Below are positions 1-64,000 of a DNA stretch of 64,000 nt, in pieces. Location: positions 26,039,504 through 26,103,503 of the forward strand of contig OZ037765.1 of NCBI GenBank assembly GCA_964035545.1, in the 5' to 3' direction. This stretch comes from Bugula neritina (lineage: Eukaryota; Animalia; Bryozoa). The first letter of the stretch is position 1, and each line of letters begins with the position of its first letter. The notes below the pieces were generated by a model that saw only the letters and a list, made by a program, of their open reading frames with translations, was not told where the DNA came from and did not search any database. Both the position numbers and the translations under genes were made by a program.

Positions 1-3000
1 TTGCAATGTTGGATTCTTCATCTTACAAGGTACCACAGAATCATCATCTCTAATCAAAATTAAAAAAAAACACATTTACAAACAGAAGAAACTTGTAAAA
101 CCTACAGTTAACCCAACTCTTGTACCAATAGTCTTGAAATTAGAATTTTACACAATGAGTTAAATAGTTGGACATGATATTCATCATAAGAAAAATCATT
201 GATTGAACACTTAAAAAGTTAAAACTGCAACTTCAAAGCAAGAAACTAACTCTGGTTGAGCAGACATGTCCATGGCATCAATCAGATTATCGACAGCATC
301 CAGCTGCTGCTGGGAAGGGGCACTCTTAGAGCTAGTCGAGGGCTCAACAGCAAGAGAGGGAAACTCCAACTCTCTCATATCCTCAATGAATGGTAACTCA
401 ATAAACACCAAATACTACAAGCAGAAAGTCATTTCACAAGTCATAATACAGTAAATAGTGTCAATAGCCTGAGAAGGCAATAACAAAAGAAGTTGCACGA
501 GTTGGTCAACCAAAACCTTCAGCCAATAGTTTCATTACACCTAAGTCAATAAGTGAATGAAATAATAAAAAATTAAGTAATTGAGATGCAGATCCATCTA
601 CCTCAACTTCAGCATCTGTAACAGGTATAAGGGCCCCAATGGTGGGGCTAGAGCGTGCACTGTATACTTTTCTTACTATCCCCACAGTTTCCGTTTCCTT
701 TAGAGCTGTACACAATGCTGACAAAGCAACAGCAGCTTCCTAGTAACACAATATGTTGCATTAGTCATCTTTTATCAATTACACGAACCAAGGAAATAAG
801 TGGAATAATGCTTGCTAAATTGCTATAATTTAGAGTCTAAATAATTACGCTGTGCACATGTGTGTTACATTGTACAAATATTGCTGACTATCGTATTTTC
901 ATCGTCTGAAAGTCCTTGCTAAGCAGAGAGCTACATTTAAATGACTCCATAACTAAATGCTATCATGCTGCGTTTTAACCTTCAAAGTAAAAGTTGGAAT
1001 TTTCTCAGAATACTCATGCTTAGTATTGTGTGTAGCAATACCTCATTATTTTTCTTGGCAGCAATCATCATGGTGTCTTTACCAGCAAAGTAATGCCTCT
1101 TAATATTTGAAGATTTTGTGAACCCGATAACACTGAACTCTCTCACATCACATTTGAACTTCATATTCGCCATATCATCATCAGTAAAAGGAACAAGATC
1201 CGTACCATACCGATATCCTGGAAATATTGGAATCACTAAATTACTTAACTAAACACTACACAAAAAGCCATGTGGTTTTATGGTATTAAATATATTTATA
1301 ATGGCCATTCCAAGTAATAGCAGATAATTGATCTTCTTGATAACTAAAACATGATACATATGCGTATTCACTATAATAAAGATCTTTAAGACGGGTGTTC
1401 AATGTATTCTCAAGTAGAAATCCTTCTTATAGTCTGTAGCATAATATATGTATAAGGATATTGTGTCAGCCTAATTCTAAACATTTTATCAACGAATATG
1501 AGCTGAAAGCAATATATGGGGAATTCCCAATGCTATTCTATTTCCCAAGTTCGAAGTTGCAATTATACAAGTTTAAATACATGCATAAACATAATACCAC
1601 CAAAATTATTGTAACCAACTAATGAATCTATTGAGTTTAAACTTTACATAAGCAATATAACATAACAATAGTAGGTTACCCTTAATAATATCTTCCTTGT
1701 CCACTTCTGTGTTAGTACCATCAGGTAAAAAGGTGTCAAATTTCTTTGTAATATCTTCATCTGGATTTCGAGCCGAGCATTTTTTAAAGGAAGGAAGGGA
1801 TTCCCGAGAAACCTAAAAGTATTATATATTCAAAAGTAAACTACACAGAGACTCTGATAGGGTATTTAACACAAACCATTATGTAAAAATAATAGCAGTA
1901 TATATTTTTGCAATATGTATATATAATTATGTTCATAATAGCTAGCTACCATTTTGTAACCAGAAATGGGAATTCGTAGTTTTTCTCCGATAATCAAGTC
2001 GGGACTCCAAGCAGTAGAGTTTTTCTGCTTATTTTCAAACACAGACACCGCAGCTAAGGCTTCTCTGCAAATAAGAAAGATAATAGTTAATAGGAACATT
2101 CAACGGCCAAAATATTAAATAACTAGATATATCTGTGTACATGCTTTAGTTTACACAACATTACCTAAAATCATAGGCACATCCGTCTAAAGTCTGTATA
2201 ATTTCCTGAGCAATTGACTCGCATTTTATTTGATTGTCTGTTTTCGCTTTAGAATGTCCCCCATTTGACGTGTTTAAGGCACCAGTAGAAGGTCCTGGTT
2301 GATTGTCATCTTCAACTGCTGCAGATGACAGATTTGGCCCACTATAAAAAACAACTCAGGTGACAGAACTTACAAAACGCAACATTGAAAATGAATCAAA
2401 TGCAAACAATAAATATTGTAACTGACAATGAAAGAGCAAACAACATTCCAGTTGGTAAACTCACACAAAATGAATCTCAATTTTGTTGTCTTTAAAGCCT
2501 TCAATGATATCTTTTATCTCCGCCAAATCTGTTGCAACAGGATTGTCTAGATTGGAAAACACCATTATTAACCTTCTGCCCTCACTAATCTTCTTCTTTT
2601 CCTTTTTGTCATTAATTGAACTGGCAAGTAAAAATGTTGAACACAATCACTACTAAATTATGTTTATGCAAGAGATAGTCTACTAGTCATATTACATCTA
2701 CTAGCTGTAGTGTCTTTACTAGTAACAGTGCCACTCTGCCGAAGATCACTACATTGGGAAACTTTCTTCATTTTATTGTGTAGAAAAAAAAACTAAGCTC
2801 ATGATAACTTCACAGCAACAGCATGCACTTTCTCTTTTATTATCAACTAATCAACTGAATAACTACTCACTTGATTTGATTGATTAGGTATGTTGAAGTC
2901 ACAATCAATGCATCCATAACTGAGAAAGAAGGTTAAAGAAAACACAATCATCTCTTAAGAAAAATGGCTTACATTAACTACATATACGCACACACCTTGA

Positions 3001-4001
3001 ATGTAATTTAAATGAAATGTGTAGTTAGTCGATAATCGTGCACTTCAAAGTATTATTTTGCAAAATTACATATGATAAAGAGTCTAATGCAACAGCAGCA
3101 AAAAAGATACAGTCTACTTCATGGTCAGTGGCTTGAATGGTATTCTGTATGTGACTGCACAGTCCCCAGTCAGCTTTTCTCAAGTCCCTTTCCATACTAA
3201 TGTGCTCATAATTATTACCAGATGCTAATTCATTTGCAGTGCCAGTTGACCCATAAGTAAATAAACACACTTTGTCATCCGACTCGCTAAATATCTAAAA
3301 TATAGAATATATGACTTCTTGGGCATTCGAACATTTGTGCACATGCCTAAACATACCATTCAATTATTTGTCTAGAGCAAAAGCATTTTGTTACTACAAA
3401 ACACACACTATGCAAGAACAATAAATAGAAAATGACACAAGCAGAGAGTAAATTAATAATTGAGTATAAAATATTTAGCTATAATACAAAGTTTGGTATC
3501 TGTTAAACACTGATTAATAAGAAGAGTCACCAAACCTTGCGCTGAACCAACATGCTTAAAATATTCTTTGATTTTTCCAGACACGAGTTTCCATCTTGAT
3601 CTGTGAAACCCATTGATGGCCCAACATCAAGAAGAAGACCCACTACGTCCTTTATTAAATGACAGAACAAAAATAGTTTAAAATATCAAGTAAACTGGTT
3701 TTTAATAGAATAAAATTAAGGCCAGACAAAAATCTATAAAAGTTTCAATCAAATAATGAAATATAAGTTAAAGTATAAGTATAATTTCAACTATTACTAT
3801 AACCATTGTAATTGTCTATTTACTAATACTAATAGTAATACTAATACTATTAATATTAAGTATTACTATTACTATTAGTTAAGTATTACTATTAGCATTA
3901 CTATTAGTATAAGTTATTACTAATAGTAATACTAATAGTAATAGTATTAGTATTACTATCAGTATCAGTATTAGACTCAGTATAACAAAACGACTCACCA
4001 T
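1..4001 (-). CDS. XRCC5: Ku80 (X-ray repair cross-complementing protein 5), multi-exon, 3' part beyond left window edge
   Basis: Exons spell M|DVVGLLLDVGPSMG...LVQRK (ATG-only exon 4001-3999 then GTGAGT; exon 3649-3536), IFSESDDKVCLFTYGSTGTANEL...EVDF|MDALIV, GYRYGTDLVPF, FSVIGFT, VGIVRKVY, FIELPFIEDMRELEFPSL, PSQQQLDAVDNLIDAMDM, KMKNPTLQ: vWA and beta-barrel motifs of Ku80. About 12 exons in window. Confidence 0.95.
2920..3110 (-). other. U12-type (minor spliceosome) GT-AG intron in XRCC5
   Basis: Donor GTATCTTTTT; branch site TTCTTTAAC (2940-2932) about 13 nt before the CAG acceptor; splicing restores ...EVD-F-MDALIV. Confidence 0.85.
3760..3985. repeat. 6-bp periodic (AST-NNN)n tract in XRCC5 intron 1
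   Basis: ACTAAT AGTAAT ACTAAT ACTATT ... AGTATT ACTATC AGTATC AGTATT. Confidence 0.85.
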
Positions 4002-4049
4002 CCTTATTTATTAAAGTCTTTTACTTATCATCAATCTTATATTTCTAAA

Positions 4050-4440
4050 AAATAAATCATCACAGCTGACTGCAGGCCAATAACTAGTTTAGGATACTAG
4101 AGAAATGAGTTTGAATTCGAGTTCAAACCAATAGCAATACTCATCTGCAAGAGTGGGTATAGCATACCACAGTTTGTTATAAGGAGCCCCGAGTAGGAGG
4201 TGACTGAGTGCAATAGTTTAAGATTCTTAGTTTTAGAGCTGGAGGTCTAGGTTAGAACGTCAAATCTCAACTTAAACTTGAGACTCGAAGCTAGTGCACT
4301 CAGTACCCCCAACTTGGAGCTCTTTATAGCAAACGTCTTGTAATTTTATTGCCAGGGCGCCAAAGGGACAGATATAGCGAGTATAGATCACGTTGGTTTT
4401 TGCATTCCATCACAACGCCAATCACCATCGGGCGGTATGT
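4050..4440. promoter_or_regulatory. Bidirectional promoter XRCC5/PASK
   Basis: Lies between divergent genes and is locally GC/CpG-richer. E2F-like TTTGGCGCC (4356-4364, -), CCAAT (4128, 4418), TTTGAA/TTCAAA near-palindrome (4109-4128), + strand donor GGCG|GTATGT at 4435. Confidence 0.65.
4172..4334. mobile_element. Degenerate MITE-like inverted-repeat element
   Basis: About 48-bp imperfect inverted repeats: GTTTGTTATAAGGAGCCCCGAGTAGGAGGTGACTGAGTGCAATAG vs reverse complement of right arm GTTTGCTATAAAGAGCTCCAAGTTGGGGGTACTGAGTGCACTAG. No clear TSD. Confidence 0.55.
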
Positions 4441-4609
4441 TTCAATAATTTTAATTTATTTTTTCGCAAAGAGAACGTGATGTAGGCTTTTGGTTTTAGT
4501 TTTGCCTCTAGTTGTAGTTATCCATTTGATCTTGAAGTTATTTACTTGGTTTTAATGTTTATATCTACATAAGAAAATTTTCAAATATTATCATTTTGAT
4601 TCAATGATT

Positions 4610-5400
4610 GCGTCTCAGTCTAACACTCTTACTCATACTCATAGTCATAGTCTTAGTCTTACTCTTAGTCTTAGTCTTACTCTAACTCTTAGTCTTACCA
4701 ACACTAATAGTTATACTAATAGTAATAGTAATACTAATAGTATGACTATGAGTAATTGACTTACATTAACAGTAGTGAAACTGAGTAACACTTACACTTA
4801 CAGTTACACTAACTCTAAGTATAGCACTATCTGACTATGACTATCACTATGACCATCACCATCACTATGAGGATGACTACGACTAACAAGTAATAGGTAA
4901 CAGTAAGACTAAGTGTAACACACTTAGACTTACACTTACAGCGTGAGTGTCAGTGTGAGTATTACTAGTAACTAGCATTATCACCATGAGTATGATTATC
5001 ATTATGACTATGAGTACGAATCATTATCATAGTCTATGAACTATGAGTATCAGATTCAGTATGCTGTATGAGTAGTCAGTACGTTTATCACTATCAGTAC
5101 CACTATCAGTATGAGTATCACTATTGCTATGAGTATCAGCATGAGTTTCACTATGACTATGGGTATCACTATCAGTATCTGTATCATATGTGAGATGACT
5201 CTGAGTAGCAGTAACACTTACACTAACAGTAAGTGAGTAACTGCTAGTGGCTGATCGAAAATTATAAATTAAAATTGAATTAAAAACATCGTAAGCAATG
5301 ATCATAAATCTAAATGATAACGATGATCATTATGATTGTTATGCTTATAGTTAATGTTATACTATTTTATTCATTTACTCACTCTTAGTATAAGTAATAA
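4610..5400. repeat. 6-bp periodic (AST-NNN)n tract in PASK 5' intron
   Basis: ACTCTT ACTCAT ACTCAT AGTCAT AGTCTT AGTCTT ... ACTATG ACTATC ... AGTATG AGTATC; the longest tract in the window. Confidence 0.9.
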
Positions 5401-6036
5401 TATTTAATAGTATAACAAATACAAGTGTGTTAATGATGATTGCAATGACCAAAGTCAAAGTGAAATGTATAATTGAATATTTAGATTTTTAATAATAATA
5501 GGCATCAATAGTAATACAATAGGAATATGATTAAATCAGTAATATTCACATAGATACTTGTGTCTTCTTTATTAAAATTACATTATTACTCAAATTACTG
5601 TGTTTGTGACAATAATAATAATATAATATTCATAAACATAATGGTAAAAACCACAATGACAATGAGTTTTCTGGCAATGAGAATTATACTCATAATTGTA
5701 GGAATCTAAAATGTGCCATCACCAGTTGTAAAAGGCAGCAAAATATTGTTGATTAACATTTTAAAACTACGAATATAGTTTGAATAGACTATACACTGTG
5801 TGCTAAAATGTGAATAATTAAGGAACTAAATGCATTATGAGGGCACCAAGTGTTTTTATCCTCGGATGTATCATCATATATTTAAATTCCTATTTTATTA
5901 ACTAAATATTCTTACACTTTGGTAGGAATCGAGAATTATTCTAGTTCTGTGTTTTTATGTATTTCTATTTTAAATTGTTTTAATGTTTTTCTTATTGGTG
6001 TTACAGTATTGAGCAGCTTTAGATACATGCATTAGA

Positions 6037-15151
<9,115 letters not shown>

Positions 15152-15733
15152 TTGATCTAGCCAGCTGCGCCCAAGCTTCTTCATAATACTACATGCATAT
15201 TATTTTATTATGGACTTACTACATGCCTTCATATATTGGGAGTAACTGATATTAGCTTTTGGAACTTATAGTAAATTATTAATCGAAACCGCCCATTTCT
15301 GAATCTGTTCATACTATAAATTATGTAAATATTCAATCTCTTTTTACATCATTTTTGTACAATGAATTTTCAAAAACAAATGCCTCTACTGTTCAAAAAC
15401 CAATATTTTAGTTGACCAATATTCTTGCTAAAGAGTTATCATTAGTTTTTTTAATGCGGAGATTAATGCATATCCATGATTTGCCATAAGTGGAAAGCAG
15501 CATAGTTTGCGTATAAATATACACAGTTTATCGAATTTATTATGAAATCCAATTATTCTATACAAAAATATGATGCGGTTTTACATATATCTTTTTGTGA
15601 TTATTGTTATTGGCTTGTCATATGTATGCTCAATAAAGTATGTTACATGATGTGTTAACACAACTTGACTGTAGCACAACATAGAGCATGTGTTGTTTTT
15701 CTTGAAGTTGTATACAATTTTTAGCCATTCATT

Positions 15734-18700
15734 CTAAGAGCTGATAAAATCAAAAGAACTCCTATGGTTTTGTGGACTGTCTTGTTTTTGGTCCAAAACT
15801 GGGTCATACCTCATAAATTCTCTAAATACAGCATCTGTTTTTTCATCTATGCTATAATCTCTCTTGTTCTCTCTGCTTTTGCTTCGGCTAAAATTTGCAT
15901 TGAGTAACTTAAAAAACACTCCTTGCTTAAGGCGCTTTGAGTTAGCAGGATTACCATCAAATGGCTGACTAGACACACAATTGGAATCTGTTGTGGGATA
16001 TTCGGCTGATTGCCAACTGCTTCCTTGAGGTCGTCTGTGGCAATTCTGAAAATCTTGGCGTTTTCTAGCAGCTGTTTTTAGTGCATAGTCTGTTGGCGTT
16101 TCAGTAAGTGTTTCAATATTTAGCGAGTCAAACGCCAACCCAAGAGTGGTAGTGGATGGGACAGTGTGAAGCTTGCTGTCCGAATCGGTGGTGGTGGATG
16201 ATTCGAATGAGGTAGTCACTTCCACCCGACTGGACTCTGATGACTGAGCACCTTCCGTGGTTATAGTATCAAAGCTATCGAAACTCTTCTCATTACTGCT
16301 GTTGGCATCTAGGTGACTCCTATTCCTTGTCTTCAAAATTCTTTGAAAATTCTGTCTTCTGGCAGTATAACTTTTCTCAGGAGGTTGAAGAAAATCCCTC
16401 ACTAGCATACTTTCATCTGCAAAATTTAAAAGAAAACACCTCAGCAACTATAGCTTTAGCGGTATTTATTGACATTTTACTCAGAAATAAAGCTATTGAC
16501 CATTTTCAGCTATAACATTAAGCAAAAATTAGAATAAGTTCAGTAGAATTTGCTCGTATATACTGGAACTGAAATATTGTACGTATTTTAATCATCTTTC
16601 CTTTCAGTACACTTTACTGGCTATTAGTCAGAATTTCTGAAAAAAAATTTGAACTTATAAAAAACTACAATATTATATAGTTTTATTACACAACTTAAAT
16701 TATAGTGCTTTAATATCCTCCAGTTAATTCACCTGATCTGTAGTTTTTGGTGTGGGGCATTATTTTTCAAGTATCATCAGAAGTACATTTCTCGACAAAA
16801 TTATTATTTACACATTTTCAAAACTATTATGCTGAACTGAGCTATAAATCATAGGTACCTGAAATAAAATATATAGACCACAAAAAAGCTCTTGCTAGAA
16901 TTTTGAAATGAAACTTCTAATTTAGTTGCTTTTTTGCAAAACAATACAACCAAGAAAAATATATTGACTGACCTGGCCAACGGGTTTTGCAATGACCATT
17001 TGTAAAATTGTGAAGATCTGATGAAACTGAACTAAATGCACCAATCCTTTCACCCTTTTCTGTTCTTTCAGCATCCAGCGTTGTACAGAGTACAGCTTTC
17101 TCATGTTCTTTCCTTCTTTGCTACAGCAAGTAAGATAGCTAAACACTATAATAGTCACATAATATAGCATGCATTCTGTAAAAATAGAAAAATGTAACTG
17201 TCCAAGAAACTTATTTGCTTTACTCAATAATCCTAGTTTTGTAGCATCACTATAGGACACCAAAGCTACAACAATTTTATTAGAAAATCATCTAACAGTT
17301 TATACTATAATAAAAAATTAGATAATTCCACAGCTTAGTTGAAGAGTTCTTTTTTTAACTTTGCACAGATAAATTCCTTTCAAAATATAAATTTAGTCAA
17401 GAAAATATGTGATACTTCTGCAATTTAATGAAGAAGCTTAATAAAGGATGACAAATAAGCCAGCATGAAAAAATACAAGTCTAACCTCTAATCGGCTACT
17501 AGTTGGAATATTTCACAGCTGACATATTTTAATAAATTTACAAACCTCATTTTGAATCTCATCAAGTTCCTCATTACTCTGTAAGCTCGCTCTGAGTTTC
17601 CAAATAGCTAGCTCACTTTTACTATTGCAAGTTGGTTGGCCATCAGGAGGAATGCCGGCAGTGTTTGGTGATCTGCTCTTTGGGCTATAACCTGTTACTG
17701 GCTCTTCTGTCAACACATATTAAATAAATTTAAATTAGTTTGTGGAACCATTTAATTTGTCTCTTTGTTTAGAGTGTGGCTAGAATGTTCCCATTTGAAA
17801 AAAACAAATGGTATTGAGCACCTTCAAAATCATTAAGCCTGCACCTATCTCAAAACTACTTTGTTTATTGGTTGAGTTGAGGCGACAGTATAAATGCTCC
17901 AAATTATGCATTTAAATTATAACAGCCTTTGTATAATAATATTAAACTAGTTTAAAGTTTAATTTTATGTATAAAATACACGTATGCATCGTTTATAAAT
18001 AGATTGCTTATTAGAAATGCCAAAGTTGATCACTATTAGGCTACAAATTAAACCATAAAAAAATCAGAATTGGCCCTCAGCAAAAAACTTTTCTAAAACT
18101 ACATTTGGACTACCGGCATTTAAATTAATTTTTGCAATAAAATAATCTATTCAGGTCCTTAAAACTGTAAACTCTGTTTATGACCATTTAATTTCTGACT
18201 TGTCAGACATGTATTAGGCTATAGCTCACTGATGTGAAACTTTCTTGAGCCAAATAATGATGAAGTTATACACAGTGCTCACCTGACGGATGGAGGAAGT
18301 GCTTCCAGGTGGTTTCATATTGACTTGCTGTTGCAGGTGGTAACAAATCTATATCATGAGTCATGCTGGGGTAATTAGCAAACCTAAATAGTATACCATA
18401 GAGTGTGTGTACATAATATATAGGCTACAGTGGAAAGGTGCAAGTGTAATGTTGCATATACATGTGAAATAAAACCACTTTAATTTTTCTAGCCAGCTAG
18501 CTGACTTTCCAGCTAGCTGGCTTTTCTAGCTAGATTTTTCTAAAAGCAATATTTTAAAATAAATTTGAGAAAGGGGAAAGTTTTATGTACTATAAAAAGC
18601 ATTTAGAAGGCATAGTAAGCAACGTTTATTAAAGCTTTTTTAAAGCCAAATTTGGAATGCATACAAACAAATAAAAAAAAACTCACGCAAGTTAATACTC

Positions 18701-21700
18701 GCTATCCCTGTGAGAAAACCCCTGATAAAAAGGGTTTTTGCTAAAGCGGGCTAAGGACATTTAAATGAGGCACAGGAGCAATTATGACTGGATGCTCTTC
18801 CTAACAACACCAATGGCCTTTGTCAGGCTCGAACCCATGACCTCGTGTTTACTAGGCAAACGCTCTAACCCCTAGACCACGGCTGCATACAAACAAATAC
18901 ATTTACGTTATATAAGATTGATAACATTGAGGAAATCTATGAGCAGATAATAGAAAGACTATAGAGCGGTTTTAACAGCTGCAATACATTTTTAATTATT
19001 AATATTATTATAAACATAAGCTAAAAAATTAGATGTTTTTGTGGTTAAAAGAGAAAGAATATCTTTAAAGTTTAAAAATAATTATGTCACCTAATATATT
19101 TTCAAATGGAGTTGGTGACAGTTTATAAGCATCAGACATATACTGAGCTTCATGATTATCTAATATTTGTTTCTAAGTAACAGAATAAACAGATTAGAAA
19201 TGACAGTCATCGATTCCGTTAGTTTTTGACTGTCCTATATATTGACCTCTACATCAATGGATTGTAAGATTCACACATACACATAAGGAGCATGCTCAAG
19301 TCTCAACACAAAAACTAAAACTTCTGAAACTAATTCCAACAAGGAACTTCATATAACTCTACCCGTCATCTGCCAGTATAGTTGTTTGTCTTCGAAGGGT
19401 CTGAGTTGTAGAGGCCGGGTCATCGTCCTGACTTTTAATTAATCTCACACATTTTTCTTTTGCTAAATGATCAAGCAGCTCTGTTTGTGTGGACTGCCTC
19501 CGTTTTGGCACGGGCCTATAAAAGCAAATATACCAATTGTGTATAACAAATATCTGGTGCAAAAGTTTTAAAATGTTGTATTCAGCATTAAAAACAGAAG
19601 CTTATAATTTACTCTCCTGTAACCTATATCTAACTTTATTTACTTGAATATTAAAAAAAAATTATATTCTATAAAAAAATTATAACATTACCTTCTAAAT
19701 ATTTACAAACATTAGGTAACGTAAAGATTAGTGAATTAAGACTATCTGCAGTTCATCCCAACTTAAATAGGTCTGAGTAATAGAACCAACCACTTGGTAC
19801 AGATTTCATACATAAATATTTACCTGAATGCAGAGAGAAAGGCTCGACTGGGCTGACAGTGTTGCTCTTCCTGACTAGCAGCACGCCTAGTTGACTCTGT
19901 CAACATTCTCACTTCACATGGAGTGTTGGCATCAATGACTAGATAAATAACAAAAAGCATGCTATGAAACTATGCTTATAAAATACTTTTACTGGTTTTG
20001 CCTTACCGTCCTTACAATTTACATTACAATATGTTTTTAACAAAATTAATTTTTATATCAACATAACAAGAAATTAATGAGTCAATGTTTTCAGGTTACT
20101 GGTGCCATTTGCTTAATTTTCCTGATAACATGCTGATTAAAATTTTATCAAGAAAGTAAGAAAGCCTAGCTGAATGTGTATGATGCAACGTTCATTGTCA
20201 GTAACACTTCATGCATGCGATTAGCTTGACATTTTCACGGTCTCTTAAATGCAGATTGTACTCTCTACCCATGGGACAGCATCAGCTATTGTTCACCTTC
20301 CTCTTTATGTACTGTTACTATTGACTGGCGTTTACATTTCTTAGAATAACACAGGCTATATATACTCAATTAGATTCATTCGAACTTCTGTTAGTCATAG
20401 TTATAACTTACCAGTAACTTCTGATCTGTTATCAGTGCACATGCTACTGTCCAATGAGCTTGGTAAAGGTTTTCTGCTGTTATTAAAAACAGCAATGTTA
20501 GCCTTAGAAGAGGTTCGTGATGATCTCATTCCATTCTGAGATGAGAGTGACTCCCTCTCTAAGCGCCATCTGCAAGTAGATAAATATTTTACTGAGGCGG
20601 TTTTCCAGTAAAGGCAAATTAATGAGCGATAACAGAACAGGTAACATAGTATGACATGTTATATACCTATGTCATGTGACATAATATGACATGCGACAAT
20701 GTCCCTAAACTTGGTCATCAAATTATTTTGATTGTACATGTACTAAAGGGCTGAGGCCTATTGCTTTTTCCAGTTACATAAAGTTTGGATGAACTGCTTT
20801 GTTTTAGGGTTTACTTCAGCAGAAAGCACATACTAGTGTTAATTGCTTTTAAGATGTCTCTACATAGTTATTGCATCTGATATGATGGGTTTAAGTTCAA
20901 GTAAATATGGTCTTATAGTTACATAAGTTTGATTATATACCTGGTTGATTGCACATGAGTTTAATTACAGTATATGCAACTCAATGTAGTTACCTTGGAT
21001 CGATGTAAAATACCTACATAAAGAAAACTCTATAAGCTAAAGTGAAAAAGATATATTTTGTGCCATTTAAGCGGTTGATCAAAGGGATCACCATGTTTTG
21101 AAATAGATGTCCTTTTTTTACCCAAATGCAGGAGTTAATGGAGAGTGAGAGCTAATCGAAATGGACTGCAATGTTGATTAATAATTTATGACAAATTCAT
21201 TAAACCTACAAAATGCACAGATGCATAATTAATATACACACTACGAAAGTTCTAGGTTGAGCAAGTACTTTGCATTGAATATAGGTAGTTATAAACCTAA
21301 AGTCAATTATATTTTATCTGTTAGTTTTAGACTCATAAAATTGTATAGCGAGCAAGAAGGTCTCATCTGATTTGGAATTAGGTTATATCTCATAATTTAT
21401 TCAACTCGGGTTTAATACACTGCTCGTAAACTCAATTATATCTAATAAACTCACTATCACTAGGTTATATATTACGCCCACTCTTATGAGTATCAGCAAA
21501 ATTCATCGTTTATATAATAAAAGGCATTGATTTCTTAAAAATAACCAGTTATTGTATTTTTAAAGGTTATAAACCTTGTTGTGAAGTCAGTGACTGCAAC
21601 GGCCAAGCCCTAGTTTCACAGATAATATCAGAAAATTACAGTAGGATGATCTCAGCTGACTTACTGGCTGGGAGAATTGCACTGCACGCTACTTCCTGTC

Positions 21701-23822
21701 AAGTGTTGGTCAGCGAGCTCCACGTCTAAACTACCGACAGCTTGTGAACCTGAAGCATAAGACTTATTCCAATAGATTAGCAGCAAATTAACCATCACAA
21801 GACATTTGTAAGCGGCTTGTGGATATATCTTATATCTCGCAATCGCAAATATTAGCACAATTATCCAATGGGTAAGAATTGTGTAAGTGTACAGCTGAAC
21901 TTTAAAGTGCTAAGAGGCCTCGCAGCACCATCTGTTTTACAAGAATTAATAGCTAAAACTGTTCTAGATAGTTTTCCAGAGTGTTTTGGCTTATTCATAA
22001 TCAAAGCAGCTCCAAGCAAGAGCTCAACATTAATTATTACTCAAATCCAAAGTTTTCCAACAAATAATTAGTTGCCCTCTACCATTATTATGAGAAAATA
22101 TTATTTCAAAGCTTGATATTAACTAATCAGTTTTGGTGTATATACCAATTAGAAGTAACTAGAAAACAACATTAATCACCAGGCTATTTCTTCACAAATG
22201 AAAGCATTATTGGTAACTAAAACTTATTTTAAAATCTACTGCTAATTAATTTAAGAACGTTTCTCATGAATAATTAACAGGAATAAATTCTCAATGGATT
22301 AATGCACAATGATTACATTTCCTCCATTTCACAGCATTCTTAAAGTGCAATTATCAAGTAGACAGTTTAAGATGGCATCTTGAGTTAATTCATTTCAAAA
22401 TACATTTTGTATTATTTAAGAAAAGTCCAATTTTTTAAATGGGGTAAAAATATCAATATATGTGTGCGAGTGTATATAGTATATGTATATAATATATGTA
22501 CATATATATAAATATATAATATTATATGTATGTACCACCTGCCCATATAGTAGAAGGACTGGGTTGACATCTCTCATTGGAAGAATCAACGGAAAGTTTC
22601 GATGGAATGCAATGGTCAACACTACAAACGTGAATGCACCAAATTATGACAATTTTGAGTACATCAAGTAGATAATGGAAAATTAGTAGCTCATGATTGT
22701 TATGAAAATCGTTAGTAGAAATGGTTAAAAAGCAAGAATATAGCCATTAGCAAAGCACTTATATGGCAATATTCATTCGATACCCCTTTGAAATGGGAAA
22801 GCATATTTTGCTGGATGTGAGCTTGTGAGATGGAACAGTGATTGAAAGAGGCTATTACATAATTTATTTTATTTTCATATTCAAGTTTCTCACATTCATA
22901 ATTATCATAAAAACATAACTTCTTTCTAATAAGTAAGCCATTAATATTATACAGACCAGCCCATGGTCTTTACCCTATACTCTCTACTCTATAGGGATTA
23001 GTCATCGCTAAGGGCTATAGCATGAGTGCTGTTCCGATGATTAGCCATTGGTAACATTCCGGGTCTGCTATTTGAGGTTTGTTTGCTTAAATAATCCTCA
23101 CCAGCTAGTTTTTATAGAGGCCGCAAATTTAAGCAGATGCAATTTTTTATACAGGTTAAAATTAGTTTATTCTGTAAGTACTAATTACAAAAAAACATTT
23201 TATATACAGTTTTGCTTGTTTTGTTATTAAATTTAGATGTCACGTCTAAACAACTTTTGATGGTTACAATGTAATTTTATGTATACTTTTTATGTTACCT
23301 ATGCACCACACCACACCAAGATTCTATACCTGTGTTTGCGGTCTGTCATATCAATATCTCTCAATATATTGATAGCAGGGAACTCTTGAGCACAATTAAC
23401 AGAAGGTGGCTTTATGAAAGTCATTGCTTCTTCATTCCCATTAATATATGGTTTGTCAGCTTCTAGTCTAGAATCAATCAAAATTTTAATATGTAGAGGT
23501 TTAAAATAATATATGTTAATGTAAAATAAAATTCAAATATTTAAAGTTAGGTTACCTATATAAAATAATAGTATTGCACGGGCCTAAAGAATAGAATTTC
23601 TGCACACCTAAGTTTAATGCTGTACACATTTTACATAATATAGACATAACTTGTACTATTTTTGTATCAGAATGTCCTCACGGGTAGATATCACACTTAC
23701 CCTGTTTGCGGAACAGATTTGGTGCAGTGTTTGTAACAGATTATGAACAGGGTTAGAACACCAAGACCTCCAAACACACCTACTATCAACACTATTATAG
23801 TTATATAGCGCTGATGAAGCAT
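15734..23822 (-). CDS. CBARP: CBARP/BARP-like calcium channel beta-subunit-associated regulatory protein, 11 coding exons, about 648 aa
   Basis: Phase-consistent GT-AG exons 23822-23701, 23467-23330, 22621-22539, 21749-21665, 20569-20412, 19938-19824, 19515-19363, 18383-18283, 17706-17546, 17120-16973, 16416-15734 (1947 nt, open). N-terminal TM helix (YITIIVLIVGVFGGLGVLTLFIICY), low-complexity tail, motifs IWKLRASLQ and RDYSIDEKTDAVFREFMRYDP resembling recalled vertebrate CBARP LWSLRASLE and RDYSIDEKTDALFHEFLRHDP. Confidence 0.8.
18674..18883 (-). mobile_element. tRNA-derived SINE, full-length copy
   Basis: A box (TGGTCTAGGGG) and B box (GGTTCGAGCC), non-tRNA body, T-run end; perfect 16-bp TSD TGCATACAAACAAATA (18658-18673 and 18884-18899); three more copies in window. 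Confidence 0.9.
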
Positions 23823-24869
23823 GTCAACTTGTCTTCCTGCAACCAAAAGAACTGATCCTACTCAATCAGCATAAAATTTGAAATTATCTTGGAGATCTTT
23901 AGTAAATTGAACAAATTAAATTCATATATATTTATATTTGATTTTGCAAGCGCTTACCTCATCAAAGTCTTTCAATAAAATTATTTTCCCTAATGAACTG
24001 ATAGTATCTCTAGAGCTACCCTGTTGGGATCAACAAGCACTGCTAGTCATTCTATCCAATCACCAATTTGATATAAAGAATAAAAATATTAAAATACGTC
24101 TTGCATTCTGCATGCCAAATGAAATGTTATCACAATTGCATGTGGTATATATACACAGTGGCAAAGGCTTTATCAATCGATACCTTATTTGAATAATTTC
24201 ACTATAAATACATCTAAAACTGCATATAAAACATCCCAGTGTGGCAAGCTATACCACTGAACGTATATATTGATCAGTTAATGTGGCATTACGTTAATGC
24301 CACTGATTGTTCCCCACGAGCATTAATGCTCCTCGTTGAAATGACCTTCCATGCTATAATTATTGCTTACAAATGTATATAACTTCAAAAGATAATGATT
24401 AATTGCAAACAGTTTAATTAAGTATTTAAAATAATGTTTTGGGTGCTAATTTGGAAATTTAAATAATAATGCAAGGTGAATAATAAACTAGTTCAATGGT
24501 AAGGATAAACCATTAGCCAAGCTAACAACATAATAGTATGTGTAATAGACTTCTCATTTATCACTAAGCGTTTTTGAATGTAATAGGAAAGCTGTCTACA
24601 TGTTTGAGAAAAACTGAAATCAAATTTAATTTTGAAATATTTTATTATCAAATAATTTACAATTCTGTAGCAGTACATTACTTTGACTCAGTTGTGTATA
24701 AAACATTTTTTACCAATCCAAGCAACAAGCCAAACAAACAGAAACACTTCAATAGTAACAGGCACCAAATAAATGTAGTACCAAAAGCCCCACTGCTCAA
24801 CATCAGTCCACATATCAGTACTATTATTTAGTGGCACAGTGAAGTTTAAAGTAGAATTAGTTAATGTGT

Positions 24870-25286
24870 CTAACTATCAGCTTGGTCCATAGGCTCACTA
24901 TCTGAGTCCTCTGAAAGAGGTAAACTCTCAGCAATAATACGTAATAAACTTTCAGTTTGCTCCTCTGTTAATCTTTCTTCACTTTCTTCTACAAGAAGCT
25001 GTATTTCAACAGCTGTCGTGGGTCTATGATTGAGCAGTTGCAGCTTTTCTGCCTTAGTAAGATTAAAAGGTTGCAATTGTTTTACAAAATGTTCTATGAC
25101 TTTTGAGTCTTGAGTTTTACAGGGTGTTTTTTCTAAATACTTTGCTGTTTCGTAGCAGATAGTGGCTAAATTCTGCTGCTGAAGAGTGGGTGTTTTGTAG
25201 CCACTTCTTCCAGCCTGAATGTCTTCCAGGAGACTAAGAACTTCGTAGTTACTTAGCAAAGCGGCACATTCATTAACAACGTCCAT
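24870..25286 (-). CDS. CRCP: RNA polymerase III subunit RPC9 / CGRP receptor component protein, 138 aa, single coding exon
   Basis: MDVVNECAALLSNYEVLSLL...QQNLATICYETAKYLEKTPC...LTKAEKLQLLNHRPTTAVEIQLLVEESEERLTEEQ (Rpb4/RPC9 family). Confidence 0.95.
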   Translation of the reverse strand: MDVVNECAALLSNYEVLSLLEDIQAGRSGYKTPTLQQQNLATICYETAKYLEKTPCKTQDSKVIEHFVKQLQPFNLTKAEKLQLLNHRPTTAVEIQLLVEESEERLTEEQTESLLRIIAESLPLSEDSDSEPMDQADS

Positions 25287-26569
25287 ACCACTTTTCAATA
25301 GATGGCAAGGAAGCTTGAAGACCAGCTGCAATCACGAATCCCCAAGACACAGCGACTATCACAAAGCAGACCTACAATTAATACATGCATGTGAATGTCA
25401 TAGCTGGGCAATACTCGCCATATAAACTATAAAAATGGTTATCACCCACCAAAACGTATAGATGGCATTTAATATGTAGAATAAAATATTACAGTGACTA
25501 TTTCATCTACAAATGTGATAACAAGGAAAAGATACACGGCTCAATTGCAGTTGTGAACTCTTATTAAAGTTTTAATATTTCCGAGAAAACAATTCCACAA
25601 TCTACCTTTATTTTATTACACATTTGCTAGGATAAAATGGTGAGTAAATTAGAAGACAACTCAGAACGGTTTTAGAATCAAATTATGAAAATAACAATGG
25701 AACGAAAGTTTATAATACAAGGCTAGCTCGCACCATTAGAATGAAATGCTAAGCAAGTGGAACTTGAAAATTGCATTGGATAGCTGTTATGGCTGTTGAT
25801 GAACAGCACTGGCAGCCCGTGGTATTAATTAATGATTAAAACAGGCACCTAGACCAAAAGGCATAATGCACAATAAATGAGGGGAATTTAATATAGCCAT
25901 AGTATTTGCCGTAAAATCTTCGCAATTGACTAGAGAACCAACTTTAGAGATTATATTATAATTTTCCACCTAATCAAAAATAAAGTCCAAAATTAAGTAC
26001 AAATTAATAGAAATTAATACAATATTTTCAGCATACTAAAGAATTGATTTGTGTTTTTAATGCATTGTTGAGATATGCTTAAACTTCAAAAGCATATTCA
26101 TACTCTAACAGTCTGTGGTGAGAGATTAGTATTTCACTGAGTTGGTATTAACCCAACATAACTACACAGCATATGTCAATGTGGTGCTTCATTTGACTCT
26201 AATTAATTACATGTAATAACTTAAGTAAGGTTATACTAAAGGTGTACTATTTACATCTTAATGGTTTTTCTTTTCACTTCTAGCTTCTGTTGGTTCAAGT
26301 TAAAAATAAGTTGAAGGCAAAAGGCAACCTGTGAATTCAACCTATAATCAGCTGCTGCAAAACATTACCAGTCTTCAATATTACTATTGATAACTGGTTT
26401 TTACTATAACCTGCTTGAATTAGGGCTTATTTAGGTTTAAAATCTATCTTAATCATAATGGCTAGTCCATCTTTATCTAAGCCTAGTTTTGGTAGTAATA
26501 CAGTAAACATAGTACTAGTAGATCTACAGCTACTCCTAGGTTGAACTTGAAGCTGATGGCATGAGATTC

Positions 26570-26700
26570 AGATTTAGCTTACAGTTACACCATCAATATC
26601 ATACTCTATTAGTATGAATATCATTAGCAGTATGAGTATGACTATGAGACCGAGTATGACTATGAGACTGAGTATCAGTATCACTACGACTAGAATAATT
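26570..26700. repeat. 6-bp periodic (AST-NNN)n tract in CRCP 5' intron
   Basis: AGTATG AGTATG ACTATG ... AGTATG ACTATG AG ACTG AGTATC AGTATC ACTACG ACTAG. Confidence 0.8.
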
Positions 26701-26989
26701 TGAATAACATAAAATTAAATAATCAATCACAATGTGAGCTCTAATTCAATAGGCAAAGTCAAATAACAATGTGAATGCTTGGCATTAATAATATCATTAT
26801 GCTAATTCATTAAATAATTTATCAAGTTGAATTTAAAATAAAAATTAAATCAAAATGAGGTGAATGAATATAAATAATATTTATATTAATATTATAATTA
26901 TTATTATTATTATACATTCATTTTCAAATTGAAATTGTAATTTTAATTTATACTTTGTACCGTGCTTTCTATGAGTTCAACAATCTTCT

Positions 26990-27420
26990 TACTTAGAGTG
27001 ACCATCGTACAAAAGCAGACATCGCTGTGTAGACAAAATTAATTTTACATATAAACGTATAATTTTATTTTTTAAACGTTATAATTAATAACGTCTAACA
27101 CTAATGTAAGCTTGTATTTACACTTAGTTCTATAAAAAGTGCATTAGCGTCACTGGTGGTTATAACATAAGGACTGCAGCAAATCGGTTGACATATTGGC
27201 GGCGACAACTCTTCGTAAAGCAACTCGTTTAGAAGTGGCCTAAATTATATGTAGTTATCTTCCTTCTCTAAACGAAAACGCTGCCTTTGCATAAACAGCG
27301 AGTCAAATCCCATCACGTGTATGCAAAACCGCGTCTTTTATTGTTGCTATGAAAATGATCTGTGGGAAGGCGACTACCAAAGAAACATAAAATTTGAATT
27401 CTGTTTTTTACAGGTTACCC
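26990..27420. promoter_or_regulatory. Bidirectional promoter CRCP/IQCB1
   Basis: CpG-richer segment between divergent genes; - strand donor CTAA|GTAAGA at about 26992; ATTGG (CCAAT) about 27195, CACGTG 27314, X-box-like GTTGCTATGAAAAT 27343-27356. Confidence 0.55.
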
Positions 27421-28027
27421 CAATTTCAGTATTAGAACTAAGTAAATTTTAAACTGTTGTAACATGTTTAGTATAAATTATATTACTTATTAAATTGTCA
27501 TTTTAAAGTTATCATAATTGTTTCACTATTTTAAAATTCAATATTATCACTATGATTTATTCATTTGATTATATTTATTGATAATGATTCTTACCTATTC
27601 TCACCTATCTCCACTTTGTCCTGTTCGGGTAGCGAGATCATGATTTATTGCTTATCATTATGATAAGGACAAATTCATTATTACTATGATTAACATTTAA
27701 GTCAATAACTCTAAGTATAGGTGCATTAGTATTACTATTATTATTAAGTATTATATGTGTCACTGTTCAAAATTATGTTTGAACTTTACAGTTAAGTTTA
27801 TTCTATTGCTCAATGCCAAAATAAATATTAATAATAGTAATACTGATACATTACATGTGTATAGACTATAGTTTTAAAGAATTGTAATGTGATTTCTCAT
27901 ACTCATTTAGTTTTACACTGACAGTGACATTGATACTCACATCCCTAATATAGTTTTTCTCACCTTTCTCCACCATGTGTGGTAAAATTGTAGCATGTGC
28001 TTTTATTCTTTTTGATTTATGTCCTCC

Positions 28028-28298
28028 TGTTGTTGTCCGAGGTCGGCACTTCGGCTTTCCAAAATGCCGATAGTCGGCATCTCGGGCTGCCGAAGTACCG
28101 AGATGCCGAAATTCGGCGTTTCGGATTTCCGATCTCGGCAACAAAGGAAATCCTTACCTTTTGCTTGTATATAAAGGCCAGCGAGTTCCAGTGTAGGCAG
28201 TCTACTACTGGAGCTCGCTGTCAGAGGACCTGATTTATACCGAATGAATAAAGATTGTTATCAACTATACTACCTTCCACATCTCGTTCTCTCTTACA
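28028..28298 (+). mobile_element. Probable solo LTR
   Basis: Begins TGT, ends TTACA; CpG-rich TCGG/CCGA repeats, TATATAAA (28168), hairpin (28179-28220), AATAAA (28247) in U3-R-U5 order. No TSD found, so boundaries are uncertain. Confidence 0.6.
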
Positions 28299-29529
28299 AA
28301 GAGCATGTTCAGGCACTAGTTACATTCAACCCACAAAAATATCACACATGTGCTGATTGGGTGGCGGTGTCCTGATGTAGTTGTTGGGCATAATTATTAA
28401 AATAAAACGGTAATTTGAACATTGACATACTCACCTAGTAAAATTTTTACTTTGTAAAACTTAGAATGCTCTGGTAACACTTAGCAGTACAAAATTGATG
28501 AGTGCTTCTTGTCTTGTTCTTGTTTGAGTTTACTATATGCTAGATTAAATCTATTCTATCGTGTAGCTAAATCAAGTTTTGAGTTTCTGTTGTAATTATA
28601 TAATTTCAGCACATAGGTAAGCTGATTTTGTGTTGATATCCTCAAATGTAAAATGTTTCCATGGAAAAACTATTGTGAAAAGTTTCTGGGGATGCAGAGA
28701 TAGAAGTTCGTTCTTTTCTCTTAGTAGATCAGGCGTTGATTAATCAATTTTAATTTAGTATTTCATCATAAGCAGATGAAAGCGTTTCATGGCATTCTTT
28801 ATTCAAGAGCATTTTTGTAAAAATAATTGCCCCCCACTGGGAATCTAACTGCAAGTTTTCCAACTTGCAAGCCATCGTGCTACCCATTACGTTGTTTTGA
28901 CACTGGGGAATCACAACACCACATTCTATCATGTTTTCCAGAAATGGTTCTCTACCACTCTGTCTGTTCACCAGCCCCTCAACTTTCTAGGAGTAGTCCC
29001 ACAATGCTGAAAGCCAAATAACTTGTAAAATTTGCTGCCCCCAACCTCAGACCTTTACCTTGCAAGTCAGCGTGGTACCCTATGGTACACTATGAAAAAA
29101 TCTAAACACAACATTAGCAAGGCTAGTCAATCAGATAAATCTAGTTGTGGCTACCTTCTGTGCTGGGAATTTCTGTCACTGTCACAACTATAGCTCTACT
29201 AACTGAACACTGGAAATTGGGGTCACTCAGATTTCATTAGTGTTAGACCAGTGAAATGTCACACACTGTAATTAATTTATATAGTAGCAGTTAGATTAGT
29301 CTAACGCTAGTAATAACTGTGGCAAATACTGTCGTTTTAATTCACTTGTCTTCAGTCATGACTCCACAGGGAAAGAGTTTGGCTTATATTTAAAAGTTTT
29401 ACTTCAGTAGATGTGACACGCTGTACTATGCAGGATTTAAATGCTTTGAAATAACAAAATATTGCTGTGTTGAATAGTTTCTATCATTTTTTTTAAATAT
29501 TCAGGTGAATTGGGAAAAGTTGTGAAGCA

Positions 29530-32500
29530 ATGGAAAATTCAGAAGATCTAGAACAAAATCTTTTACGTCTAGCTGCTGAAATTGCTGAAGCAAATGATAT
29601 ACAAGTGCCTATTAGACTCTTGGAAGTGAGAGGTAGGTTGTGGTAAGAATACCATTTTACAGGCGAATGTGAAGTAGTAATTTATGTCTCATTGCGTTAC
29701 AATATCTATAAACGACATCTAGATTCTAGAAGATATATAATCATTGATATGATTAACAAGTATACTGAGCATGCCTACAAGTAAAGAATGACTACTGATT
29801 TATTTTGCAGATGCTTTTAATAACCTTCCACCTGGTCCCAAGCAAACACAGTTTAAGAAAGCTATCTGGGAGTATGAACTCATTCAAGTGCTTGTTCTTG
29901 TTTTAAGGCAAAACTTTGAACTTATAAATGGGCAATGGAAAACAGCAGCAGAACTGGCCACATTTGCCGGGTAATTACTACGCAGTGTGTTTGGACTTGC
30001 AGTTTTATGGTTTACATTATGTGGTTTTTAGTTTTTCAGTGCAATTAGTTTTTGAGCAACCTTACAGACGTTGTGTTTTAAAGTCACTCTGTTTTGTTTC
30101 CAAAATTGCTAATGCTGATGTTATCACCGTCGTAGCTACCAGACCTTGCCCCTTGGTAAAATAAAATATTATTATCATATTCATCTTCCAAAACATTTGT
30201 TTGTAGTAACATTTTTATTGGACTTGATCCACCGGAGTCACAAGAGTATTATGGAATTATCTTACCAAATGCAAGTGAGAATATTCTTATGCTGAGCCGA
30301 AAACTACAAGTTGCATACATTGAGCAGGTAACATGACAAAATGTAAACTCTTCTGAACATTTCTTGCTACATTTACTTATGTTCATTTAGAAGAAATAAC
30401 CTTTATGATATAATAGTATGCACTGACTTCATTAACTTGTTTCAAATGTCATATCATTTCAATATATATTGCACTAAAATAAGGTTTATCATGGTCATGA
30501 ACAAATAAACTATTCATTGCAAAAAATCATTACTAATTACCAAGTAGATTATAAATTATTTGGCTAAGTAAGCTGGCCATTGAAATTAAATTATGCAGTA
30601 GCAAAATTAGCTCAATAAATTAAAATTAATATTGATGACTTGATATTGCTACAATTTTAATACAGCTTAGATAGTTGAGCTCTGGTCTAATAAATATTGT
30701 TAGTAATACTTTACTGTATAATGCAGTTTTAGTTTTTGTTGCTTTAAGTTTTTTTTATAAATATAATTTGCTTTACCTGAAAAGGGTGTATGAACACCTG
30801 AGCATTTGAAGCAGGTGATGATTTTTGATAGCATACACTGTTTAATGGGTTATTTATTGATTCGTAATAAAATTATTGTAATACTACATATTGCTTAGTT
30901 TAAAAAACTAGAATTTGAAAATCTGAAAGATTCAATTGCTATGATAAAAACTTTCAGTCAACTTGAATCTAGAATTGCTGCTATGTCCATGTCATTTGCA
31001 TGGGTCAGGAGCAGATTAAATAACTTTTTATGGACAGACAACTTCCCATATTTATATATATTGGTATACAAAAACTTCAGCGTCTACCTTTTGTCATCTG
31101 ATGAGTGTTGGATATTATAGAGATAACAAAGTTATCTTTATGAATCTTAAAAAGTCCTTGGTTTGTGTTGCAGTGCCTATATTGCCATAGAGCCTTGTCA
31201 TTAATATTTTTCCTTCTGCTATGTTTGTTCCTTTCACTTTTGACTAAATATAACAAACAAGAAAAAGTAGTAGATTGGTCATATTTTTATAGCCATGTCT
31301 ATTTTTATGATCATAATCAACTGAAGTCATAATGTTTTTGTTAATTCTAAAATAACTTATACATCTTTTGAAGAGTTATTAAAGGCATACATTGCAAGCA
31401 GACTTTGTTTTTCTTGGCTGTGTTACCAACAGTAGGTTTTTAAAAATGATTTCTTACAAATGTCAATCATTTTCAAATTTAAAAAAGTGATATAATCTGT
31501 TTAATTTATAATAGTAGTAAGAAGTACTTTTTGTGTAAATTTATAGTTTCATTATTACGGACTAATAATTAGTAAGTTCAATTGTTGATATGCATTAGAT
31601 TGACTTGACTATATACTTCCATTGCTTATGTTTCTTCTACGAATAACATTGACTTTTGTTTCTACATTTCTGAAAATCTTCATTTGAGAATGGAAACCAA
31701 TTGCCTAGTTCAAATATCTTAATTTTCGTACTTTTACCACTTCATTCTCTCTCTAAAGATAATTTTTTTTGTTATTTTAGAAAGATGAAACATTGAAAAC
31801 TGAGACTTTAGATCATTTTCGAACTACATTGGAAGCGTTGAACACTCTGTTTAGCGGACACGTGTTTCTGACAAATACCGGTATAATTATGTGTATATAC
31901 ATGTGTGTTATAAGTAAATAACTAAAAGCTATAATTATATTACAATATCATATTAACAAATGATCTGCACTTGAATGGTCTATATTGTAACATAGTGATT
32001 TCAACTTTTCACAGCTCTCAGGTCTCAGTGGCTGTTACAAATGTTGATTGCTGACGATGCCGATACCGCTCTTTCTGTTCTGAATCTCATACAATATGCT
32101 ATTCGTGTCAACAAGTAAGTGGTCTGTGTGCTCACTCTCACCAGTAGTAGCTCGGGAGGGGGCGAGTGCACTCTTACCAGTAGTAAGCTAGGAGTGAGTA
32201 CTCTGAGGCTAATCAGTCACTCTTAGATATACTGTAATAATGTAATAATTTTTACAGGTGAGTCATTTGTGCTAATCAAAGCGTTTTGCAATACAAAATA
32301 TATGAGAAACTTGTATCTTTCTTTCTCAATTCTAAAGTATCAAACTTGCCAACACATTTATCTGTCATAATCTATAAAAGCAGGAAATTAACTATGGCAT
32401 TTGAATTGAGATAGCAATCATATACTTACGTAAGCACTATTTGTGACTAGAAAAACTTCAATACCTACTATGCATTATAGTTACAATGTGGCATTTTAAT

Positions 32501-35500
32501 GAACTCACCAATGCTTTAGATAGTATATAATGACTTGAACATAAAAGAAAAGTAACCTACTTTTTATTATTGCAAACAGTTAGGTCAAACACTTATTGTT
32601 TCTCAAAGTGCAACTTAAAAAAAGAAAGTTCAAAAAGTTCACCGTTGAATCAAAAATAAATTTACCTGTTTTTGCAAGTCAATTTACAAAACTGTGATGA
32701 AACCTTTTGTTATATGTTTTGATTAGCTCTGTTTGTTTAGTAGTCATTTGGAAACTGTTGTTATAACTTTTCTAGTGATGTCATTTCTAATCTTGATGAG
32801 AAAGTTCTGCATGCTCTCCTCGATGAAATGGTTTTCAAACTTGTCTCAGGGGTTGACAAATATGTCGCCAGGTGAGTAGTAAGAATGTTGCTTCTTCTTA
32901 AATGAGCTACTATTAACTGTATTCTACTACATTGCTAGTTCTGAAATTAATTATTATAATTCTCAAAAAACTATTTATTTTTATTTATTTATTTTTCTTT
33001 TGACTTTATTAAATCGAGGATTTGTTTTTTTTAGTTCTGCCATATCAACATTGATATTAACCTGTCAAGTGCGACCTTACTTCATACAAATAATATGCTC
33101 TAGATATAGAGGTCTTAGACCATTGATGAGTCGTTGGTCAGGACAGGTTGGTGAAACTTACAACATTATATATCTTATTGGTTAAACTCACTCTCTAATA
33201 AGCAGACTACTCTTATTATAATGAATAACCATGTAATACCAGTTTATCTTTGTTTGGTGCGTGTCAAATGCTATGCATACTTATTCTCAAGAAGTTGTCT
33301 ATATATGGTGTATATCTGAAATTGAAAACCATTTCAGGGGTTTGGCAGGGATCTGAAAGAGTTTGTTGGGTTGCTGGATGCTGGAAATGCTCGACGAGTG
33401 GAGACAGAAAGATTTCACAGAGCAGCTACTCTTATCCAAGCAGTCTTTAAAAGTTGGAGAACAAGAAAAACTTTACAAAGAGCCAATGATGGCATAACCA
33501 AGTTACAGCGATCATTTAGGTATAACTTATGCAGAAATTTATTTGTTGAATTATATTATAGAGATTTATTAGAAGTATTATGAATTTAAAATAGGTTTTG
33601 AATGGTTATTAGAGTCAATATATTAAAAATACGTTAACTAATATTTTGGTACCAGCTGTTAGCGTAAGGCCACACGACGCGTTTTACACACGCGTGACGT
33701 GCAAGAAAGCCCGTTTAGCCCAAAAATGGGACGTCGTGTGCGAGATTTTCATGCGTCTAACATGCTGAGCAAGAAGTGTGGGAAGCTCATGCGTGTTTGT
33801 TTTAATTGGCTTATTATCATTTATCGAGCACACTTTTTTATTTTAATTCAAATGTTAGCTTTTAGCGAACTGAATTTAAACAGTTTTATATAGTTTACTT
33901 TTCCGCTTTTATAATATCTAAAGTCACTTTGCCAATGACATAGTTTCAAAAACAAACGTCTGTAGGCGAGCAGTAAAGTTTAACGCTAACATCATTAGCT
34001 AATAAATTTCCTCACTCCTAACATACGCATTGTGTGTGGTATGTCTAAACGGGTTTTCTCGCACATCACTCGCGTGTCAAACGCTTCGTGTGACTCTACG
34101 CTTACTGTTTTGAATTGTGCTAAGAACATGTTAAATTGTGTTTAACAATTTATTGACCCCATTTGATGTACTTTTTCTTTGCAAAATGCCAATATATATA
34201 TATTTAAATCCAATACATAATAACCTTCGAAGTTTTAATTGGTTCAATAACTTTTTACTTTTAGAATTAAACGAACAGTTCAGAAGAAAGTTCAAGATGA
34301 GCAAAGAATGCAGATAGAACTTCAACATCAACTGGTAGTTGCTAGAAAAAAAGCAATGAGGGCAACTAGAGAGAAAACCATGCAGATTCTTGGCATGCTG
34401 CCAGCGTCAGCTGTTCCTAAACACATGGAGAATATTAGACAGAGCTCTGCTCTTACCATACAGTCGGCATGGAGGGGGTTTTTGGTCCGCAAAGAGTTTG
34501 AAGAATGTAAATCTGAGAAAGTGAAAAATCGGTCAGCGATAATTCTACAAAGAGCTGTATGTAATGTTGTCTATTACATATTCTCAGTAAAAAGTCAATT
34601 TAAATAGAGGGCAAAAATATATCGTATTTCTTAATATTTTGAGTGTTTTATGGCCCACATGTTCAACGTAGCCATTGATGACATGATTTTATTAAAGAGA
34701 ATAAATAATTTAGTACTCAGAAAAATAGGCACAATTATACTCAAATTTGGATTTCCAATTATTATCAATAATAATTTTAAAAAAATTATGACTATATTAG
34801 GCTCTATCTATGTAGCTTGAGCTTCAATAATTTACAAACAGTTTACGATTATTGTGAAATGTATGCTCTTGTTATATATTAGTAGTTTTGTAGGTTTAAA
34901 AATGTACATCATATAATAGTTTAGATGATTTGTTTAGGCATAAGCTTAATATTTAGCACACAGTACATCATTGTTAATTGTTTGATGGTTCTTGATTTAA
35001 ATATTTGTCAACTAAAACATGTAGCCCTTAGTGCTCGCATTTTTTTTTCAAAACCCAAAATTTGTGAGTTTAAATTAATAAATTCTACATATTTCATCAG
35101 GTTCGAAAATTTTTGGCTCGACGAGCTAAAGTTCGAAACGACCCACCAATATGGCAAAAAGTTGAGGGTTTAACTGATGAGCGTCGTGTGTACTTGCAAA
35201 AAGTTATCCTGAATAGGAGAGAAGCTAACCCAGTAAGTTGTTTACTATTACATTACCCTTTATACATTTCCTTTAACAAATTTCCACTGAGTGCCAAGAG
35301 TTACTGCAATCACTGGAGCAATGATTTATAGCCGAAGGAGAGAAGCAGAGAGGGGCAGGAAGAGCTACACAGTCGCTGTCAGGATATGTTGAAAAGACAT
35401 GTGCTCACCAATAGAGTGGATAGGAGCAGACAACTTCACCGAGAGGCTCTCTTAGCTCAATTAGAAACTGACTCCAGCTTGTTGCTCAGTAAGTAGTTTT

Positions 35501-36895
35501 CAATCATTTACAATTTGGGAAATTTTTTATTAAAAACTGATTTCGGCTGCATTGACGTTTTTAAAAATCATTTCCTTGTTATATGCATTTTAACTTGATG
35601 TTAATTTCATTTAATTATACTAATTTTTACATAAGAAGTCCTGCTCAGTGGAACACAGTTTAAACTATTATTCATTTCAGAATATTTTATCAGGTAATTT
35701 ATAATAATGACAAATTTGTTAGCTATCTGCATAAGTTATATGAACACTAAAGAATTAATATACACAACTTAGTTCTTAGCTACTTGCAGAGAGCTGTTAG
35801 CACAGTATGAATCTAGTTGTTAGTCAGACTTTTAGCTAATTTCAATGTAATATACAGGGATCAAAAATCTTTTTATTGTGAAAATCAATAATATCATCAT
35901 ATAGCAACTTTGATAAACTGCACACTTGCAAGTTATTCCTTACAGCGGTGTAGTTTTTTTTAAGCATTACCTAGCAGGTATGAATTTTTACTTTGGTTAT
36001 TTCCCTTCGCTATTTTCTGTCTGCTGCAATAAATTATTGAATTTTCATTTAGTCAATTCTAGTGCTATTGTTTTGCATGTTAGCATTGAACTATTTTTGG
36101 CTCAGCTGCATGCGTAGGAGTAGATATTTTTTGCATCTCTTTTATTACGATCAGAACAATACCTGGATGGTGTTCGTAGCTCTAGAAATTTGCACAAAGG
36201 AGATGTTCTAATAAATACTATTATTATATTCTGGGAGGACAGTCGGAGAGTTAAATATATCAAATAATTATGCCATATAATAACTATTTATAGTCTAATG
36301 CTTTACATATCATATTTTATTTTGAAAACAAGTGCATGTTCTGTATCTGAATGCATCAATGACTTAGTTTTGCAATACTCTAAAGTCTGGTGACATTTTC
36401 ACTGCAGTCTTAGCTGTGCATTTATCTAGTCAATTGTATTAAGATAGACATCGAGGGATTTCTATTTTCAACATCATGCTGTGTTCCTGTGTCAGCATCA
36501 ACTAGTGCTGCTGCACTTTTTATTATTTAGTAAGATTTGGCTACTAAAGTCGTACAAACTTATCAAAATACAGTCAATACCAAACGCTATGATACATCGA
36601 AGATCATTTTAGGCTAATAATCAAGTTGGAGGTGAGATTTACTGTGGCCCATATTTTTCCTGTAGGCTTTCAAACAGATTTACATTTAAGAACTTGGTTT
36701 TTCTATTTAGATGCTCCAAAGCTGAGTGAACTGAAACTGGAGCAAGTTGACAGTTTCGTATGTAGATCTGTGCCAGTAGCGACTAAAGCTAGGGAAAACC
36801 ATAACAATGAGTTAAGACTGCTGAAGCAGCCTTGGTGGAGGAAGCTCAGTGATGAGTACCAGGACTCTGTGTATGAAGACACTCAGATTTTATAA
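29530..36895 (+). CDS. IQCB1: IQ calmodulin-binding motif-containing protein 1 (nephrocystin-5)
   Basis: MENSEDLEQNLLRLAAEIAEANDIQVPIRLLEVR, LVLVLRQNFELINGQWKTAAEL, ALLDEMVFKL, IQ motifs (AATLIQAVFKSWRTRK, SALTIQSAWRGFLVRK, SAIILQRAVRKFLARR), GLTDERRV, C-terminal LKQPWWRKL; about 12 GT-AG exons. Confidence 0.92.
33662..34101. mobile_element. Non-autonomous DNA transposon (MITE), PIF/Harbinger-like
   Basis: About 57-bp imperfect TIRs (GCGTAAGGCCACACGACGCGTTTT...CCCGTTTAG / CTAAACGGG...ACGCTTCGTGTGACTCTACGC) flanked by TTA on both sides; in an IQCB1 intron. Confidence 0.8.
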
Positions 36896-38022
36896 ACATC
36901 TCTTGGCACGTTATGTCATAAGTCTTTTAGCGAAATTCCATGATTATAATTAGATTTTTTATCTTCAATACTTTCAGGAGCGTTGAACTGGTGGTGACAT
37001 GTAAATTATATGCATTAGCTTCATCGCTTTCTTTGGAGGAAAAAATCAATTGATTTTGTAAGCATTTTATATTTAGCTTAACTTTAATAACAAGTAGAAC
37101 TCTTCAAGTGGCTAGTTATTTACACATAATTACTGTGTAATACAGGATAGGGGTTATTAACATTAACAATTAATTATTCAATTACCCATTCTCAAGGATA
37201 GAGTATAGAGTAGTGTTTGATTGGCTCCTGTGTTTACTATTTTGTTATTGACAATAATTGGTGTAAGAAGTATGAAGCATTGTTAATTTTTTATGCGGGT
37301 TTTGCTTGCATGCTTATATTCTTGGTGCTATTAAAATAATAATTAGTTCAAGTCATTCATGCACTCAAATGGAATCATTTGTTGCAAGTTGTTTCAGTTT
37401 GAATTATTCATCATTTTATTACAGTTTTCTATAAAATGTTTTCTACAAATAGAACAAAATATCAACACATTTAGGCTAATATTAGCACAAGTAAGTTGTG
37501 ACAAGTGTTGCATTATTCTTAGCGCTCTATGTGTAAAATCGTTCTATGTTTGGCCGAGAGAGTTTTTAGTGCAGAAATTGGATTGAATGCAACTTCTATA
37601 AATTCTTAACAGGCTACTTTTGTAAATTTCAAATGAGCTACTTTTTTGCTTTATGGTATGTTGCTAACACCCTCCGGTTTAAGTTTAAAAAAGTTTTTCT
37701 TTTCACTCAAGTCAAATGTTTAAAAACTTTTGTTTCGAAAAAGCTATTATGTAAGAGTATAGATACGTGTGTGAATTGGTCATTGAAACTCACAAGAATA
37801 TTATGTTTAGCTTTGGTGTGTTTATTAATATGAACTACAATGAACAAAATGTAGAGATGCTGATTTTTGCATTACAAATGTTAGTGTTTTTTCACAAAAT
37901 ATAAAGTAATAATATAATGTACCAGGCTGCTATATTACCTAGATTTAGTCATCATTAACAAGGGTGCTGAAAAATAACTTATTGTCAGCAAACTTTCAAA
38001 AACCAACTTTAAATGTGAAAAT

Positions 38023-38960
38023 TTAATGAATGTTTATAGTGATTTGAGGTGCACTGATTTCGCTGATTTCATTATTAGCATCAGTCATAGCATATGGTGC
38101 TAGAGGTTCAATCTCTGATCCTGTGTCTTCATCTTGGAAATACTTTGTGGTGAACTCCTTCTTTGCTGACAAGTTTTCGTTTTGGCATATTTGGCTACTG
38201 TTAGTGGAAACAATGTTGTTGTTGGTCAAATTAGTCGGTTCTTCTCTATCTCCTTCTTCTAGTATGTTAAATGTAGCTTGAACAGGTTGACATTCTATAG
38301 CACTTTTGTCTGAGGTTTTCAACTTCCGTGAAGAAGTTTTTACATGTGGATTGGTTTTTTCATATAAATTAGACTCCATTAATAGCAGTTCTTGTATGTT
38401 GCTATGTGATGGCATTGTAATACTAACAGGTCTTTTGGTATTCTGCATTCCTTTCTCACATTGTTTAGTGCAAAAGGAAATGAGTCGGCATGTATATCGG
38501 CAAATGCAAAAGATGGTAAATAACCCTACCAAACCAATTCCAGTCACAGGGAGTACAATGACCCAAACATTGACAGAATCACTAGCAACTGCATCTGCAA
38601 AATACGAAAAAATATTTGAAATGATTTAATAACCAATTCTATGTAAGTAATTCTTCATTTTTCTTTACAGGGTAAAACTACTAATCAACTTTCCATTTTG
38701 CATATCAAGTCAAACTTGGCTGCTTTCAAATTCACCACCAGCAGAGTAGGGCTACAAAAGCACCTGTATCTCAAGCAACTCAATAATACACTTTATTAAA
38801 TTTGTGGAAGAGTTTCCATAAAACATTTTACACCCTTCAATATATCATTAAATATAATTGTTTTAGCAACAAGGATGTAATCATACTTACACTTTGGTAA
38901 GAAAAGTATAGCTATCATAAAGTGAAGATTAGCCCGCACTGAAACTTTTTGCCCAAACAT
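38023..38960 (-). CDS. Uncharacterised small type-I membrane protein, about 213 aa, two coding exons (38960-38891, 38594-38023)
   Basis: Phase-1 GT-AG join gives signal-like MFGQKVSVRANLHFMIAILFLPKYAVA, then SDSVN, TM VWVIVLPVTGIGLVGLFTIFCIC, Cys-rich juxtamembrane region and polar tail. Confidence 0.65.
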
Positions 38961-39628
38961 ATTAGATCAAAGAATACAGCTCGTCAAATGCTGCTAATTG
39001 CATTAAGCTACTCCATGTACTCACTGCAACAGCAAATGGTAAAGTGAATTATTGCATATTATGCTGCTTGCATCAGTGATTGCAATTGTGATTGTCAAAG
39101 GATATAGAATATCATAAACGTAATCAATTTTCCAACACTATTTAATATCTATATTCTACAGAGGTGTTGTATGTAGTTATTCTTGTATTGATTATTAAAG
39201 GGTGTCTTTACACAGTGTCACAATATAATATAAAAGTAGACAATAAAAACATATTCAATATCATCTACAAATAAGACAGGCTGAGAGTGGTTTGTTGATG
39301 ACAACAAGGTTAATACACACTAATCATACATAAACCATCTCATAATGGTTATGGTATTAAAGCTGTAGATTAAATAAACAAAGTACAAATATGATTTCGA
39401 ACTATAAAATTAAAGACCACTATTGAAAAAGTAGACTGTCTTTGCTATAGTTAAAAAGTAGCACTTCAGGTGACCTAAGAAAAACTAGTATAAATAATTT
39501 AGGTAATATAGGCGAAAGTTTTGAAAGCAGATAAGTTTACTTTTAGATATAAATAAAGAATAACACTAAAGCCTCAAGAATATGTAATTACAAATTATTG
39601 AAAAACTTATAAAATTACAAAAAGGAAC

Positions 39629-40721
39629 TTAGACTCTCCTTCTCAGCTGTAGATATTCAGGGATAACGGTGACTCATTTAGCATAGATGGCACACAGGTT
39701 GGTGTCTAGAACTATTCCTACAACATACAGCAACATGCTATAACAAGTAGGCTATATTATTGCAGCAATTAACCGTTTTGTTTATAACATGCAAGAAACC
39801 ATTACAAGCTATTATTATGGATAAACCTTTAAATTTTTTCTGCAGATTGTTTGAGAAGAAAGACAAATCTTATGATCATAGGTATTAACACCTTGCGCCA
39901 TTTTAAGCATTTAGAAATTTTGAATGCCATACAGTGTAAACACAAAAATGAAACAACTCCAATATTATTGATAAAATTCCATTCTATTAGAGCTATATGT
40001 CACAAAATCTTACATAATTGACTTGAATTATGCATCATACTTACAGTAATTCAAGAATATGCAAATACAGGTATTTTAGAAACGAGTAAATAAATAAAAT
40101 TATATTTTTTTACATTTAGATGCTGCTTCAGCATTTTAATACTTGCAAGAGCTCCAATTGCTGCTATGTAAAACCAAAGATCAGTTTTGAAATATTGAGT
40201 TATTTCTTGCTCCAATGTTGAAAGGATAACTCCTGATGACAACTTTGTAGACTATAGATATCTCCTAATATTTGAAAGAGCTAAGTGTTAAGGTAACAAT
40301 CTAACAATGTCTATACAAGGTAATTAAATAATCTTAAACAACAGATAAAAATGCTGCCACACTTTCAATTTGTTAATTATTAAGAGCAGTGCATATACAA
40401 AATACTATTATTCATTATAGAGTTGTCATACCTATGGCCATGTCTATAAATCAGTATTGGTGTCTATTTAAAACTGGTGTTGGGTACAGTTTTACTTCAT
40501 CTCCATTCTGAGAAATAAAGAAAAATATAAATCTGCTGAAAAACAATTTGTTCAAACATCATCTATGCAATCTACAGACACCAGGTATACTGTACAGTTG
40601 GTCTTCAGCAGTGGTTTTGTAACCACACCTGTTGATGATGCATTTCTTCTATAGCTGCTTTTGTGACTAGTTGTTTGGTTGGAGCTTTTCCGCCAATTGA
40701 TTTGCAGGCTGTTTGAGTCAT
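39629..40721 (-). pseudogene. H3F3: Unprocessed histone H3.3 pseudogene (three exon remnants)
   Basis: 40721-40608: QTACKSIGGKAPTKQLVTKAA/RNASSTGVVTKP; about 40300-40143: IRRYL*ST../EITQYFKTDLWFYIAAIGAL; 39706-39629: DTNLCAIYAK*VTVIPEYLQL. Collinear with H3, with stops and frameshifts; AAIG and S31 are H3.3 diagnostics. Confidence 0.88.
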
Positions 40722-41539
40722 AATTAATTAAGATTACTAAAAATACAATATAAATTAAATTGCATATTAGAAATAACAATAAGAACAGCAATACATATAG
40801 CTACCCTGGAAATTAATAATGTTTGAATCTAGCCATTAGATTACTTTATGAATTTGTGACATTCCAGCACAATTATAATCAATGATGGAACACATTTTCC
40901 TAAAACTAAGCGTATGAGGCTAACAAAGACAGAGCCATTGCCAATTCTTTCCAATAAAGTTTCACCAATTTCCTATGTGCCAATCTTGGTTTGACTGCAG
41001 CTGGTGGAGACATGGAAAAAGGTTGAAGATCGAACTTAGCAAGTCTGAACCAGCCTATCAGCTCAAATCCAGTTTGATTGTGGGTAAAGCAATCCTGGAA
41101 AAATGCCAGAGCAACTCGCATATTAACGAAGTAGAAAAGTTGGCTGCCTGAAAAAACCTTACACCATCCTGCTAGCTAAGAAAACAGTACTTTACTCCTC
41201 TCTTAGAATTAGTTTTAAAGTTAAAATATGCTAACATTAAAATGGTCACCAGGCCCCCTAATGACTGATGATTAATAATAATAACATATACCATAATAGC
41301 AATATCGCACTTGTCTGTCAACAGTAAAAATATAACTTGAAAGATAAAACACTAAATTAAGTTGTAGCTTGTACCTAAAAAAAGCTATTCCACATTTCAC
41401 TATTAATTTATATTTTATACTTGGAGTTGTTTTACTATTTCAATTTCGTTAGGTCCCAAGCGTCATAGCCCATAGCAAAACAATCACGAAAAGGGGTTTA
41501 GTATCTTTCCAAGGAAGTTAACTCCATGTTTATTACAAC

Positions 41540-41725
41540 CGTTTCGCTTATACCTTCATGCAATTACTCCCTGGAACTCGGTCTTCGCCGACAAACTGCT
41601 TTAGAAAATCTCTGCAAGCAGGCTGGTATAGCACCCAAGTGACGATAATCGTCAATTTGAATTCTTAGAACTTGGCCTGAGCGGAAGCTATCTATTAACC
41701 TTGCAGTGGTTTTATTAGTAAGTCA
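41540..41725. promoter_or_regulatory. Bidirectional promoter upstream of CUL2 and the minus-strand H3.3-pseudogene/TM-gene unit
   Basis: CpG-richer; palindrome TGACGAT-A-ATCGTCA (41640-41654), ETS-like GCGGAAG (41681); outward-facing donors AAG|GTATAA (-, about 41553) and TTA|GTAAGT (+, about 41718). Confidence 0.55.
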
Positions 41726-41959
41726 AACCGTTACAACTAGTAGTGAACTAGTAGAACTGCTACTAGCTCTGCCAATTTCAATTTGCAATGCAACTTGGCG
41801 TATAACACTAACTCTAGTGAAGCTTTGTTAATGTTAATTAAATCTTAGAATTAGTCTTATTCTATCCTTATACTTCTAGCCAATCACAATCACAATGGAT
41901 TAGAATAAATAAAAATAATTATAATTATTAATAATATTTTGAATTTGATATTCCATTCA

Positions 41960-42860
41960 CTTGACTCAGTTAGACTTAGTGAGTTACTGTTAGTGTTACT
42001 ACTTACTCTTACTGGTAGTGTTACATTGTGATACTGATAGTGATTATCATTTATTTTTAATTTTATACTAAATTTAATATTCCGTTTGGCATTTCAATAC
42101 TGATATTGATAGTGATACTGTTACTCTTACTCTTAGTTTTTCAGACTTCAGTTAAATGTTAATCATACTCATGTCTCATAGTCATAGTCACAGTGACAGT
42201 CATAGTCATAGTGATTGTGTAAGTGTTACAGTTACACTTGCGGTTAGTGTTACTCATCAGTTTTAAATTAAAATAGCATAAGATTAAGACTCTGTCTAAA
42301 GCTTCGCAGTGACCCTCACACTGAATCTGATGTTTAATGTAACTCACTACCTCCAAGTACTGTCAGTAACAGTAACTGTGTTATACATATATGCCTATGA
42401 ATGTTAAGTCTTAAGATCTAAATGAAAATTTGACCATGTGTTTCAGTTTATCTTTATCATTATGACTTTCTCACTAAGATTCACTGTTAGTTCTAGACAA
42501 TTTCAGTTTATATTTTAATCTTTGTTTTATTTATTTAAACTTCAAATTAAAATAAAAATAAAAATTGACAAGCTTAAAGTTAAACTTAAATTAAAGTCAA
42601 GGTAGAAATTAAAAACTAAGGAGTGTAATCATGGTGACTCACTATGACTGTGAGACTGCGTAAAACTAAGTGTAAATGAGCAACTGCAAGGGACACTGAT
42701 AAGTTGAAGTTAGCATAGCCATAAATCATAATCAATATGAATATCTTAATGATAGTTAAAATAAAAACAAGTCATGAATATGATCATAGCAAACAAGCAT
42801 GAACATCAACATAGTGATAGTCATTATGGTTACCAACAGTATTATCAGTTATCACTTATC
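41960..42860. repeat. 6-bp periodic (AST-NNN)n tracts in CUL2 5' intron
   Basis: AGTGTT ACT ACTT ACTCTT ACTGGT AGTGTT; AGTCAT AGTCAC AGTGAC AGTCAT AGTCAT AGTGAT; main block 41960-42380, weaker block 42620-42860. Confidence 0.85.
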
Positions 42861-42873
42861 AGGCTAATAATGT

Positions 42874-43062
42874 GTTGGGGTTAGAGCATCAGCCTTGTAA
42901 ATGTGAGGTCAATAGATTGAGTGCAAGCACCAGTCGGAATATTAGGAAAAGCATTCAGCCATAGTTGCTTTTGTGCCACATCAGAAAAACTCCTTAGCCA
43001 GCTTTAAAAAACCCCTTTTCGTTAGAGGTTCTCACAAGGATAGTGACACTGACTGTAAGCTT
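42874..43062 (+). mobile_element. tRNA-derived SINE, degenerate copy
   Basis: Shares GGGGTTAGAGC, TTAGGAAAAGCAT..., TGTGCCAC, CCTTAGCC-GCTTTA and TTCTCACAAGGATAGTGA with the 18.7-kb copy. Confidence 0.75.
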
Positions 43063-44979
43063 AGGTATGCCTGAGTAATAGGTCAATTTCTGATATTGAA
43101 AGATTTAAATTATGATTATTTATAGGTTTGGATAACTTATTAACTTATAGAGATAATCTTCAAACTGGTAGAATTATAACAAGTTGAAGTTATTATCATA
43201 TGCCCATATAGTGTATACTCCATCACAATGGCAGAATTTAAGTCTAGGGAGACTCACTTTTTGGCTTTCATAGCCTTGTTACAATCGAAGTTTCATCTCT
43301 CTGCAAGTCTTAAATTGTTACAAACATATTTTATACAAAAAATTAAATATTTTCGAAAGTTTTTTTAGCACTTATGCATACCATTAAATGCTATTTATCA
43401 AGTTATGACAATGAATTTTGTTCTTTTGAATTGAAATATTGACTTTTCTGTTTAGACCTTTAAAAAATTGAAAAAATAAAACTGGTTATGTTTTTTGTTT
43501 AAATATTGAAGTTTAATATTTACTTTAGCTGTTATGTATTGATGTATGTTAGCTTTTGTTTTCAAGCTAGCATTTTGATAATCCCAAGTTTGACGGTTGA
43601 ACCAAGCAAGCTTAGTGTCATATTTTCACTAATTTCAATATTTAGAATTATTGTTTGAATGATACTTGACTTTTTTTTAATATTTATCACTTTTGATAAC
43701 CTGTATTAAAACCTAATTTGAATTAAAAGCATTAAAATATTTCTGTAATAATACTCCCGTATGAGTGGTTTGTATGTTATCTGCAATTTAGATTTGTATG
43801 TCATCTGCAATTTCGATTAAATCATTACAATATGAATGTACAATTGGATGTAGCCTCACTTACTCCTCCTAAAATCATGTTTCTGTAGTGAATATGTTGC
43901 TTTGTCCAACTGTGGTAAAATTGAGTTGTATTGCATCAGAACCAAGACCTCTCTGCTTGCATGTTTTGTTAAAATACTATCGTCTTAAAATAATTTTATT
44001 ATTTTGTGATGATGTAATTATAAAACAGTTTGTATTGTCATTAAATATAGTTATAATCTGTTGCTTAAATGAAAGGTAGAAAATAGAAATACTGCAAATG
44101 AAACGTTATCAGTAAAAAATGGATGTTTTTGTAATAAGATAAATGTCTAATTGCATATAATTTGTTTTTTTTGCTGGTTAAATTGTTAATGTGTCTTTGC
44201 TATTAGTGCTATTAGGATATGTTTGATGATGACAATGTTTGCCAACAAAAAGTCAAATTATGGCTGCAACTCAATTCTTTTTATCTCAATAACTTTAAAC
44301 ATACTAATTGCTGTACTATAGTATTTATTCTATGCTAATAGTTGTAGTGACTATTATTTTTCCAGTTTATTGTTTATATTTTACATTCAATCTATTTTGT
44401 AGATGTTTGATGGTCATATTTTGATAATTGCTACTACATCCCATTTTATGGTATTTTCAATCATTGGCAGATGGCCATGAACATGTGGAGCTCTTAACAA
44501 GTTTTATATGTTCTATATTGGCAAGTTTTAATTATTTAGTTTTCTGATCAATTTTTTTATCTTACAACTGTGTATCACCTTTTTTTAAAAATTATTACAC
44601 ATTTTACAGAAACTAAATTGAGTGTGTTAGTGTTTAATTTCTAGAATCAAAATTTGTGATATCTATCATATTTTCAATATAAAAATCTAATGATATATTT
44701 GTTAACTTTTGAAATTTGATAGACACATAAGTATTTAGGTCTGCTCCTCCCCATTTTATATATATAATTCTAGTTATGCTAGTCACTCCAGTATCTAATT
44801 TATTCAATCTCTAATGAAGCTGCAAAATGAAATATTGTAGCCTCATTTTGAAGCTGTTGACCTCATGTATGTTGTCTGTTTAATTTATCAAAAAGTTACA
44901 GATTATGTCAATTATTCTTTTAACAATTGTCTATTCTGTTTACAATTGTTTTTGGTGTTGCAGAGTCCCAAGTGAAATT

Positions 44980-51409
<6,430 letters not shown>

Positions 51410-52139
51410 CATTTAAATGATCAGTTTAGTAAAAAATAAATGTATGCTCTTTTACCTATCATTTTAAACTATTTAGTTTCAACACTATAAATATTGCCAA
51501 TACTTTTACATGACTATACCATGAATTAATTTTAAATAAATGTTCTATGTTATTTAGCATTATGTTAAATTTTCTTATCCCAATTTTATGCGAAACAATA
51601 CTTTTATAGATCTTCACAATAAATCTAGTCGATTTTATGTTTGGACAAATGAAACATTCATTTTAAAATTTAACATTATGTTGATAATACCTTAATAAGT
51701 AAACAGATTTGGTGACCCACCAAATTTCTATACAGCTTCAGTTGGTTATTTCGTTAGGTCATTACTGATAGTTTACCTTTTATTACCAAAATAATGTGAA
51801 TAAGTTGCGCACTATTTTAGAATGTTTAAAGGGCAACTTTTTTGCTATTGAATTTTAATACTGTAAAAAATTATTTCAAATGGTAAACTGCTATACAACC
51901 AGTGAATAATCTTTAATCTAACATGTTCATGCAGCTTAAAAGGATCTAGTTGTTCATCTCAGAGCTTCTGTAATATTATATGCATGTAAAAGTCTTAACT
52001 AGAAAGACCTGATTACATAAGGCCGTAATTTCTTAATAGATTATAGTTGTCCAGTCATGGTGATAGCAACTTTGACTGAAAACATAACCTTCTCTATCAC
52101 TGGAATTAAATTATTTTTTCTCAAAGCATTGAAATATAG

Positions 52140-52310
52140 AAAACAGCCGACCATATCGGAAAAGGCCGAAAAACAGAAATTTGTATAATAATATTACTAG
52201 AGTTATTTTCTCTCTACGTAGCTGCATAAAGTAACAATTTTGCAACAGTCGTTTGGATTCCGGAAGTGCTGACCTAGATAGGCGCTGGAATATCCTTGAG
52301 TAATTGCAAA
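52140..52310 (+). promoter_or_regulatory. LRRFIP promoter / first non-coding exon
   Basis: CpG-richer patch with ETS/GABP motif CCGGAAGTG (52260-52268) and possible donor at 52300. Confidence 0.5.
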
Positions 52311-52829
52311 CCATCAAATTGATTATTGGAATTGGAGGCTTAAAATGCCCACTTCTAGTGCTAATAATAGTTGCTAAGCCTTCAAGTAATGTAGTTTTGA
52401 GCATATATTTAAAAAAAATAAATTGATATATTTTAGTTTGCCGTGTTTCTAACTTGAACTTATAGGTGTGCTATCAAATTTATTATAATTATTAGGAAAA
52501 TCGAAATGAATTTGAAATTTTGAATGTAAATTAATGATATTGATAGTGATTATAATCATAATGCATGTCGATATGAAATTTAATATAAATATCAAGTTCA
52601 ATATAATTTAATATTATTATTACAATTTCAAATATTATTGTAATATAAATATAAAATATAGATATATGAATGTAAAATTAAAGTTAAAGCCTAAAGCCAA
52701 GCCCAAAGGATAAATTTAAGTAATAAATATAAATATGTTTTGAATTTTCATTTTGATTATAAATTAATAACAATATGTAATAAAAATGGAATATTGTAAT
52801 AATTATAATTAATTATATTTACTAATAAT

Positions 52830-52980
52830 AATCTTCATAGTCATTAGTCACAGAATGAGTATGAGTATCACTATCATAGTCATACATTTACAATTACATG
52901 CTAATGGTAGTACTCATAGTCATAGTTGTAGTTATTGTGATAATCAAATTCAATATAATAATAATCATAATGATAATGTG
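52830..52980. repeat. 6-bp periodic tract in LRRFIP 5' intron
   Basis: AGTATG AGTATC ACTATC ... ACTCAT AGTCAT AGTTGT AGTTAT; looser ANT-NNN periodicity from about 52530. Confidence 0.75.
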
Positions 52981-54359
52981 GTATGTTGGTTGCGAAAATT
53001 AGATAAATGTGTTCAAATATATACATACCAAACCTTGTTGGGGCTATAATGTAATAATGGGATCAAGTTACTTTATAAATGCAGTTAAAAGTATTTTTTC
53101 AAAAGTTGCAGAATTGTGTAACTAGAGTATAGTTTTCAGCCAAATTATCAAAAAATATTTAAAAGCCTGTGTGTTCAATAGAGAAAATCTACAACTACTT
53201 CAAAACAAAACCCACATTAAAAATTAAAGAATTTAAATTATTGAAACTACTTGAAACTACGATCCTTGTCAAATTTGCTGCTGATAGCATCTATCTATGA
53301 AAACCGATTTTTAATTTGGGATAAAATAATTTGCATGTATGAAATCTTACTGTAGGCTATTGTTTATCAGATTTTGTGCAATAAAGTATTTTTTAAGTTG
53401 TTTTTTGTTAGATGTTAAAATCAGTGTCACCAAAAGCCTTGCTGTAAACGACTTCTTAATAAAATCATAATCCCTTCTTTTTAAATTCATTGCCAATAAA
53501 TCACTGGGTATAAGTGTGAAAAATTATCATGATGAGTATCATTTGCAATCATAGTACAATTGATAAACATAATATAATGTTAGAAGTTTTCGTAATTATT
53601 GTGAATATCAATTTTTTTTCAAAACACATTTCTGGGTTACAACCAGAGAAAAACGGCTCCATCTGAAAATTTAGTAGCCAATCTAACATAAAATACAAAT
53701 TTAATTTTATGGCTTTCAAAAATATTGACAGTGCATATTTGACACCCTAGTTACAGAGTTGTCTTTTTTAAATTTTCAGTGCATTTTAATCATCCATCAC
53801 AAAGTTTGAAATTTGCTAATTCTATTCATCAAAAAATATATGTACTTTTAAATATATTGCGCAATGTAGATGTCGAACAGTGACAATTCTTCTAGAGGTT
53901 GTTGTCAATGTTTTACTGAGACTTATATGCAATGAACTAGTTGGACACTTTTGCCATAGTGATAGAGTTTTAATTGTTATGCTAAATATATGCAGTGAAC
54001 TTGACACTCTCTACTAAAATGAGCAATCTTCAATAGTTAGTACATTGTTATTTATTACTTAGTTAAAAATTGTTTTTAAATATATTTTTAAATTTGAATA
54101 AGGCAATTGTTTCAATTATACATACATTTTTATTATTTCATCTTTGTTAATCCTAAATTTGGTTGCCATGTTAATTTTAAAACTCAAAGTTACTCTCTAT
54201 AGAACCTATCAGTTTTTGCAGCAGTAATAAGAAAAGTGTAGTTTAATGTAAATTTTCAACTTATAAGGATTATGCTTTCTTTCATGTTTAATCTAAGGGT
54301 TGTTCCAAGTGTTGAGCTAACATTCAACATATTTTGTAGTACTTGGAGCTTCATAAAAA

Positions 54360-57300
54360 ATGAGTTCATCCTCTAACAGACACCGTGGAAAACCTAAGAC
54401 AAAGTTTTCTAATACATCATCTGGTGAAGATGCTGCCTTGGACAGTATTGCACGAAGAGTATGCATTGCAGATTAGTGCTCATAATTTTTACTTACTGTC
54501 TACACAATACAATTATGCAGCATTTTAAAATAGTTGGCAGTTTATTCCAAGTTATGGATTTTTTTAACTAGGCTGAAGAATTATTACAAGAGAAACGTAA
54601 AGAGCGAGAACGGGCCAGAAGGATTAGGTTGAAAGAGCTAGAAAAGAAACAGCGAGAGGTAGTAGCAGCTGCATTCATTAAATACCCAAATTATAGTAGA
54701 CCATCAACTGCAGATTGTTACACCTATCTAATTGCATTGATTGTAATTATAAATTAAGTGTAGTGTAATAATGTATTCATATATACACTAACTAGGGCAA
54801 CTGACTAGTGCAGGGCTGTCGTAGCATTTTCTATGCAACTATGGATGCTATATAAGTAAATTGGGTTGTTACTGATTCTTTATCTATTTCAAAATCTATT
54901 AATGGTCTTGCAGAGTTTTATCATCTAGTATGCTTATTCAAAGCACAGAGATTTATGCTAATGTGTTTTGTACATTGTTGTATATTGTGTTGTGTTGTGT
55001 TTGTACTAGTGTTACATAAACCACGTTACAAGCAAGCTTATTTGTATACATGTATTTGATATCAGATTACAATTGGACTGTGATCAAGACCTTCTAAAAC
55101 TTTATTTAATCAATAAAGTTTTTATCTCACTGTGACTATAGAACAGGTGATTTTAATGGAATTATCAAAATAAAAACAAGTTTTTGCCAGACCTTTATAA
55201 GCATTGGCATTTCATTTAAAGTCTTCAGTGCAACTGGAGCTGGAGATATTAACTATCATTTTTCAGAACTTCTATTTTACTATTTTGAGGAATTTGTAAG
55301 TCAATTATTTGTCTGTAATTTTAGCAACAAACCTCTTCATATTAATAGTCTGACAGATATGGCACCAAAATATGGGATATTTTTATCTGATTTTTTCCTA
55401 TTTTTATTCCTAACGTTGGTTGATGGTAGCTAATTTCTACCCCGACACCAAATTGAATTGTCAAATAAATTTTTTATTTTTCATTAAAATTGGCTCTTTT
55501 AACAAAAAATTATTTATAACTTTTCATTTGTAGGATGATGATTCATTAGACAGACAATATGCAATAGATAAAACAACCGGGTCAAGGACATATGCTTCTT
55601 CAAATCCGTCATCATTATCATCAGCAGGTAAAGATGATACTCGGTCTCGCAAAAGTAGCATCGACTCAATAGACTCCACAGATGGTGCACCTGTTAACAA
55701 AGATTACAAGGTGATCTACCTTTCATTTACTAGTTTACAGCTCTGCTATTAGTATGAAGTAATCTCTCTGTGCGTTCACTCTTCGCTATATGCTACATCA
55801 TGTTATCTAATAATAATCATACTACTAAAGTGTACTCTAACAATAATATGAACATTTTGAAGAGCTATTTATTGCTTGTTTATTGGAGATGTCAGGTAAT
55901 GTAAATGTCTCTTCACACAAATTTGACAAAATATCTTCTAATATATATCTCATATGAAGGGCATTTTATGAAGTGTTGTGTTTCACCTTGTCTCTAATAG
56001 TGTAAAATGTTGTTTTAGATTTTATATAATGAATTAGACGAAAAATATCGAAGATCAATGATGACAAATGCACAACTTGATAATGAAAAGCAAGCATTAG
56101 TTTATACAGTGGAAGACTTAAAGGTGGGTGCTACTTGCGGTGTTGGTCATTTCTATTTTGGGGTTATTTTGAAACCAAGTAATGCTTTGCCAAAATCAAT
56201 CAATATGCCATAACACTGCCTGTGTGTATTGAACAGCATTAAACAGCTGGGGGGTGGCATAGATGTGTTTCACAATCTGGTTTCCTAAAGATAAATTTTT
56301 AGTTTTTACCTAATTTGCATAATGAAAACAGAAAATACAGCGCTCACTGAATTACTGTACGAATTATAATTATATTAAATAGTTTAGGCTATTTTTCTTC
56401 AAGAAGTCAAAAATGTTGTGGATTTGTCTTAAAATGACTTTAAATGTGATTACATGACATTAAACTCAGCTGAGAGACTTGACGAATTCAAAAAACCTCG
56501 AATATTAACTTAGAAATATGTTGTAGGTGTGCATTAGCTCTAATCTGTACCCACATATAACTGCAACACTGAGTTGCTAGCATGACTTATGATATAACAG
56601 GAGTCTTGTGCCAATGGGCTAAACGTCATGTCAGTGTATTCAAATACATGCATGTGGTTTGTGGGATATCAGATCTAGGGTGGCAAGGCATAATTCTCTA
56701 AATAGTTGGGATTGCAAAGGTGATGCAGTGGGTTGCACATGTTATGTTAAGTAGTAGTTGCAATTGGTTATATATTAATCTAAATAAAGTAAAACAGATG
56801 ACAGCATTTGCGGTCTGCTCCATGTTTATAATACTAATCTTTAAAGTTAGCTTCATAAAAATAATAACATATTTTTATAAAAATTTGATCGACCTTCTGT
56901 GAGTACCTTTAACTAGTATGATCCTAGGCTACAGTGATACAATGATACAAACCAATCTAAGCAATCACTGTTGTTTCAAGTTGTTACTACATACATTGTA
57001 TTCATGTAGCTCAGAAAACTGATTCATTATCATATACTCTACACAGGATAAATTAGATGACATGGAAGAAGCAAAACATTTAATTCAGCGAGAATTGAAA
57101 GATAGGCAAAAACAGTTGGATGCAGAAAAACGAAGTGTTAAAACTAAAGAAGCCGAGTTGGATAGATTAAAAGAAATGATGATTCAAAGAGATGAACTTT
57201 TAAAGGTGTGTTTGAACAATGGAATACCTAGTTTCAGGTATTGCCGATTTCTTCTCAAAATATGTGTGATAAGTTTGGACATATGAAGAGCTATTAAGCA

Positions 57301-60300
57301 GCTGTTGCTGAAACATGCTTCATCGCTGGTCACTGCTGTCATTGCTTTTACTGAAATCTTATGTTTTATTTGACAGACTTGCATGTCAAAATCTGACAAC
57401 TTCTTTTACAAGAACATAGGCTAAAACCTTAAGTCTGACCATTTTTTAATTGTGTCTGAAATGTAAGCCTCCAACATACCAAAGTGTTTATTGATATTCC
57501 CAAAACAGGTCAACGCTCTACCAATCTATTACTTTGTTGCATTTTTCAACTAATGGTCTGTGCTGTAGTTCAGGCTCTATGTGTTATCCTTAATAGTCAC
57601 CTCTTGTTTCTTCCTATATTTCTACTACTCAGAAAAAGCTCACGTAACTTTATAGTCACTATTCCTGTAAGAAACTTTTTTAAAAGCAGTCTTATACGGC
57701 ACAGGAGCGATTAAGACTGAATGCTCTTCCTAACATCACCAATGGCCTTTACTGTGGATTGAACCCATGACCTTGTATCCTTCTACTACTCAAAATGCTA
57801 TCAATTTCAGTCTTGATTCGCTATAAAATTGGAGTTTTTGCATTACTATAAGATAGTCAGTCATTCAGGGTGTTGCTAGTCAACTTCGTTATTTGGGTGA
57901 TGCATCATTTTGTGTCAAGTTTATGACTGAAATTTGAATAATAAAGTTGTTAAGACTGAATAGTCTAGTTTGATTGAAAGCCGAGTAACTCCCCCATTAT
58001 AGTGTTGTATTACACACTGAGAATCTCTACAAATAGGCTAGCTGAACTTCTGCATCATTTTCATGATTGGAGTAGCCTTTTGTGCTTTTTGACGCAATGT
58101 GTTTCTTTTTTATGTTGGATTTTCAATTTTATTTATTGAGTTATGAAAGGTGGAAGAAAATCTGGAAAGGATACATTTCTTAATTAGACGTGGCAAGATA
58201 ATAGCATTTCTAGCAAAAACTAATCATTGTTAAAATACACCAATAGTCCAGCTGCTAAGGTTTTTTAACTCTGGTGTATGTTTTTGACAGTATTTTGTCA
58301 TCATATCTTTCATTTTACACCGATGATCTCAAATAACTCATTGTCAAGTACGTGGTCACATTTGTTTCATTTGTATGAGTTACAGTTACTTTTGAACATC
58401 TCCGACAATATTGTGAGCTCTAAATTTTTTCATTCTATAATAACTGTTTTAAGTAGTATCATTCAAATAAATTTAGACACATTATGTAATACCTGATGGT
58501 CATCACTACAGTGTTGTATATATGTACTACAGTGTTGTATATATGTACTACAGTGCTGTGTATATGTACTACAGTGTTGTATATATGTACTACAGTGTTG
58601 TATATATGTACTACAGTGCTGTATATATGTACTACAGTGCTGTATATGTGTACTACAGTACTGTATATGTGTACTACAGTACTGTATATGTGTACTACAG
58701 TGTTGTATATGTGTACTACAGTGCTGTATATGTGTACTACAGTACTGTATATGTGTACTACAGTGTTGTATATGTGTACTACAGTGTTGTATATATGTAC
58801 TACAGTGCTGTATATGTGTACTGCAGTGTTGTATATATGTACTACAGTGTTGTATATATGTACTACAGTACTGTATATGTGTGTTGCAGGAACATAGGTT
58901 AATATATGTACAAGCAGAGGAAGTTCCGCCTGCTTCTAGTCGTCTTGCTGAATCCAACGAGTCTAACGGCCGCGATGAGTTCTACATAGAGTTAGAACCA
59001 GAGCCAATCAAAGCAGCTCTTATTTCACAAGATATAATGGAAATATTAGATACATACACTCCCGGAACAATAGGTAGAGTTGGTGAATTATTCAGTTATG
59101 TAAGGCAGGAGTTTAATTTATTACATTGTATTGTTTCTCTGCCGTAGTTATATGAAGTGGTCATAGATGACACTATGCAACCAATTGGTATATAATGTTG
59201 AATTCTTTTGCAACATGTGCAGCTGCTCTTTTTAGAGAGGCAGCATCATTAAAAGTTGTCGTTTTTAGTAGAACTTTACTAATTTTATTTGACCTTAAAA
59301 TTGCAAAATGTTACCCAAAAGTGTTGTCTTCAAATACCTTAGTTACAAAGACATTTGTATTTAAGCAGCATGTTGATGAAAATAGTTTTATAATTTCAAT
59401 TAAGCTTTTATGTAGTTGAACACATATTATAATAAGTGTTTTAACTACCAGTCTAAGACTAAGTATGTAGGCTAAAGTGTTTTAATGCTTGCTGAAAATC
59501 ATTTGGGGATAGCCTGTAAAAAATTTGAAATAGTACTTAGAATAGATTTTTTGTATGCTGCAACATTGCTAATTTTTTTAAAAATTAAATCAATGCTAAT
59601 ATTATAATTTTATTTAGAATACTTTTCACTGTGTTTCATATTCTCATATGGTTATACCTTATACTTTTTCTATTTGTTTTTACAGAAGATAAAGTCAGAT
59701 GTGTCCTAAATGAAAATTCAAAGTTGAAGAGAGAGGTATGCACACACCTATCTCGAGCACAGTAACTCCAACCTATATAGTTATAACAAGCCTGCTGTGT
59801 GTATCAACAAGTGGTTTTTGTATTGCAGTTAAATAACGTCAAAGAAGATTTGGACAGCGAAAGAGAGCAGGCATCTAAACGACCCCAGAAGAGGTCACCT
59901 GATGTTCAGCTGAATGGAGTGGATGTGTCTAGCAATCCTCAAGTGGTGGAGTTACAGAGGGAGTCCACCAGACAAATCAGTGAATATAAACTTAAAGTTC
60001 AGAAGGCGGAGCTAGATATAGCCGCATTGGAGAGCAGTGTACGTGTGTTTGTGCTCAATTCTGTACACGTGAATGATACTATATAAATTACTGTGTAATT
60101 TCTTAAATTGTGGCTTCGATGCTTTAATTTGTAGAACATGGCATGTTTTTATGTTTTAAATACCATATAATTTTATTATAAAATCATCATAAGCAAGTTA
60201 TGGCATAGATCACGATAGCCTTTCATTTTAATCTTAAATTTGTTTTTAATGATCAAATAAATTTATTTATAATTTTTTAAACTGTATTTCTGAAATGGTA

Positions 60301-61538
60301 AAGTAGCTTGATTATCACTTTATTACCATTCCATGTAATAATATCTTTAAATGTGTCCTGCGTTTAGGCTGCAATATGTCCTTTCGTGGTTGCAGGTTTC
60401 CCGGCTAGAGGGCCAAGTCAAAAGGTATAAGGACATGGCTGAAGACTCGGAAAAAGCCGAGGATGAGCTTAAGGCTGAAAAGAGAAAAATGCAGAGAGAG
60501 GTAAGAGTAAGATTTATATCTGAGTTTGCATCTAACAGTGGATAAAAGCTTTGAACTGTAAAGTTAGTTGTTCCACTTTCCCACATCCTTAGACATAGAT
60601 CTTCAGGCATCAAATCTAGTCTGAATCTCATTACTGCTTAGAAAAATTTGTATTCGATTTTTAACTATTTATCATGCAGTTTTATTTCAGCATTATTGTC
60701 TCTATTCCACTTTGTCACGTCACTTCCCATATTGGTTACATCACTTGGGGGTGAAGTACTTGACACTCATCAGTGTTTGGTGATTAGCTGATTGCCAAAT
60801 TTACTTTTTTTCTCCAACAATATATAACTTGCTGTGAGTTTTGAACAAAAATTTCTTGAAGGAACAAACAAAAATAAAATTAATTTTACTATTATTTTCA
60901 TACTCCATTCCACTGTTTTTTGCTTTTAAAGTTCATAAATGGAAATAATAAATTATGGGAAGTTTTAGTATAATTAGTTATGTACATATTATAAACTACA
61001 TAGCATGAGATTTTGCTACTGATTTGCCTGCAGTGGGTCTCCAATTTTTTTGGTACTGCTTATCAAACAATGTGGCAATGTAGGGTTAGCCTCCGTCACT
61101 GCATTACATTGCCCATTAGGAATTAAGGCTGAAGGGTGAGATTTCTAATGGCTCACTGCCACATTACACAGGACTGTCACTGTACTTACGTAATTAGATG
61201 AGTATTTTGGCTATGCCTGCAATCCACAAGTACCCTGATTAGTGTGAGTTAACATGGTGTTCTCAAAGAATGTTTAGCTTGGTGCAGTGCGGAACTGCTA
61301 AGCCATAGCACGTAGAACAGTTTTTCTCCAAGTATATGTGGGCTGTAATGGAGTTATGCCTTCAGGCTCGTGTATGTACTTTGCAGAGGTTTTAACCTGA
61401 TGACCTATTTTTTAGCTTCGCGAAGCACAACAACAGATTGAAGAGTTGGAAACACAGAAAAGCCATTTGCAAAATCGTTTGGACAGAATTCGGCAAGCAA
61501 GGCGTGAAGTGTTGGGCAATACTGACCATGTTGCTTGA
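54360..61538 (+). CDS. LRRFIP2: Leucine-rich repeat flightless-interacting protein (LRRFIP1/2 family)
   Basis: [14 protein letters not shown]...[97 protein letters not shown]; TGA at 61536-61538. Confidence 0.93.
57631..57776 (-). mobile_element. tRNA-derived SINE, 5'-truncated/degenerate copy
   Basis: GGCACAGGAGC...ATGCTCTTCCTAACATCACCAATGGCCTTT...GAACCCATGACCT closely matches 18770-18843. Confidence 0.85.
58505..58889. repeat. 21-bp minisatellite x18 at an LRRFIP 3' splice site
   Basis: Unit T(G/A)(T/C)TGTATAT(A/G)TGTACTACAG; 378 bp between the first CAG (58511) and the last CAG (58889). Confidence 0.95.
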
Positions 61539-62362
61539 CAGTTTTGATGACTGAAATTGAGATTTTCTGTGGTGCAGACTGAGCTATTATGTTCTTCCAG
61601 CGCTTGCTCTGCCATCTAGCTTTGAGCATATATAACAAATGCATTTAATAAGTCTTAACGATTTAGACAATACAATAATATATCAATCCCTCCCCTATTT
61701 CCTGACTCACATTTTTGCTATACACATAGTTTGTATTCTTAGCTGTTGGCTTATAATTCAAATAATGTTTACACTGTATCTGCAATGGGCTATATATCAA
61801 ACTAAAATATTCACTAAAGGTTAGCTGATGCAATCATTTAGAATATAAATCAAGCACGTTAACCAGACACAAGGCAAAGTTTGGTTTGCCAACAACTGTA
61901 ATTGTTAGTCTTGTTTTATCGACAAGTAGTATAATTATTGTATTCTTTTGTTGCCATTATCATGCAATTTAATTTGCATTTTGTTACAATGCTGTTTTAT
62001 TAATATAATTATTATCCTGACATTGCGGATATCTTATAACTTATGCTACTGAGTTATGGTAGATGGCAGTTCCACCTTTTCTTCTATAGGGCTGAGCAAG
62101 CTGGTGACAGAACTTTGCTCTAATACAGCTATTGTGTTTTTTAAGCAAAAAAGATTTGGAGTTGTAGTGTGATTTCCAGCTCAATAAACGACAGAGTAAT
62201 TAGATATTTATCCTCCTGAATCCTTATATTGGTTTTTATACCCCATCAATCTTTATTTTATTCTAATAACCACTCCGTGCACCTGTCATCTCAAAAAATT
62301 TGGAAAACATCAGCAAATTATTTGTATATTTTTGGCACTATACTGTTATGAATGAGAAATAA

Positions 62363-62571
62363 GTGGTCTAGGGATTAGATTTTAGAGCGCTTGCTTAGTA
62401 AACACAGTCATGGGTTCGAACCCCAGTAAAAGCCATTGGCATTGGTGATGCTAGGAACAGCATAATTGCTTCTGTGCCACACAAAATGAATAAGTCCTTG
62501 ACCCCTTTAGAAAAACTTTTTCCTTCAGGGGTTTCTCACAGGGATAGTGACTATAAACTTGCTGCAGTTTT
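62363..62571 (+). mobile_element. tRNA-derived SINE, near full-length copy
   Basis: GTGGTCTAGGG...TAGTAAACAC..GTCATGGGTTCGAACC...GCCATTGG...CATAATTGCT...TTTCTCACAGGGATAG...AACTTGC..AGTTTT. Confidence 0.88.
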
Positions 62572-62938
62572 ATTAAAGGTACATATATGATATATCCATC
62601 GAACTATAAGTTTTAGTTCCTACCATCTATCAGTCTGGGTAATACAAAGGGTTAAAGATCAAGCTGGGGTATTGCTGGCACACCTAGTTTGGATTTCCTT
62701 TCAGAAATCGCTAAGCGAAGCCAAATGTTTCAAGCCAATTCTAACTTTTGATTAGGGGTGTAGAGTTAGGGTTATAGGTAATAAAACACGCCTACCAGGA
62801 AATCTATGCTCCACCTAATGCTTTTCCCTCGCATATTTTCTTTTGTACTCAGAAATCAGCGCGGCCATCTGCCCCCACAATATCGGGATTGGTATTCATT
62901 TGATGTAAATAACTTTTTTCTGTGTTTCAAGTGCAATT

Positions 62939-62975
62939 ATGGGTGTCGACATTGAACCTATTACCCCTGGCGATG
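62939..62975 (+). CDS. FKBP1A: FKBP12-type peptidyl-prolyl isomerase, first coding exon only
   Basis: MGVDIEPITPGD-G|GTAAG; a 37-nt phase-1 exon as in FKBP12 genes; YY1-like GCGGCCATCT at 62861. Confidence 0.85.
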
Positions 62976-63019
62976 GTAAGACTAAAATAATTACAATTAC
63001 TGATTTACTAATAGTGGCT

Positions 63020-63330
63020 CTAACTTTGAAACTGAAAATAAAAGTGTCACGGTGACACTCACTCTGACTGTGAGTGTGAGTGAGTGCCGAGCGGCTAAAA
63101 CTAAAAGTAAAATTGAATCAGTAGGTGCAACTGGAAGCTCAATACTGGGCAGTTGTCAATTCGACAATTGGGCTTTAAGTTTAAGAAGAGGTAAAAGTTA
63201 GCTTTATTACTTATACTTATAGTTATAGTTACAGTTGTAGAGTTAATGTTTTTACTCAGTTAATGTTATACTTATGATAATTAAATTAAGTATAACTTAT
63301 TAACTATAAGTTTAACTTTAAGTTAAAAAT
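63020..63330. repeat. 6-bp periodic tract in FKBP intron 1
   Basis: AGTGTC ACGGTG ACACTC ACTCTG ACTGTG AGTGTG; ACTTAT ACTTAT AGTTAT AGTTAC AGTTGT; ACTATA AGTTTA ACTTTA AGTTAA. Confidence 0.8.
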
Positions 63331-64000
63331 AAGTAAGTTTGAGTAATATTTGGATTAATAAATTATATGTAATGAATATAATTAATAAAATGAAGATCTA
63401 ATCAATAATTTAAGTTATAATCAAAATCATAATGATAATGCAAATTGGAATTGTAAAACTAAAAGTTAAAGTTTTACGGACTAGTCCACAGTTTAACTTG
63501 ACAGTTACAGTTCCACATCACGGTCATTGGAACTATTAATTTTACAGCATGATTATAGCCATTAGACGTGGCCTTGCTGATTCAATAGTGATGAGGTCTA
63601 ACATTGAAATTAAATGTTGTGGATAAAACGAAATGTAATTAATTGTCAAATAATCATTAGTTCTAATTTTTATTGCATCAATAAATTTAATTATATGTGT
63701 CCATGATTTTTGTCTCACTATGCTAATGCTAATAGTAATAAATGTGAAACCTCAGATGTACAAAAATAGTGCAATATGAATCTGATGCTGATTTTTTCAA
63801 ACTGAAAAGTGTATATACTATAATTACGTTGTCAAAATGCAATGATTTTATGCAACCTACCCGCAATTTCAACTGTGAAATTGATCATAGATATGGTTGG
63901 CATATTAGTGCATATAATAAGCTTTGACCTGCTTGTTTCAATAACATACATAAAGCTTCTGGTTGTTGTTTAATAAAAAAAAGTCTAGCACAAATGTCAA

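Follow-up and report, generated by a model that had tools for sequence, protein, structure and literature searches.

Several described systems resemble parts of what is found at this bryozoan locus. Footprints of hAT elements (Ac/Ds, Hermes, TcBuster) retain the target duplication, and arise through a hairpin on the flanking DNA that is opened off-centre (PMC5873905, PMC3499496, PMC5499845), leaving at the joint a short palindrome whose middle base is complementary to the one that flanked the element (PMC5873905). The hAT target shares a T near one end and an A near the other with the tracts described below (PMC5873905, PMC3499496, PMC5499845), and at least one hAT element, TcBuster, prefers transcription start sites (PMC3499496). 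Galileo, a member of the P superfamily, makes 7-bp target duplications with the consensus GTAGTAC (observed: GTAGTAC, GTACTAC and GTACTAT; PMC2775673). Short tandem repeats are enriched at gene starts (PMC3566118). Two further systems are comparable by analogy only. The PATCs of C. elegans are a consensus-free periodic signature in the introns of a gene class, with a proposed role in chromatin and silencing, and immunoglobulin switch regions are kilobase-long degenerate tandem repeats, rich in a short palindromic motif, lying in the intron behind a promoter and a non-coding exon and serving as sites of repeated programmed breaks.

The tracts analysed here, in which ACT or AGT recurs every 6 bp around a changing three-base spacer, differ from each of these. 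PATCs consist of 10-bp-phased runs of A or T throughout the introns of germline genes, whereas the tracts have a period of 6, an A-[C/G]-T anchor, no A/T runs, a position in the first kilobase behind the promoter and a copy-and-flip structure; 10-bp A/T phasing of the PATC kind was not found (recurrence at lag 10 was at chance, 1.07, for A[C/G]T). Switch regions occur at a single locus, are cut via cytidine deamination in lymphocytes alone, and have a G-rich, strand-asymmetric sequence. Promoter microsatellites are pure, of one orientation and variable in copy number, whereas in the tracts anchor orientations are mixed at random and the spacer changes every few units. Known hAT footprints are single scars at one site, while the tracts are kilobase stacks at thousands of genes. 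No described counterpart was found in the literature on bryozoan genome repeats, first-intron hexamer periodicity or stacked footprints.

Hexamer tracts beside gene starts

To describe the extent of the pattern, recurrence of A[C/G]T was scored across the window (the whole 64-kb stretch of DNA that was analysed, which belongs to the chromosome-scale contig C1 in an assembly of 216 Mb). Recurrence reached 2.1 times chance at lag 6 and 1.9 times chance at both lag 12 and lag 18, with other lags close to 1, confirming the earlier note's description of A[C/G]T every 6 bp with a drifting spacer. A strict threshold was passed by five segments (3715-4050, 4536-5317, 26564-26748, 41914-42305 and 63184-63346) and by no sixth anywhere in the 64 kb, so that the claimed near-absence from internal introns holds in this window; Tandem Repeats Finder (TRF) reported periods of 6, 12, 18, 24 and 30 with 63-95% matches at the same segments. 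The seven intervals listed in the earlier note make up 4.8% of the window and contain 54% of its A[C/G]T lag-6 pairs (40 per kb inside versus 1.74 per kb outside). Densities per kb were 93 for XRCC5, 66 for PASK (4610-5400), 46 for CRCP, 39 for FKBP, 27 for CUL2, 14 for IQCB1 (8 times the outside rate) and 11 for LRRFIP. Five of the seven are strong tracts and two, IQCB1 and LRRFIP, are weak, as had in part been said; the PASK interval does hold a strong tract, but the tract proper stops near 5250. Genome-wide, a count of units in register gave 49,008 occurrences of six units against 5,918 for the reversed pattern used as control, and 69,224 of five units against 11,141. On the sense strand ACT and AGT stood at 132:146 with base skews near 1; the expected strand symmetry is thus present, and it argues for a cause at the level of DNA and against one at the level of RNA.

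Gene starts were approximated by splice-site reading, homology of one exon and CpG clusters (exons were searched singly, by reference), and positions of transcription start sites are therefore predicted ones. The features concerned are as follows; where no strand is given, none was assigned.

3760-3985: Ku80/XRCC5 tract, gene on the minus strand; the commonest units are A[C/G]TAAT and A[C/G]TATT, TRF periods 6, 12 and 18
3999-4001, minus strand: predicted Ku80 start codon, with GTGAGT directly after it (3998-3993); the frame runs on into the exon at 3536-3649
3998-3993 (5' splice site) to 3651-3650 (AG), minus strand: predicted Ku80 first intron, 349 nt
3536-3649, minus strand: Ku80 exon 2, the first substantial coding exon (open reading frame; XRCC5 alignment)
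4001-4434: CpG-rich region between the divergent Ku80 and PASK genes, a putative bidirectional promoter
Ending before GTATGT at 4435-4440, plus strand: putative non-coding PASK exon 1, from splice-site reading
4604-5250: tract of the PASK-like gene, 650 bp, in the predicted first intron
26564-26748: CRCP-side tract of a second divergent pair; short, with a CpG cluster (26901-27513) 150 bp away
27660-27950: IQCB1-side tract; weak and loose, under the strict threshold
41914-42305: CUL2-side tract; strong, beside a CpG cluster (41290-41844)
52530-52980: LRRFIP interval; weak, mostly AT-rich period-6 DNA with few ACT or AGT
63184-63346: FKBP-side tract, beside a CpG cluster (62672-63129)

Lying between splice sites predicted at 3998-3993 and 3651-3650, the Ku80 tract fills 65% of the putative 349-nt first intron. 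The translation of exon 2 aligned to residues 12-52 of XRCC5 chains 6tyt/6tyu at E=0.03, a weak match over a single stretch. Upstream, positions 4001-4250 hold 11 CpG, where the window averages about 3 per 250 bp, and a CpG cluster was called at 4117-4657. The PASK tract begins 170 bp past the GTATGT at 4435-4440; it is interrupted by several phase breaks and contains blocks of either orientation, with A[C/G]TC[A/T]T units at 4625-4698 and, at 5084-5180, the mirror form A[C/G]TAT[C/G]. An 18-bp higher-order repeat (95% matches) lies within the CRCP-side tract at 26634-26675, and the CUL2-side tract continues more loosely to about 42860. The LRRFIP interval has an A[C/G]T density of 0.035, under the window mean, and its TRF units are AATATA, ATAAAT and ATAATT.

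The genome is depleted in CpG (732 observed versus 1,698 expected), and CpG clusters, taken as a promoter proxy, are found next to the tracts (clusters at 4001-4250, near 27000-27500, at 41250-41500 and near 62700-63100). All five strong tracts of the window abut such clusters, and the tracts themselves are CpG-poor. At nine Ras-family genes on other chromosomes, most tracts were located between 0.5 and 4.5 kb ahead of the first coding exon. Across the window and these nine gene starts, 13 of 15 tracts fell within 1 kb of a CpG cluster, at a median distance of 69 bp versus about 1,000 bp under random placement. The claim that tracts lie near gene starts is upheld on this measure, and the proxies for gene starts support a position adjoining the promoter in the 5'-most intron. 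On small contigs of the assembly (L001-L010 and others; C27-C307), Ras-family genes read through many TAA and TAG codons, which fits a ciliate contaminant.

A search with the open reading frame of the PASK exon recovered an orthologous JGI contig (L051, sample 3300003318) and a distant contig (L052) that has no tracts. The former is 88-92% identical to window positions 5303-7805 over intron and exon, consistent with a closely related lineage, and starts at the equivalent of 5303, 50 bp beyond the PASK tract, as if short-read assembly had broken there. In practice such sequence appears to interrupt short-read assemblies in first introns, and it will mislead the annotation of bryozoan repeats and promoters. 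Haplotigs or second alleles of 3300-6500 were not found in the assembly, and an open reading frame within the tract (5030-5305, minus strand) had no match in the protein collection.

A copy-and-flip signature inside the tracts

Fine-scale statistics were based on about 230 kb of this genome. Adjacent spacers were identical in 104 of 258 pairs (40%), and among 90 single differences between spacers there were 52 complement swaps, 29 transitions and 9 others. By comparison, the anchor C/G matched that of its neighbour in 47% of 1,265 pairs at lag 6, and in about 50% at every lag up to 72. An anchor-free measure, comparing 9-mers 6 bp apart that differ only at the centre base, returned 187 complement swaps (about 75%), 38 transitions and 25 other mismatches, and 172 of the 187 swaps (92%) had a palindromic three-base context (A_T 137, T_A 32, C_G 3). 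In about 200 kb chosen with no eye to tracts (the window, the starts of nine Ras genes and further loci), the excess of complement swaps was seen at lag 6 (197 of 327, of which 78% were palindromic) and also at lag 12; it was weaker at lag 3 (48% in palindromic context) and absent at lags 4, 5 and 7-10. Single flips outnumbered adjacent double flips by 346 to 67. Triples of like C/G state occurred at 0.18 against a chance value of 0.25, and C or G made up about 75% of the junction bases at the anchor centre. Higher-order repeats of 18, 24 and 30 bp are also present in the tracts, which shows that multi-unit slippage or unequal exchange acts too.

A C/G centre that is fully randomised in young copies cannot have its source in slippage followed by point mutation, nor in selection on a motif, and because the centre is randomised while the spacer is inherited, the flip must accompany the copying. 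The signature is a mutational one, left by a process in which six bases are copied and the joint is flipped; conservation would leave another pattern.

These observations bear directly on three other explanations. Ordinary hexanucleotide microsatellites, slipped and then point-mutated, would account for the period-6 arrays of TRF with their 63-95% matches, and microsatellites are reported to be dense near human promoters (PMC3566118). Decay of such arrays is expected to be rich in transitions and to keep the anchor C/G, whereas here swaps make up about 75% of mismatches and the C/G has no memory; the tracts do not behave as single-orientation units under ordinary point mutation. Arrays from other organisms do: among metagenome matches to an eight-unit pattern (80 contigs), ACT and AGT were mixed in 11 of 127 cases, against 6 of 7 here, and the non-bryozoan matches are ordinary microsatellites from unrelated samples. 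The same is true of 7-bp AGT-anchored arrays in this genome (11,240 versus 291), which are one-orientation (AGTAYAY)n repeats that vary by transitions and look ordinary. The earlier note's judgement that these are not ordinary slipped microsatellites is borne out, and the microsatellite explanation, already largely refuted, is very unlikely. Two of the 11 mixed non-bryozoan matches, L086 (Ga0214921_10002374, 24% G+C) and L115, are mixed hexamer arrays (ACTTCC/AGTTCC; ACTATT/AGTATT/AGTATG); since they combine ACT and AGT in one array, a copy-and-flip process may operate in other organisms as well. Period 8 in this genome is mostly a single 16-bp satellite. In a 16-bp satellite at G000:C1:74842-75748 and 87466-87636, an ACT/AGT position switches between C and G among copies and a second ACT of each unit stays fixed. 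Two near-perfect intronic minisatellites of the window (7868-8093, 20-bp unit, 11 copies, 99%; 58505-58882, 21-bp unit, 18 copies, 93%) are rich in TGTATA/TACAG-like words, as are the 7-bp arrays.

Descent of the tracts from one transposon or satellite, as decayed copies with shared ends, might be read from the AT-rich tract on the Ku80 side, which has 264 matches in the genome. When 3300-6500 was searched genome-wide, however, these matches were limited to a simple stretch of A[C/G]TATT type, on both strands and at sliding offsets, with no shared ends of the kind that define an interspersed repeat or satellite family, and the 650-bp PASK tract had no match in the whole genome. The tracts do not align as copies of one element with common ends, and a common ancestral element is hardly credible. 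The one genuine interspersed repeat found near the tracts is a tRNA-derived SINE of unrelated sequence. It is about 215 bp long with a tRNA-like head and a T-run tail, and has at least 3,817 candidate copies genome-wide (in the window at 18673-18886, 62382-62571, 57677-57776 and 42939-43047; also in L023, L031, L032 and L039), many of them with 92-95% identity to the copy in the window. At 62382-62571, near a promoter, the SINE contains CATTGG as an exact tandem duplication of 6 bp, which the others lack.

The third explanation is the one that the earlier note had put forward, namely that the A-[C/G]-T frame is maintained by selection as a cis-regulatory or chromatin signal, such as a tract that counters silencing, a boundary of nucleosomes or methylation, or an array recognised by a repetitive DNA-binding protein. 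It would suit the consistent position at gene starts, in the window and at other loci, the abutment of CpG-poor tracts on CpG clusters, and the preference for anchor A, anchor T and a central C/G, which is far above expectation for a genome of 67% A+T; a mutational origin is, moreover, compatible with later use. Selection alone leaves unexplained why the C/G is randomised beside identical spacers and why complement swaps in palindromic context occur at lag 6 only. Phase is repeatedly broken inside tracts, units vary from gene to gene, and the sole orthologous contig found (L051) ends at the tract edge. A selected signal read as a periodic code finds no support in the 40% of identical spacers, the memoryless C/G, the lag-6 palindromic swaps and the phase breaks, and selection as the explanation of the tracts is improbable.

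A staggered-cut model and a break-repair rival

We favour, with confidence that stops a little short of even, the reading that the tracts are stacked scars of break repair, each event comprising a 7-bp staggered cut and a one-base palindromic joint. An enzyme would repeatedly cut open, promoter-flanking chromatin with a stagger of 7 bp, preferring sites with T second and A second-last (nTnnnAn), and the cut site would then be duplicated as in the insertion of a cut-and-paste transposon. On rejoining, as after excision, one end base would be turned into a single junction base in a palindromic A-X-T, possibly by hairpin opening with an added palindromic base, for a net gain of 6 bp. Each event would make two new target sites, so that scars would stack into (A-[C/G]-T-NNN)n arrays in which the spacer comes from the neighbour, the C/G is near a coin flip and the two strands are alike.

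The arithmetic behind the stagger is simple. An n-base duplication with such a joint reads x1..x(n-1), junction base, x2..xn, for a net gain of n-1, so that steps of 6 bp with an A-X-T joint call for a stagger of 7 bp at nTnnnAn. In a toy simulation, a 7-bp stagger and one palindromic junction base produced lag-6 ACT/AGT arrays with 43% same-S neighbours, nearly all swaps being palindromic complements, and an 8-bp stagger produced lag-7 arrays. Two features depart from the simple scar model: it does not predict the C/G content of about 75% at the junction base, and the depletion of like C/G triples (0.18) is milder than the 0.08 given by the pure model.

Other routes to the joint were considered. 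An origin from 3 bases of an element end joined to a 3-bp target duplication is less likely, since all three positions of the spacer show complement swaps as well (T_A and A_T contexts); isolated XYZ-A[C/G]T-XYZ sites are barely enriched. A two-flip joint of a 6-bp duplication is disfavoured because single flips far exceed adjacent double flips. Fold-back or large inverted duplication was rejected as a general cause, because long perfect palindromes are no commoner than in a flip-randomised control and the tract examined folds no better than adjacent intron DNA (z of -2.0 versus -3.55).

Scars might also arise with no transposon at all, from recurrent promoter breaks (transcription-linked, topoisomerase-linked or meiotic) whose end joining adds short palindromic copies, amplified by array instability in the form of slippage or unequal exchange. 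That no matching element was found and that transposase genes are few would fit this account, as would the 18-30-bp higher-order repeats, which speak for instability at the level of the array, and a perfect odd palindrome at locus L041 that is centred on an anchor C/G and has arms of about 80 bp. At this locus (L041:1440-1860, G000:C5:7442800-7443200), inverted arms of about 80 bp surround a 290-bp tract, and in downstream repeats of the same unit the centre measures only 24-27 bp, the perfect odd palindrome being one such repeat; the tract at the palindrome centre thus differs greatly in length between neighbouring copies. Against this account, the fixed 6-bp step and the T...A frame look like the outcome of a site-specific staggered cut, and the known spontaneous or topoisomerase breaks have staggers of 2-4 bp. 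The lack of excess in long perfect palindromes and the lack of any gain in folding over neighbouring intron DNA count against it too, and we consider a transposon-free origin unlikely.

The stacked-scar model would make the tracts a by-product of breakage and repair at gene starts and not a sequence code, which is our best reading, if one that falls slightly below an even chance. If it is true, ordinary gene starts of an animal hold a long, self-renewing record of repeated DNA cutting, which would give a direct view of where and how often a transposase or nuclease acts in the germline, and here would be a case of mutation producing a genome-wide gene-start signature that is mistakable for a regulatory code. 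The combination of a six-base copy, a flipped joint and a signal at lag 6 only offers a simple test for other genomes.

Candidate elements and enzymes

Transposase matches in the 216 Mb comprised 14 of hAT type and 4 of P type. The elements concerned are as follows.

L048:1376-4422, L049:1339-4385 and L050:1426-4472: young hAT family 1, 3,047 bp, with a 549-aa open reading frame and ends CAGGGTTGGGGT
L173:2591-5162 and L174:2628-5199: young hAT family 2, 2,572 bp, with ends CAGTGATGCTCAACC
L179:4967-5587 (G000:C8:1833960 region): P-element/THAP9-type transposase fragment, with PF21787 (RNase-H-like) and PF21788

The three copies of the 3,047-bp family are 99.8-99.97% identical and have target duplications ACCTACAC, GTATCTAG and CTTACTAC; the two copies of the 2,572-bp family are 99.8% identical, with ACCTAGGA and GTTTAAAC. 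All five measured hAT insertions have 8-bp duplications in which, as is usual, the second base is T and the seventh A. One of the five young copies, that in L050, lies in ACT/AGT-rich DNA. The tracts resemble hAT footprints in retaining the duplicate, as seen in the identical spacers and the lag-6 self-match, and in the palindromic joint, as seen in the 172 of 187 swaps with palindromic context. They differ in that the 8-bp duplication (nTnnnnAn) was not found, the tract step being 6 bp and the T-to-A spacing 4, which fits a 7-bp site and is one base less than in the hAT target. Since both young hAT families make 8-bp duplications, 7-bp steps would be expected with this joint, and the visible hAT elements do not fit.

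An element census of about 230 kb, in which inverted repeats flanked by direct repeats of 2-10 bp were sought, recovered the 3,047-bp hAT family, which served as positive control, and missed the second. The census was swamped by the self-similarity of the tracts, and within these limits it gave no candidates with 6- or 7-bp target duplications and no Galileo-like element. The palindromic Galileo target, [C/G]-T-A-[C/G]-T-A-[C/G], has the skeleton of the tracts, and its stagger of 7 is the one that the scar model would require. P elements have a strong preference for promoters. When they excise, long overhangs derived from the element ends stay behind and hairpins are not known to form, so that a one-base palindromic joint is not the scar known for this type. 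An enzyme of P-superfamily or Galileo type is therefore a candidate agent only.

A more specific form of the scar model, which we regard as rather doubtful, is that germline promoters are repeatedly cut by a transposase, resident or domesticated, whose stagger is 7 bp (P/THAP9-like, or an unrecognised relative of hAT) and which leaves a ledger of breaks. Such a ledger would be kept at broadly expressed genes, would occupy about 3% of the genome and a kilobase per gene, and would renew its own target sites; the host may by now rely on the tracts, perhaps to set a boundary beside the CpG-rich promoter. A P-type transposase is present in the assembly, with four matches to PF21787, and the best open reading frame also has the GTP-binding insertion domain PF21788. 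This reading frame stands among separate ones on L179, with a reverse-transcriptase fragment upstream and ACT/AGT tracts, one of them close upstream, at L179:3026-3340 and 8629-8800.
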